This document shows, piece by piece, positions 1 to 64,000 of a DNA stretch of 64,000 nucleotides; the first letter of the stretch is position 1, and the number at the start of each line of letters is the position of its first letter. The stretch is from Synechococcales cyanobacterium VAR_4_metabat_354. Lineage in GTDB: Bacteria > Cyanobacteriota > Cyanobacteriia > Cyanobacteriales > Chamaesiphonaceae. Made by a program: the position numbers and the translations under genes. The DNA is taken from NCBI GenBank assembly GCA_031414775.1, contig JANOQI010000033.1:1-64000 (forward strand). The letters run 5' to 3'. Below the pieces are notes generated by a model. That model had not been told where the DNA came from. It was given only the letters and a program-made list of their open reading frames with translations, and did no database searches.

Positions 1-137
1 AAAGATTTGACAGAAATCATCGACGGAACAAAAGAGTTCTTCTAAACTAGGCATAAGGCAATCCAGATTTTTGGTTGATTGGTACCTCCAGACTATCTGT
101 TTTGCCCCTTTTTTTCTTTCCTTATCCCGAACTCACG

Positions 138-2780
138 TTAATTAAAATCTCTTTTGCGAATGAGCGCCGCACGGGTTTCTTTCTCTAAAGTTTGCGGAAT
201 AAAATGTTCAGCAACCACTTCCTGGTAAAGCTTGTTAACTTTTTTACAAATGTGTTGAGCCGCAAATTCCTGATAATCGCTTTCTATAAAGTGGCGACGC
301 ATCTCGGCTCGTTTTTCAGGGGAATATTTTTCTTGAGCAGCAGCCATGCGCTCTGACGGGAACCAAGTACTGTGAATCATCAGCCCCAGATTGACATCAG
401 GGTGGCTCAAACGATAGATTGGCTTGTTTTTGAGGTCGTCAGCATGAAATATCCAAAATTCATCGCGAGCCAGATTTTGATGATCATCCGCTAAAACGGC
501 ACAGCACAGATAACCATGAATACTGGGGTCTAATCCATCCGGACAAGGCTCGGAGCTAGGAATAAATTGGGGAGCACGGACAAAATAGCCGATCGGGAAT
601 TCAAAGGAATCAACGATCGCCATCTGTTCAGTATCTAACCGGAGTAGGGTCATGGGTTTATCGCTATCGATCGCATCCATTGCTTCGATCGGTATCGTGC
701 GTACATTTCGATCTTTATAGGCTAAATAAATTCTTTTGGGCACCATTTCCCAGGAATGTCCCCAGGACATCCAGTACAAATTTTTGATAGTGGTGGATGC
801 TTCGGTAGCCTGCTCACGCTGTAAATTACGTGAGGTATTCACCGAAGGCGACCAAGTATTCCGGCCACCTTCTTCTTTTTTGGTACCTGGCTCACTCAAG
901 AAGGTGGATTTTAAAATGGTGCCAGTCTTGCCATCAATTTGGTAGCGTGCTAGGACATTCAGATCAACGGGGCTGGCCGACATGCCAATTAAGTCTTTCT
1001 TGTTTAGATTTTTGCGCTGATCGGGGAGATCCTCAATGATTAAGAGCTTTTGATATCGATCGATAAAATTGTAAATTATATTAGTAGTCGCGGCAGACTT
1101 ACCCCGAAGCAGAGGCTTTAAAAGATCGATAGTCTGGAAAAGTCTTTGATTAACCCACCGGTCTAGCTTTTGCCGACAACTTTTATCATTAACTGATTGA
1201 TCGAATTCTCCAATCCACTCGGTGACATCCCAACCAACATTGTGCGTGGCATTCAAGGTAATAACACCATCAGGGTTTTGGTAATCGACCACAAAATGAG
1301 CAACCTCCCGAGGGAGTGTAATCTTAGTAGCCATAATCTGGGGCGGTAATTTGAAAAAGCCCGGTCGATCGCTCAAGCCAGGCTGATATTTCTGTAAATC
1401 AGCACGCCGCACCAGATAAATATTGGCATGAGGTAAGGGCAACACCATCTTAAAAAATGTTGTGGATAGCCAGTTCCCGACGTGCAAGGAGTAAGAGGCT
1501 AGCTTGCTCAGAATCTTGTCCTTCTGCTGACACTGGCGGATTTTGGCCCGAATCTTGCCGAACCAAAAGGGGCCAAAAATTTGAGAGGTTTCTAACTCAA
1601 AGGCAATATCGCCCACTAAAATATAGTCTTCGGTTAAGGCCATTTGGTGAGCAGCCTGCTCCACAATCACCGGTTCATTGCCCGGTAAGTACAACCGCCA
1701 GCGATCCAAGGGCTTTCCCGGATGGTAGCGCACGATATCGGTAAAGCCACCGAAGGGGAACGTAAAAACCCGGCCTTGCTGACCAAAACTACTTAGCAAC
1801 CACTTCCGCAACCGACTAATCACATTTAACAGGGTCATGCCCTGAGAATAATTTACGGCGTAAAGGTTATTGTTATCGGGATGATGGGGTAGTAGCGAGT
1901 GATCGCAGACTGGGTGAGCATTGGTTGAATAAGGCTCAAAAATCTGCTGGAAGGGGCGAGGAATTAGAAAGTTGGGAATTAGTCCTAGCCATTCGTTAGC
2001 TCGACCCACGGCATCTAAAATTTCTAGTGAATCTGGGTCAATAATGGTGGGGCGGGCACCATCAAAGGTCACAATTAGCTGATCTTTGGTGACAACAAAA
2101 GCGGTGTTAGCCTGACTACGCGACCCCAGCAACAGGCTAGTGCGGACCATGCCACCATCTAAAAAAGGCCAGAAGCATTTACCATATTCTGGAATAATTT
2201 GAGTGGCTAAATCGGCATAGTAGCAAGGGGTTTTCATGAGCCGAGTTTTGAGGATCGGTTGGCCACCAAACAAACTCAGGCGATAGATCATGCCATCACC
2301 ATTAAAAATCATCCGGTCGCCTTGATTAAACTGCGCCCGGTTATCATCAATTCTGGGCGTGACTGGTGCCGCATGAAACACGTAGCCGGGAATATCCAGG
2401 GGGAATGTACAGGGTGCTAATAATTTATTTTTTAATCGCCGAGTTACGTCGCTGTCCTCAGAAATTTGAGCGATCCAATCTGTTTGATAGAGCTGTAATT
2501 CTGCGGTAGTAAAAGTGAGAAGAGTGCCCAGTAGGGGCTGTTTATCGAGTTTCGCACTCCCGAGATGCTGAAGCTTAATCGCTGCGGGAATGTAAGCAAT
2601 TTCTTCTGGATCGAAATAGAAGCAAATATCAACGTTGAGAACCTGATCATCGTGCTCCTGTCGTCTTTTCTTAATCGCTGCTATCCGTTGATCTGCTTGT
2701 TCGTCGGGAATGATCGTCTCGTTGATTGATTTGGGGATGAAAGGCGCTGGTGAGGACGTATCTGATTCTGTTGAGTGCAT
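138..2780 (-). CDS. Carotenoid oxygenase (RPE65/lignostilbene dioxygenase) family protein, unusually long
   Basis: FNGDGMIYRL and DGARP motifs plus four candidate Fe-ligand His motifs (TNAHP, AAHQM, VAHFV, MIHSTW). Start is either ATG 2780 or TTG 2813. Confidence 0.8.
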   Translation of the reverse strand: MHSTESDTSSPAPFIPKSINETIIPDEQADQRIAAIKKRRQEHDDQVLNVDICFYFDPEEIAYIPAAIKLQHLGSAKLDKQPLLGTLLTFTTAELQLYQTDWIAQISEDSDVTRRLKNKLLAPCTFPLDIPGYVFHAAPVTPRIDDNRAQFNQGDRMIFNGDGMIYRLSLFGGQPILKTRLMKTPCYYADLATQIIPEYGKCFWPFLDGGMVRTSLLLGSRSQANTAFVVTKDQLIVTFDGARPTIIDPDSLEILDAVGRANEWLGLIPNFLIPRPFQQIFEPYSTNAHPVCDHSLLPHHPDNNNLYAVNYSQGMTLLNVISRLRKWLLSSFGQQGRVFTFPFGGFTDIVRYHPGKPLDRWRLYLPGNEPVIVEQAAHQMALTEDYILVGDIAFELETSQIFGPFWFGKIRAKIRQCQQKDKILSKLASYSLHVGNWLSTTFFKMVLPLPHANIYLVRRADLQKYQPGLSDRPGFFKLPPQIMATKITLPREVAHFVVDYQNPDGVITLNATHNVGWDVTEWIGEFDQSVNDKSCRQKLDRWVNQRLFQTIDLLKPLLRGKSAATTNIIYNFIDRYQKLLIIEDLPDQRKNLNKKDLIGMSASPVDLNVLARYQIDGKTGTILKSTFLSEPGTKKEEGGRNTWSPSVNTSRNLQREQATEASTTIKNLYWMSWGHSWEMVPKRIYLAYKDRNVRTIPIEAMDAIDSDKPMTLLRLDTEQMAIVDSFEFPIGYFVRAPQFIPSSEPCPDGLDPSIHGYLCCAVLADDHQNLARDEFWIFHADDLKNKPIYRLSHPDVNLGLMIHSTWFPSERMAAAQEKYSPEKRAEMRRHFIESDYQEFAAQHICKKVNKLYQEVVAEHFIPQTLEKETRAALIRKRDFN

Positions 2781-2816
2781 AGTTGTAGTTAATAAAATGC
2801 TGATTTCAAACAAACC

Positions 2817-5800
2817 CTAATTTGCTAATCGTCCTTTATTTTTCCGGAAGTTAATTGGTAGCAACTTGTTATCTTCTTGATCTGAGGTAGTCGGGACTTC
2901 CACTGCCCCTAATTTTTTTAGGTTGTCTTTTTGAGCGAGAGTCAAACCTTGAACCGCTGTAATATTCATGTTTTCGTAAGGGCGAGCTACGCGCAGAGCT
3001 GTTTGAAATTCCCCGGTCTGTTCTTCCCAGAAATAGATCATTTCATCAGCACCAGCACTAACAATACTGCCATCGATCGGATTGATTGCGATATCCCACA
3101 CCCAATCAGTATGTTTATTCATAGACCGGAGGCATTCACCTGTGACCGCATCCCACACACATACTTTGTGATCGTTTCCGCTATTGACCAGCCAGCGCCC
3201 GCAGGGGCTATAGGTGAGTGCGAGCACCCAGCCACTCGGATAGTCAATATTTAGGATCATTTCATCTGTATGAAAATTCCAAACCTTGATGTGATTATCT
3301 TGACCGGCACTAGCAACCTGTTGGCCATCGGGATGGAAGGCAACAGCAATGACTCGATCGATATGACCAGTAAAAGTATAAATACACTGCTCTGTTTTCA
3401 CATTCCAGATTTTGGCTGTTTGATCCTCGCTCACGGTAGCTAAGTATTGACCACAAACACTAAACTCCAAGTCGAGCACCTTATCCTGATGACCGCTTAA
3501 ACAAGCTAGACATTCGTTACGCTCAGGGTGCCACAATCGAATAGTTTTGTCGCCACTAGCACTGGCCAACAGCTGGCCATTAGGACTAAAATCTACCGCT
3601 AAAATGCCATCGGTGTGACCACTCATAGTGCAGGCACAGACCGATGACTGGTCGGCGAGATTCCAAACTTTAATGGTTTTGTCATCACTACCACTAACTA
3701 CTAGGGGTAATGTGGGGTGAAAAGCTACGGCGCGCACTGGTTGATGATGACCGATTAATTCCTGGGTACATTTTTTACTGGCAATATTCCAAACCCGGAC
3801 AATATGATCGTTGTGTCCACTGATTAGTTGTTTCCCATCAGCTTGGAGATCGATCGATAGCACCCAGTTGAGCCACCCTTGAATCACCTGTAGACATTTT
3901 CCATCTTGAGCATCCCACAGCCGGATAGTTTGATCATCACTGCCAGTGGCTAATCGATCGCCTGCTGGATGATAGGCTACCGACCAAATCCGGTTAGTGT
4001 GTCCCTGAATAACTTGCTGACAAATACCGCTGTTGCTGTCCCACAGGCGAATCGTATGATCGTTGCCAGTACTAGCAATTTGTTGACCATCAGGACTGAA
4101 AACTGCCGACCAGATCCAGTCGGTATGACCAACCAAAACATGTTGGCAAGCACCAGTCGGCTGATCCCAAATCCGTACCGTGTGATCGAGAGCAGCGCTC
4201 AGAATTTTCTGGCCATCTGGACTAAACATCACCGAGAAAACCCAGGCTTGATGACCAATCATTTCGCGCAAACAATGGTACTGAGCCAGATCCCACAACC
4301 TTACGATATTATCAGCGCCGCTACTAACTAATTGCTGACCATCAGGACTAAAGTGGACACGGCAAGCCCACCCTTGATGAGCTAAGAACTCATGGTGGAG
4401 TTCCCACGTGGCCACATCCCAGATTTTGATGTAGCCATCGGCATGAGTGGTAGCTAACCGATGACCAGTAGGGCAAAAGCTAGCATACAAAGGAAAACTG
4501 TTGCTGTGAATAGTTTTTTGGGCTGTACCAGTTTGGACATCCCATATTTTAATAGTCAAGTCATCAGAAGTACTGATCAGCAGCTGACCATTGGGGCTGA
4601 AAGAAATTCCCCTGACCCAATTTTGGTGACCGGACAAAGTCTGAAGGCATTGACCATCCTGAAGTCGCCAAATTTGAATTTCGCCATTGGCATTACTAGC
4701 GGCAAGTAGTTCACCATCAGGACTAAAGGTAACGTTGAGAACAGCACTAAAGGGTTGGATAAAAAGACAATCTTGAAAAGTAGCACTACTAAAATCGGTA
4801 TTTTGTAAGGTACTCCCCACAAAATCGGCTTGCCAGATTGGCAATTGAGAGCAGTCTAAATATTGCCAGTCAGGTGCGAGGTTTTTTAGTAAGTTCAACA
4901 GATTACCAGGTGCATAGGCTGGAAATGGCTGGGATGTCTGCTGTAACTGGTGTAGTAAAGCGCGGATGGCCTGAATTGATAACTCCTTACTAATGCCCAA
5001 TTTTTGACTGAGTAGTTGCAAAATAGGCTGAAGAACTAGCCGGATTTGAGTTTGCCGAATATAGCTGGGGCTTTGACTCTTGAGCAATGCTGTATTACAC
5101 AAAATATTCGGCTGGGCAGTGATAATTTCGTCAGTAACTTGGGTAATAAAATGAGCAGTGATAAATTCCATGACGACTGGCTGAAGATACCAACCTGAGC
5201 TAGATTGCTCGATTAAGGAGCGCCTTTTCAAAGCTTGCATTGTAAGCAATAATTGGGGCAACTGCGTTAAGGTACCTGGATAAATATCCGCAGCTAGCGT
5301 ATCTAGTGGTACTGGTGATCGATTGATCATCAGCCAGTACATCACAAGTTTTTCTGGTGGTGATGTTCTTTCTAGTTGACGATGCAGCAGATCATTGATG
5401 TCCGTGAATTGTAATAAACTGGTGGATAAATAAGGTAGCAAAAAGCGTAACTCGCCACTCAACATTTCTTGAACGCCAGCAGCCACAATTTTGAGGGCGA
5501 GGGGATTGCCGCCGTAGTGTTGGAGAATAGTTGTGAGATCTTGATCATCTACTGCTGTAAATCCTTGATCGGCAAGAATAGATTGCCCTTCCGATAAGGT
5601 AATACCCAGTAAGGACAAAGTGCGCACTGGTGTCAGGGCTCCGATGCCGAGAGCCACTTCTTTTGGTTGCTCGCGACTGGTCAGCATCACGCAGCTTTGA
5701 TGACTAATTTCTGCTAATTTTTTTAGTAAATCTTGATATTTTTCATAACCGGTTAAGTAAGTACCAACAGCGGTGCCTTGTTGAAAAATAGACTCCATGT

Positions 5801-6446
5801 TGTCCAAAATTACTAGACAGCGCTGCTGTTGCAATAAATGCAATAGTTCGGAGATTTGAGCTGGAATATCTGGTAGTGGTCTAGCGATCGGTTGGGGTGA
5901 TAAATTTTGAATGAGATCGGCTAGTAAGTCGGGCAGCAGCGGCGCATTGAGTAATGATCGCCAAATTAAGCGGTCGAAAGAGGTTTGATGTTGCTGGGCA
6001 AATTTGACGACTAGGGAGGTTTTGCCCATCCCACCCATCCCTAAAACGGCTACCAGGCGACAGCGGTCTGCCATCACCCAACTGGTCAGAGTTTCTAATT
6101 CGGTGGTGCGTCCATAAAAGGTGGAGATATCGATCGCACCACCCCAATCTTGGCGTTTCCCTGAAGCTGTTTTATTAGAGCTTTGCCATTTTTGATAGTG
6201 CTGCGATAAAACGGCTTTCAAATTCTGTTTTTTTACTGGCTCGCCCAATGATTTGCTTAGGAGCTGCCACAGCTGTGAACCAACATCTTTGATATAGCCA
6301 TAGTCATAGTCACAAGCATTAGCAATTTGTCCGTAAGAGCGACCAGACCAAGACTGTCTCAGGACTAATTCTTCAACCGTCCTTAGTTGAGAATTTCCGA
6401 TAACCTGCTTCGTAAAATTAAAGGCTTCTTCTTCCGTTATCTGCAC
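2817..6446 (-). CDS. HTH + NB-ARC STAND NTPase + pentapeptide linker + WD40 repeats
   Basis: N-terminal HTH-like region (SWSGRSYGQIA), DWG..D...FYGR, Walker A GMGGMGKT, Walker B LVILDNME, TSRE, GNPLAL, then many GH...WD repeats. Confidence 0.92.
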   Translation of the reverse strand: MQITEEEAFNFTKQVIGNSQLRTVEELVLRQSWSGRSYGQIANACDYDYGYIKDVGSQLWQLLSKSLGEPVKKQNLKAVLSQHYQKWQSSNKTASGKRQDWGGAIDISTFYGRTTELETLTSWVMADRCRLVAVLGMGGMGKTSLVVKFAQQHQTSFDRLIWRSLLNAPLLPDLLADLIQNLSPQPIARPLPDIPAQISELLHLLQQQRCLVILDNMESIFQQGTAVGTYLTGYEKYQDLLKKLAEISHQSCVMLTSREQPKEVALGIGALTPVRTLSLLGITLSEGQSILADQGFTAVDDQDLTTILQHYGGNPLALKIVAAGVQEMLSGELRFLLPYLSTSLLQFTDINDLLHRQLERTSPPEKLVMYWLMINRSPVPLDTLAADIYPGTLTQLPQLLLTMQALKRRSLIEQSSSGWYLQPVVMEFITAHFITQVTDEIITAQPNILCNTALLKSQSPSYIRQTQIRLVLQPILQLLSQKLGISKELSIQAIRALLHQLQQTSQPFPAYAPGNLLNLLKNLAPDWQYLDCSQLPIWQADFVGSTLQNTDFSSATFQDCLFIQPFSAVLNVTFSPDGELLAASNANGEIQIWRLQDGQCLQTLSGHQNWVRGISFSPNGQLLISTSDDLTIKIWDVQTGTAQKTIHSNSFPLYASFCPTGHRLATTHADGYIKIWDVATWELHHEFLAHQGWACRVHFSPDGQQLVSSGADNIVRLWDLAQYHCLREMIGHQAWVFSVMFSPDGQKILSAALDHTVRIWDQPTGACQHVLVGHTDWIWSAVFSPDGQQIASTGNDHTIRLWDSNSGICQQVIQGHTNRIWSVAYHPAGDRLATGSDDQTIRLWDAQDGKCLQVIQGWLNWVLSIDLQADGKQLISGHNDHIVRVWNIASKKCTQELIGHHQPVRAVAFHPTLPLVVSGSDDKTIKVWNLADQSSVCACTMSGHTDGILAVDFSPNGQLLASASGDKTIRLWHPERNECLACLSGHQDKVLDLEFSVCGQYLATVSEDQTAKIWNVKTEQCIYTFTGHIDRVIAVAFHPDGQQVASAGQDNHIKVWNFHTDEMILNIDYPSGWVLALTYSPCGRWLVNSGNDHKVCVWDAVTGECLRSMNKHTDWVWDIAINPIDGSIVSAGADEMIYFWEEQTGEFQTALRVARPYENMNITAVQGLTLAQKDNLKKLGAVEVPTTSDQEDNKLLPINFRKNKGRLAN

Positions 6447-6711
6447 TTTTAGTTTTTACCTATTCTAGTCTTTCTGCATGAAATAAAAATAATACATTAT
6501 GTAATTTTGAGTTCGCCATTTCAAAAAATGGTTAGAAAATTTCGCAAAGGTTTGGGCAAAGCCAATATTTAGGTAGTTAGTAGCTGATGAAATCATTTTT
6601 TGATGATTATTTTAGCTAATTACCTCGCTATTCTAACACCAGAATTCTATGACAACAGCAGAAAATCAATGCCGGAAGAGGCATTATGTCTCCTCTATTT
6701 ACAACTAGTGA

Positions 6712-6741
6712 TCCGACTTTTTTTCTGACCTTTTTCAGACC
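6712..6741. promoter_or_regulatory. Three phased TCNGAC direct repeats separated by T-tracts; candidate operator
   Basis: TCCGAC at 6712, TCTGAC at 6724, TCAGAC at 6735 (spacing 12 and 11 bp) in the divergent intergenic region between two HTH-NB-ARC genes. Confidence 0.45.
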
Positions 6742-6886
6742 AGCAAATTAATTATTTCAATAGTAATGTTTGTAGGTAGGTAAAACACCACGGTGTCGAA
6801 TCATCAATTGTATTTAACTTGCTAGGTAAATTGTGCAGCTCTCAACTACGGAGAACTGATTGCTATTCATCGCTGAACCACATCCC

Positions 6887-8578
6887 ATGACTTACTCCAA
6901 TAATTCTTCTCAGGCGCTAACTTCTCATGGTCAAGAGCTGCTGGCGATTATTGATCAACTTCTACCAGAAGGTAATCCGGGCGGTCAACTGAGTGATACG
7001 CAATCGATCGTTCTCTGCCATACCTGGGACGGTCGATCGTATCAACAAATTGCTGACCACTTTGGCTATCAAGTAGATTACATTCGCCAGATTGCTTCTC
7101 ATTTGTGGCGGGTATTATCGACAGCAATCGGTGAAAAAGTCTCTAAAAAAAATTTACGCTCTGTCCTGCGTCGTTATCAATTGCGTCATTCTGTCATTAT
7201 TAATGACTCCGAAATCGAGCTAAACACTGGCAGCCAAGATTGGGGTGAGGCGATCGATGTTTCAATTTTTTATGGTCGTCAATCAGAACTAACCAAATTA
7301 GAACAGTGGATTGCTTGGAATCGTTGTCGGTTGGTCAGTATCCATGGTTTGGGGGGGATGGGGAAGACCACCTTTGCTATTAAACTAGCCCAGAAGCTGG
7401 AGTCACAGTTTGACTACATCATTTGGCGTAGTTTGAAATCCGCTCCCTTACCAGAAGTTCTGTATGCCGATATATTGACAGTTTTGTTGGATCGCAATTT
7501 GGCTGATGATCAAACGCCGTCGATATCCTTGTTGATGCAACAGCTCCAGCAAAAACGCTGCCTGCTCATCTTAGACAATGTAGACTCAATTCTCCAAGCT
7601 GGCGATCAGGCTGGTCAATGCCTCCCCGGTTACGAAGCCTATCATCAACTATTGGAGAAAATTGCTACGATCAACCATCAAAGCTGCTTACTCATTACCT
7701 CCCGTGAACAACCACAGATCTTAGAACAGTCGGGTGGTGAGCATTTGCCCGTGCGATCGATCGCCTTAAAGGGTTTGTCTTACGCTGCTGGCCAACAGAT
7801 ATTGGTCGATAAAGGCTGGATGGCCAATATTGTCGAGCAAGACACCCTCATTCAGCACTTTGATGGCAATCCCTTAATGCTAAAAATTGCGGCCACCAAA
7901 ATCCAAAATCTTTTTGGTGGTGATCTATCCCAGTTCTTGGTGTATGGCCACACTGTTTTTGGTGATTTATGGAATTTATTCGATCAGCAATTTCAAAGAT
8001 TGTCACCTTTGCAGCGCTCCCTGATGTATTGGTTAGCTATAAATCGAGGCCGTGGCCAGATCCGGATTCTGCAAGCTGAAACTCAGGTGCCGATGCGGAA
8101 GATTTTTGAGGCGCTGGAGGCTCTCCATCAACGTTCTTTGATTACATCGAATCAGACTGGCCTTACGCAGCCGCCCGCTGTGATGGAATATGTCACTGGG
8201 CAATTGATGGAAGTAATAGCCCAGGAAATTATCAGCGGTGATTTGCACTATTGCCGTTCCCATCGACTGCTCTCGGCCAAGATTACTCAAGACATTTATG
8301 ATATTCAACTAGCGCCCAGTGTTTTCGCCAAAGAAACACACCGAATGCTCAGAATATTAGTTGAGCACTTGCGGGCGGCATTAGGCATTAAGTCTAATCT
8401 GGAACAGCATTTTAGTAACTTATTAGAACAGCTGCGGGGGACAGATTGTCAGCAAATAGACTATGGGATTAGCAATATTCTGAATATTTGCTCCTACCTA
8501 GGTATTGATTGTGCTGGCATGAATCCGTCACAATTAATTGTCCAACCAGTGGATATGAAGTTAGTGCATTTAAACTAA
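6887..8578 (+). CDS. HTH + NB-ARC STAND NTPase lacking C-terminal WD40 repeats
   Basis: TWDGRSYQQIA HTH, DWGEAIDVSIFYGR, GLGGMGKT, LILDNVD, TSRE, GNPLML. The ORF ends where its paralog begins the pentapeptide/WD40 region. ATG 6887 preferred over TTG 6860. Confidence 0.88.
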   Translation: MTYSNNSSQALTSHGQELLAIIDQLLPEGNPGGQLSDTQSIVLCHTWDGRSYQQIADHFGYQVDYIRQIASHLWRVLSTAIGEKVSKKNLRSVLRRYQLRHSVIINDSEIELNTGSQDWGEAIDVSIFYGRQSELTKLEQWIAWNRCRLVSIHGLGGMGKTTFAIKLAQKLESQFDYIIWRSLKSAPLPEVLYADILTVLLDRNLADDQTPSISLLMQQLQQKRCLLILDNVDSILQAGDQAGQCLPGYEAYHQLLEKIATINHQSCLLITSREQPQILEQSGGEHLPVRSIALKGLSYAAGQQILVDKGWMANIVEQDTLIQHFDGNPLMLKIAATKIQNLFGGDLSQFLVYGHTVFGDLWNLFDQQFQRLSPLQRSLMYWLAINRGRGQIRILQAETQVPMRKIFEALEALHQRSLITSNQTGLTQPPAVMEYVTGQLMEVIAQEIISGDLHYCRSHRLLSAKITQDIYDIQLAPSVFAKETHRMLRILVEHLRAALGIKSNLEQHFSNLLEQLRGTDCQQIDYGISNILNICSYLGIDCAGMNPSQLIVQPVDMKLVHLN

Positions 8579-8624
8579 TAAAAACAGCGATAAATAGCCA
8601 TAGATAAAGTAGTCAAAAGAATCT

Positions 8625-9200
8625 CTAAAATCGACAGTTATTGGCCACCGCTGTAGATAACATGCTGCTATAAACCTTATTGTCAATTTCAGTAGCCCCA
8701 AATCTGGCTAAGTGCGGGTTTTGCATCTGGGCATCAAACAACGTAAACCTGCGCTGGCGCAGATGCTCCACCAGCATCACCATCGCGACCTTCGATCCTT
8801 CCGGAATATTGAAAAACATCGATTCTCCAATAAAAGCCCCGCCGATCACAATCCCCAAAATCCCGCCCGCCAGCTGATCTCCTTGCCAAGTCTCAAAACT
8901 ATGCGCCCAGCCATTGCGGTGCAATAAATGATATAGCTCCTTTAGCTCGTCCGAAATCCATGTGGTAGCTCGATCGGCACAACCCTCCACCACCGCAGTA
9001 AAATCTCGATCGATCGCCGCCGTAAAGCGCTGTTGATTAATTACCCGTTGCAACGATTTCGGATAACGAAAGCCCCCATCTAAGGGGATAATTGCCCGGC
9101 GGTTGCTAGAATACCACTGCAAGCCCTGCTCTTCTGCCATCAGGAAATAGCCAGCCGCATAGTTCGAAATAATGTCATTAACTGGATTCATCATAGCCAC
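8625..9200 (-). CDS. aat: Leucyl/phenylalanyl-tRNA--protein transferase
   Basis: YAAGYFLMA, TTWI, GWAHSFETW, GGAFIGESMF, SKVA, FDAQMQNPHL motifs. Confidence 0.95.
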   Translation of the reverse strand: MAMMNPVNDIISNYAAGYFLMAEEQGLQWYSSNRRAIIPLDGGFRYPKSLQRVINQQRFTAAIDRDFTAVVEGCADRATTWISDELKELYHLLHRNGWAHSFETWQGDQLAGGILGIVIGGAFIGESMFFNIPEGSKVAMVMLVEHLRQRRFTLFDAQMQNPHLARFGATEIDNKVYSSMLSTAVANNCRF

Positions 9201-9203
9201 AAA

Positions 9204-9226
9204 AATCCCGCTGTCATAAGCGGGAG
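9204..9226 (-). terminator. Possible intrinsic terminator hairpin after the anti-sigma gene
   Basis: tcccgct-N6-agcggga stem followed by a T-run on the minus strand. Confidence 0.45.
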
Positions 9227-9261
9227 AGAAGTTGGTAGCACCCGACTAAAAATCTCGATGC

Positions 9262-9804
9262 TTAAATATCGTCGCTATAGTCCAAAGCGTCAAACAATCC
9301 TAAGTCATTGTCTTCAGCTATCTTCGCTGGTTTCTGACTCTGGGGAATCTTAACGATCGAATTATTTAAAGCCACCATCATCGGAGCTGGATTAGGAATT
9401 ATTTCCAGTTTAGCCAACCCTGTTGTCGGCAGAGAAAGCTTTGCCAACTGCGGTACAACATTGCCAGAGCCATTCCAAATACCACTAAAACCACTACCCA
9501 CCGCTACTAAGGCGGCGGCAATTGCTCCACCACCAATCTTCAACCATTTAGACTGACGACGTTCTAAAATTTTGGCGAATACCTGGTCTGCTAATATATT
9601 CACAGGTACGACAGCTTCCGCTGTTGGTAAATGACCCACAGCTCGCTGCATACCTTGCATTCTTTGGTATTGAGCTTTGAATACTGCATCATTCTGGAGC
9701 CAGTTTTCTACCTGCTGGCGCTCATTAGCCGTCACCTCACCATCGAGGTACGCGCTCATTAATTCAAATTTATCGATATTGGCAATTTCGGCATGATCTG
9801 ACAT
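9262..9804 (-). CDS. Transmembrane anti-sigma factor (partner of SigG)
   Basis: FELMSAYLDGEVT anti-sigma motif, one TM segment, directly downstream of an ECF sigma gene. Confidence 0.85.
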   Translation of the reverse strand: MSDHAEIANIDKFELMSAYLDGEVTANERQQVENWLQNDAVFKAQYQRMQGMQRAVGHLPTAEAVVPVNILADQVFAKILERRQSKWLKIGGGAIAAALVAVGSGFSGIWNGSGNVVPQLAKLSLPTTGLAKLEIIPNPAPMMVALNNSIVKIPQSQKPAKIAEDNDLGLFDALDYSDDI

Positions 9805-9916
9805 GGCTTTATCTCCGGGCTACCTGAAACTCTAACGAAAAAATATTACTACTCGATTTCCATTATGAACACTAACTAATTAAAAGTTAACTATTAATAA
9901 TTAACTTAGCAAGTGA

Positions 9917-10573
9917 TCACTTATCTAGATAACTACTCAACTGCTGCTGTAAACGGAGCCTCGCTCGGGCAATTCGAGACTTAACTGTCCCGATCGATAC
10001 CTGAGTGGTCTCGGCAATTTCCTCATAGGATCTACCATCTATTTCCCTCAGAATAATTGTCTGACGAAAAGCTTCTGGTAAATCAGCAATTGCTACCCGC
10101 AGCTGTTCATAAAATTCTTGAGTTGCTAAGTTATCTTCTGGGCTGGGCGCATCAGCAGCAATTTCCCAATCCAACTCCCCACCATCTAACAAAATCGGCG
10201 CATCAAGAGACAGCGGTTGACTATTTCGCTTGCGCTTGCGCAGCTCATCATAAAACAAATTGGTGGTAATGCGGCTCAACCACCCCCGAAATTTTTCTGG
10301 CTCGTTAAGATTTTTAACATTGCGATAAACGCGAATCCAAACTTCTTGGGAAAGATCCGATCGATCTTGCCAGTCGGGAGCCAAGTGGTACAGCAACCGA
10401 TCCACATGGGAACGGTAACGAAGCATGAGCTCAGTCATTGCCGCCCGATCAGGATGGATGCTAGATTGAGCTTGCAGAATCAGCTCATTGTTGGATAGCT
10501 TGTCTACTTGCACTCTGGGGATGGGGGTCTGGGTCTGGTTAGGTGACCAAGATAGAGAGATTGACTGAGTCAT
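9917..10573 (-). CDS. sigG: ECF RNA polymerase sigma factor SigG
   Basis: LYHLAPDW..DLSQEVWIRVYR, FRGWLSRITTNLFYDELRKRKR, SYEEIAE..GTVKSRIARAR. Confidence 0.9.
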   Translation of the reverse strand: MTQSISLSWSPNQTQTPIPRVQVDKLSNNELILQAQSSIHPDRAAMTELMLRYRSHVDRLLYHLAPDWQDRSDLSQEVWIRVYRNVKNLNEPEKFRGWLSRITTNLFYDELRKRKRNSQPLSLDAPILLDGGELDWEIAADAPSPEDNLATQEFYEQLRVAIADLPEAFRQTIILREIDGRSYEEIAETTQVSIGTVKSRIARARLRLQQQLSSYLDK

Positions 10574-10657
10574 GGCGGATTAGCTTAACGATGTGTCCTG
10601 CTTAATCCTCCATGACCTAATGTATCAGCAAATGTTCCACACCGATCAGCAAATAAA

Positions 10658-11866
10658 TTAGCGCCGTTCTTGCCAAGCCTGTCCTAAACCTTGCAGCACA
10701 CCCCGTCCGACTAAGCCCAGCCCCCGCCCAACAATTTCGGTCAAGAAATAAACTAAAGCGTTGCCTAAAAAGATAGTAATGGCTTGCCAAGGTGGGGCGA
10801 TCGCATCTCTAATTTCTAGCAAGATGGTAACTAGCCAAGGTAGGCCATTTAGTTGAGATAGTTCTGGACGGCGGGGAGCATAGACCGAGCGTTGTTCAAT
10901 TCCGGTGGCTCGCAAAACTAATAGCTGATGTCTACTCTCGAAAATGGCGATCGGCTGAAGATATTTTTTTTGAAGGTAGTAATGCCAAGACAAATGATTA
11001 CGGAAGCGAGTAATGTCTCTGGTGGCTAGTAAGTCGGGATGATAAAACTTTTGTTTAACTAGTTCTAAATCACTAAAACGATTTAGGAATGGTTGGATGA
11101 TCGCATTGGCAATTTGGATAACAGTATTGGCTAGCAAATCTTGGATATAGTCGTTAGCTGGTGATGTGTCATAGGCTTGCCAACGGTTATCAACGTACAC
11201 CCCCTCTTGCCATAAGAAATAACCAAATAACTCGCTAGTCAGTGGGATGTGGCTCAAGAGCTGTTGAGTGATTAGCTCTCGATCGATCAGCAAGGTGGGC
11301 ACCACCTCCACGGTCTGCTCCAGCACTGGCAAACTATAGTAACGACCAAAGAAGTGACTAGTACTATCGGCCCAGATATCCGCCAAAATACTGCTCTGAC
11401 TGAGGAGTAACTGCTCGGGTGCCACATTATCTACGTGCAGCGCCTGGAGGGTTTCCTGAAAATGTTGGCAGATAATTTGCAGTAACTGCTGGCGTTTTGC
11501 TACCTGAAGTACATCAATTTCGAGGGGCTGGCCAGTGCAATTATCGATTGATCGGAAGCCTTTACTAAATAACGTGAAAATTTTTTCAGTGGTGGTAGGC
11601 GTAATGTCGGTCACGGGCTGTGCCGCCAGTAATACCGGTTCCGGACTCGCCAACAGTATCCCTGGATCAGGCGCTGTTGCTGGTGATAATCCCCGCACGA
11701 TCGAGGCGGCGACGCGTAGTTCTCGCCGCCGTCCTTGCCAAAACAGTCGATCAATCAATGACAAAGGTGATGACTGAAGGCGTTCATCAACTTTGTGTAG
11801 TTCCTTTTCAATTTGCTGTAGTCCAAACCGTCGCCAATGTTGACTACGTTGTCTTGAATTAGCCAT
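10658..11866 (-). CDS. DUF3685/Ycf55-like cyanobacterial protein (no receiver domain seen)
   Basis: GRRRELRVA, RFRNHLSW, AIFESR, LEIRDAIAP, GRGLGLVGRGVLQGLG motifs. Confidence 0.8.
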   Translation of the reverse strand: MANSRQRSQHWRRFGLQQIEKELHKVDERLQSSPLSLIDRLFWQGRRRELRVAASIVRGLSPATAPDPGILLASPEPVLLAAQPVTDITPTTTEKIFTLFSKGFRSIDNCTGQPLEIDVLQVAKRQQLLQIICQHFQETLQALHVDNVAPEQLLLSQSSILADIWADSTSHFFGRYYSLPVLEQTVEVVPTLLIDRELITQQLLSHIPLTSELFGYFLWQEGVYVDNRWQAYDTSPANDYIQDLLANTVIQIANAIIQPFLNRFSDLELVKQKFYHPDLLATRDITRFRNHLSWHYYLQKKYLQPIAIFESRHQLLVLRATGIEQRSVYAPRRPELSQLNGLPWLVTILLEIRDAIAPPWQAITIFLGNALVYFLTEIVGRGLGLVGRGVLQGLGQAWQERR

Positions 11867-11898
11867 ATTGTAATTCTCCCAGCTATCGATCCGATCAA

Positions 11899-13707
11899 CT
11901 AGGGTTTTTTGGGCACTGCTGGTAGATCTTGTTGCCAGCGTTTAGCGATATTTTGAGCTTCCTCGTACACAGGACTATCGCTAGGAATCCGCGTAGCCAT
12001 CGCGATCGCCGGAGCGATTCTACCACCGTTATGCAAAGAGGTAGCTGTCTTCAACACTCTCTTGTCTCGTTGGATGGTGAGCATCGTTAAAGTCTGCTGC
12101 CATTGCTGAAGTTCACCTTGCAGATTGCGATAAGCAATACCATCCTGGGGCAGTTTAGATCCAGTCGCGATCGCTTTCGCTAAATCCCCACGTTTAGCAG
12201 CGGCGCGGGCGCTATCAATCGTGGGTTGCTCATTGAGCAGTTGAATATGCTGATTCCAGAATTTAATAAATTCTTGGGACTCTGTCCAGAGCGGTTGACC
12301 GCTAGGAATGTTGCTGGCTAGTGCCACCGCATTTTGCATACTCGCGATCGAACCCGGCGCTCCAGCCTGTTGAGCACGAGTCAGCAGCATATAGTTATCC
12401 AGCACTTCGCCTGGTTTTTGTTCACTTGGTTTTTGGACATTAGATCCTAGACCGCGCTGGGCACTGGTAGAGTCGGCAATCAATTTTTGGGCTTCGGCAT
12501 GGATGGCTAAGCCTTTAGGAACTCGTTTGGCAATGGCGATCGCCTCATCGTATTTTTGGACGCGCAGTTTTTCACTGGCGACCGCGATGATTGTTTTACT
12601 CCACAGCTCTTGCAATGAGGCAGCCTTGTCTTTGAGATAGGTTTTGGGTGGTACTTTGGCAGCTAGTTCGATCGCCCTATTCAAAATGTTGGGATCGATC
12701 ACATAAAACACGGCATCTTTTTTACTAGTAACTTTGGGTCTGGTTACTTTTTTAAGAGGACGACCAGCTGCCTGATTTTCTTTGTTTTCTTTCTCGTTAT
12801 TCTCTACGGTGCCGCCATAAGCAACAATTTCAGCATCTTGGAAGTGCTCCCAACCCTCTTTTTCCAACACAAATTGGGATGACATCTGATTAAAACGAGT
12901 GGCATTCCAATAGGGATGGGGGACTGACTTGAGAGTGTTGAGCATATCGGCACCCTTCGTCCACTCGCCAGCTTGGATAAATTGCTGAACTTTAGCATCA
13001 ATATCATTGCCTTGCTGCCATTGCTCCTGCCATTTTTCCGAGGTAGCCTGAGCATCTGGGTAGGCAGTGCTATATGTCGGAATAGCCTTAAAGTTATTGA
13101 TGGCCTTTTTTAAATCTCCATCAGCGGCCAGCTCTTTTTTCGTGATTTTGATTAGTTGCCATGACCAGTCATCTGATAAGATTTTACCGTTAGAGTACAA
13201 GGGGCTGTCCTTGTCCCAACCTTTGACGACACTGAGTGCTGATAGCACCTGCTCTTTCTTATCAGTTTCTGCCCAGATTTTGGCGCAGGAGAGGCGCTGA
13301 CTGTCTGTTGATAATATGGAAAGTTTTTCACAGTCTGCTGGCGGTGGTACCGCAGTTAGTAAAATATAGCTAAGTATGCCGATCCCACCAGTAATTGAGA
13401 CCAGGATTAGCCAAAAAATTGACCAGGGATCAACACGTACCGCTGGTATAATTAACTTACTGACTGATGTGTCTTGCTGGGCTAATGAACCCGGCGGCTC
13501 GTAATCATAACCAACAGCAGCTGGGTCGTTGGCAGAACCATCGGAGTCGGCTCTGTTGCTCACAGCTTGCGTCGCATCACCTTCGGCATCTTTGCCATTC
13601 AAACGCTTGCGCAATAATTGTTTTAGCTTGCTGCTCTCCAACACTAAGTCACACCTTTTAAGTTTTTGTAGATATGCGGTCGTCTGCACCCTGGCAACAA
13701 ATACCAA
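11899..13707 (-). CDS. Membrane-anchored alpha-helical repeat protein (cyanobacterial conserved hypothetical)
   Basis: Single TM, PPPADC...RLSCA motif, repeated AI..A..IP..S..Y..AQ....W units. Confidence 0.7.
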   Translation of the reverse strand: MVFVARVQTTAYLQKLKRCDLVLESSKLKQLLRKRLNGKDAEGDATQAVSNRADSDGSANDPAAVGYDYEPPGSLAQQDTSVSKLIIPAVRVDPWSIFWLILVSITGGIGILSYILLTAVPPPADCEKLSILSTDSQRLSCAKIWAETDKKEQVLSALSVVKGWDKDSPLYSNGKILSDDWSWQLIKITKKELAADGDLKKAINNFKAIPTYSTAYPDAQATSEKWQEQWQQGNDIDAKVQQFIQAGEWTKGADMLNTLKSVPHPYWNATRFNQMSSQFVLEKEGWEHFQDAEIVAYGGTVENNEKENKENQAAGRPLKKVTRPKVTSKKDAVFYVIDPNILNRAIELAAKVPPKTYLKDKAASLQELWSKTIIAVASEKLRVQKYDEAIAIAKRVPKGLAIHAEAQKLIADSTSAQRGLGSNVQKPSEQKPGEVLDNYMLLTRAQQAGAPGSIASMQNAVALASNIPSGQPLWTESQEFIKFWNQHIQLLNEQPTIDSARAAAKRGDLAKAIATGSKLPQDGIAYRNLQGELQQWQQTLTMLTIQRDKRVLKTATSLHNGGRIAPAIAMATRIPSDSPVYEEAQNIAKRWQQDLPAVPKKP

Positions 13708-13886
13708 CTTACACAGGTGATTTTTGTTGTTAGAGCTGTAAATTTATAAAATTAAGGTTGAATCCTGATATGTTTCTATCACTTCTGATCAGCCTCTGTT
13801 GTAATTATACAGACAATCTTAAAATTTCTAGACATTTAAAGTAGAGTCTTATTCTTATGGCTTAGTAGCACAAAGAAACCAGCTTA

Positions 13887-14438
13887 ATGACACTTGACTT
13901 AGAGGTAGTCGATGTACTACTACCCCAGAAACTACTAAAATCATGGAGAATGTCTTCTCTCGCTCCTATGAATAAAATTCCCATTTCTCACCCAGAATTA
14001 CTCAGTTTGGATACTACTATTGCTGATAGTCAGCTGAAACTGCTACTGGCCGAGGGAATTAATATTTTGCTGGCAGCTAGAATACAGTTTGAAATAGATT
14101 TTGTCCGGGATGCTACCGATCCCCGCGAATTGTCTGAAATTCCGGAGGTGCGGTTGTGGTTTATTCGCTTAGATAGCAGATATCCTTGGTTACCACTGGT
14201 GATCGATCGACAGACTGGTGAACTGGCCAGATACGCGGCTATGTTGGTGCCGCACGAATTTAAAACCCAGACTGGTATTCAGTACAATGCAGAGGCGCTG
14301 GAGATCTGGGTGATGAATAAGGTTTTCGGGGGATCGGACTGGCTACACCAACAAGGGATCAGCGATCGAACTCCAGTTAAGTTTATGGCTAAATCTCTGG
14401 GCTATGAGTTAGACCAATCTTTGTTCGATCTGCTTTAA
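13887..14438 (+). CDS. CRR6 family NdhI maturation factor
   Basis: DPRELSEIPEVRLWFIRLD..YPWLP and RYAAMLVPH motifs. True start may be ATG 13968. Confidence 0.9.
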   Translation: MTLDLEVVDVLLPQKLLKSWRMSSLAPMNKIPISHPELLSLDTTIADSQLKLLLAEGINILLAARIQFEIDFVRDATDPRELSEIPEVRLWFIRLDSRYPWLPLVIDRQTGELARYAAMLVPHEFKTQTGIQYNAEALEIWVMNKVFGGSDWLHQQGISDRTPVKFMAKSLGYELDQSLFDLL

Positions 14439-14457
14439 CCTGAGTTCTATTTATATG

Positions 14458-15462
14458 TTAAAACTGGCGCAGAAAACGCAGATCGCTGGTATAAAGCCTC
14501 CGAATATCATCAATTTGGTGCAAGACCATTGCTAATCGTTCAGCCCCAAAACCCGCCGCGAAGCCACTATAAATCTCCGGATCATAACCAACCTTGGTCA
14601 GCACATTGGGATCAACCATCCCACAGCCCATCACCTCCAACCATTTACCCTGCCACTGCACATCCACTTCCGCCGAAGGCTCCGTGAAAGGGAAATAACT
14701 GGCGCGGAACCGAATTGGTAGCTCCATGCCAAATAACTGAGCCAAAAATTCAGCAATAGTGCCTTTAAGATCACCAAAAGTCAGATCTTGATCGACAGCT
14801 AAAATTTCGATCTGATGAAAGACCGCCGAGTGGGTAGCATCCACCGTATCCCGGCGGTAGCAACGTCCGGGGGCAATAATCCGAATCGGTGGCTCATTTT
14901 CTTCCATGTAATGAATTTGCACCGCCGAAGTATGGGTGCGCAGCAAATTGCCATCGGGCAGATAGAAGGTATCCTGCATGTCCCGCGCCGGGTGATCGGC
15001 GGGGGTGTTGAGGGCTTCAAAGTTGTAGTAGTCGGTTTCCATTTCCGGGCCGGTGGCTACGGTGTAGCCTAAACCTACAAAAATATCCGTCACTCGATCG
15101 ATAATGCTATTCAGGGGATGAATCCGTCCCAAGGGCACATAGACCCCAGGCATGGTGACATCGAGGGTTTCAGCGGCCAACTGAGCTTGGATTTGCGCTG
15201 CTTGAAAAGTGGACTTCTGGCGATCGAGTAAATCTTGAATCACATCTTTAACTCGATTGGAGACTAGCCCGATCGCTGGCCGCTCTTCAGCCGAAAGCTG
15301 ACCCATGCCGCGCAAAATTTGGGGCAGCTCACCTTTTTTACCCAAATAATTAATCCGCAGTTGTTCTAACTGCTCCAGATCTGGACAGGCTGCGATCGCG
15401 CTGGTAGCTGCGGTCTGGAGTGCTGTCAACTGTTGTTCTAATTCGCTCAGTGAAATACTCAT
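14458..15462 (-). CDS. pheS: Phenylalanine--tRNA ligase alpha subunit
   Basis: [42 protein letters not shown] motifs. Start adjusted to ATG 15462. Confidence 0.98.
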
Positions 15463-15541
15463 GGAGTTATCGCCAGAAATTGCCCGACCCATATTGTACC
15501 GACATATCAGAGAATTGAGAAAGTTAATCTGGATTCAATCT

Positions 15542-16351
15542 ATGCGCTTGCTCATCAGTAATGACGACGGGATTTTTGCTCAGGGGATTCGGGTACTAGC
15601 TAATACCTTAGCGCGGGCAGGTCATCAGGTGACGGTGGTTTGTCCCGATCGAGAGCGATCGGCCACCGGTCATGGCCTGACGATGCATGATCCGATTCGC
15701 GCTGAGCCAGTAACCGGAATCTTTGATGCCAATGTGCAGGCTTGGGCCTGTTCTGGGACTCCATCTGACTGCGTGAAGCTGGCGTTAGGTGCTTTACTTG
15801 ATCAGCCCCCTGATTTTGTCCTGTCCGGGATTAATCATGGCGCTAACTTAGGTACTGACATTCTCTATTCGGGCACGGTGGCGGCGGCGATGGAAGGAGT
15901 GATTGAGGGCATTCCCAGTATGGCCTTAAGCCTGACCAGTTTTACCATCCGCGAGTTTCAGCCCGGAGCGGATTTTGCCGCCAAGCTATTAGCGCATTTT
16001 GCCCAGCATCCTTTACAAGAACCAACTTTATTAAATATCAATATTCCGGCTGTTCCTGCTGCGGCCATTGCCGGGATTAAAGTTACTCGGCAGGGACTGC
16101 GCCGCTATACTGATACGTTCCAAAAACGGGTAGACCCTAGGGGCAAAACTTATTACTGGCTGTCGGGAGAAGTTTTACAGGATATCGACCAGCCCAAACA
16201 TCTGCAATTATCAGCGGATGTGGAAACAGATGTGCAGGCCATTACTGGTAACTACATCACGATCGTCCCGTTGTATTTTAATCTGACTTATCCGCCGGGG
16301 GTTGATGAGTTGCAAGGTTTGGGGCTGGACAAAATCTACTCATCTATCTAA
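15542..16351 (+). CDS. surE: 5'/3'-nucleotidase SurE
   Basis: [33 protein letters not shown]. Start adjusted to ATG 15542. Confidence 0.97.
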
Positions 16352-16428
16352 TTAGACAACGGCTTAAGCCGGAGGGGTTTTCCATGGTTGGGTAGAATGG
16401 AGAGGTCATCCTAGGGATATTTGATCGC

Positions 16429-17793
16429 ATGGCTAACCTCGAAACACTGCAAGCGCGCTTGGAAATTTTTCGGAAAGCAGGGCGAAATCTCCAGCTTGAT
16501 CCCCTGGTTACTCAGCAGGATTTGGCACGGTTGGGGGTGGAATACCAAATGGGGTTGATTGATGAATTAGAGCAAACGATCGAAGATAGCCCATCAAATA
16601 AGTTGATTTTTACTGGACATCGTGGTTGTGGCAAATCTACCTTGTTGGCGGAGTTGGGTTTTCGGCTGACTGGCACGGGGCGGTATTTTGTGGTGATGTA
16701 TTCGATTGCCGATACGATTGAGCGCTCAGCGGTGGATCATGTCAATATCTTGTTTTCGATGGCGTTGCAGTTGTTAGAAGATGCAGAGCGGCGATCAATT
16801 AAGCTTCAGCCTAGTATCAAACGTGAGTTTTATCGATGGTTGGGGAAACATACCCAAACCGAATCCCAAGCTGTGGAAAAAGAAATTGAGGTCAATGCCG
16901 AAATTAGCGCCAAAGGTGGGATTCCGATTATTTTAGATTTTTTGGCCAAGATTAAATCTAAGCTAAAAATCAACTCGGTAATTCGGCAGGAAATCTCGAT
17001 TGAATTTGCCCGTAAAACTTCAGATTTAGTAGCTCAGATTAATCAGCTGCAATCCTATATTGAAAATGCCACGGGTCAAAAGGTATTAGTAATTATCGAC
17101 GACTTGGATAAGTTAGATTTGAGTGTTACTGAAACAATTTTTAGTAAGAATATTCAGTCTTTACTCGATCCCCATACTGGAATTATATATACGCTGCCGA
17201 TTGCAACTTTGCGTGAGGTTTCTATCAAAAACAGCATCAAGACATACATCAAAAAAATTCAGACAATGCGGGTGACGAAGTTTTTTAGCCAAGTTGATGT
17301 CAGGAAAACTGACCGCATTCCAGACCCTGATTGTGTGGAGCTATTTGAAAAGATTCTCGATCGAAGATTACCCGCCAACTCGATCGATCCCCAAGTCAAG
17401 CAAGAGATGATTCTCCTCAGCGGTGGTGTATTACGGGAGTTTATTCGGATTGCTGATCGCTGTTGTGACAAGGTGATGTTAGAACTGCGGGGACAAATTA
17501 GAAAACAGCAATGGAATCAACCGGAAGTTAAGATCGATCAACAAATTTTTAGTGAGGTCGTAACGGAGTTGCAGATCGAATATGCCGAAGTACTGGGGCA
17601 AGTCGATTATAAAATGTTGCAATCCATCTATCAAGAATTTCAACCTCAAGATGTGGAAAATCAAAGATTCCTAGATTTACTGCACGGGCTATATATTCTG
17701 GAATATCGTAATGCAGAGTTATGGTATGACTTGAATCCAATTGTCCGAGATTTACTCAGCCGGAAGGGGTTATTAAATGACACAAGTTCCTGA
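16429..17793 (+). CDS. P-loop ATPase (AAA/KAP-like)
   Basis: Walker A GHRGCGKST, Walker B VIIDDLDK, SGGVLRE, C-terminal LEY.N...WYD.NP. Confidence 0.85.
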   Translation: MANLETLQARLEIFRKAGRNLQLDPLVTQQDLARLGVEYQMGLIDELEQTIEDSPSNKLIFTGHRGCGKSTLLAELGFRLTGTGRYFVVMYSIADTIERSAVDHVNILFSMALQLLEDAERRSIKLQPSIKREFYRWLGKHTQTESQAVEKEIEVNAEISAKGGIPIILDFLAKIKSKLKINSVIRQEISIEFARKTSDLVAQINQLQSYIENATGQKVLVIIDDLDKLDLSVTETIFSKNIQSLLDPHTGIIYTLPIATLREVSIKNSIKTYIKKIQTMRVTKFFSQVDVRKTDRIPDPDCVELFEKILDRRLPANSIDPQVKQEMILLSGGVLREFIRIADRCCDKVMLELRGQIRKQQWNQPEVKIDQQIFSEVVTELQIEYAEVLGQVDYKMLQSIYQEFQPQDVENQRFLDLLHGLYILEYRNAELWYDLNPIVRDLLSRKGLLNDTSS

Positions 17794-19468
17794 ATTGGCT
17801 ACTTCATCGAATGAAGAGATTTATGAAAGCTTGATTTCTTTGATCGAGAATAATCAGGAGCAATTGACCTTAATAGTGGTGGCTTGCGACGATTTGCGAC
17901 TGCGCCAACGGACGATCAATCGATATGAGTTGGAAGCCAAGCAATCCCAGATTCAATCCCATCGGATGGTGTTGGGAATGGAGCCGAGTTTAAGGGCGGG
18001 TTTAGCGAAGTTGGCGCTACCACCAGGGGAGCAAGTGGTGGTGACAGTGACGGGGGCAGAATGGCTGTTGCGGGTGAAAACAAGATCGATCGATGAACAG
18101 AGTGATCTGGATAAGTTTTTTGGTTATTTGCAATGGACGCGGGAAGGGCTGCGGGAGTTTCGTTATCCGATCGTGTTATGGGTGACTTATCCAATTTTGC
18201 AGGAGATGAGCTGCCGCGCGCCGGATTTTTGGAGTTGGCGCAAGGCAGTGTTGCGGTTTAATGCGGAGGAAGAAGTGGCGGAGTCGATCGAGCTTATGGA
18301 TCGCGATTATGCACCTTTGCCATTGATTGATCGGCATAGTGATGATTTTCTGCCGCCGCCAGCGGAGATAATTTTGGAGATTCAGAAATTAGCAGCTAGA
18401 GAGCCGGAGTCGGCTAATCTGCCGGTGCTTTATCAGAAACTCGCCGAAATTTATGCAAAACGCATTGATAAAGGTGAAGCTACTAATCTAGAACAGGAGC
18501 AACAGCAAGCTATTGAGGCTTTTGAGACGGCGATCGATCAATACCGAAAACTTAATGATCAATCAGCATTAGCAAGTACACTAAATAACTTTGGTATTTT
18601 TCTGTCCAGGAGATCTCACTATGAGGATGCTCTCAACTTTTATCAACAATCTTTAGCTATCTGGCACAAACTTGGCGATCTCAATGGCAGAGCAAGTTCT
18701 CTAGCTAATTTGGGTAATTCATATGAATTGATAGGACAATATCAACTAGCAATCAACTTTTATCAACAATCTTTAGCTATCTGGCACGAACTTGGTGATC
18801 TCAGTGGCAGAGCAAGTTCTCTAGCTGATTTGGGTAACATATGCCAATTATTAGGACAATATCAAGAAGCAATTAACTTTTTTCAACGGTCTTTGGAAAT
18901 TAATCGCATCATAGGTGACCCAAATGGGGAAGCATTGTCTCTTAATGGTTTGGGTATTGCCTATAAAGGAATAGGAGAATACCAACGAGCAATCGACTTT
19001 TTTCAACAATCTCTAACTATCTGGTGCAAACTTGATAATCTCAATGGCAAGGCAAGTTCTCTAGCTAATTTGGGTAACATATGCCAATTATTAGGACAAT
19101 ATCAAGAAGCAATTAACTTTTTTCAACGGTCTTTGGAAATTAATCGCATCATAGGTGACCCAAATGGGGAAGCATTGTCTCTCAATGGTTTAGGTCGTGC
19201 CTACGGATCAATAGAACAAAATCAACGATCCATCGACTTTTTTCAGCAGTCTCTAGAAATTAATCACGAAATTGGGAATCGTCGTGGCGAAGCAGTTCTT
19301 CTGTTTAACCAAGCACTTGTATATACAAAAGATAAAGCAGGTGGTCTTGCAGCTCTCGACAAATTTCAGCAAGCTCGGGCAATTTTCTTGGAACTAAATC
19401 TTGATGAGAGCGTTAAGCGCTGCGATGAAGAAATTGATAAATTCAACGCCATGATTGCCTCAGAATAG
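17777..19468 (+). CDS. TPR protein with an N-terminal degenerate NTPase-like domain
   Basis: LQWTRE...PIVLW...RAPDFWSW motif followed by 40-aa TPR units (A.SL.NLG..Y..LGQYQ.AI.F.QQSL.I). Overlaps the ATPase gene by 17 bp. Confidence 0.88.
   Translation: MTQVPELATSSNEEIYESLISLIENNQEQLTLIVVACDDLRLRQRTINRYELEAKQSQIQSHRMVLGMEPSLRAGLAKLALPPGEQVVVTVTGAEWLLRVKTRSIDEQSDLDKFFGYLQWTREGLREFRYPIVLWVTYPILQEMSCRAPDFWSWRKAVLRFNAEEEVAESIELMDRDYAPLPLIDRHSDDFLPPPAEIILEIQKLAAREPESANLPVLYQKLAEIYAKRIDKGEATNLEQEQQQAIEAFETAIDQYRKLNDQSALASTLNNFGIFLSRRSHYEDALNFYQQSLAIWHKLGDLNGRASSLANLGNSYELIGQYQLAINFYQQSLAIWHELGDLSGRASSLADLGNICQLLGQYQEAINFFQRSLEINRIIGDPNGEALSLNGLGIAYKGIGEYQRAIDFFQQSLTIWCKLDNLNGKASSLANLGNICQLLGQYQEAINFFQRSLEINRIIGDPNGEALSLNGLGRAYGSIEQNQRSIDFFQQSLEINHEIGNRRGEAVLLFNQALVYTKDKAGGLAALDKFQQARAIFLELNLDESVKRCDEEIDKFNAMIASE
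18633..19191 (+). repeat. Near-identical intragenic TPR repeats (120-bp and 240-bp periods)
   Basis: 18812-18951 vs 19052-19191 match at 138/140; 18633-18717 vs 18753-18837 match at 81/85. Confidence 0.9.
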
Positions 19469-19496
19469 TTTCAATTCACCCCAGATGGACAGAGAT

Positions 19497-20210
19497 TTAC
19501 AGACCACCAAACCATTCATAGCCCTGATCCTCCCAGTAACCTTGCTTCGTAGGCAGCTCATTCATCAAAGTCACCCTCGTTACCCACTTACTCTGCTTAT
19601 AACCCAACTTAATCGGCGCAGCTAACCGCAACGGTGCACCATTATTTACCGGCAACGGCTGACCATTCATTTGGTAAGCCAATAGCGTTTGAGGATGCAA
19701 AGCTGATCGCATATCCCAGCTACTGTAGTAACCATCCCCCGACTCAAAATAAACATAACGAGCCGTAGTTTTAGGCTGAGCCAAAGCAATTAAATCCCGC
19801 AGCCGTACACCACCCCATTGCACGATCGCCGCCCACCCCTCCACACAGACATGCCGAATCACCATCGACTGCAACGGTAGCTTGGATAGCTCACTCATAC
19901 TCAACTGCATCGGCTGATTGACCGCCCCATCAATCACTAACTTAAAAGTAGTGAGGTCAATTTGCGGCGTATTTTTTCGATCGAACGTATTAATCAACAA
20001 CGCCTGGGGTTCGATCGCACTCACCGGATATTCTGCTGCCAAGGCTTGGGGTTTCAGCAACAACTCTTCGACTCTTTGATTTAGGGGACCTGTCGCATCC
20101 CCAATGGGTGTTGCATATTGAGCCGATCGACAACCATTTAGCAACAAACCCATGCCCGACAAACCAGATAGTTGTAGCAACTGCCGCCGACTGAGAAAAT
20201 TAGGATTCAT
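19497..20210 (-). CDS. Molybdopterin-dependent oxidoreductase (sulfite oxidase/MsrP-like family), Tat signal
   Basis: SRRQLL signal, HVCVEGW, WGGVRL, NGAPLRL, KLGYKQSKWV, GYWEDQGY. Confidence 0.9.
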   Translation of the reverse strand: MNPNFLSRRQLLQLSGLSGMGLLLNGCRSAQYATPIGDATGPLNQRVEELLLKPQALAAEYPVSAIEPQALLINTFDRKNTPQIDLTTFKLVIDGAVNQPMQLSMSELSKLPLQSMVIRHVCVEGWAAIVQWGGVRLRDLIALAQPKTTARYVYFESGDGYYSSWDMRSALHPQTLLAYQMNGQPLPVNNGAPLRLAAPIKLGYKQSKWVTRVTLMNELPTKQGYWEDQGYEWFGGL

Positions 20211-20246
20211 TATGACCTCTGGAATTTTAGATTAATTTTGGTTAGG

Positions 20247-20438
20247 TTATCGCTTACGAGCTTTCCAGGTACCGCCGTAGACATAATCGGGATTGTTGTG
20301 ACTCACTAGTGGCCAGCAATCACCACAAACAAACTGCCATTGACTAGACCGGTCAACTTGAATTCGATACATGATTTCAGCAATAGCCTGACATCGATCG
20401 CAATTTTTAGTGCGGGTTCTGATCATTTCATTTTTCAC
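20247..20438 (-). CDS. Small CxxC...CxxC protein (putative Zn ribbon)
   Basis: CDRC...CGDC...YVYGGTWKA, co-oriented within the operon. Start is GTG 20438 or an ATG a few codons downstream. Confidence 0.7.
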   Translation of the reverse strand: MKNEMIRTRTKNCDRCQAIAEIMYRIQVDRSSQWQFVCGDCWPLVSHNNPDYVYGGTWKARKR

Positions 20439-20479
20439 TTACAAAAACATCGATATGTTTTATTTACAAAAACATCGAT
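20439..20479. repeat. 16-bp direct repeat duplicating the 3' end of the cytochrome b gene
   Basis: ttacaaaaacatcgat at 20439-20454 and 20464-20479. Confidence 0.85.
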
Positions 20480-21057
20480 CGAACAATCCTGAGCCCGCCA
20501 ACTTTTAGACCCATGAATACATGGACAATCATAAAGAGCAACGAAATTGGCACAGTCATAAAATGAGCGGTGCGCAGGGTTTGCCAATTGCCAAATAGAT
20601 TAGCTAGCCATGCTAACTGCACCGGTTTATACATCGCTAATCCACTGGCGATCGCTAACACCAGAATGGGAATAATGCCGGTGTAAAGCAGCCGATGCCA
20701 AGCATAGGCTTTGCGCTTAGGATTTTGACTAACTTTTAGGGCTTGGAGATCGCTACCAGAAATAAAACGGCGCTGCCAGCGCTTCGTCAAGAAGATATAA
20801 ATGCCATAAATGAGCAAATTAAACGAAAACACCCACATGATGGCAAAGTGCCAGTCGCGACCACCGGCTAGCCACTCGCCCAAAGTTAAAAAATCCGGAA
20901 AATGCCAGCCTTCTTTGCCGCCAAATACTGGTGTGGCATTGTAAATTTGGAGACCACTGCCAATCATTAAAATCAGGCTGACAATAATGGTGCCATGAAA
21001 AAGCTTGATTACTAGTTGCTGGTGGGGAACAGGCGGCGATTTTTTGGGGGTAGCCAT
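20464..21057 (-). CDS. Di-heme cytochrome b membrane subunit
   Basis: Four TM segments with His residues; SGLQIYNA.P, WLAGGRDWHF, SGLAMYKP motifs. Confidence 0.88.
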   Translation of the reverse strand: MATPKKSPPVPHQQLVIKLFHGTIIVSLILMIGSGLQIYNATPVFGGKEGWHFPDFLTLGEWLAGGRDWHFAIMWVFSFNLLIYGIYIFLTKRWQRRFISGSDLQALKVSQNPKRKAYAWHRLLYTGIIPILVLAIASGLAMYKPVQLAWLANLFGNWQTLRTAHFMTVPISLLFMIVHVFMGLKVGGLRIVRSMFL

Positions 21058-21064
21058 AGCAATT

Positions 21065-21751
21065 TTAGATCGGTAAAGGTGGAAATAGTGGCGCTAGCCA
21101 CAGCTGGAGCCACACGTCTATGCCTAAGAGCATCGCGATTGCGGTACTGACTATCATGATGCCGCCAACTCTTTGGATTTTACTGGAATGCGATCGCAAC
21201 TGTAACAAACGATGACCCCAGTAGCGACCACCATAAGCCAACATCAACATGGGGATGGCCGCTCCCAGTCCATAGACTAGCAACATCCCAAAAGCTGGCA
21301 GTGGTTGATGCTGCACGGCTGCCAATAATAGAATGCTGGCCAGCACTGGACCGGCACAGGGAGTCCACAACAGTCCGAGCTGGGTTCCCAACCAGAATTC
21401 ACCGACTATGCCCAATCGGGTTGGACTGGAGGAATTAATTGAGAAATAACGAAAAAATCGATAGCCCCACTGCGGAAAAATGGCAAGCAAGCCCATCACC
21501 AATAGGATCAAGATGGCGATCGATCTCAAACCATCAGCCACATCTGGAATCCAGCTGGCCGCAAAACCGAGCAAACTCCCCGCCACCGCAAAACCGCCCA
21601 CTAAACCAGCTACCAACGCGATAGGACCGTAGCGATGAGATTGCAGCGATCGACCAATGATAATTGGCAACACTGGTAATACACAGGGCGACAAGACCGT
21701 AATCACCCCACCCCCAAAAGCTAACCCGACAGGTAAAAGAGAACTAGTCAT
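21065..21751 (-). CDS. CcdA/DsbD-family thiol-disulfide transporter
   Basis: SPCVLPVLP and WTPCAGP catalytic Cys motifs; six TM segments. Confidence 0.92.
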   Translation of the reverse strand: MTSSLLPVGLAFGGGVITVLSPCVLPVLPIIIGRSLQSHRYGPIALVAGLVGGFAVAGSLLGFAASWIPDVADGLRSIAILILLVMGLLAIFPQWGYRFFRYFSINSSSPTRLGIVGEFWLGTQLGLLWTPCAGPVLASILLLAAVQHQPLPAFGMLLVYGLGAAIPMLMLAYGGRYWGHRLLQLRSHSSKIQRVGGIMIVSTAIAMLLGIDVWLQLWLAPLFPPLPI

Positions 21752-22338
21752 GACTGCAATAATTTCTTAATCATTTGGGCAGTTGCGGGATAAGCGCCTT
21801 CTCCAATGTGATCATAGCGAATCAGGCCCTGTCGATCGGCCAAAAATAAATGGGGCCAATATTCATTGCGGTAAGCTTGCCAGGTTTGGAAATTATTATC
21901 GACAGCGACCGGGTAAGTGATGCCATGACGTTTCATCGCGGCTTGAATATTGCTGACCTTGCGCTCAAAAGGAAACTCGGGCGTATGCACCCCAATTACC
22001 TTCAGTCCTTGCTGAGCATACTGCTGATGCCAGCGGGTAATGTAAGGCAAAGTTCGCTGGCAGTTGATGCAACCCAATGTCCAAAACTGAATTAAAACTA
22101 CACTACCCTTGAGATCTTGCCTAGTGAGCGGGGCTGAATTCAACCACTGTTGAATACCTTGAAATTCTGGCAATAGCGAGGCGGCGGCGGTAAATTCTCT
22201 GGGCTGGGCGGTGGGGGTCAAGATCTGGTTGGATTTGGCTGCTAACTGCCGTGGCCGTAAGCTGGCAGCTAATCCAGCTCCGGCTGCTCCCAAGCCCCAT
22301 AACAAAAACTGGCGGCGCTGAAAAAATGAGTTGTTCAT
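21748..22338 (-). CDS. Redoxin/thioredoxin-like protein (DipZ C-terminal type), Tat signal
   Basis: QRRQFL signal, FWTLGCINC, GVHTPEF, YWPH, HIGEG. Confidence 0.9.
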   Translation of the reverse strand: MNNSFFQRRQFLLWGLGAAGAGLAASLRPRQLAAKSNQILTPTAQPREFTAAASLLPEFQGIQQWLNSAPLTRQDLKGSVVLIQFWTLGCINCQRTLPYITRWHQQYAQQGLKVIGVHTPEFPFERKVSNIQAAMKRHGITYPVAVDNNFQTWQAYRNEYWPHLFLADRQGLIRYDHIGEGAYPATAQMIKKLLQS

Positions 22339-22495
22339 AATTGTAGACAGCTGGATAGGATTTTATCGAAAAATGCTCTTGTTCTATATACAAGGCCAGC
22401 ATTTCAGCTGGATTCATTTTGTCTCGGTTACTTTTTCTATCCAATTATCCGTATTAAGTAACGAAGCTAAAAATATAGCTACGCCAACTAGCTTT

Positions 22496-23038
22496 TCAAC
22501 AATCTTGACGACTGTGCCAAAAGCTTTCGGCAAAAGCCACCGCTGGATGCATCGGCGCTTTTGGTCGGTGCTTGAGCATAAAATTAGTTTCCGAGAGATA
22601 TTTATCACCCTTCCGGCCATTGCACTTTTCACAGGCAATCACCACATTATCCCAAGTGTGACCACCACCGCGCGAACGGGGAATTACGTGATCGATCGTT
22701 AGACTCTTACCGGTACCACAATATTGACACTTGTGACTGTCCCGCCGCAGTAGCTCCCGCCTACTGACCGGCGGCACCTTCCATAGGCGTTCCGCCGTGG
22801 AAACTCGCAAGCGAATTTGGTGAGGGACATCGATAGTAATCGAAGGCGATCGCAACTGCCAAAACTCATTTTGTTCGAGTTCTAACGGTTCCGCTCGGCC
22901 ACTAACTAGCAGGGTGACAGCCCGCCGAATATTGACTCGTGCCATCGGCAAGTAGTTATTAGAAAAAACCACTACTGAATGCTGCAAGACATCAGGTTGC
23001 AGAGCGTGGGATGTTTGTTGGAATATTGCAGAATTCAT
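22496..23038 (-). CDS. HNH endonuclease (McrA-like, cyanobacterial)
   Basis: RRD..CQYCG, TIDHVIPRSRGG, WDNVVIACEKCNGRKG. Start adjusted to ATG 23038, with a GGGGA SD-like site upstream. Confidence 0.92.
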   Translation of the reverse strand: MNSAIFQQTSHALQPDVLQHSVVVFSNNYLPMARVNIRRAVTLLVSGRAEPLELEQNEFWQLRSPSITIDVPHQIRLRVSTAERLWKVPPVSRRELLRRDSHKCQYCGTGKSLTIDHVIPRSRGGGHTWDNVVIACEKCNGRKGDKYLSETNFMLKHRPKAPMHPAVAFAESFWHSRQDC

Positions 23039-23059
23039 ATATTTTATGTCCCCATAAAT

Positions 23060-23340
23060 ACAAGCACCCCCGCTGAGCAAGTCAGCGGGGGCAAGTACCA
23101 AGCCAAGAATAAATTCTGAGCTAGCTGTTACTATTTAGAGATGAAGCGGTCAGACCTATCTCTTCCGCTGGGCAGTATTCGCTCTAGAGCCATCACTAAC
23201 CTGGAAATTTCACCAAGTTGCCAATCATCACCAAATAGCTCTCCCCACCACAGACTTTGGTGGATGGAGAGCCAAAAATTAGAGCTGGTGATGCAGATGT
23301 GACCCATGAACGAATGTTTAAAGCGATGTGGAATACTGAC
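23060..23340 (-). ncRNA. Candidate structured leader/ncRNA upstream of the HNH gene
   Basis: Non-coding. Extended -10-like TGcTAATAT at 23354-23346 (minus), nested stems at 23226-23293, further stems at 23137-23217 and a 10-bp perfect GC stem at 23067-23091. No known family recognised. Confidence 0.45.
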
Positions 23341-23491
23341 TATCAATATTAGCACACGACAATTTTTGGCTGCTAACATCCTCCAAATCCTATCTCCTCA
23401 TCTGTTTTAAATTGTGGAGAAAATTGCAACAATACGGAGCGGTGCAAGGATTGCGATAGGATGAAGTACTAAAGATTTTCACTGATTGTCA

Positions 23492-24517
23492 ATGAGTTCT
23501 GTTCCCGTTATTACCACTCCCAACTGGCAAGCCCTTGCCGATCAAGCTCTTGCTGGTCAGCTATTGCCGCGTGCCGATGCTCTGGCAGTCTTGCAAGCCC
23601 CTGATACCGAGTTATTAGATCAGATCGCTGCGGCCTATCGCGTGCGTCGTCAATATTGGGGCAACCGGGTGCGGCTGCATTTTTTACTTAACGCCCAGAG
23701 TGGTTTGTGTCCAGAAGATTGCCATTATTGTTCGCAGTCCAAGATATCGACGGCTGAGATCGACAAGTATCCCTTGCTGGCCGAAGAAAAAATCCTGGCC
23801 GCTGCCGATCGAGCAGCGAGTTGTAAAGCTGCCACTTTTTGTATGGCAATTTCGGGGCGTTCTCCCAACGAGCCGACCTTTGATCGGATCTTGAGTGCCA
23901 TCCGCGCCGTCAAGTCTAAGCACGACATGAAAATCTGCACGACTCTAGGCTTGTTGTCAGCAGAACAGACCCAGCGACTAGCCGCTGCTGGTGTCGATCG
24001 AGTGAATCACAACCTCAATACTGCTGCCGATCGACACGATGAAATTTGCTCCACCCACACTTATCTCGACAGGTTGACCACCGTCAAAAATGTCCAAGCA
24101 GCTGGTATTACTACTTGCTCTGGTGGTATTCTGGGCATGGGCGAATCAGATGAAGACGTGATCAATCTGGCCCTCACCCTACGGGATCTGAATGTTACGA
24201 GCGTGCCGATCAACTTTCTGATTCCCATTCCGGGCACCCCTTTTGGATCGATCGATCAGCTCACCCCCCAACAATGTTTAAGAATTCTGTGTTTATTTAG
24301 ATTAATTTTACCCAGTCAAGAAATTCGGATTGCGGGCGGGAGAGAAGTGCAATTGCGCTCACTTCAACCTTTAGGACTGTACGTTGCCAACTCCATCTTT
24401 GTGGGCGATTACTTAACTACCCCAGGTCAAACGGCGGCTGAAGATTGGCAAATGATTACTGATGCTGGTTTTGTCTTAGAAACTGCCGATGGTTCGGCAA
24501 TGCCAACCGCATTGTAA
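23492..24517 (+). CDS. bioB: Biotin synthase
   Basis: Radical SAM motif [43 protein letters not shown]. Confidence 0.97.
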
Positions 24518-24592
24518 TCATCGCCACCAGTAATCTGTATAATGTAATGTGCCCAGTTAACTACTTGTCTCGCAGTTCGATTTGACCAATTT

Positions 24593-26518
24593 ATGCAATA
24601 TTCGCCTAGACTGGACGACCTGAAAATATTGAGTTGCTTTCTTAAAGATCAGCTCCATGCGCACATGGGGCGAATAGTACCTTTAATGGTGCACTGTATC
24701 TTTAAGGATGACGTTCTGTGGGTGTTGTGTGAACATCCCCCAGAAACAGTAATCGATACCCAAGAAACTTTTCGGGTGTTGGAGAAAAATCTCCAGGCCG
24801 AAGAGCCAGCAGTTCAGCTGCCAGTTAGACTCTATTTGCGTACCATTGGTCAGAAACAGCCCTACAGTACTGAAAACTTTACTATTTATCCGGTAGTGCC
24901 CGGTCTCAAGAAAGAGGCAGCACCAGCAAGTGAAAGATCAGCAAGGCAGATACCAGTACAGAATTTGACGAAAAACACCTCGGCAGGGCTTCAGACTCCA
25001 AAAGTACCCGCCAGTCGTGACCACAAAACCTTAAATAACTTAGCTGTTAGTACTACTCCCAAGTCTATTGCTAACTTAACGGAAGATACCCTAAACGATG
25101 AAGTAACCATTGAGCAAATGTCTTTAGCCAATACTAATACTGATATTAATTCTGATCTGGTCGAGTCCAAACCTAATACAACAGAAGATTTTGCCGATAG
25201 TGGGCAGGAGGATTTTTCTCCGACTAGCAGTTCTCCACCACCACCAAAGAAAACTGGCTTACTGATTGGTGGCGGAATTAGTCTAGTTGCTCTAGGACTG
25301 GGAATTTTTGGCATAACTAGACCTTGTGTGTTGGGTGCTTGTCCCCAGATTCAGCAGTCGCACCGTCTGGTCGAAAAATCTTTAGCTATTATTAATCCAG
25401 CTGCCACTGGCAAAGAACTCCAAGATGCTCAGTCCAGTTTGCGGCAGAGCATCGCTAGTCTTCAAATGGTGCCGTTTTGGTCTCATTCTTATACCCAAGC
25501 TCAAACTGATCTCAAAAACTATGAACGGCACTCCACCATGCTAAATCTGGTGATAGCCGGTATGAATAAAGCAGAACGGGCTGCTGAGCCAACGCAGCAA
25601 CAGCCCGTAACTCAAGCTGCTTGGCAGGACAGTCAGCAACTATGGGAAGCAGCGATTACCGATCTGGAAAAAGTTTCTACCGATAGCGAAGTTTATCCTC
25701 TCGCCCAGAAAAAACAGGTAGAGTATCAGCAACAACTAAATTCTGTTAAGCAAAATATCACTAGTGAGGTCAATGCGAGCAAGAATCTAAATAGTGCTAA
25801 AGTACTATCTTTGGCCGCTTCCCAAAAACAACCCCAAGCTCAGTCTTTAGAACAGTGGCAAGCTTTACAGCAAGACTGGAAATCAATGAGTGGTTTCATT
25901 AATAATATCCCAGCTGGATCTAGCGCTTATGCCGAAGCGCAAACCCTGAAAAAACTCTATGAGCCACAGATATTGGTAGTAAATGCCAAGTTAGACAAAG
26001 AAAAAGTATCTGGGGACTTCTCGCAAAAATCAGAAACTGCTGCCCAGGTCGCCAAAAAATTTCAAAAGGATCAGAAGCTAGATGAGTCTTTATCGCAGTG
26101 GAATAATGCGATCGCTCTCCTCCAGAAGATTCCCACTGATAGTATTTATCAAGCTAGTGCTCAAAAGCGCATCCCTGAATATAATGCAGCGATGCAAAAG
26201 GTTGTCGCCACGAAGAATCAAGTCCAAGCTGATAAAGATATGAAGCAAACCTGTGAGGGTAAGCCCCAAGTATGTAGCTACCAAATTGCTGATAAAGCTA
26301 TTATGGTCAAATTATTACCAGCTTACACCCAGACAGTACGCAAAACGGCCTTAGCAGCCAATACTCAAGGTGATAACAACGCCAAAATTGGCTTGATCAA
26401 GCATCTTCAAAGTCTTGGTAATGCGCTAGAGGCTGTCAGTGATAATAGTCGGATTCCGATTCAGCTGTATTTTGAAAATGGCAAACTTCTTCAGAGCTAT
26501 ACACCACGTAAATCCTAG
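24593..26518 (+). CDS. Membrane-anchored alpha-helical repeat protein (cyanobacterial hypothetical)
   Basis: N-terminal domain with LYLR..GQKQPY, low-complexity linker, TM + TRPCVLGACP, then W..AI..L..IP..S..Y..AQ repeats. Confidence 0.7.
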   Translation: MQYSPRLDDLKILSCFLKDQLHAHMGRIVPLMVHCIFKDDVLWVLCEHPPETVIDTQETFRVLEKNLQAEEPAVQLPVRLYLRTIGQKQPYSTENFTIYPVVPGLKKEAAPASERSARQIPVQNLTKNTSAGLQTPKVPASRDHKTLNNLAVSTTPKSIANLTEDTLNDEVTIEQMSLANTNTDINSDLVESKPNTTEDFADSGQEDFSPTSSSPPPPKKTGLLIGGGISLVALGLGIFGITRPCVLGACPQIQQSHRLVEKSLAIINPAATGKELQDAQSSLRQSIASLQMVPFWSHSYTQAQTDLKNYERHSTMLNLVIAGMNKAERAAEPTQQQPVTQAAWQDSQQLWEAAITDLEKVSTDSEVYPLAQKKQVEYQQQLNSVKQNITSEVNASKNLNSAKVLSLAASQKQPQAQSLEQWQALQQDWKSMSGFINNIPAGSSAYAEAQTLKKLYEPQILVVNAKLDKEKVSGDFSQKSETAAQVAKKFQKDQKLDESLSQWNNAIALLQKIPTDSIYQASAQKRIPEYNAAMQKVVATKNQVQADKDMKQTCEGKPQVCSYQIADKAIMVKLLPAYTQTVRKTALAANTQGDNNAKIGLIKHLQSLGNALEAVSDNSRIPIQLYFENGKLLQSYTPRKS

Positions 26519-26543
26519 AAATTTAATTTTAAGGCATTGGCAT

Positions 26544-26581
26544 AAAAGCCTTGCTCTATTGACTCTAGAGCAAGGCTTTTT
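26544..26581. terminator. Bidirectional intrinsic terminator
   Basis: aaaagccttgctcta-N7-tagagcaaggctttt between convergent genes. Confidence 0.85.
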
Positions 26582-26612
26582 ATATCATTCAATATTAAAT
26601 GTAATTTAATGA

Positions 26613-27038
26613 CTACATTTTTTGAGCAACAGTACTGTTAAGGCGATCCAGAGCCGTGACTAGTTGTTGTTGGGCTACCACTGCTGCATCAGCTGCGGGT
26701 TCAGCCATTGCTTCTTGACGAGCTAATTTCTTTTTGGCTTTTTCATAGGCTCTCACCACCAAAAAGATTACAAAAGAAATTACTAAGAAATTAATCACTG
26801 CCGCTAGAAACAAGCCAATTTTAACACTATCACCAACTACTAACTTCTCGATATCTGAAACATTAGCAGCCTTTAGTGCTGGTGCTAATATCGCTGGTGT
26901 AATTACATCTTTAACAAAAGATTCGACAATTTTCCCAAATGCTCCACCCAAAATCACTGCAACCGCCAAGTCAATGACGTTGCCCTTGATAATAAAGTCC
27001 TTAAAGTCATTGATAAAACTACTTTTTGCTACAGCCAT
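26613..27038 (-). CDS. mscL: Large-conductance mechanosensitive channel
   Basis: FKDFIIKGNVIDLAVAVILGGAFGKIV and G.FL.AVINFL. Confidence 0.96.
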   Translation of the reverse strand: MAVAKSSFINDFKDFIIKGNVIDLAVAVILGGAFGKIVESFVKDVITPAILAPALKAANVSDIEKLVVGDSVKIGLFLAAVINFLVISFVIFLVVRAYEKAKKKLARQEAMAEPAADAAVVAQQQLVTALDRLNSTVAQKM

Positions 27039-27162
27039 GATTATCCTCACATTATTTACGTTCGAGAGTAGATTCTAACACTAGTTTTTGGCAACATGAA
27101 GCCCTAGATGTATGATTTGGTATCAATTAATTCAGATATATGGCTGATATCTGGGTACTTAT

Positions 27163-29370
27163 CTAAGATTTAGGGGGAGAATATCTTTGGATAATTGGCT
27201 GTAAATCTTGTAGGACTAACGTTGCCGATTGGTAACGATTAATATATTGATAGGCGACCATTCGATCGATAATTGTGATCAGTTCAGGACTAATCAATGA
27301 TAGATGTTGCCATTGCAAATTACCGGTTCTTTCATCTACTTCTAGATCACGAGGGTTGGTTCGGCTGGCAGCGCCAATCGCAATCATTCCCAAAGCATAA
27401 ATGTCACTACTGAAATTTGGCCGACCCGCATATTGCTCTGGTGGTGTAAAACCTCTAGTTCCGATTGCAATAGTTCGATCGGAGCTATCAGCGATGTCCA
27501 ACGACTGGGGATTAATTTCTTTGACGGCTCCAAAATCAATTAACACTAATTTTTGATCAACTTCCGATCGAATAATATTGCTAGGCTTAATATCCCGATG
27601 AATTACATGCTGACTATGAATATATTCTAAAACTGGTAATAGCTGTTGCAGGAGTTCCACCACTTTTTTTTCTGGCCAAGGTTCTTTGACTTGGTGTAGT
27701 TCTTCATCTAGTGACTGACCCGGAATTAATTCTTGCACTAGATAAAACTCTTGATTTTGCTCAAAATAAGCCAACAGGTAGGGGATTTGAGGATGACTAC
27801 CCAATTTATCTAAAATTTTGGCTTCAGTAGTAAACAGCCGTCTCGCCATGCCGACAAAGGCCGGGTCGCGCCGGGCTGGCACCAAATGTTTGATAGCACA
27901 ACGTGGCTGACTGGGACGCTTGGTATCTTCGGCTAAGTAAGTAACGGCAAAACCGCCTTTACCCAGGGTATCCACAATTTGATAGCGATCGTCTAGTAAC
28001 TGGTCAACCGGCAAACTAAAAGGAATAGTAGTCGTATTCTCATCAGCTTGGGTAATTGCACTACTGCTGTTAGGCATAGAAGCAGGCGCAGCTGGTTGTT
28101 CAATAAGCAATTGCTTTAGGGCATTGATGGTCTGTTCTTGGTTGCGAGTCAGGATCAACATTTTTTGTTGTTTTTGACTAGTTTGATGCGATCGCCAAGC
28201 GGCAGTGACCAGAGCACTACTCAATAAACCTAGCAGCGGCGAGGCAACAGGTAACCAGACAGAATTGATAAATAGTATCCCAAATACTCCAACTACAACG
28301 CAGCCAGCCCCGCCGATCGCTCCGGCCAATTTTCCGGGGTGACGGATGAACCATGCCAGGTAACTTCCTCCCCAAGAGCAACTCAATAGCCAGAGATTTT
28401 CTGACCATTCTGGGAAAAAACTCACTAGCGATCGATTGTCTAAGGCCAAACTCATTAACTGGCTGGTAATTTGGGCATGGACAATTACACCAGGCATTAC
28501 ATTGTCTTCCGCCCGCCCGGCGCTGTAAGGTGTCCGAAATTCATCCCTGAGACTGCCAGCGGTCGATCCAATCAATACCACCCGATCTTTAATTTGACTG
28601 GCGACTACTTTATTTTCTAAGACATCAGTGAGGCTCACTATTTTAGCCACCATTTGGGGATGTCGATATTTAAGCAAAATGGGATAGCCATTGATGTCAG
28701 CCTTACTATAACCACCAGCATTAGCCTGGATACTAGGTACTGATAGTTTTCCCAGCAGGTAAGATTTAGTTTTTTCGTCAAAATCTGGGATTATTTGGTG
28801 TTGATTCGCTAAATAGATTTCAGCCAACTGTAAAGCTAGCGATTTATCCGCCGGACAGCCAGATTTTGGATCGACACCACCAATTAGTAGCGATGCGCGC
28901 CTGGTAATTCCATCGGGATCGATCGGAATATCGACAAATCCCACTTTCTCCGCAGCTACTCCGGGTGGACTATTAAAGATAGTTGTACCCTTACCACCAT
29001 GATTACAAATGGTAATCACCTGATCGTTCGTTTGCAGGGTTTTCAAGAGTTTGCCCTGTGCCCAGTCTCGTACTAAGTCGATACCTACGACAAAAGCTTG
29101 TTGATCAATTAGCCGCTGGAGAGCTTTATTCAGAACAGCATCAGGTAGCGGATATTTGTATTTGGCAATATCTTGCTCTGTAATACCAACCACTAACAGT
29201 CGGGGGTCGGGTGGTTCTAATGGTCGCCAGCGGGTGGCTTGATCGTAAGCCGCCAGTTCCATCGACTCTAGTCCTCCCCCTTCTCTAAACCCAACAATAA
29301 TCCCAGCCAGCAGTAGACCAGAAAGTAATGGGGTCAGCAAGTTTTGGGTCAGCCAAGCAAGTTGTTTCAT
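27163..29370 (-). CDS. CHASE2-domain transmembrane Ser/Thr protein kinase
   Basis: ELAAYD, PDPRLLVVGITEQD, MPGVIVHAQ (CHASE2); three TM segments; LGKGGF, HRDIKPSN, DFG, GTRGFTPPEQ (kinase). Confidence 0.95.
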   Translation of the reverse strand: MKQLAWLTQNLLTPLLSGLLLAGIIVGFREGGGLESMELAAYDQATRWRPLEPPDPRLLVVGITEQDIAKYKYPLPDAVLNKALQRLIDQQAFVVGIDLVRDWAQGKLLKTLQTNDQVITICNHGGKGTTIFNSPPGVAAEKVGFVDIPIDPDGITRRASLLIGGVDPKSGCPADKSLALQLAEIYLANQHQIIPDFDEKTKSYLLGKLSVPSIQANAGGYSKADINGYPILLKYRHPQMVAKIVSLTDVLENKVVASQIKDRVVLIGSTAGSLRDEFRTPYSAGRAEDNVMPGVIVHAQITSQLMSLALDNRSLVSFFPEWSENLWLLSCSWGGSYLAWFIRHPGKLAGAIGGAGCVVVGVFGILFINSVWLPVASPLLGLLSSALVTAAWRSHQTSQKQQKMLILTRNQEQTINALKQLLIEQPAAPASMPNSSSAITQADENTTTIPFSLPVDQLLDDRYQIVDTLGKGGFAVTYLAEDTKRPSQPRCAIKHLVPARRDPAFVGMARRLFTTEAKILDKLGSHPQIPYLLAYFEQNQEFYLVQELIPGQSLDEELHQVKEPWPEKKVVELLQQLLPVLEYIHSQHVIHRDIKPSNIIRSEVDQKLVLIDFGAVKEINPQSLDIADSSDRTIAIGTRGFTPPEQYAGRPNFSSDIYALGMIAIGAASRTNPRDLEVDERTGNLQWQHLSLISPELITIIDRMVAYQYINRYQSATLVLQDLQPIIQRYSPPKS

Positions 29371-30164
29371 CGTAAAAATGAGTTAGGAATGGAGAACAGG
29401 CTAGCCGCAGCAGTATCTAGATAGAGAGTGGCGGTCGGCTGCTGACGCAAAATAGTACCCGGAAGCTGTGGGGCAACGGAAGCCGTCAATAGCTGTTGAA
29501 CGATCACTGCTTTACGCTCACTGGTCGCAATGCAGTAAATCTGTCGTGCTCGGCAAATACTGGGAATAGTTAAAGTCATGGCATATTGGGGCACTTGACT
29601 TAGCTCCGCAAAAAATCCCACGTCTACTTGCTGTTGTCGCGATTTTTCAGCTAGTTTGACAATTTTGACCGGATCGGGATCCGTAAAATTAGCGACTAGT
29701 GGATCATTAAAAGCAATATGGCCATTGTCTCCAATACCCAGCAGACAGAGATCGATCGGCTGAGCGGCGAGTAATGATCCGTAGCGCCGACATTCGGCGA
29801 TCGGCTCCAAACAGGCACTGTTTAAATAGTGAAACTGACGCACTGGGACTTGTTGGGCAACCAATTCTTGCATATATTGCTGAAAACTAGCTGGATGATC
29901 AGTGCCAATTCCTAAATATTCATCTAGATGGAAGCAGGTGATTTTAGACCAGTCCAAGGAAGAATGCTGTGTTAGTGCTTTCAGAAGTTGAATTTGGGAG
30001 CTACCCGAAGCCAGAATTATTGCTGCCGAACCCTGCTTCTCAATCACTGTTTGAAGATAGTGTTGGATGCGATCGACTAAATTACTGACCAGATCGGTAA
30101 TTTCTGGATAGATTTCAATGCGTAGTTCATCAATCTGCTGAGTTAGGGGTGGGGATAAAGGCAT
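29367..30164 (-). CDS. nagB: Glucosamine-6-phosphate deaminase-like protein
   Basis: FHLDEYLG, HPASF, LGIGDNGHIAFNDP, AMTLTI. Overlaps the kinase start by 4 bp (ATGA). Confidence 0.8.
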   Translation of the reverse strand: MPLSPPLTQQIDELRIEIYPEITDLVSNLVDRIQHYLQTVIEKQGSAAIILASGSSQIQLLKALTQHSSLDWSKITCFHLDEYLGIGTDHPASFQQYMQELVAQQVPVRQFHYLNSACLEPIAECRRYGSLLAAQPIDLCLLGIGDNGHIAFNDPLVANFTDPDPVKIVKLAEKSRQQQVDVGFFAELSQVPQYAMTLTIPSICRARQIYCIATSERKAVIVQQLLTASVAPQLPGTILRQQPTATLYLDTAAASLFSIPNSFLR

Positions 30165-30628
30165 GTTTTTCCGAAAAACTCTCTCATCATCATATCTGAG
30201 TCTTGCGACTCATCGTCTGGATATTGTCGGCGATTTGCCTAGCCTTCTGCGTATTAGTTCGTAATATGCTGCTCATTATCACCGTTACTAATGTCTCAGT
30301 GGTTGCACCATATGTTTTAAATCATTGCAATTATCTGACCCGATCACTCATTAACTACCACCAAAATAACCACTCAACTATATCAGCCGTAATTCATGAC
30401 AGAAGTCATTTTGGCGGCAATAACAGCAGCTGAAATTAGTATTGAAGTGATTAATGGTAGTAGCTAATCTTTTTGCTTAGAGAAAATTTATTGCTGTTGA
30501 TAGTATTTTAAATGAAGATTATTTTCACATAGCTATTATTTTTCGTTAGAATATGTTTAATTTTCAACAAAACCATTTATACTTAGCGCTATAACTATTA
30601 CCATAAAATTCGTCATCAATAAAAAAAC

Positions 30629-31600
30629 ATGGCAGTCAAACAATCAATGAAAACTCGCACAATTACACAAAAGACCACTGCTACTGGCAAAAAAAGCGTA
30701 GCTACTAAGGCAACTGAAGCCGCCAAGACTCCTGCTGTGAAAGCCGCTAAAGCTCCTACTACTCGCAAAGCCAAAGCTCCGGCAGCGAAAGCCGCTAAAG
30801 TTCCTACTACTCGCAAAGCTCAAGCTCCTGCTGCCAAAGCTGGCCGAATTGCTAAAACCCCTCGGGCTAAAGCTGTCAGCAACAGTCCATCAGCACTGAA
30901 TAGTAATCAAGGGCAAGATTTGCTGCAACAAGCTATTCAAACTCAAGCCTGGATGACCAATGAAATTACTCAGCTGCGTCAGCAATTGGCTAAAGCCAAT
31001 CAATTGCAACCATCGTCTCAGCAAAATTCGGAAATCGAACGACTCCAGCAAGAAAATGCTGAACTTCGGGAAAAAGCCGATCGTCTTGATCAAATGACTT
31101 CTTTACTGCAAGGCCAGCCTGCTACTGCCCGAGCGACCAAGGCTGTCAAGAAAACTGTTCAAAAGACTAGCCAGAAGGTCTCTACTCCTACTCCCACTCC
31201 CCGAAAAGCAAAAGCACCGAAAGCAGTTCCAGTTGCCAAAGTCTCTGCTAAGTCTATCAGCCCCGCGCCAGCCGCACGTAAAGCCAGAAGTGGTGGCGCT
31301 TCGATTCTCCAAGATGCCGCCGCTAAGGATGTGAATCGTACTTATAAGAGTTGTTGGCCAATTGTTTTCAAAATTGAAGAATGGAATCAAAAGCATCCCG
31401 GTCAATTGGCTAAAGTTAGTCAAACTATGCTCAATAAATCTGGGGTGAATTTCAGTAGAGCCAAGGGTTTCATGGACAACTATGGTGATTTGGTGGAATC
31501 CTACCATCAGCAAATTGGTTTGAGTAAGGCTAATAGCGGGAAATTCAATGAAGTTTATGAGTTTATCCGATCGGCATTGGGTAAAGGGAAGAAAGCTTAG
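30629..31600 (+). CDS. Lys/Ala/Pro/Thr-rich histone-H1-like protein with coiled coil and small globular C-terminal domain
   Basis: KAAKAPTTRKAKAPAA repeats, Q-rich coiled coil, basic C-terminal helical domain; 323-codon ORF. Confidence 0.7.
   Translation: MAVKQSMKTRTITQKTTATGKKSVATKATEAAKTPAVKAAKAPTTRKAKAPAAKAAKVPTTRKAQAPAAKAGRIAKTPRAKAVSNSPSALNSNQGQDLLQQAIQTQAWMTNEITQLRQQLAKANQLQPSSQQNSEIERLQQENAELREKADRLDQMTSLLQGQPATARATKAVKKTVQKTSQKVSTPTPTPRKAKAPKAVPVAKVSAKSISPAPAARKARSGGASILQDAAAKDVNRTYKSCWPIVFKIEEWNQKHPGQLAKVSQTMLNKSGVNFSRAKGFMDNYGDLVESYHQQIGLSKANSGKFNEVYEFIRSALGKGKKA
30740..30835 (+). repeat. 48-bp tandem repeat, two copies (16 aa)
   Basis: aaagccgctaaagYtcctactactcgcaaagc... begins at 30740 and 30788. 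Confidence 0.85.
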
Positions 31601-31646
31601 GACTTTTGTCGCCATTACCATCTTTCGGGTCTGGCTATGAATGATA

Positions 31647-31676
31647 AGATGTTCGCCAGCTAGCTGGCGAGCATCT
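31647..31676. terminator. Hairpin between convergent genes
   Basis: agatgttcgccagc-ta-gctggcgagcatct. Confidence 0.65.
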
Positions 31677-31699
31677 CGATTATTAGTTGTTTTATTTTG

Positions 31700-33082
31700 C
31701 TAGTTTGGGAAGTTTTCCCGAACAACGGCAACGAGCTGAGCAGTCCAGTAGTCTACTAGTTCTTGGTCAGCTGCTTCCACCATGACCCGAATCAGTGGCT
31801 CCGTACCAGAAGCCCGCACTAAGATCCGGCCATGCTCACCCATTGCTAATTCGGCTTGGGCAATCGCCGTTTGTAGAGGAGCACAGTTTTTCCAATTAAC
31901 CCGTTGTTCGCGGTTCTCAACTCGGACATTTTGTAAAATCTGGGGATAGGTACGGAAGCTATCATCTACTAGCTGTGCTAACGATCGCCCAGACTGCTGG
32001 ACAATTGCGGCTATATGCACTGACGTTAAAACGCCATCGCCACTAATACTATGTTGGGGCGACAAAATATGACCAGACTGTTCTCCACCCATGCGGGCAC
32101 CACTGCGATCCATTTCGGCTTGGACATATTGATCACCCACATCAGTGCGGACTAGTTGACCACCCAGTTTTTGCCAAGCCCGCTCAAAGCCTAAATTGGA
32201 CATTACTGTCGTGATGATTTGGTTCTGGGGCAACTGATTTTTGGATTTAAGATGTTGACCCCACAGATACATAATGTAATCGCCATCAATCCGTCGCCCT
32301 TGATTATCGACGGCGAGCATCCGGTCAGCATCGCCATCGAAAGCAAAACCGATCTGAGCCTGATGCTTCACGACCTGAGCTTGCAGTGCTTCCATATGGG
32401 TAGAACCACAACCCACATTGATCCGATCGCCATCGGCTTCATTGTGGAGGGCAATGACTTCGGCACCCAGTGCCGTAAAAATAGGCATCCCAGTTTGGAC
32501 GGCAGCGCCATAGGCCAAGTCCAAGACAATCTTCATCCCAGTCAAACTAGCACCATCGCCTAATGAGTCCACTACGGCTTGGACATATTGCTGCACTAAC
32601 TCTGGCATAAAATAGTGCTTGCCCCACTGTGCCGGTAGCTCGGGGCGAAGCTGTTGACCACGCAAGCCAGCTTCAATTCGAGCTTGCAAGTCTTTCGATA
32701 ACTTTTTGCCGTTATTGCTAAAGAATTTGATGCCGTTATCGGCGGGGGGATTGTGGCTAGCTGAAATCATGATGCCTCCGATTGCATCACTAGTAGCCGT
32801 TAGATGGGCAACGCCAGGAGTCGGACAGAGTCCTAAATTCCACACTTCTACTCCCGCTGCTGTGATCCCAGCAGCCAAGGCACTAGCCAACATATCGCTA
32901 GAATTTCGGGAATCTTGACCAAGAATAATCGGAGCTGGATCGTCCTGTTGATCGGTTAAAATCACGGCGGCCCAGTAGCCAATCTGGAGGGCTAAATCAG
33001 CAGTCAATAGTTCGCCGACTTTGCTGCGAATGCCGTCAGTGCCAAAGAGAGGAGTAGTAGGCAGGTTACTAGGGTAGGTCAT
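31700..33082 (-). CDS. glmM: Phosphoglucosamine mutase
   Basis: [44 protein letters not shown]. Confidence 0.97.
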
Positions 33083-33153
33083 GGTGTTGCAATGAATTCG
33101 ATCAGGAGAATAACATATCCAACTGACACATTATCTAATGCGATAGCTCATAA

Positions 33154-33720
33154 CTGGAGTTTAGACTAAGCGAGTCCACAGAAAAACACTTCAGACAGAA
33201 TCTAATTCAGCTGAATGGAAACATTGAGTAATAGAAAGTACTAATAGGTTCAAGCCTTTCGACTAGAATTAGGTTGAGGGGAATCCCCGCAGCTCCATAA
33301 AATATAATCCTGTCCACATTCTTACTCGGACTTGAACACAAATCAGATCTGATAATTCTAGCGAGAACTCTGGTTCAGCCCAAGTCAGGGGGTCTGCAAT
33401 CTTAAACTTTTTACCATGTTTGGGCGGACGAACCCGACCACTATAAATAGGTGGAACACCATACAGGCAAGTATTTGTACAAATTCGCATTATACATTCT
33501 GCTGGAAGCTTTGCTATAGCTAATACCCATTTGGCATTTCCATATTCTCGGTCAAGAAGTACTAGCACCTTTTCTTGACAATGCTTGAGGACTTATTTTA
33601 GTTGCCAACTTTACCAATCGGAGACTCCCTGCTGGTAATTCTTTTATGTCTTAGTGGCAATGCCCAACAGCTCTCTCCATCTGGTAACCAAGCGATAGTA
33701 CTATACCCGTGGCCCATCAC
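33154..33720 (-). pseudogene. Degraded DDE transposase / IS remnant (cyanobacterial IS4/IS701-like)
   Basis: Minus strand from 33719 reads VMGHGYSTIAWLPDGESCWALPLRHKRITSRESPIGK then a stop. A shifted frame gives LLDREYGNA..YSGR.RPPKHGKKFK. ctggagtttagacta at 33154 may be a terminal repeat (tentative). Confidence 0.75.
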
Positions 33721-33753
33721 TATAATTATCTATCTACACATGAACACTATTGG

Positions 33754-35664
33754 CTAAATAACTGCTTTTTGCTGACGCTGTTGGAGTTCTAGCCAAACTA
33801 ACAAAGCATTAATATCAGATGGATTCACCCCACCAATCCGACCAGCTTGACCGATCGTTAGGGGCTTAAAGCTATTCAATTTTTCCCGGGCTTCTTTGGA
33901 GAGCGTGGGAATCAGACTGTAATCGACATCTGGACTTAGTTTGCGGTTTACCTGCTTACTAATTTGATCAATTTGGTTTTGCTGGCGTTGCAAATAGCCC
34001 GCATATTTAATATCAATTTCCACTGCTTCTTTTTCTACCAAAGTCAGCTGAGCGTCACCAGCTAGGCCAAATTTAGCTAGGTCACTATAGTGAAAATCTG
34101 GGCGACGCAACAGGTCAACCAACGTAATGGAACCACCCTTAATTACTTGCTTGGCAATCTCCATAATGGCTTTACCCGCAGGCTCGTGAGCCTTTACCCG
34201 CGTGCTGTGCAGCCGTTCTTTTTCGGCAATGATTTGGTTTTGCTTATTGGTATAAATTTGCCAACGGCGATCGTCAATTAAACCCATCTCCCGGCCAGTG
34301 GGTGTTAAGCGTTGGTCAGCATTGTCCGATCGCAATACCAACCGATACTCCGATCGACTAGTTAGCATTCGGTAAGGTTCACGCAGATCCTTGGTGCAGA
34401 GATCATCAATTAGTGTACCCAGATAACTTCCTTCACGGGGCAAAATCATAGGGGCTTGACCATGCACGAGCCGAGCAGCATTGATACCAGCGACAATCCC
34501 TTGGCCAGCAGCTTCTTCATAACCTGTCGTGCCATTGATCTGGCCAGCGCAAAACAAACCCGGAATTTTTTTGGTCATCATGGTGGGATAACACTGAGTA
34601 GCGGGTAGATAGTCGTAATCTACGGCGTAGGCGGGTCGGAGCATTACACATTTTTCCAAACCCGGCAGGGTGCGCAGCATTTGCACTTGCAGGTTTTCCG
34701 GCAGGCCAGTAGAAAAACCCTGGATATAGAGTTCCGGAATATCCCGGCCTTCTGGTTCGATAAAGATTTGATGACTTTCCTTGTCGGCAAAGCGCACGAT
34801 TTTGTCTTCGATGCTTGGACAGTAGCGCGGTCCTTTAGAATCTACCCAACCACCGTAAACTGGCGATAGATGCAGGTTGTCGCGAATAATTTGATGAGTG
34901 GCGACGGTGGTACGGGTTAAATAACAGGGCATTTGCTCCCGCTCTTGCCAACAATTTGGATCAAAGCTAAACCAGCGCACTTCGTCGTCACCGGGTTGCG
35001 GTTCCATCTGGCTGTAGTCTACCGATCGTTTATCGACCCGTGCCGGAGTACCAGTTTTTAGGCGACCAGTTTCAAAACCCAGTCTTTGCAGGGTTTCGGT
35101 CAAGCCCGTAGCCGCGAATTCCCCGGCCCGGCCAGCGGCCATCGACTTATTGCCAACCCAGATGGTGCCGCCTAAAAAGGTGCCCGTGGTCAAGATCACC
35201 GCTTTACAGCCAAAGGCTACCCCAAAGTAGGTTTCGACTCCGATTACTTCGCCACTTTTGCCCAAGACCAAATCGGTCACCATACTTTCGCGAATGGAGA
35301 GGTTGGGCTGATTTTCGACAATATTTTTCATGACAGCAGCGTATTCTCGCTTGTCTGTTTGGGCGCGGAGTGCCCAGACGGCTGGCCCCCGTGAAGCATT
35401 CAGGACTCTTTTTTGCAGATAAGTACGATCGGTAACTTTGCCGATTTCGCCGCCTAATGCATCAATTTCGTGGGTCAGCTGGGATTTTGCCGGACCACCG
35501 ACGGCGGGGTTACAGGGCTGCCAAGCAATTTTGTCTAGGTTGAGGGTGAGTAGTATCGTTTTACAGCCCAGCCGTGCCGCTGCCAGAGCCGCTTCACAGC
35601 CCGCATGGCCAGCTCCGACCACTACTACTTCAAATTCATCTTGAAACTCTACGGGGTTTGGCAT
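33754..35664 (-). CDS. mnmG: tRNA uridine-5-carboxymethylaminomethyl(34) synthesis enzyme MnmG
   Basis: [50 protein letters not shown]. Start adjusted to ATG 35664. Confidence 0.98.
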
Positions 35665-35768
35665 GACGGGAAAATTAAAAACTGGTCGCTCTTCTCTATG
35701 ATAGTGCTGGTTTGAAGAATGCTCCATCGCTTCGTATAATGAAGCGACTCAATAATTAGCCATCTGCC

Positions 35769-36857
35769 ATGAGCGAACTTCAGCGCACTCCACTCTACCA
35801 ACAGTCGATCGATCTCCATGCCCGGATGACTGGTTTCGCTGGCTGGGAAATGCCCGTACAGTTCAGTGGTCTGACTGCCGAGCACCAAGCTGTCCGGAAC
35901 GCGGCTGGGATGTTTGATATTTCTCACATGGGTAAATTTGTCTTTCAAGGTGTTACGGCGCTGGCTCAACTTCAGCCGCTGGTGCCCTCCGACTTGAGCC
36001 GCTTAACAGTGGGACAGGCTCAATACACCGTATTGTTAAATCCCCAAGGTGGGGTAATCGATGACATTATTGTTTACCTAGAAGCCGATGGACAAGTAGT
36101 CTTAATTGTGAATGCGTCTACTAGAGAGCAAGATTGGCAGTGGCTGACCAGTCATTTGGATCAAAACCAAGTACAGTGCCAAGATTTGTCAGCGGACTTG
36201 GCTTTAATCGCTGTTCAAGGTCCGGAATCGATCTCTAAATTACAGCCCTTGCTCAATCAAAGCATTACCAACCTTCCCAACTTTGGTCACTGTCGGGCAG
36301 AGGTGTTGGGTCATCCGGCTTTTATCGCTCGCACTGGTTACACTGGCGAAGATGGTGTCGAAATCATGTTGGAACCAGCGGCGGCGATTGAACTGTGGCA
36401 AAAGCTACTGTCTTTAGGCGTATTACCTTGCGGCCTGGGTGCTAGAGACACCCTAAGATTAGAAGCAGCCATGTGCTTATATGGTCAAGAACTTAGCCCT
36501 AGTATTACTCCCCTAGAAGCTGGTTTAGGCTGGTTAGTTCATTTAAACAAAGGCGAATTCATCGGTAGTGATGTGCTCAACCAACAAAAAGCCGCTGGGT
36601 TAGAGCTGCGGTTAGTGGGTTTAGAGTTAACTGGGCGCAATATTGCCCGCCACGACTATTCGATCGCTTATCAAGGTCAAGCCGTGGGATTAATCACCAG
36701 TGGCACCCTGTCGCCAACTCTAAACAAGCCGATTGCCTTAGGCTATGTCCCCAATCACCTCAGTAAGTTAGGCCAGAAACTGGAAGTTGAGATTAGAGGC
36801 AAGTATTACCCGGCTACGGTCGTGAAAAAGCCCTTCTATAAAGCTAGCTATCGTTAG
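35769..36857 (+). CDS. gcvT: Glycine cleavage system aminomethyltransferase T
   Basis: FAGWEMPVQF, GMFDISHMG, RTGYTGEDG, GLGARDTLRLEA. Confidence 0.98.
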   Translation: MSELQRTPLYQQSIDLHARMTGFAGWEMPVQFSGLTAEHQAVRNAAGMFDISHMGKFVFQGVTALAQLQPLVPSDLSRLTVGQAQYTVLLNPQGGVIDDIIVYLEADGQVVLIVNASTREQDWQWLTSHLDQNQVQCQDLSADLALIAVQGPESISKLQPLLNQSITNLPNFGHCRAEVLGHPAFIARTGYTGEDGVEIMLEPAAAIELWQKLLSLGVLPCGLGARDTLRLEAAMCLYGQELSPSITPLEAGLGWLVHLNKGEFIGSDVLNQQKAAGLELRLVGLELTGRNIARHDYSIAYQGQAVGLITSGTLSPTLNKPIALGYVPNHLSKLGQKLEVEIRGKYYPATVVKKPFYKASYR

Positions 36858-36870
36858 TTTTAAATACTCC

Positions 36871-38823
36871 CTATTGCACAATCTCATCGGTTTGCTGTTT
36901 TTTGCCATTGAAGTTCGGGCGCTTGAACTTGCTGGCCGGTTGGAAGTTTTCGACAGGGGTGTTTTCTAGGGCAGCATTCATAAACCGCCGCCAGATTGGT
37001 GCGGCATAGGTACCACCAGTAACCCCTTTGCCTAGCGGCGTATTGTTATCTTTACCAATCCAAACCGCTGCGGCTAGCTGAGGAACATACCCGACAAACC
37101 ACACATCCCTTTCTGAAGAAGTTGTACCCGTTTTACCAGCCGCTGGGCGACCGATCGCCGCGTTTTTACCAGTACCACCGCTACCATAAATAACTGACTC
37201 TAGGGCATTAGTAATTTGCGCCGAAGCCCAAGGATCTAAGACCAGCTTGCGGTTTTCCTTGTCTGGTGAATTATCTAGTAGCACACTTCCTTCACTGTCC
37301 GTAACCCTCACCACACTGGTGGTGGGAGACTGCCAACCATTACTGGCAAAGGTGGCAAAAGCACCAGCCATTTCCATTGGAGAAACTCCGATCGCTCCTA
37401 ATGGTAGCGAAACGACTGGATCCATCGGACTCTTAATACCTAGTGTGCGGCAGGTGTCAATTACTTTATCCAGACCCACTGTCTTACCCATCTTTACAGC
37501 CGGGACGTTGGCCGAAAATTTCAGGGCAGTGCGGATACTAATGGGACCAGAATAACTTCTACCATAGTTTACTGGTGAATAATAACCAGCCCCATCTTTG
37601 TAGCGAACGGGAGTATCATAAACGGTCGATTCTGGGGTGTAGCGACCGGTGGCAAACGCGGTGTAATAGACCAATGGCTTAAAGGAAGAACCCGGTTGCC
37701 GCTTGGCTTCCATCGCTCGGTTAAAATTACTTTTGTTGTAGTCAATGCCCCCAACGATCGCTTTGATGTAATGGGTACGGGGATCGATCGCGGCTAAGCC
37801 AATTTGGTAATCTTTGCCATAGTTGCGCGAGGCATTAGCTACAATTTCTTCGGCTGCCTGCTGAAACTTGTAATCTACGGTAGTTTGGATTCGCATGCCG
37901 CCCTTACGGACAGTTTCACGACCAAACTTCTGATTCAATTCTTCGATTACCGTATCGGTGACATAAGGTAGCCGACTGCGCTGCCAAGTTTTAATTTTGC
38001 CGATTTTAATTTTGTAGTCTTTGGCAGCTTGTGTTTCAGCCGGGGTAATCCAGCCTAAGGTACGCATCCGGTTTAAAACCTCGGTTTGCCGCTCCTTCGC
38101 TTTCTCCATACTTTTAAAAGGACTCCAACGCTCCGGTGACTGAATTAGCCCCGCCATCATGGCGCCTTCAGCCAGATTTAAATCTGCTGCTTTTTTACCA
38201 AAATAGCTTTGAGCTGCTGTTTCTACACCGTAATTATTGTGTCCCCAATAGACCTGATTCAAATACATTTCCAAAATCTGGTCTTTGCGAAAGATTTGCT
38301 CCAAGCGAATGGAGAGAACCGATTCAGCTAGCTTACGAGTGAATTCTTTTTTCTGGGATAGAAATAAATTCTTGATTAGCTGCATGGTGATCGTAGAACC
38401 ACCTTCTGCTTCTCGACCCTTGCTAAGGTTGGCTACCAAAGCCCGACCAACACCGCTGGGGTTGATGCCGTTGTGATAGTAGAAATTACTATCTTCGATC
38501 GCTAGCAATGCTCGCTTCAAGTGGGGCGAAATCTGATTGAGGGTAACAACTTCTCGATTGGCCTCACCGTGGAGACTAGCCAAGGGGACACCCTTCACGT
38601 CGGTGATGTAGGTGGTCTCGGTGGGAGCATAACTGCGCAGAATTCTGACATCTGGCAGGTTGCGAAAACTGAGTGCCAATCCAACTAAGCTACCAGCTAG
38701 CACCGCACTAGCTAACATCGTCACGCCCAGTATGGTGCCACCAGCGTTCTTTAAAACACCAGTAGCAAAGTTACTAGCGGGGTGTTTGATGGATTGTTGT
38801 TCGTTAATGGCTCTAGAAGACAC
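36871..38823 (-). CDS. Class A penicillin-binding protein (PBP1A family)
   Basis: AIEDSNFY.H.G and GGSTITMQL (transglycosylase); PGSSFKP, S.N, GKTGTT (transpeptidase). Confidence 0.95.
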   Translation of the reverse strand: MSSRAINEQQSIKHPASNFATGVLKNAGGTILGVTMLASAVLAGSLVGLALSFRNLPDVRILRSYAPTETTYITDVKGVPLASLHGEANREVVTLNQISPHLKRALLAIEDSNFYYHNGINPSGVGRALVANLSKGREAEGGSTITMQLIKNLFLSQKKEFTRKLAESVLSIRLEQIFRKDQILEMYLNQVYWGHNNYGVETAAQSYFGKKAADLNLAEGAMMAGLIQSPERWSPFKSMEKAKERQTEVLNRMRTLGWITPAETQAAKDYKIKIGKIKTWQRSRLPYVTDTVIEELNQKFGRETVRKGGMRIQTTVDYKFQQAAEEIVANASRNYGKDYQIGLAAIDPRTHYIKAIVGGIDYNKSNFNRAMEAKRQPGSSFKPLVYYTAFATGRYTPESTVYDTPVRYKDGAGYYSPVNYGRSYSGPISIRTALKFSANVPAVKMGKTVGLDKVIDTCRTLGIKSPMDPVVSLPLGAIGVSPMEMAGAFATFASNGWQSPTTSVVRVTDSEGSVLLDNSPDKENRKLVLDPWASAQITNALESVIYGSGGTGKNAAIGRPAAGKTGTTSSERDVWFVGYVPQLAAAVWIGKDNNTPLGKGVTGGTYAAPIWRRFMNAALENTPVENFQPASKFKRPNFNGKKQQTDEIVQ

Positions 38824-39029
38824 TCTGTTTTTTCTCTAAAGATATAAATAAGTTGGAGATATAAACCACGATCACCGATGGTGATCGATCTCAGTTGAGA
38901 AGTTTAGTCATAATTGATTGGCTAAATCCTCGATATTGTTTATTATACTTGTCCTGCGGAGTTTGATTGCTTCCGAGTTGGCTGAAGTTTGATATTTAAG
39001 TATTTGTGGCTATTTGTATGATTTTAAGT

Positions 39030-40235
39030 ATGTCTGATGCTCGCCAGCCGGAATGGTTATGGCGGGGGACTAATGAGATTTTCCCCGATCAGGGCAACAC
39101 CCCTCAAGATAATTTAAGTGTCAAGATAGGTCAGCTTAACAGACCATTGCGGGTTAAGTTGGGGATCGACCCCACCGGCACGGATCTGCACCTTGGTCAT
39201 AGTATTCCCATGCGTAAGCTCCGATCTTTTCAGGATGCTGGACATACTGCAGTACTGATCATTGGTGATTTTACCGCCCGCATTGGTGACCCCACTGGTA
39301 AGTCGGAAGTACGTAAACAATTGACCGATCAACAGGTGCAAGACAATGCGGCTACTTACTTAGAGCAACTGAAGCCAGTTCTAGATTTTGACACGCCGAG
39401 CCGCTTAGAGATTCATTACAACTCGGCTTGGTTGTCCCAGCTGGATCTGGGTAAAATTGTCGATTTGCTCTCGACGATGACCGTGGGGCAAATGCTGGCC
39501 AAAGAAGGATTTGCCCTCCGCTACGACCAAGAGAGTCCGATTTTTCTCCATGAGTTTCTCTATCCTTTGATGCAAGGCTACGACTCTTTTGCCATCCAAG
39601 CTGATGTGGAAATTGGCGGTACTGATCAAAAGTTTAATTTGGCAGTGGGGCGCGATTTACAACGGTATTTTGGCCAAGCTCCGCAATTTGGCCTATTGAT
39701 GCCGATTTTGTTGGGGACGGATGGGGTGCAAAAGATGTCCAAGTCTTTGGATAATTATGTGGGCTTGCGGGAGGATGCCCTGAGTATGTATGCCAAGCTG
39801 GAAAAAACACCGGACAGTATTATTAAAGATTACTTTGAGTTGCTGACGGCGGTGCCTTTAGATCAAATTCCGGCTAATCCACGTGAGGCTCAAAAGTTGT
39901 TAGCCATGACAGTGGTGACTGGGTTTCATGGCCAAGCGGCTGCTGAAAATGCCCAACGAGATTCGATCGCCTTGGTGGGTGGTCAACCGACAGCGGGAGA
40001 AAGTATTCCCGAATTCGCCCTAGATACATTGAGTTTTCCGGTGCGGATGTTTCAGGTTTTAGCAGCGGCTGGTCTTTGTTCCGGTAGTAATGATGCTAAA
40101 CGCCAAATGCAGGGCGGAGCGGTGAAATTAGATAGTAAGCCGCTTCAGGATATTGAGTTAGTGATAGAGGCTGTTGACGAGTTGCGTGGAAAAGTATTGC
40201 AAGTGGGCAAGAAGCGCTTCCGGCGGTTGGTTTAA
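39030..40235 (+). CDS. tyrS: Tyrosine--tRNA ligase
   Basis: [34 protein letters not shown]-terminal S4 domain. Confidence 0.98.
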
Positions 40236-41590
40236 GTGTTGGTTTCGTTATTATCTGTGGCATCCGCTGTTTGAGCAAAAGCCACTCGCAGAAATGGCGG
40301 TGCCAAGAAGGTCGTGACGATCACCATGATGATCATGGCTGCTGCTAGTGGTTTATCAATGATGCCACTAGCCGAGCCAATTCCAGCAAATACCAAACCA
40401 ACTTCACCACGCGGAATCATGCCTACTCCGATCGCCAACCTATTAATATCGGGTTGGCCGAATACGACCCAACCGGTGATTAGTTTACCGACTATGGCGA
40501 TCGAAATCAGAAACACCGCAATAATCAAACTCTGCCGATTACTGGCAACCATCGGATTTAATACGCTTAAATCGGCACGGGCACCGACAGTGACAAAAAA
40601 GATCGGGACAAATAAATCGGCGACAGGTTTAATCAGGGCATCTAACTCATTGCGAATATCAGTTTCATCGAGCACTAGCCCGGCGGCAAAGGCACCCAAG
40701 ATGGCCTCTAAGTGAATGGCATTACCCAAAAAGGCCATAAAAAAAGCAAAAGTGAAGGCCGGGACGATGATATTACCGCGAGTTTTTAGGTTCTCGACGA
40801 TAGTGATGAAAGTTTTGTTGAACAAACCACCCAGGAAGATCGCACCAATCAAAAAGGCGGTGGCACTAAATATTAAGTAGACGACGTTCGCAACGTCTAT
40901 TTCGCCAGTTTTAGCCAAGCTAGCGACCACGGCCAGTACGATAATGCCTAACACATCGTCAATAATGGCCGCGCCGACAATGATTTGGCCTTCTTTCGAT
41001 TTGAGCTGGCCGATTTCCGACAAAACTTTAGAGGTGATGCCAATGCTGGTGGCGGTGAGGGCGGCTCCGGCAAAAATTGCTGGAATAGCTGATATATGAA
41101 ATATCAACATCAATCCGGCGGTGCCAGCGGCAAAGGGCGCGACAACGCCGACACAGGCAACGACTATGGCCTGGAAGCCGACTTCTTTCAGCTGGCGCAG
41201 ATCGGATTCCAAGCCAATTTCAAAGAGCAAAATAATTACGCCTAACTCGGCTAATACCCCAATGATTTCGCTCTGGGAGGTAAATACGGCGGTGAGGGCA
41301 GCGGGGGTCATGGGGCTAATTTGTTGCAGAAACTGCATGATGACAGAATCGGCAGCGGTCAGGCCATTGCCTGGGAAGATGATCAGGTGAAGGGCGGAGA
41401 TGCCGACGAGTACGCCGGCGATCAGTTCGCCGAGAACGGGGGGCAGGTCAAAGTATTTGGTGGCTTCGGCTCCTAGTTTACTGGCTAGGTAGATGACGAC
41501 AAGGCTGAGGAGGACACTGTTTAGAATAATCGGGGCGTTGGCGGCACTGGTGGCTAAAAGTGGTGGGAAGAGCGAGGTGGTCAGATACAT
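40232..41590 (-). CDS. Na+/H+ antiporter (CPA2, NhaS3-like)
   Basis: [35 protein letters not shown]; many TM segments. Confidence 0.93.
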
Positions 41591-41602
41591 AGGTGCAATA
41601 GG

Positions 41603-42118
41603 CTAAATTTTAATGCTTTGATACAGCTCTGCAACTGATTTCATTGGCAAGTATAGTTTCACCGGTTCCTGCTGAAATGCTTGAAAGCCATACTTGATAT
41701 AAAAACTCAATGCTTTTTCATCCAAAGCTTCGGCGATCACTGCTAGGGATGCGATGTGTTGTGATGTGTCCAAGGATTTTTTGAGAGCATCCAGCAAGAG
41801 TAATTCGCCTAATCGTTTGCCTTGCTGGCTATCATCAACAGCCAAACGACCTAATAGGGTAGCTGGCAATGACGGATAACGAGGCAACCGTTTGGCGAAG
41901 GATTCATCCAAAACTGCAGTGTCAACTGTGTAAAAAGAAAGCGTGTAGTAAGCCAATACATCGGTGTTAGGGTCGTCAGTCAAAACAAATACTGTGGCGA
42001 CTTTTTTTTTTAGATCTTGGGAAGCTTTTTCGCGAATGTAATTATCTAAGCTAGTTTGACCGCAGCTGAAGTTATCCCGGAGGTGTTTACTATCGAAGGG
42101 GTCAATTTTGAGAGCCAT
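41603..42118 (-). CDS. GNAT acetyltransferase toxin (AtaT/TacT-like)
   Basis: FSCG...LD.Y, PATLLGRLAVD..QGKRLG..LL.DA, FY.KYGF. Confidence 0.92.
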   Translation of the reverse strand: MALKIDPFDSKHLRDNFSCGQTSLDNYIREKASQDLKKKVATVFVLTDDPNTDVLAYYTLSFYTVDTAVLDESFAKRLPRYPSLPATLLGRLAVDDSQQGKRLGELLLLDALKKSLDTSQHIASLAVIAEALDEKALSFYIKYGFQAFQQEPVKLYLPMKSVAELYQSIKI

Positions 42119-42405
42119 TAGACTGGTATTTCCTGGTGGTAGCGCATGGCGGCTGACGTTAGTGCTGCATTGGGTGGGGGCGGGTTGAGAACTGCATCCA
42201 CAAAAGCTGTGCTATCTTCCATGCTCAGTTTGAGGGTTTGATGTTGTTCAATCACTTTGCAAGCTGCTGTTTGAACGCTGGCAATCACAAAATCGGTGAG
42301 GGTGCGTCCTTCTAAGTCGGCTGCTTTTTGGATGAGGGCTTTGGTTTCTGGGCTAATCCGAGCTTCTAGTCGTGCTGTTGTTTTGGTAAGAGTTTTAGCA
42401 GTCAT
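42118..42405 (-). CDS. DUF1778 RHH antitoxin
   Basis: ARLEARI...K.LI.KAA.LEGRTLTDF, F.DA..NPPPPN; 1-bp overlap with the GNAT gene. Confidence 0.92.
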   Translation of the reverse strand: MTAKTLTKTTARLEARISPETKALIQKAADLEGRTLTDFVIASVQTAACKVIEQHQTLKLSMEDSTAFVDAVLNPPPPNAALTSAAMRYHQEIPV

Positions 42406-42451
42406 GGTTTTAAATTTAAGCTGTGAGGTGAAGTTTTCAGCTTGATCGTAT

Positions 42452-42466
42452 CCGGCAATTTGCCGG
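42452..42466. promoter_or_regulatory. Palindromic operator candidate for the TA operon
   Basis: ccggcaa-t-ttgccgg lies just downstream of a TTGACA -35 on the minus strand (tgtcaa 42468-42473) and upstream of a TACGAT -10. Confidence 0.65.
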
Positions 42467-42523
42467 GTGTCAATATAGTCGAAGCCATCACATCACAGAA
42501 TAGGTTTGAAATGTTGTCTTGCT

Positions 42524-43570
42524 TTAGTTTTCATTGGGCAATACCCGCACCCGAATAGAGTTTTGACCCATTTCATCCAGGGGCACTTCCACAATTTCCC
42601 CCGATAGCCGCTCCAAACAATTCAGTAGCGATCGCAAGTGCGGTGTACTTGCCCCGGTATCTACAAATAACCTATCGGCTAAAGTGCCCACTCGCTTCCA
42701 GGTCATATAAAACTTGGTCAGTGTTTGCTCCAGGGTAGCCGCCTGTTTCAGTAAATCCGCTGCCACCGGCAAACAACCCACCCGCATAGCTTCTTCTAAG
42801 GCGATCGATAGATCCACCGCCGACTGATTTAGGGTTTGCACCTGTGCCCCAGCATCCAAATAACGGGATAAACTGCGGGCATTAGCCGTCAACTCTTTTA
42901 CATTATCTACTTCCGGATTGTCGGTCATTTCTCGCTGGAGAGCCTGTTGATGCAGCTCCGGTAGCTTCTCCATCTCCCGCACCAAAGGAGCCAAGTAACG
43001 CGGCGGCATCGAGCCACTGGCCGCTCTTTCCTTTAACTCTTCAGGCAATAGATCTGAACTCATTGCCGTCCATTCTTCGGAGAGCTGTTTCACTTCTCGT
43101 CGGGAAATTTTGTCGCCGCGCGTCGCGGCTTCTGTCACCATCTGCTGAACTTCTGGTGAAGACTTGGCCGTTTCCACAAAAGCGCGTTTGGTGAAATTGT
43201 TTAAAGTTTGGGGTGATAGCTCGCCTTGCGCCATCAGTGCATCGGCGCTATTGGCTAATTCAATCCAGGCGTAGGCTTGACTTTTACTCAGTTCTCGTTC
43301 TTTCAGCCAGTTCAGAAAACCTTGACCGCGACTGTCACCACCGCGTTTCTCTCGATCGCGTACCACTCGCAAAATCCGACCACGCCAAATTTCAGTTTGC
43401 AAATCGAACCGATCGCAAACCGCCCACGCACTATCAACTTGCAGCTGAAAGTCGTAATCACCAACACTTTCATCGTCAGGATCGGGGAGTTCTAAGTTGA
43501 TATCATTACCTGCTTCTAAAGCCAAGGCAATGTTTTCGGCGGGCAGTGAATGTTCATGAGAACTTACCAT
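42524..43570 (-). CDS. Conserved cyanobacterial hypothetical protein
   Basis: 348-aa ORF with CDRFDLQTEIWRGRILR..RDREK motif; function unknown. Confidence 0.75.
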   Translation of the reverse strand: MVSSHEHSLPAENIALALEAGNDINLELPDPDDESVGDYDFQLQVDSAWAVCDRFDLQTEIWRGRILRVVRDREKRGGDSRGQGFLNWLKERELSKSQAYAWIELANSADALMAQGELSPQTLNNFTKRAFVETAKSSPEVQQMVTEAATRGDKISRREVKQLSEEWTAMSSDLLPEELKERAASGSMPPRYLAPLVREMEKLPELHQQALQREMTDNPEVDNVKELTANARSLSRYLDAGAQVQTLNQSAVDLSIALEEAMRVGCLPVAADLLKQAATLEQTLTKFYMTWKRVGTLADRLFVDTGASTPHLRSLLNCLERLSGEIVEVPLDEMGQNSIRVRVLPNEN

Positions 43571-43630
43571 TGGTCACTTTTGGTACACACGGACCTTAGA
43601 TTATAGGGACAAGCATCCAAAATCTGCAAG

Positions 43631-44110
43631 CTAGGGAAAAAACGATTTGAGGAATCTAAATAACAGGGCAATCAGAGCAGCAAAGCTAGCTACCATCAGG
43701 GCTAGAACTATTACGAGGAAGATAATAAAGAATAGGTCAACCTTAGCCTGAAACTGAGGCTGATCAACGTGAGCATCCACTAGTTTCAAATTGCGGGTAT
43801 TTGCTTTGGAGATAGCATCAAATAAATCTCCGAAGATTGGCACTGTGCCAGTTAAACCATCGATCACAATATTTAAGACCATCCGCAGTAAAGTAGCCTT
43901 TGGCAATCCGAGCAAAGCCGCCTCTACTACAATGTAGGCAGAAAGTAACATACCAACTGTATCGCCTCCACCTGGAAACAAACCAATGATCGGATCGAGA
44001 CCAATACGTTTATTAGTACCAGGGATCAAAATTGCTTCATCCAGCAAGCGAGAAAGTTGGCGAATGCGCTGGAGTCTTTTCTGCTGAGTAGGGTGCAGGT
44101 GAGCAAGCAT
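43631..44110 (-). CDS. DUF4112 family membrane protein
   Basis: LLD.A..IPGT..RIGLDPIIGL.PG.GD and G.VP..GDLFD motifs. Start adjusted to ATG 44110. Confidence 0.9.
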   Translation of the reverse strand: MLAHLHPTQQKRLQRIRQLSRLLDEAILIPGTNKRIGLDPIIGLFPGGGDTVGMLLSAYIVVEAALLGLPKATLLRMVLNIVIDGLTGTVPIFGDLFDAISKANTRNLKLVDAHVDQPQFQAKVDLFFIIFLVIVLALMVASFAALIALLFRFLKSFFP

Positions 44111-44214
44111 AGCAAGATAAATTAAAAGTCCAATCCTATCATGGAAGTTTTGACTGGTTGGAGATCTGTGATCCATCAGGTATGATATTTGGAAGCTTTT
44201 GTCGATGCAATCCT

Positions 44215-44880
44215 GTGCAAATACCACATTTCTTTGAAGCCGATCACGAATTGATTCGCTCCCTAAGGTCTTCCAGTGATACTGAATTGATTCAAGGCTG
44301 TTGCCAAGAGATGGATCAAGCTAAGTTTTTTACGGCTTTTTTCTGTCGCTATAGCGCGGTGACCTACAGTATTTTTCAACATGTCTCTAGTTCTCAGATT
44401 CAGGTAGACTATACATTTGCCAGAGCTTGGCAACACATTTTTGAACGCATTCAGCAGCTTGACGAGCAAAGAATAAACAATACTGTTTGGCAAAATTGGG
44501 TAGTGGATATCGCTGGCAATTTTTTAGATAACTTCCAAGTGCCACCAATAGAGGAAATTCATTACCAGCTAGCAACTGTGTCGCCCCCATTACTCTGTTA
44601 TGTGCAAAGATCGTTGAATTTGATGCAACCTCTGTTACGACTAATGCTGATGATGGATAAACATTGGCATTGGTCAGCATCGAGCATTGCCAGCCATTTA
44701 AGAGCCGAGGGTGAACAATTTGAGGATAGCGATTTGCCGCTGTATTTAGCCGAGAGCCAAAAGGCTTTTGAGAAAACACTCCCGATCGATCTCCACGAAA
44801 TCTATGGAGAATCAGCGGCGATGGATTTTGATATTAGTACGTCTGGGGATATTGTTGATCGCAGCTCAACCAAACAATAG
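44215..44880 (+). CDS. Cyanobacterial sigma-70-like (ECF-related) protein
   Basis: QIPHF.E..H, FTAFFCRY, SPPL.CY motifs, with sigma region 2/4-like layout. GTG start at 44215. Confidence 0.65.
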   Translation: MQIPHFFEADHELIRSLRSSSDTELIQGCCQEMDQAKFFTAFFCRYSAVTYSIFQHVSSSQIQVDYTFARAWQHIFERIQQLDEQRINNTVWQNWVVDIAGNFLDNFQVPPIEEIHYQLATVSPPLLCYVQRSLNLMQPLLRLMLMMDKHWHWSASSIASHLRAEGEQFEDSDLPLYLAESQKAFEKTLPIDLHEIYGESAAMDFDISTSGDIVDRSSTKQ

Positions 44881-44891
44881 TCCATCACAAA

Positions 44892-45848
44892 TCAACTCAT
44901 CGCTAGCATCCGTTGAATCGGCATTAAGGCTAATTGTTGAATCTCGGTGGGTATGGTAATTTCTGGGGTTCGATCGCGTAGTGCTAAATACACTTTTTCG
45001 AGGGTATTCAGTCGCATGTAAGGACATTCATTGCAGTTGCAATTATTGGCATCGGGGGGCGCGGGAATATATTCTTTATCGGGTCTGGCCTTCTGCATTT
45101 GGTGAATAATCCCTGGTTCGGTCACCACAATAAAACTTTGATAATCATCTTGCTGGGTAAATTTCAAGAGTGCACTGGTCGAACCAATAAAATCAGCATG
45201 GCGCAGCACCGGTTCTTCGCATTCCGGGTGAGCAATTACGGCGGCGGTAGGATGTTGAATCTTCAACTGCACCAACTTTTTTTCAGAAAAAGTCTCATGG
45301 ACAATGCAACTGCCTTGCCACAGAACTAAATCCCGCCCCGCTTGCTGAGCGACATAGCGACCCAGGTTGCGATCGGGTGCAAAAATAATTCCTTGCTCTG
45401 GGGCGATTTGCTGGACGATTTTCACCGCATTGGAGCTAGTACAAATAATGTCGCTGAGCGCCTTAATCTCCGCCGTACAGTTAATGTAAGAAATCACCAC
45501 ATGGTCGGGGTGCTGAGCTTTAAAAGCTGCAAACTTATCCGGTGGGCAGCTATCGGCCAAGGAACAACCAGCTTCTAGATCTGGCAATAGCACTAGCTTG
45601 TGGGGATTAAGAATTTTGGCCGTTTCGGCCATGAAATGTACCCCGGCAAACAAAATTACATCAGCGGGAGTGTCCGCTGCTCGCCGCGATAGCTCTAAGG
45701 AATCACCAATAAAGTCGGCGATGTCTTGAATTTCGGATTCTTGGTAGTAGTGCGCCAAAATCACGGCGTTGAGTTCTTGCTTGAGCGATCGAATTGCCCC
45801 GACTAAATCGGTCGGAATTTGGTTGACTGAGCGGTTGGTAACAAACAT
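44892..45848 (-). CDS. nadA: Quinolinate synthase
   Basis: [43 protein letters not shown]. Confidence 0.98.
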
Positions 45849-46185
45849 GGCTGAGGAGTGGCAAAATCGTTATTTTTTAATTATAGTGGATTTCACCAAA
45901 AAGCCAAGTGATTCTGCTCAGTTCATGACTCTCTGCCCAGGCGACCAATGCTATCCCAAAATTATTTACGCTGCCTGTAACAGTCAAGGCATTCCACATT
46001 TTTTATTAAATTTTGAGAGAACATACTTTTTCTTACTGACTATATTAGTATTTTCTATATATAATTCTTTTTAATCATAAAATCATTTTTATTTACTTAT
46101 AAACTATATTAGTAGTTAGATATAGCATTCACATGGGACTTGTTCGTGAGTTGACTTCTGTTAATTTTGAATGAAGAGTTTGAGC

Positions 46186-46626
46186 ATGGAAATTACTACT
46201 TTGACTGCTTTTATTAGTCCCTTTTTGCCATTTTTGTTGAAACTGGGCGGCAAGGCGCTGGAAAAATCGACGGAATCGGCCTCGGGCAAGTTTGGGGAGG
46301 CGGCGTTTGCGAAAGCCCAGGCGGTTTGGGGAAAGTTGGAGCCAAAGGTGGAGGCGAAGGAAGCAGCCAAAGAGGCCGCGATCGATCTAGCAAATAATCC
46401 AGATGATCAGGATTTACAGGCGGCGCTGCGGGTGCAGTTGAAGAAGTTGTTGGAACAGGATGAGGAGTTATTTAGAGAGATCGAGCAGATTCTGGCAGAA
46501 GATACGCCGGATGGTACTTCTGGCACCCAAATTGTGCAAAATGTCACGGGTAATCAAAACCTGGTCATCGGTCAAATGATGGGTGGTAAGGTGATTGGCA
46601 ATATTTCTGGCGATGTGACGATGTAA
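46186..46626 (+). CDS. Bell-like small helical effector with a C-terminal N/Q/G-rich (amyloid-like) motif
   Basis: Hydrophobic N-terminal helix (ITTLTAFISPFLPFLLKLG), W..L..K, P.D.D...AL..QL.KLL..D, C-terminal QNVTGNQNLVIGQMMGGKVIGNISGDV. Confidence 0.75.
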   Translation: MEITTLTAFISPFLPFLLKLGGKALEKSTESASGKFGEAAFAKAQAVWGKLEPKVEAKEAAKEAAIDLANNPDDQDLQAALRVQLKKLLEQDEELFREIEQILAEDTPDGTSGTQIVQNVTGNQNLVIGQMMGGKVIGNISGDVTM

Positions 46627-46651
46627 TTGTAAATGAGCCTGGAGAAAATTT

Positions 46652-48661
46652 ATGGCAGATCTAGTCCCTAATCCATCTAGCGATGATTCAAATTCAAGAT
46701 CTCAGAATCAGCAAAATATTGAGGGTAATGAAAATCAAGTTATTGGTGAGGTGATAGACGGTACCGCAATCCACACAGTCAGCGGTAATGTTATTTATAA
46801 CTATTATTATCGGAAAGAAATACCGATTGAAAATACCACTGAATCTGCTGAGACCGCTCTACTTCCTTGTCCTTATCGAGGTTTGTCTCACTTTGAGCCG
46901 GGGGATGCGAAATATTTTTTTGGCCGGGAAAGCTTTGTGGAAGAATTAGTCGAGGCAACGCAAACCCGTAATTTTATTGCTCTGCTGGGGGCTTCGGGAA
47001 GTGGTAAGTCTTCGGTGGTTTTTGCAGGATTAGTTCCTAAATTGCAACAGGCTGGTCATTGGCAGTTTACCCATTTTCGGCCCGGTTCAGATCCTTTCCA
47101 TACACTGGCTTTAGCACTAATTCCGCTTTACACAAAGAATTTGGATGAAACGGAACAAATACGTCAATCTCGTAATTTAGCTGGCTATTTTCGGACGGGA
47201 GAGGTTTTATTAGCTGATGTTTTTGCTCAAATTCAGCAGAATTTTCCAAATGATCGAGTATTGCTAATTGCCGATCAATTTGAGGAACTCTATACCCTCT
47301 GCAAAGATGAGACTACCAGCGATTTCCTTAGTATATTACTGGCTGGTATTGATAAAACCCCCTTTGCCCCAGTACTCGTGGCAACGATGCGGGCAGATTT
47401 TTTAGGCAATGCCCTTTCCTCTAAACACTTTGCGGATGTGTTGAAGAATGCTGACCTAAAACTGGGCCCGATGAATCGGGAAGAACTAACAGAGGCAATC
47501 AGTAAACCCGCAAAAATGGCAAGGCATCCCTTAGATTTAAGTACAATCAATCTATTAATCGAGCAGACCGCAGATCGGGCAGGAACTTTGCCTTTGCTCC
47601 AGTTTGCTCTGACCCAAATTTGGGAAGGTTTAGCAGCAGGAACAACACCCGCAGAGACGCTCAGATTGATCGGTGGTGTTGGTGGGGCTTTAGCTCGCAA
47701 AGCTCAAGATATTTATGACAAACTTACCTCTGACAAAAAAAAAATTGCACAGCGGGTGTTTTTGAGTTTGGTGCAGTTGGGGGAAGGAGACAAGACAACT
47801 TGTCGTCAGGTGAAGATAAAAAACTTGGTTTCAAAACAAAATAGTCTAGATCTCTTGCAGGAGACGATCTATCTGTTTGCTAGCCCTGATGCTCGGTTGA
47901 TTACCTTGGCAAATGATGGGGATGCAGAAACTGCTGAAATAACTCATGAGGCATTATTTGACAACTGGCAGCAGTTAAAAAACTGGCTGAAGGGTAGTCG
48001 TGAATATCTATGGACTCGGCAGCGGTTAGATGATGCGATAGAAACTTGGGAAAGACGTAATCGACCAGAAGGAAGCTTATGGCAAGCGCAGGATTTAGAA
48101 TCTCTGCGAAACTTTTATAAACATGCTGGCATTGACATGACACAGCGGCAAATTTATTTCTTTAATGCCTCAAAGCAATCTGCAAAATGGAAGAAAGTTA
48201 AAGATATATCACCATATTGTATGTTTGGCGCGTTAATCACATTATGTTTCTTTTGGGTAACAGATGTTGAATACATTACAGCTAAAATTCAGAATGAAAA
48301 CACGTTTTTTGTTAAAAAGCCAACATCTGGAAAGGATAAATATTATTATGATTTACTCCGCTTAGTACTTCGTGAAGCGCTCCCGGGTAAAAAAATAGAA
48401 TTAAAACTTAGAAAAGCAAATTCTTCTCAAGGAGAAGCGACAATTGCACTAAATACAGATGCAATAGATCTTAAGAACCGAGCAAATAAAATCAAACTGG
48501 ATATTGATTGGATGATGGGAAACGATGACAGGCGTTCACAAGCAAAGAATATAAATTTTCCACTTACATTTGGATTGCTATCTCATAGATTATGTCTTGT
48601 ACGTAACAATGACTTTGAATTTCGGAAGATATCTAATAAAAATTTATTCCTCAAAAAATAA
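46652..48661 (+). CDS. nSTAND1-type NTPase with N-terminal amyloid-like motif, TM helix and first part of a solute-binding-like domain
   Basis: CPYRGL..F....A.YFFGRE, GASGSGKSS, DQFEELYT, TMRADF, LPLLQFAL, HEAL. TM at ~48205-48265. Stops at the A6 tract. Confidence 0.85.
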   Translation: MADLVPNPSSDDSNSRSQNQQNIEGNENQVIGEVIDGTAIHTVSGNVIYNYYYRKEIPIENTTESAETALLPCPYRGLSHFEPGDAKYFFGRESFVEELVEATQTRNFIALLGASGSGKSSVVFAGLVPKLQQAGHWQFTHFRPGSDPFHTLALALIPLYTKNLDETEQIRQSRNLAGYFRTGEVLLADVFAQIQQNFPNDRVLLIADQFEELYTLCKDETTSDFLSILLAGIDKTPFAPVLVATMRADFLGNALSSKHFADVLKNADLKLGPMNREELTEAISKPAKMARHPLDLSTINLLIEQTADRAGTLPLLQFALTQIWEGLAAGTTPAETLRLIGGVGGALARKAQDIYDKLTSDKKKIAQRVFLSLVQLGEGDKTTCRQVKIKNLVSKQNSLDLLQETIYLFASPDARLITLANDGDAETAEITHEALFDNWQQLKNWLKGSREYLWTRQRLDDAIETWERRNRPEGSLWQAQDLESLRNFYKHAGIDMTQRQIYFFNASKQSAKWKKVKDISPYCMFGALITLCFFWVTDVEYITAKIQNENTFFVKKPTSGKDKYYYDLLRLVLREALPGKKIELKLRKANSSQGEATIALNTDAIDLKNRANKIKLDIDWMMGNDDRRSQAKNINFPLTFGLLSHRLCLVRNNDFEFRKISNKNLFLKK

Positions 48662-49245
48662 TCATAACACAAGTAACGAGTTGGCCTGACACAGCTATTT
48701 TGAGAAGTAATGATAAGTTGACATTAAAGCAGACACAAAACCAAAAAGAATCAGAAAAGCAACTATTAAATCGTCAAGCCAATTGTTTTTTGCGTGGTTT
48801 GAGCGAGATATATATTGAACAAAAAGAACTTAAGGAAAGCGAGAAAAAAGATTTCTCGATATTAAACACTTTTTTCTTTCAATATCATTCTCCCATAAAT
48901 TTCTATGTTGCGAAAGACAATGAATATTTGCATGACAAAATAGATAGAGGATTGGAAAAAATATTAGAATCCGGGCAACTATTATGTATATACAAACATC
49001 ATTATGGCGAGTTTATAAAGAGGGCAAAGTTAAAAGAAGATAATAGAATTTTTCTTGGCAGTGGCAAACCAGAGAAAACAGAGCATCCGGAGTTATATCT
49101 AGATTTCACAAAGGATTATACAAACATTTTTAAAGATATAGAGGAAAAACAGACTTCTCAATTGACTCCATCAAAATGTAATTCCTTGATTGAAAACCTA
49201 GAACATGAAAACGAACAACTATATCCAAATAAATTAAAAAAATAG
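48661..49245 (+). pseudogene. Frameshifted C-terminal continuation (solute-binding-protein-like) of the nSTAND1 gene
   Basis: The shifted frame is open from 48661: IITQVTSWPDTAILRSN...CFLRGLSEI...YHSPINFYVAKDN..L...I..GL, completing the domain begun upstream. Confidence 0.7.
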
Positions 49246-49496
49246 CCATGCCGCCTCCGCTATAGGGGCATCACAATGAAAACTAGTGAACATTTCGGGC
49301 ACACAGTTTCTTAGAGAACAACACCAAAGTTAGTAAAAGCAACAAGCACCTCAGCGATAGCATGGCACCAAAAAACAGTAACCAGACTTTGAAAATTCAT
49401 GACAGAGCCGCCCCTTTTAGCCAATTGATCTAAATTCCCATATTGCGATTCAGCCAGATCTAAAGGTCGATCGAAATCAGGCGATCAGTGATAATT

Positions 49497-49757
49497 TCAA
49501 TTGCCTTCTATATATTGACGTAAAACGTTGTTTATGAGGGTTTTATACTGTTCGCCTTGCGCCTGAAACCATTTTTGCACGTCCGGATCAAGCTGAACTA
49601 GGTTATGTGCTTGTTCTGCTGGAATACGTAAAGTAGCCCGTTCAAAAAATTCGTCAGTTAGCGGTGGAATGTCTGAGTAGTCAATATTTTCTTCTGACTT
49701 CGACTCTAAAGCTGCCCAATTAGTACGAGAGGTACTGTTCAAATTTTTTTTGTTCAT
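49497..49757 (-). CDS. BrnA antitoxin family protein
   Basis: IDYSDIPPL, LDPDV..WF...G..Y.T.IN.VLR.Y. Confidence 0.9.
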   Translation of the reverse strand: MNKKNLNSTSRTNWAALESKSEENIDYSDIPPLTDEFFERATLRIPAEQAHNLVQLDPDVQKWFQAQGEQYKTLINNVLRQYIEGN

Positions 49758-49998
49758 GACGATTGGCTCTTCGCGCTGAAATAATTCGAGTTACATCCTT
49801 GTGACGCTCTGTCCAGACTACCAATGCTATCCCAGAACCGAGAAAACCAATTCCGAACCAGCGATCTTCGCCATAATCAAAACGCTCATCTAGCTTAATC
49901 AGCATTTCCCCATCAAACATTGGAGGAACATCAGCAAAATCAATCTCATGTTTACGGATGTTTTCAAGGTTTTTTGCTTCGTCCCACTCAAATTGCAT
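49720..49998 (-). CDS. BrnT family RNase toxin
   Basis: FEWDEAKN..N..KH.IDF, YGEDR, RIISARRA. Confidence 0.93.
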   Translation of the reverse strand: MQFEWDEAKNLENIRKHEIDFADVPPMFDGEMLIKLDERFDYGEDRWFGIGFLGSGIALVVWTERHKDVTRIISARRANRHEQKKFEQYLSY

Positions 49999-50103
49999 GA
50001 AGGATTAGGAATATGACAGACTGCACTAACTTCTTTCATTATCCCGCATTTACTTAGGCTAGATCTACCCTGCATAGTATCGCCCTCAATTCCATTATCT
50101 ACC

Positions 50104-51156
50104 TTAGAGATTCGGATAGAGCAAAATCTTATAGGTTTCCGGAGTAGGAGCCGAAGCTTGAGCCACCGCCTTAGCCAGATCCTTCAGATGATACTTATCA
50201 CTAATTAGCGCATCCACATCAATCCGCTGATTAAAAACAATATCCTGCGCCAAACCCTGCACCCGAAAAGAAGAACTATAACTGCCCATCAAATCGATCT
50301 CCCGCTGGTACAAAACATTAGGATTGAGGGGAATAGTCACTTCATCCGGAAATTCCGCAAAAAACAAAATCTTGCCGCCCTTGCGCGTACAGTCCAAAGC
50401 CTGGAAAAAAGCCTTATCGCTGGACACAGCCAATAGACTAACATCCACGCCCATCCCGCCAGTCAGATCCTGAATCTTGCTAGCCAAGTCGGGGTCAGTC
50501 GCTAAAAAAGCCGCATCAGCTCCGATCGACAATGCCTTTTCTACCCGACTGGGAATTAAATCAGTCGTAATCGCCCGGCCACCAAAATACTTCACCAACA
50601 TCGCAAACATTAAGCCGATCGGACCTGCCCCGGTAATCAAAACCGTATCCCCGGCCTGGATATTAGCCTTCTTCACCGCTTTTAAACAGCAATTGGTGGG
50701 TTCTACAAAACTAGCCTGCTCAAAAGTAATCCGGTCAGGAATCGCAATCAAGCCGCCATTTTGGACAATATGCCCCGGCACTTTTACATAATCAGCAAAA
50801 CCACCACCACTGGGCGTAAACCCGGCTGTTGTTGTGACTTGCTTATAGACATCACACATCGAATAGTTTTCGTGCAGACAATAAGCACAGCGCATACAGG
50901 GAATATGGTGCATCACCACCACCCGCTGACCCACTTGCCAATTTTGCACGTCCGCCCCAACTTGCGAAATCACCCCCGCCGTTTCGTGACCAAAAATTCG
51001 GGGCGGTGCATAAAGCGGATAGCGAATTTTTTTGATATCTGATTGGCACAAGCCCACTACCTTTACGGCTACTAGTACTTCATCAGCAGCTAATTCTGGG
51101 ACTGGTAATTCCTCATAGCTGAGTTGATTTACACCGCGAAATACTTGTGCCTTCAT
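50104..51156 (-). CDS. Zinc-dependent medium-chain dehydrogenase
   Basis: GLCQSD, GHE, CMRCAYC..C, GAGPIG. Start adjusted to ATG 51156. Confidence 0.92.
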   Translation of the reverse strand: MKAQVFRGVNQLSYEELPVPELAADEVLVAVKVVGLCQSDIKKIRYPLYAPPRIFGHETAGVISQVGADVQNWQVGQRVVVMHHIPCMRCAYCLHENYSMCDVYKQVTTTAGFTPSGGGFADYVKVPGHIVQNGGLIAIPDRITFEQASFVEPTNCCLKAVKKANIQAGDTVLITGAGPIGLMFAMLVKYFGGRAITTDLIPSRVEKALSIGADAAFLATDPDLASKIQDLTGGMGVDVSLLAVSSDKAFFQALDCTRKGGKILFFAEFPDEVTIPLNPNVLYQREIDLMGSYSSSFRVQGLAQDIVFNQRIDVDALISDKYHLKDLAKAVAQASAPTPETYKILLYPNL

Positions 51157-51256
51157 ATCAATGCTGCCGGAAAGAAACTCTGACACAAATTGTAATGTAG
51201 AGCTAGCTGCTTTGGACTAAGGTTACAAACTTTAAACTTATGTGGCCTTTTCGTGA

Positions 51257-51586
<330 letters not shown>

Positions 51587-51610
51587 TCTATAGTAATAGC
51601 CTATCCATTT

Positions 51611-51645
51611 TTCCCCTGCGGTTATGCTGCACGGGAATTTTTTTT
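51611..51645 (+). terminator. Intrinsic terminator after psaC
   Basis: ttcccctgcgg...ctgcacgggaa followed by a T-run. Confidence 0.7.
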
Positions 51646-51740
51646 ACAAATTCAGCGATGCGGCGCTCAGCGTCTGAAGAAATAAAGTGTAGACTAGTAT
51701 AGAAAATTAGGCATTTTTAAAGTTTTACTCTGACAAATAT

Positions 51741-52613
51741 ATGAAGCTGAAGCACCTCCAACGAGATCGCGCGCTGTTAATGACGAGTATGTTATTGGTA
51801 TTGATGCTAGGGGCAGGCATCTTCAGCGGTATTGTAGGATTTACACTTGGTCATGCCGCCCTCAAAGGTGTTACCCAGCCAGATATTCGTCTTAATAACA
51901 AAGCGGTTACTGACCAAAACCCCAAAACTCGGGGAACAGAAATTTTGAATGAAAAAGAGCTGGTTACTAATGCTCAAAACATAATGGGGATTAAGGCCGG
52001 AGCCGACGATAAACCAGATAAGTTTGCAAACAAAGATAAACCAACTGCGGTCTTTCCGATCGAGAACAAAGATCAAGGAATTGTGATGGTGGTGAAGTCG
52101 GTGAAGCCCGAGGGAACCAATCTGAAGCTGGATTTAATCCTCCGGAACCAAGGTGGGCAAGAAGCCAAATTTGTGCCCGGGGTGTTAACGGTTACAGATG
52201 ACCAGAACAAGCCGATTATGGCTAATTCTAACGGTCTACCCCAAAAATTGATGCCCAATGGTAAGGATGTGGCCTTAAAAATGACGGTGCCAAAAACGGC
52301 GGTGGCCAAGGCCAAAACGATCACATTGCATTTGACCGATGCCGATAAGAAGCTGGGTTTAGACGTTGCCAATATTCCAGTAGAGCCCACGGTCAAAATC
52401 AATATTCCAGATGGTCAGCTTGATACAGTTGAGGAGAAAGAAGACCAACCCAAAAACCAGAATGCTGGTGGCAATGCCAATCAAAATCCTGCTGCACCCA
52501 AAAGACTCAGAGGGAATCGATCACTACAACCCAAGACCAATTCCCAATCAAATCCTAGCGTCCCACCCAAGCGATCGATCAAACCCACCAATAACGTAAA
52601 TCCCCAGAATTAG
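51741..52613 (+). CDS. Membrane-anchored cyanobacterial hypothetical protein
   Basis: N-terminal TM with G..ALKGVTQPD, beta-rich domain, disordered tail. Confidence 0.7.
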   Translation: MKLKHLQRDRALLMTSMLLVLMLGAGIFSGIVGFTLGHAALKGVTQPDIRLNNKAVTDQNPKTRGTEILNEKELVTNAQNIMGIKAGADDKPDKFANKDKPTAVFPIENKDQGIVMVVKSVKPEGTNLKLDLILRNQGGQEAKFVPGVLTVTDDQNKPIMANSNGLPQKLMPNGKDVALKMTVPKTAVAKAKTITLHLTDADKKLGLDVANIPVEPTVKINIPDGQLDTVEEKEDQPKNQNAGGNANQNPAAPKRLRGNRSLQPKTNSQSNPSVPPKRSIKPTNNVNPQN

Positions 52614-52686
52614 CGATGAATCGCACTCATAGCTTGGTTTGGAGAATCAGCTCCAGTTGGTTTAAACAGGGGTCTCGATACTAAAT

Positions 52687-54009
52687 ATGGGGACTGTAAA
52701 TTCCTCCATTCAAGAAATTGCCCCCCGGCTAGCTGTGATTTTCTTGCTCATTGCGATTAATGCTTTCTTTGTGACAGCAGAATTTGCGGTGGTCTCCGTC
52801 CGCCGATCGCGGATTAACCAGTTAGTACACAGTGGTGATCTGCGCGCGCGCTCTGTCCAAAAATTGCAGGAACAGCTTGATCGGCTACTGTCCACTACCC
52901 AACTGGGTATCACCCTCTCCAGTTTGGCTTTGGGCTGGATTGGGGAGAGAGCAGTCGCTCAATTTATTGCACCAGCATTAAGCAACTGGCTAAGCGGTAT
53001 CTATGTGGCTCATTCTTTAGCCATCATTTTGACTTTTTCACTACTAGCTTATCTACAAATTGTGTTGGGAGAATTGATTCCTAAATCGATCGCTTTGCTA
53101 TATGCCGAGCAACTAGCGCGAGTGTTGGGCGCTCCGAGTTTAACTATTGCTCGGATTTTTCGGCCTTTAATTTGGGTGTTGAACCAATCTACCAACGTCA
53201 TTCTGTGGCTGATCGGGGTTAAAGATACAGACCCGATGCGTCACCGGGTGTCTTCTCAAGAATTGCAGTTGATGATTGCAACCGATCGAGAATCTATTGG
53301 GCTAGAAACTAATCAACGCAAGATTCTCAGCAAAATCTTTGCCCTCAATACCGTGACGGTGGCAGAAGTGATGGTACCCAGACCCCGCATGACCACGGTC
53401 CCCGCGACCGCCACTTGGCGGCTAGTGATGGAGCAAGTAGCACAGACCAATTTTTCACGCTACCCAGTTACGGGCATTTCTACTGACGAAATTATTGGAA
53501 TTATTCATTTTCGCGATTTGGCGAAGCCCTTAGCGGCTGGCCGGATTAGCTTAGATAGCCCCATCAAATCTTTGATTCGTCCGCCGGTTTTTGTGCCGGA
53601 AGCTACTTCGATCGATGAACTAATTCTGCAAATGCAAGCCTCCGGCACCGCGATGTCCATGGTTGTAGATGAGTATGGGGGCATTGTGGGTTTACTAACT
53701 CGCAAAGATGTTATTGCTAAAATTTTAGGCGAGCAAAAAGAGGACTATCCTAAACCCAGCCCAATTTTACCGGCGGGCAAAGATACTTTTTTGGTGCAGG
53801 CGCAGATCAATATTAGCGAACTGAACAATAGTCTCCAGCTCAACCTCCCGCTAGCTGATGAGTATCAAACTCTGGGCGGCTTTCTCATGTACAGATGGCA
53901 ACAAATGCCCCAAATTGGGGCACCCTTAAAGTATCAAAACCTCGAACTAACAGTAGTACTCACTGATGGAATGCGGCTCGATCGAGTGCGTATTCATCGC
54001 GGGTCGTAG
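52687..54009 (+). CDS. CNNM/CorC-family (hemolysin-like) CBS-domain transporter
   Basis: NAFFV.AEFA.V, QLGIT, GELIPK, MVPR, FSRYPV, VVDEYGG, TLGG. Confidence 0.93.
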   Translation: MGTVNSSIQEIAPRLAVIFLLIAINAFFVTAEFAVVSVRRSRINQLVHSGDLRARSVQKLQEQLDRLLSTTQLGITLSSLALGWIGERAVAQFIAPALSNWLSGIYVAHSLAIILTFSLLAYLQIVLGELIPKSIALLYAEQLARVLGAPSLTIARIFRPLIWVLNQSTNVILWLIGVKDTDPMRHRVSSQELQLMIATDRESIGLETNQRKILSKIFALNTVTVAEVMVPRPRMTTVPATATWRLVMEQVAQTNFSRYPVTGISTDEIIGIIHFRDLAKPLAAGRISLDSPIKSLIRPPVFVPEATSIDELILQMQASGTAMSMVVDEYGGIVGLLTRKDVIAKILGEQKEDYPKPSPILPAGKDTFLVQAQINISELNNSLQLNLPLADEYQTLGGFLMYRWQQMPQIGAPLKYQNLELTVVLTDGMRLDRVRIHRGS

Positions 54010-54677
54010 GGCAAGGGATCTGATAGTTCTAACTCAGCAAAGGCCGCCAGCCGAAGCCGACAAGAATCACAGACCCCACAAGATTGCTCGGTGCCGCTAT
54101 AGCATGACCAAGTATCTGCCCAGGGCACTCCTAATTGGTTGCCCAGCAAGATAATTTCGGTTTTGCGTAGTTGAATGAGAGGTGCCTCAATCGTAATTGG
54201 TTGACCCTCTCGTCCCTGCTTAGTTCCTAAGGTAAACACGGTCTGCATCGCCTGAATATAATCCGGGCGACAGTCGGGATAGCCGGAGTAGTCCAGAGCA
54301 TTCACACCAATATAGACCCGCTCGGCACCAATGGTTTCGGCATAGGCCAGCGCAAAGCTCAAGAAAATCGTATTTCTAGCTGGGACGTAGGTAACGGGAA
54401 TATCGGCGGCCATTTGGTCTAAATCGCGATCGATCGGTAAGTCGATTGATCGATCGGTCAAAGCCGAGCCACCCCAACGTTGCAGGTCAAAGTTTATGAC
54501 TTGATGTTCCACCACCTGCGCAGCTGTGGCAATAACTTGGGCGGCCACCAGTTCGCGCTGGTGGCGCTGTTGATAATCAAACGACAGGGCATAGCAACTG
54601 TAGCCATCCTGGCGAGCTTGATATAAAACAGTGGATGAATCGAGTCCACCGGAGAGGAGAATAACTGCTTTAGGCAT
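53994..54677 (-). CDS. queC: 7-cyano-7-deazaguanine synthase
   Basis: LLSGGLDS, TYVPARN, YPDCRP, TWSCY, CGVCDSC. Confidence 0.98.
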   Translation of the reverse strand: MPKAVILLSGGLDSSTVLYQARQDGYSCYALSFDYQQRHQRELVAAQVIATAAQVVEHQVINFDLQRWGGSALTDRSIDLPIDRDLDQMAADIPVTYVPARNTIFLSFALAYAETIGAERVYIGVNALDYSGYPDCRPDYIQAMQTVFTLGTKQGREGQPITIEAPLIQLRKTEIILLGNQLGVPWADTWSCYSGTEQSCGVCDSCRLRLAAFAELELSDPLPYDPR

Positions 54678-54897
54678 GAACTTGGTAAAAATCTACAAAA
54701 ATTAGGTAGAGAGAAAACGTGAAGAATCACTTACAATTGGATGGTTGCACTTAACAATTTGCAACAAATAGGTTAACTAGATTGGAACACTAAGTCTCAA
54801 TTCTTGGTCTCCTAGAAATAATGGCTACTGAGGTGGTCTCTGGGATAACTGGATCAGGGTTCTATCAAGTGGTGTTGGTGGAGGAGTTATATTTAAG

Positions 54898-55962
54898 GTG
54901 AAACATAACATGTCAGCAAGACAAATAAATGGACAGCTGCGTACACAAATGACAATGCCACAACAACCACTAAGAGTGGGGTTGATTGGCGTTGGTAGCA
55001 TGGGTCAACACCATGCTCGGGTTTTGAGTTTACTCAAAGGCGTTAAATTTGTGGGCATTGCCGATGTCAATGTTGAGCAAGGTCTTGAGACCGCCAGCAA
55101 GTTTCGGGCACGTTTCTTTGAAGACTATCAAGAATTAATTGAACATGTCGATGCTGTCTGTATCGCTGTCCCCACCCGTCTTCATTACGAGGTGGGTATT
55201 AAATGTCTAGAAGCTGGTATTCATGTTTTAATCGAAAAGCCGATCGCCGCCACCATCGAAGAAGCTGAAGCCCTCGTCAATGCTGCTGCCGAATCTCAAG
55301 CGATTCTACAAGTTGGCCACATCGAAAGATTTAATCCGGTGTTCCAAGAACTGAGCCAAGTGCTGAAAACCGAAAAAGTTTTAGCACTAGAAGCTCACCG
55401 AATGAGTCCATATTCTAACCGCGCCAATGATGTGTCGGTGGTTTTGGACTTGATGATTCATGATATTGATCTGTTAATGGAACTAGCTGGTTCCTCGGTG
55501 GTAGGTCTCACCGCTTGTGGTAGTCGGAGTGGCGAATCTTCTAGATATTTGGACTACGTGACCGCGACCTTGGGTTTTGCTAATGGGGTAGTGGCGACTT
55601 TAACAGCGAGTAAGGTCACTCACCGCAAAACCAGAAGTATCACAGCGCACTGTAGTCATTCGCTGACCGAAGCTAACTTCTTAAACAATGAGATTTTGAT
55701 TCATCGTCATCATGCTGACAAGCTCAATGAATATCATCAGGGTCTATATCGTCAGGATGGATTGATTGAGAAGGTCTATACCAGCAACATTGAGCCACTT
55801 TATGCCGAGTTAGAGCATTTTGTGAACTGTGTCCGCTGTGGTAATCAGCCATCGGTGGGTGGTGAGCAAGCACTGAAGGCTTTGCGGCTAGCGATCGATA
55901 TTGAGCAAATGGCTCTGGATGGTAAAGTCTGGCAACCGGCGCTGGCTGCTGTTCCTGTCTAA
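54898..55962 (+). CDS. Gfo/Idh/MocA family oxidoreductase
   Basis: GLIGVGSMG, EKP, GHIERFNP, DLMIHDID. Exact start uncertain. Confidence 0.92.
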   Translation: MKHNMSARQINGQLRTQMTMPQQPLRVGLIGVGSMGQHHARVLSLLKGVKFVGIADVNVEQGLETASKFRARFFEDYQELIEHVDAVCIAVPTRLHYEVGIKCLEAGIHVLIEKPIAATIEEAEALVNAAAESQAILQVGHIERFNPVFQELSQVLKTEKVLALEAHRMSPYSNRANDVSVVLDLMIHDIDLLMELAGSSVVGLTACGSRSGESSRYLDYVTATLGFANGVVATLTASKVTHRKTRSITAHCSHSLTEANFLNNEILIHRHHADKLNEYHQGLYRQDGLIEKVYTSNIEPLYAELEHFVNCVRCGNQPSVGGEQALKALRLAIDIEQMALDGKVWQPALAAVPV

Positions 55963-55997
55963 GATTGTATCAACTATTCATATTGTTAATTAATAAC

Positions 55998-56031
55998 AAC
56001 CCCAGCTTTTACTAAAACTGGGGTATTTTTT
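55998..56031 (+). terminator. Probable intrinsic terminator
   Basis: cccagctttt-act-aaaactggg followed by a T-run. Confidence 0.6.
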
Positions 56032-56181
56032 GTCGGTAAAACCGCAACCAGCATCTGTTTCCTGGTAGCAAGCTTTAGAGTGAAATTAATTCAATTTTTG
56101 GAGTGTGAGGATGATGGGTTTATTTTTAGCCAATGGGCGAAAAAATTCATGTAATCCATCCCCAGCGGAACCGCCATATCA

Positions 56182-57243
56182 TCAACATTCAGATCGCGAA
56201 TCTCCCTCATACAAATTCATCACTTCCGTAATTGGTAATCGCGACTGCACTGCCAAATCCAACGACGACACATGACCGCGACCCAGATGATCCGCTGCCG
56301 CACACCCGATCATCGCGGCATTATCTGTACAAAACTTCAGCGGCGGAAAAATCACCCGCCAGCCTTGAGCAGCCCCGGCCTCTTGTAAATGCTGACGCAA
56401 ACAGCTATTCGCGGCCACTCCACCGCCCACCGTAATGGTCGTTAAGCCATAATCCAAAGCACAATTCATGACCCTTTTAGTAAGCGCCCGCGCCACGCTG
56501 TGTTGAAAACTAGCCGCGATATCTGCCACCGGCAACTCTGGCTCAGTCAGTTCTAACTTTTGTACCAACCGTAACACCGCAGTCTTCACCCCACTAAAAC
56601 TAGAATCGTAACGATGAAAACCACCCGTGGGCAGTGAGACGTTACCTTCGGGTAAGGGATATTTGAGCGGATTGCCTTGAATGGCCATTCGATCGATCTC
56701 TGGCCCCCCCGGATAGGGTAGTTTCAGCAACCGAGCTACCTTATCAAAAGCCTCCCCAGCCGCATCATCGCGAGTTTCGCCCAACTGTTCGTAAACGCCA
56801 CAATCTTTCACATAAATCAAACTAGTATGCCCACCCGAAACCAACAAACTTAAAAATGGCGGCTGTAAATCTGGCTCGCTCAGATAGTTCGCATAAATAT
56901 GACCTTCTAGGTGATGCACCCCAATCAAAGGTTTATTGTGTAAAATCGCCAAAGTTTTAGCCGCCGTCATCCCAATCAGCAAAGCACCCACCAAACCAGG
57001 TGCTGCTGTCACGGCCACCCCATCGATCATAGGCCAACCCATCCCAGACTCAGTAAGGGCTTGGGCAATTACATGATTCACCGTTTCCAGATGTTCGCGG
57101 GAAGCAATTTCTGGAACGACCCCGCCAAAAGGGGCATGAGTAGAGATTTGGCTAGCCGTTACCTGACTCAGAACTTCACGTTTATTTACAATTGCCACTG
57201 AAGTTTCGTCACAACTTGTTTCAATCGATAAAACTGTTGGCAT
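56182..57243 (-). CDS. tsaD: tRNA N6-adenosine threonylcarbamoyltransferase TsaD
   Basis: [47 protein letters not shown]. Start adjusted to ATG 57243. Confidence 0.98.
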
Positions 57244-57400
57244 TAGCTGATAATTTATTGTCAGATGGTTCAGTACTATATCCACCATAGCTCAACTTTC
57301 AGCTGAGTTATTTGGGCATAGTGCCTATATCAAGATCAAAGCACCATTTGGTGTTTTGTACATAAAACTTTGTGTTTTGTTGCAAAAGGAAACAATCGCG

Positions 57401-57898
57401 ATGCGGAAAATTTTAGGTATTATTTTTGCTGTCTGTTTGTGGTTTAACTTTGCGCCTTCAGTTGATGCTTCTGAAGTAGCTGGGTTAGTACCTTGCAGTG
57501 AGTCTAGCGCGTTTCAACAACGGGCGGCGAATGCACGGAACACGACATCAGACCCTGATTCGGGTAAAAAACGTTTTGAACGTTACTCTCAAGCTCTTTG
57601 TGGTCCAGAAGGTCTACCTCATCTCATCGTAGATGGTCGGCTCGATCGCGCTGGTGACTTCCTAATTCCTGGCGTGATGTTCTTATACATCGCGGGTTGG
57701 ATTGGTTGGGTAGGCCGTGCTTACATCATTGCTGCTCGGAAGAGTGGTAAAGCTGAAGAAAAAGAAATCATCATCGATTTACCTTTGGCAGTTAGCTGCA
57801 TGGCTCAAGGTCCCCTCTGGCCACTAGCCGCCTTTAAAGAGTTTGCCTCTGGTGAACTGATTGCCAAAGAATCAGAAATTACTGTTTCTCCCCGCTAG
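57401..57898 (+). CDS. psaF: Photosystem I subunit III PsaF
   Basis: [42 protein letters not shown]. Confidence 0.98.
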
Positions 57899-57940
57899 AA
57901 ATAGTTTTTGACTTACGACATCAATTTTGGAGAACCATTC

Positions 57941-58066
57941 ATGGATCACTTCGTTAAATTCTTGAGCACTGCACCAGTAGTAGCTACCCTATGGATGACC
58001 GTTACCGCCGGGATTTTGATTGAATTCAATCGCTTCTTCCCCGATCTCCTCTTTCATCCTTTGTAG
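57941..58066 (+). CDS. psaJ: Photosystem I subunit IX PsaJ (absent from the ORF track)
   Basis: Translated by hand: [41 protein letters not shown]. Confidence 0.97.
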
Positions 58067-58069
58067 TGG

Positions 58070-58107
58070 ATGATGAGAAGTAGTGCTAGTTCACTATTTC
58101 TCATCAT
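58070..58107 (+). promoter_or_regulatory. Strong stem-loop between psaJ and psaL
   Basis: atgatgagaagtagtg-N6-cactatttctcatcat. Confidence 0.6.
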
Positions 58108-58137
58108 AATATTTATCTTTTATTAGAGAGGTTCCTA

Positions 58138-58611
58138 ATGCCTAATCAAGTTGTAACTAATGTTGGCGATAGCCAAATCGGCAACCTAGCAACTCCGGTC
58201 AATGCTTCCGGTATTGTTAAAACTTTTATCGGCAATTTGCCTGCTTACCGCCAAGGTCTATCGGCACAACGTCGGGGCTTGGAAGTAGGCATGGCACATG
58301 GCTATTTGCTCCTCGGCCCTTTCACTTTGCTAGGTCCACAGCGTAATGGTGAACATGCTCACCTATCAGGTTTGTTGGCGACTGTTGGATTGATAGTCAT
58401 TCTCACTGTTTGTCTGTCCCTATATTCCAGCGTGATGCCTGCTGCTCCTTTAGCGAGTGTTACTGTTCCCAAGATGCCTGCTGACTTACAAGGTCAATCG
58501 GGTTGGAATGAATTTACTACTGGCTTTTTGATCGGTGGAATGGGCGGTGCTGGTTTTGGCTATTTATTATTGGCTAATATCCCCATGCTCAATAGTTTGG
58601 CTCCTTTTTAA
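58138..58611 (+). CDS. psaL: Photosystem I subunit XI PsaL
   Basis: GNLATPVNAS, FIGNLPAYR.GLS..RRGLEVGMAHGY. Confidence 0.97.
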   Translation: MPNQVVTNVGDSQIGNLATPVNASGIVKTFIGNLPAYRQGLSAQRRGLEVGMAHGYLLLGPFTLLGPQRNGEHAHLSGLLATVGLIVILTVCLSLYSSVMPAAPLASVTVPKMPADLQGQSGWNEFTTGFLIGGMGGAGFGYLLLANIPMLNSLAPF

Positions 58612-58636
58612 AAGTTGTAGTTCAAACATGTTTTGC

Positions 58637-58669
58637 TAGAGGCGTAACCAAATACGCCTCTAATTTTTT
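58637..58669. terminator. Intrinsic terminator after psaL
   Basis: tagaggcgta-accaaa-tacgcctcta followed by a T-run. Confidence 0.85.
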
Positions 58670-58679
58670 GGTTTCCAAT

Positions 58680-60371
58680 TCATCCGAAAAATTTATCTAA
58701 CTGTTCTTGCCAAATAAACTGCAGCAAATAGCGTAGTCCCACTAAACCACTCAATCCAGCTAAGCCAAAACAACACCAAACCCAAATGATTTGTGAAATG
58801 GGGAGCAATAATATTCCGGCTACCAAACTAAAGGCGCTGACAAATAGATACACCAGGCTGCGCCCTGCCAACTGCAAACGTTTCAATAATTTGGCCTGAG
58901 CGATCGATCTAGCAGTCAACTCGGCTTCTGTTTCTGCTAATTGATCTTCTAACTGCTGAATCAATGTGGTGGCATCGGCATTGCCTCGCAGTCGCTGAGT
59001 AATAAAGTTGCGAGCCTGTTGACCAATGCGCCGTCCGATCGTCTTCCGCTCAGATATAACAATCCGCCTAATAAAAGGCTGGGCGGCGGCGACCAAGTTA
59101 TATTCTGGGTCTAAAGTGCGGGCGATGCCGTCCAAAGTCGAAAGCGCTTTCAAAATAGCAACCATCTCTGATGGTAACCGAAAGGGTTGCTGAGCATACA
59201 TATTGGCCACCTCTAAGCGGATTTCCTCAAGCTCCTGCATATTGACCGGTCGTTCGGTAAATCGATCGAGCAAAAAGCTAATTACTTTCTTAATCGGTCG
59301 CATATTTTCGACTTCGACGAGTAAACCCATGGCAGTCAGATTCTGCACCACAGCTGCCGAGTCTTTCCGAATAATTGACAAGAACGTGTCAATCATCTGC
59401 TCTTTGGCATTGGACGGCAGCTGGGTCATCATCCCAAAATCATAGACTGCTAGCTTACCCTCGCTAGTAATGGCCATATTGCCGGGATGGGGATCGCCTT
59501 GGAAAAAGCCATCAATCATCAGTTGTTGCAAATAACAGCAAATTCCGATTTGATTGATTTTCGCTGGCTGAAAACCAGCTGCGATTAATTCTTCCTTTCG
59601 ATCGATCTTAATACCCGGTAGATAGGACATGGTGAGAACTTTGCTAGTCGTCAAGCGCCAGTAAATAGTCGGGGCAATCACCATCTTTTGGTGGCGAAAA
59701 TTATGCCGGAATCGATCGGCATTTTGGCCTTCATTTACATAGTCAATTTCTTGAAATAACAGGGTGAAGAAGTCTTGATAAATAGCGGTTAGTCCGTAGG
59801 TGCGCGTCCAGGGAAACCTACTTTCACAGAACTGCAATAGCTGCTGTAAAATCTGAAAATCCAGCTGAAACAGTTCTTCTAAGCCCGGTCGCTGCACTTT
59901 TACCACCACCAGCTCGCCACTGTGTAGCCGAGCCAGGTGAACCTGACCCAAACTAGCAGCAGCGATCGGCTGAGGTTCAAATTCTTGGTACAGCTGGCCT
60001 AAAGGCTGGCCGAACTCTCGTTCAATAATCTTGATCGCAGTAGCAGTGCTAAAAGCTGGCACCCGATCTTGGAGCTGAGCCAAAGCTTCCACGTACGCAG
60101 TTGGTAGCAAATCGACCCGCGTGGAGAGAGTTTGACCAATTTTAATGAAGGTTGGTCCTAACCTAATCAAAGTATTAACTAATTTCTGAGCCGGGCGGCG
60201 TTGACGCTGAGGACGATTTTTATTGAGTAATAAATCGGTGGAAATGAACAACAACACATCGCCCAATGCCTGAAAAATTTTGATCTGACGCTGCAATGGC
60301 AAGAGCTTTTTGGTAATTCGATGGCGGTTGGTCACCAAATCAGCAGAATTGATAGACTGCTGCCTAGTCAT
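58680..60371 (-). CDS. ABC1/UbiB atypical kinase
   Basis: LGPTFIKIGQ.LSTR.D, AAASLGQVH, VVVKVQRP, DPHPGN, DFGM. Confidence 0.95.
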   Translation of the reverse strand: MTRQQSINSADLVTNRHRITKKLLPLQRQIKIFQALGDVLLFISTDLLLNKNRPQRQRRPAQKLVNTLIRLGPTFIKIGQTLSTRVDLLPTAYVEALAQLQDRVPAFSTATAIKIIEREFGQPLGQLYQEFEPQPIAAASLGQVHLARLHSGELVVVKVQRPGLEELFQLDFQILQQLLQFCESRFPWTRTYGLTAIYQDFFTLLFQEIDYVNEGQNADRFRHNFRHQKMVIAPTIYWRLTTSKVLTMSYLPGIKIDRKEELIAAGFQPAKINQIGICCYLQQLMIDGFFQGDPHPGNMAITSEGKLAVYDFGMMTQLPSNAKEQMIDTFLSIIRKDSAAVVQNLTAMGLLVEVENMRPIKKVISFLLDRFTERPVNMQELEEIRLEVANMYAQQPFRLPSEMVAILKALSTLDGIARTLDPEYNLVAAAQPFIRRIVISERKTIGRRIGQQARNFITQRLRGNADATTLIQQLEDQLAETEAELTARSIAQAKLLKRLQLAGRSLVYLFVSAFSLVAGILLLPISQIIWVWCCFGLAGLSGLVGLRYLLQFIWQEQLDKFFG

Positions 60372-61609
60372 TAGGGCACTCCCAGGGGCAGAAATATTTC
60401 AAAACAGGTGATGGCCAACTGTCCATCGGCGGGCTGTTCTGCTAAGGGGAGACTACTCACCATAATTTCACCTTGTAAATGCTGTACTAAGGACTTCACC
60501 AATGCTAATCCTAGGCCAGTACCACCGATCGCCTGTTGGGTCACGCCTTGACCCCGCCGGAACTTACTAAAAATATAGATTTGTTCCTCGACGGTGATCA
60601 GCTGACCGTGGTTTACGACCCGGATTGCTAGTCGCTCTCCAGTGATTACCTGGAACTCTACCGTGGTAAGAGGCTCAGCAAACTTCCCAGCATTGGTCAA
60701 TAATTCTTGCAGAATACGACTAATACTCTCTGGTTCAGTCTGCCAGTTCCAAGCTGCGGGCAGGTCAACCCGAAGCTGGAGCTGTTTGCTAGCCCAGGTT
60801 GCTTGAAACTGTTGCAGCAAGGGCTGGACTAATTCGGGTAAATTTACTAGCTGTCGATCGAACTCCAGTTGTTTGGACTCCAATTGCTGGAGGGTCAGCA
60901 AGTCATTAATTAAATTAATTTCTTGGGTACATTGCTGTTCCACAATTTCCAGATATTTAGTGCGCCGCGCTTCATCCAAATCGGGCTGTCGCAGCATCCG
61001 AATTGCCAGCGACATACTAGTGAGTGGAGTGCGCAGTTCATGGCTAATAGTGCTGATGAATTCATCCTTAATCCGGTTACTTTCATCCAGTTGTTTAATC
61101 CGGCGCCGGTTAGCATCTTGCAATTTAGACAACAAATTTTGGCTGCTTTTCAATTGAGCCGTGCGCTCATCAGCAAGTGCTTGCACCTGACGCATCGATT
61201 GCTTGGAAACTTCTACTTGCTGCTGAAGATGAGCCTGGGTAAAAGTCAAGGCCAGCAAATTGGCAATGCCCCTTAAATTTTCTTGGTCAACCGTTGTCCA
61301 ATTCTCCTGAAATTTGGCCACCGCCAAAAGCCCTTGGGCGACAGCAATCCAGATCACCTGATAACCAGCCAGCTCCAAGGCTTCCCCTGCGATAGCTGTT
61401 TGGATGCTGGTATATAATTGCGCTGCATTCAGGTCTGGTCGATCGTTATAGACCACCACCTGACCAGACATTGGCCACAGCCAACAGGTATCTGCTGCCC
61501 AAAACTTCGTCAAGCACTGGCCAACTTGGAGGAGATTGGTGGAGTTGGAATTCCCCATAATACTCACCAGCTGGCGGCTAAGTTGATCGATCGCGGTGGG
61601 ATCTGACAT
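60371..61609 (-). CDS. Sensor histidine kinase with degenerate GAF-like N-terminus
   Basis: ISHELRTPL H-box, ELLTNA N-box, GTGLGL G-box; TAATG overlap with the ABC1 gene. Confidence 0.92.
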   Translation of the reverse strand: MSDPTAIDQLSRQLVSIMGNSNSTNLLQVGQCLTKFWAADTCWLWPMSGQVVVYNDRPDLNAAQLYTSIQTAIAGEALELAGYQVIWIAVAQGLLAVAKFQENWTTVDQENLRGIANLLALTFTQAHLQQQVEVSKQSMRQVQALADERTAQLKSSQNLLSKLQDANRRRIKQLDESNRIKDEFISTISHELRTPLTSMSLAIRMLRQPDLDEARRTKYLEIVEQQCTQEINLINDLLTLQQLESKQLEFDRQLVNLPELVQPLLQQFQATWASKQLQLRVDLPAAWNWQTEPESISRILQELLTNAGKFAEPLTTVEFQVITGERLAIRVVNHGQLITVEEQIYIFSKFRRGQGVTQQAIGGTGLGLALVKSLVQHLQGEIMVSSLPLAEQPADGQLAITCFEIFLPLGVP

Positions 61610-61752
61610 GAATATCTAGATTGATGGTGGACTCGCCCAATAGTATCTATACTATTCCCAAGTTTATGATTGACAGTCGAATTTCTGGGCAAAAATCGCC
61701 GATCGGCTGATAATAAGAAGGGATTTCTGCCAGCAGGTCTGCTGCTTTTTCT

Positions 61753-62094
61753 ATGTTACTAAAGTCTACAACCAGACACATTCATATCTACACCGCCGAA
61801 ATTAAAGATAATGAGTTGCAGCCCAGTGACCAAGTCCTCACCCTAGATGTTGATCCCGATAACGAGCTAGTTTGGGGCGATGACGATCTGCAAAAAGTGT
61901 ACCGCTACTTTGATGATTTGGTGGAAGCCTATAGCGGTCAAGACTTGACTGAATATAATTTACGGAAGATTGGCTCAGACCTGGAGCATTTCGTGCGATC
62001 GCTGCTCCAAAAAGGTGACATTAGATATAATCTCAACAGTAGAGTATTGAACTACAGCATGGGCTTACCACAAGTGGCAAATCCAACTGTATAA
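61753..62094 (+). CDS. ndhM: NDH-1 complex subunit M
   Basis: LKSTTRH..I, LTLDVDPDNE, YNLR.IGSDLEHF, LNYSMGLP. Confidence 0.97.
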   Translation: MLLKSTTRHIHIYTAEIKDNELQPSDQVLTLDVDPDNELVWGDDDLQKVYRYFDDLVEAYSGQDLTEYNLRKIGSDLEHFVRSLLQKGDIRYNLNSRVLNYSMGLPQVANPTV

Positions 62095-62447
62095 GTCATG
62101 ACGGTATTGATTTCTGTCCCATTCTTGATCGTCTCGTTTATGCAACTTTTCATATCTTCTAATTCCCCATAGACCTTCCCTAGAGATGGCTGGGGCGTTT
62201 TTCCGGGACTAGCCAATAGCGGCATAACGCAAATGTCGAGTCTAAAAGTTACGCCTTTTGTCTCATGAATTTTAAACATGCTTCGGCTATTCTAATTTTG
62301 ATAGGTAAGAGTAGCGACATTTTTCATTCCTTCAATAGGTTTGATAACCCTTTTAAAACTGATATAAAACCGAGTTACTAAATTTTAAATCCACTTTTTC
62401 AATAGACATTGAAGTTGCTCCCACCCTGTTTACTTAATTTTATTGGC

Positions 62448-62482
62448 TGTCCCTAGCGCTTCCCAGTGCCAGGGACATTTTT
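62448..62482 (+). terminator. Intrinsic terminator-like hairpin in a long intergenic region
   Basis: tgtccctagcgct-tccc-agtgccagggaca followed by ttttt. Confidence 0.6.
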
Positions 62483-62505
62483 ATTGAGTAGTAAAGTTTC
62501 TAAAA

Positions 62506-62665
62506 CTTCACGGCACCGGGCGATGGAGACTGATATACTGAGAAAAATTTTCAGAATGGGGAAAGCTTGGTGAAAATCCAACACTGTCCCGCAGCTGTGA
62601 GGAGAGCGCTCGTCTCTAAGTCAGAATGCCCGCTGAAAAATTAATCCTATCTGCGAGGCACAGGT
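62506..62665 (+). promoter_or_regulatory. Cobalamin (B12) riboswitch
   Basis: GGGAAagcttGGTGAAAATCCaacaCTGtCCCGCAgCTGTgA and B12 box AAGTCAGaAtgCC, upstream of cbiM. Boundaries approximate. Confidence 0.9.
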
Positions 62666-62750
62666 GATAATTACTAAAACCATTGAGTTTTGGAATCGGT
62701 GAACTACTGAGTTAGATTCGTCTCCACTTCATACCTTCACTGAAACCATC

Positions 62751-63533
62751 ATGAAAACAAAACGTCAAAAACTGGCATCTTTATCAGCGATGCTGGGATT
62801 AAGCTGTTATCTAATTCTTGGCTCCCCTCCCCCAGCCCACGCCATGCACATTGCGGAAGGATATTTACCTATCCAGTGGGCAGCATTTTGGTGGTTAGCA
62901 GCATTACCTTTCTTTTTATTAGGCTTACGTTCTATTAATCGCATTACTCAAGCACATCCGGAGCTTAAGCTGCTCTTGGCTTTGTCTGGAGCTTTTACAT
63001 TTGTTCTTTCGGCGCTCAAAATCCCATCAGTTAACGGGAGTAGCTCCCACCCTACTGGAACTGGATTAGGGACAATTCTGTTTGGCCCACTGGCCATGTC
63101 GGTAATGGGAGGATTAGTGTTGTTATTTCAAGCGGTACTCCTTGCCCACGGCGGACTGACCACTTTAGGTGCCAATGCGTTTTCGATGGCGGTTGTCGGT
63201 CCAATGGTCGCTTATGTTGTCTACAATGCAATCGCCCGCACTGGACACCAGAAGATTGCCGTATTTATGGCCTCAATGCTAGAAGATTTGTGTACTTATT
63301 TGGTGACTGCGGTGCAGTTGGCTTTGGCTTTTCCGGCTGTCCAGGGTGGGTTTATGGCTGCTTTTATCAAATTTGTAGGTGTTTTTGCAGTTACCCAAAT
63401 CCCCTTGGCGATCAGTGAGGGTTTATTGACCTTGTTAGTATGGAACTGGCTCCAAGATTATGGTCAGCAAGAATTGAAAGTACTCCAACTGTTTCAAAAG
63501 GGAAATAATTTAAATGCGGAAGTTACCGATTAA
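62751..63533 (+). CDS. cbiM: Cobalt ECF transporter S component CbiM
   Basis: Signal-like region then [41 protein letters not shown]. Confidence 0.96.
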
Positions 63534-63834
63534 TATTTGGCTACTGAGCGGTGCCGTTATCTTATCTATGGCTCCGGTTTTAATGTATCAAGGCAAAGAA
63601 TTTAAAGCGACAGATAGCATTAATATCACTGCGATCGAAGCAGTCAGACCTGGATATAAACCTTGGTTTGAGCCAATTATCAAGCCCTCTGGTGGCGAAA
63701 TAGAGACTTTTTTGTTTGCAACTCAGGCGGCGATCGGATCAGGGATCACCTGTTATATATTGGGTTTATATAAAGGCCGCAATGAACGCCGACAAGCAGA
63801 AAAAGACTCCACACTGCTCAAGAATCGCGATTAG
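63514..63834 (+). CDS. cbiN: Cobalt transport protein CbiN
   Basis: YKPWFEP....P.GGEIET.LFA.QAAIG. Confidence 0.93.
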
Positions 63835-64000
63835 TGCATATTCAATTCGATACTCTGGCTTATACTAATCGACTGCGCCACTTACCCCCAGGGCAAAAGT
63901 TGTGGTTCGCGGTCTTGGTATTGCTCATAGCGCTGATATCTCATTATCCTGTGCAAATTGTCATATTTGGGTGGATGAGTATTTGGAGTATCTTATATGC
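63834..64000 (+). CDS. cbiQ: Cobalt ECF transporter T component CbiQ (5' part, runs off the window)
   Basis: GTG at 63834 overlaps the cbiN stop and reads MHIQFDTLAYTNRLRHLPPGQKL...; consistent with operon position. Confidence 0.85.
   Translation, partial: MHIQFDTLAYTNRLRHLPPGQKLWFAVLVLLIALISHYPVQIVIFGWMSIWSILY

Follow-up and report, generated by a model that had tools for sequence, protein, structure and literature searches.

A candidate amyloid signalling pair of a Bell-type effector and an nSTAND1 receptor in a cyanobacterial genome

In fungal HET-S/NWD2 and mammalian RHIM systems, a helical domain that targets membranes is activated when a receptor templates an amyloid fold. Two neighbouring genes of Synechococcales cyanobacterium VAR_4_metabat_354, one coding for a small helical protein and the other for a STAND NTPase, carry similar short stretches at the C-terminus of the first product and the N-terminus of the second, which raises the question of whether they form a signalling pair coupled by such a motif and what this pair might sense and do. 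The window, that is the whole stretch of 64,000 nucleotides that was analysed, had been read from its letters alone, and this sequence-only reading proposed a prion-like pair whose effector acts on membranes. The features of the locus are the following.

45909 to 50104, no strand: 4,196-bp insertion between nadA and a dehydrogenase gene (GC 0.396, window 0.456; site unoccupied in the genomes G001 and G007)
46186 to 46626, forward strand: putative Bell-type helical effector (P0001, 146 aa), with a helical domain at about residues 1-105, a disordered linker and a C-terminal motif
46186 to 46245, forward strand: amphipathic/hydrophobic N-terminal helix with Glu2, from hydropathy and moment; predicted membrane-inserting element
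46522 to 46623 (core 46537-46617), forward strand: effector-side amyloid-type motif, residues about 113-146, from alignment and motif profile
46652 to 48661, forward strand: 5' part of the receptor gene (P0002, 669 aa), with motif, nSTAND1 domain, predicted transmembrane helix and the first third of a binding-protein domain; premature end
46685 to 46792 (core 46712-46792), forward strand: receptor-side amyloid-type motif, residues about 12-47, from alignment and motif profile
48648 to 48661, forward strand: frameshift of one base within a short run of A, from comparison of contigs of sequencing runs
48652 to 49245, forward strand: 3' part of the receptor gene in another frame, with the rest of the SBP_bac_3-like sensor, from a weak Pfam match, similarity to P0276 and the fold of P0277
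49497 to 49998, reverse strand: BrnA/BrnT toxin-antitoxin pair (PF14384, PF04365) within the same insertion

Translation of 46537-46617 and 46712-46792 gives two 27-residue peptides that align without gaps and are identical at 13/27 positions, and 25 bp separate the effector stop (46626) from the start of the STAND open reading frame (46652), just as first described. Local alignment (BLOSUM62, 14/4) extends the match to 36 residues with 16 identities and a score of 82, which exceeds the criterion used for published pairs (at least 15 aligned residues and a score of at least 40; 10.1101/2020.01.06.895854). This score is reached by none of 2,000 shuffles of the STAND N-terminus that keep its composition (mean 22.6, sd 4.2), and the STAND N-terminus ranks first among the 2,681 ORF N-termini of the genome, where the next unrelated ORF scores 43, so the proposed effector-then-STAND layout of amyloid signalling is borne out. 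A tblastn search of the 3.56-Mb genome with the effector also matches the STAND N-terminus (E 4.8e-4). In the genome's 35,630 frames, the profile of the effector-side motif, built from 60 effector tails, is significant at three sites: in the effector, at the start of the STAND protein and in another Bell-type gene, on contig C30. This second gene scores 28 with its own neighbour, a value equalled in 162 of 2,000 shuffles, which counts against the reading. Control neighbours (n=4; PIN-like, Uma2 and phosphomutase-like) give motif alignment scores of 19-23.

The motif is composed of G, V, Q, N, T and I residues, a composition that matches the bias reported for BASS motifs and therefore counts for BASS-type signalling. 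Gln and Gly are invariant across 17 receptor N-termini with diverging flanks. As DNA, the two motif copies are identical at 48/81 positions, and the codon is the same at 6 of the 13 shared residues and differs at 7; these codon differences point to conservation at the protein level, and together with the DNA identity they rule out a recent duplication as the source of the two copies. The G-phi-Q-phi-G core is absent on either side in 39 pairs (0/39), which excludes likeness to RHIM, BASS3 or PP and refines the earlier description on this point. No internal pseudo-repeat was found in the effector motif. Complex prediction with two effector and two receptor motifs scores 0.10 (mark 0.32), a value that weighs neither for nor against the pairing.

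Bell domains are described as having a hydrophobic N-terminal helix in which the second or third residue is acidic (10.1101/2020.01.06.895854). The effector has Glu2, and Asp or Glu occupies position 2 or 3 in 106/124 aligned relatives. Its residues 3-20 have a mean hydropathy of 1.57 and a moment of 1.45, in agreement with the membrane-targeting helix proposed before, although insertion into the membrane is a prediction. The model of the effector has six helices over residues 3-104 with a mean pLDDT of 70 and an unstructured tail with pLDDT below 50, and the protein length and the helical bundle of about 100 residues fit the Bell range of 120-150 aa. Relatives are numerous: one protein search gives 421, and a second gives 1,303 cluster representatives. 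The effector is 53% identical to L068 (E 5e-30) and, over its length, 44% identical to L072 (E 7e-39). When compared by eye, published Bell-side entries such as A0A2D0HA37_9NOSO end in almost the same tail as L068, and the published pair BAY13571.1/BAY13572.1 is similar to L072 and its partner. Through these relatives, the comparison with Bell domains suggested by the sequence-only reading points indirectly but strongly to a Bell-type effector.

Pfam, NCBIfam and PADLOC profiles give the effector no name. A Foldseek search with its model for a fold like those of HeLo, MLKL or Babybell returns nothing at E 0.001, the best VIA match has Z 4.8, and a profile search of PDB sequences returns only designed helical proteins, the best at E 0.027; Bell topologies are reported to vary (10.1101/2024.11.07.622273). 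Identity as HetE-N (PF20701), a lead from the Atlas, where it accounts for 14% of one look-alike cluster, was rejected, with 0/124 aligned relatives matching at E 0.01.

The pairing was followed in 90 loci, of which 82 have a Bell-profile match and 72 remain after 10 duplicates are dropped; among these, 50 are complete stand-alone Bell-type genes with at least 400 downstream bases. The start of the next gene matches the effector tail at a score of at least 40 in 32/50 of them, 25 with a Walker A pattern. Homologous effectors were expected to adjoin genes with a matching motif, and this is found in 16/22 effectors whose tails belong to the motif family of the window (at least 25 bits), 13 with Walker A; both counts take in the window pair and the C30 gene. 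The matching neighbour is missing in 6/22 of the motif family (L014, L017, L036, L047, L049 and L055) and in 18/50 overall, which counts against the reading; among unmatched effectors, two have a more distant STAND gene and six have a STAND neighbour with no motif detected.

Eighteen partners scanned against Pfam comprise 11 nSTAND1 proteins, one NACHT (L029), one NB-ARC/TPR (L022), one AAA_35, one partial weak match and three with no match, and the L029 and L022 partners carry the window-type motif. The motif is also found in fusions between Bell and CHAT or DUF900 hydrolase domains and in a Bell-motif-nSTAND1 fusion (L053/L093), and in G005 a stand-alone CHAT gene with the motif at its start lies behind the L093 fusion. 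Some motif-bearing effectors carry fused antitoxin-like or HTH-DUF433 domains and precede PIN-like genes; in these the motif is perhaps a relic. All-in-one Bell-NTPase-FGE-type proteins lack the motif (L023 as scanned; L024 and L040 similar by eye). Bell-type matches are patchy, being present in 12/41 near genomes and in 26/401 genomes of the phylum sample. The motif is retained while the receptor type changes, and the pairing recurs across cyanobacteria.

Co-variation of the two motif copies was followed in 41 pairs picked by eye for a plausible partner, 39 after dereplication, a set that excludes the controls and the loci without such a partner. Cognate combinations score 64.2 and swapped ones 40.2 in the 39 pairs, and 67.5 and 60.2 in 23 tight-family pairs; the permutation p is 5e-5, with kin being non-independent. 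In 19 disjoint nearest-kin pairs, 12 favour the cognate combination, 4 the swapped one and 3 are ties (sign p 0.038, Wilcoxon 0.011), and the signal comes mainly from pairs with a Bell identity below 0.7. At a Bell identity of at least 0.7, cognate and swapped combinations are about equal, with differences from -19 to +33, and give no sign of fine-scale partner specificity, which counts against the reading. Since the signal stems from divergent pairs, motif types appear to travel with their partners, and close variants are probably interchangeable. The co-variation anticipated for the pair is therefore plain between divergent motif types and indistinct among close kin.

The receptor is a STAND protein as first noted, although of the nSTAND1 clade and not of NACHT or NB-ARC type: residues 74-473 match PF20703 at E 5e-105 (352.7 bits, gathering cut-off 27.1) and contain a Walker A (GASGSGKS) and a Walker B region. 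The NTPase is followed at about residues 519-537 by a predicted transmembrane helix with a hydropathy of 1.66 and preceding basic residues, and a comparable hydrophobic stretch is found in 10/12 nSTAND1 partners longer than 500 aa. The receptor would thus be anchored in the membrane with its N-terminus inside and its C-terminus outside.

The reading frame ends within the domain that follows. Against the relative P0276 (850 aa), the 5' part of the receptor shows 51% identity and the 3' part, which matches residues 664-846 of P0276, shows 56%; since the two matches follow one another in P0276, the ORF 48652-49245 continues the same protein. Its Pfam match to SBP_bac_3 (E 0.014) is below the cut-off, and the Atlas look-alikes of the sensor domain are family-3 solute-binding proteins. 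A model of the sensor relative P0277 (mean pLDDT 58.6, alignment of five sequences) finds glutamate, arginine and glutamine binding proteins as best Foldseek matches (E 2.5e-6; 108 matches at E 0.001), and in this model the sensor resembles the amino-acid-binding-protein or solute-binding-protein fold. Such a sensor is rare: two protein searches return five other proteins (P0275-P0279), and with P0277 as query none is found in 38 other family genomes or 400 order genomes. P0277 and the Bell protein P0052 come from contigs of equal length (5,407), as do P0275 and the Bell protein P0042 (65,910), so each couple may be adjacent. P0277 itself, a single record of 418 aa, combines motif, helix and sensor without an NTPase and, if it is an amyloid receptor, would be the shortest to our knowledge. 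The GC content of the sensor part is 0.31 versus 0.43 in the NTPase part, which is consistent with a swapped-in module.

The frameshift near 48652 and the continuation of the STAND gene in the ORF ending at 49245 had been missed by the sequence-only reading. Contigs from runs X5 and X6, which belong to a different study, have one more A at 48652 and an open frame; apart from this base they differ from the window at 5 positions in 2.3 kb (X5) and at 2 positions in 0.9 kb (X6). An intact form of the receptor therefore exists in near-identical DNA. The run X1, which is possibly the source run, agrees with the window at the A run, X9 gives no clear signal there, and the frame is open in relatives; the break is not obviously an assembly slip and represents an allele. 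The receptor of this allele lacks the last 200 or so residues of the sensor and would be deaf to its ligand, which probably leaves the system of the sequenced strain unresponsive.

The flanks of the insertion lie about 10 bases apart in G001 and G007, and the patchy presence of the insertion, which the pair shares with the toxin-antitoxin genes, counts for a defence or cell-death module. No PADLOC 2.0 defence model matches the pair, for which PADLOC and NCBIfam give only Walker-A-level or marginal matches. The promoter and terminator scan is at chance level (11 versus 9.4).

Taking the observed gene layout, the conserved pairing and the domain identities together with the published systems, effector and receptor are likely to make up a BASS-type module of two genes that signals through amyloid and serves defence or regulated cell death. 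BASS1 and BASS3 motifs form prions and cross-seed (10.1101/2020.01.06.895854), and Bab/Agp (BASS11) is an amyloid-controlled abortive-infection system of E. coli (10.1101/2024.11.07.622273); from these we infer the ligand, oligomer, fibril, cross-seeding and toxicity. The C-terminal sensor, which in relatives consists of WD40, TPR or other domains and here would be a solute-binding-protein fold behind a transmembrane helix, would bind a ligand, upon which nSTAND1 would exchange its nucleotide and oligomerise. Brought together in this way, the N-terminal motifs of the receptor would then nucleate a cross-beta fold, which would serve as a seed and template the effector tails, and the Bell domain would free its N-terminal helix, leading to membrane damage and to cell death or arrest. 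A more detailed version, which we put forward only tentatively, is that a small molecule binds to a periplasmic domain of the amino-acid-binding-protein type, which signals through one transmembrane helix to nSTAND1 and from there through an unnamed cyanobacterial amyloid motif to a Bell pore-former, with the change in the A run as a possible reversible switch of the sensor.

The coupling could also be imagined without amyloid propagation, the motif being a homotypic adaptor that joins the two proteins in a beta-sheet or beta-helix complex of finite size, much as EADs or death domains do. The genomic evidence consists of a conserved shared motif rather than fibrils, nSTAND1 systems with homotypic EAD adaptors are described (PMC8195603, PMC10907252), and the missing pseudo-repeat of the effector motif also suits an adaptor; however, the motif has the length, terminal positions and composition of proven amyloid motifs (10.1101/2020.01.06.895854), the effector tail is disordered in the monomer model and near relatives are present in published BASS data, and we regard such an adaptor as quite improbable. 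A more radical alternative, that the similarity is a by-product without function of low-complexity N/Q/G linkers, an old tandem duplication or a split Bell-STAND fusion, can point to the L053/L093 fusion, which indicates that fission and fusion at the motif occur, and to the frameshifted receptor of the sequenced strain. It is largely refuted, and hardly credible, in view of the shuffles that keep composition and never reach the observed score, the codon differences at 7/13 shared residues, the Gln and Gly that are invariant despite diverging flanks and the persistence of the motif on unrelated NTPase clades.

The biological role is a separate matter, since an amyloid-coupled module could serve development or environmental sensing, for example of amino acids or biofilm neighbours, with Bell depolarising or remodelling the membrane and no killing. 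This proposal shares part of its mechanism with the defence or cell-death module. The sensor has the fold of periplasmic amino-acid-binding proteins, the pair lacks a matching defence model, and 10.1101/2024.11.07.622273 states that the function of Bell/NLR pairs is unresolved, all of which suit this role. It is nevertheless unlikely, because the distribution is patchy and island-borne beside a toxin-antitoxin pair, the rapid swapping of sensors and the CHAT and hydrolase effectors are typical of conflict systems, and Bab kills (10.1101/2024.11.07.622273). The BASS-type defence or cell-death module thus remains the preferred reading.

If so, bacterial amyloid signalling would extend to a third and abundant STAND clade, nSTAND1, which lies outside the defining screen, and one cyanobacterial motif family would link interchangeable receptors (nSTAND1, NACHT, NB-ARC, AAA_35) with interchangeable effectors (Bell, CHAT, hydrolase). 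The activating trigger is the open question for Bell/NLR pairs. A sensor with a small-molecule-binding fold would make this trigger findable by ligand screening, so that the chain of ligand, oligomer, fibril and membrane damage would be open to testing even when no phage is known. The most promising part is this predicted link between a small-molecule sensor that spans the membrane and an amyloid switch.

The pair can be compared with several known systems, for the published ones as far as the consulted parts of these sources describe them. The proposed receptor-templated amyloid activation is analogous to that of HET-S/NWD2 and RHIM, whereas the motif lacks their twofold pseudo-repeat and G-phi-Q-phi-G core. 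The nSTAND1 conflict systems (PMC8195603, PMC10907252) have the same NTPase family and variable C-terminal sensors, whereas their coupling goes through folded effector-associated domains (EAD); the same sources predict STAND-type proteins with periplasmic sensor domains, a NACHT target among them, and in the parts consulted do not link nSTAND1 to amyloid motifs. Bab/Agp likewise has a Bell-related effector activated via an amyloid motif shared with the adjacent gene, which for the present pair is deduced from the genes, and it is a precedent for a receptor other than NACHT or NB-ARC. In contrast, Agp is a cytoplasmic TPR-GreA/B-PIN protein and Babybell has about 80 aa.

Likeness is greatest to the Bell/NLR pairs of BASS1-10 (Dyrka et al.), which share a helical effector of 120-150 aa with a hydrophobic N-terminal helix and an acidic residue 2/3, a motif of about 25-35 aa common to the effector C-terminus and the receptor N-terminus, adjacent collinear genes, occurrence in cyanobacteria, and CHAT and hydrolase as alternative effectors, both reported for BASS motifs (10.1101/2020.01.06.895854). 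BASS1-10 are, however, defined by a NACHT or NB-ARC NLR with TPR or WD repeats, and the receptor described here is nSTAND1, followed by a predicted transmembrane helix and a sensor of binding-protein type. By eye, among the entries listed, the motif appears atypical of all ten published classes and seems to fit no named BASS family well. Word searches of supplement 1 of PMC8086366 return close motif entries, at least one in class C01, taken to be BASS1 from its set size of 210, and others in 'BASSother': by eye, A0A2W4ZHR4_9CYAN (C01) and EKU96908.1 ('BASSother') carry the window motif, and BAY13571.1 ('BASSother', with BAY13572.1) is an effector homologue. These are single entries, as opposed to the family found here, which has dozens of members with mostly nSTAND1 partners. 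The BASS1-10 screen gathered only NACHT and NB-ARC neighbours (10.1101/2020.01.06.895854), and a family linked mostly to nSTAND1 would for this reason have failed to reach the five pairs that it required. In the literature searched, which covers few subscription journals and includes the consulted parts of PMC12261475, PMC13506858 and 10.64898/2026.01.04.697583, no nSTAND1 protein or transmembrane binding-protein sensor was found tied to amyloid signalling. The signalling principle is already published, and what this locus adds to the known systems is the unnamed tag family, the nSTAND1 receptor and a domain predicted to face outward and to bind small molecules.

The source genome (G000) has a second Bell-type gene, which is found with a partner gene on another contig:

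G000:C30:9861-13708 (L091:1362-5209), - strand, second Bell-type gene and partner gene

The Bell-type product has 140 aa and carries a motif from the same family as the window pair, and cross-talk between this protein and the window receptor is possible. The gene lies upstream of the partner, with a spacing of 11-12 bp, and the 1,137-aa partner protein has no matches in Pfam or PADLOC. Its N-terminal motif is degenerate; a relative at the compared locus L045 shows the family motif more clearly. ParA-like, RelE/HigA-like and transposase genes are present in the neighbourhood.

A further STAND locus of this genome comprises two overlapping genes:

G000:C46:21930-24697 (L092), nSTAND1-TM-TPR gene and overlapping 191-aa gene

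The 191-aa product has a Q/S/G/N-rich stretch in the middle of the protein and the nSTAND1-TM-TPR protein has an N-terminus rich in Q/N/I; these genes are possibly an additional amyloid-type pair of a different motif type. The window itself also encodes:

Window 2817-6446, 1,209-aa WD40-repeat protein
Window 41603-42405, toxin-antitoxin pair (antitoxin TacA-like, toxin GNAT) at a distance of 4 kb from the island

Bell and motif are also fused to other domains:

L093:3975-8207 (G005:C151, another genome), Bell-nSTAND1 fusion and CHAT gene
L011:5457-11566, three-gene unit
L032:6001-12428, three-gene unit

In L093, a single motif copy joins Bell to nSTAND1 in a 1,131-aa ORF, and the downstream CHAT gene has the motif at its start. 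The three-gene units encode Bell-motif-CHAT, a 400-aa motif-bearing protein without a Pfam match, and a 1,200-1,300-aa protein, which has a HEAT/ARM-type match in L011. The 418-aa protein P0277 combines the motif, a transmembrane helix and a binding-protein domain, without NTPase; the longest contig recorded for it is as long as that recorded for the Bell protein P0052. Bell-TA hybrids are a recurring arrangement: at L004, L043, L015, L048 and L057, Bell and the motif (intact or decayed) form one protein with either an antitoxin-like domain or an HTH-DUF433 domain, with a PIN-like gene directly 3'. At L065, L074 and L077, the spacer between the Bell and STAND genes consists of short tandem repeats and is about 300 bp long, and the motifs of these pairs are similar to published BASS9/10-type entries.
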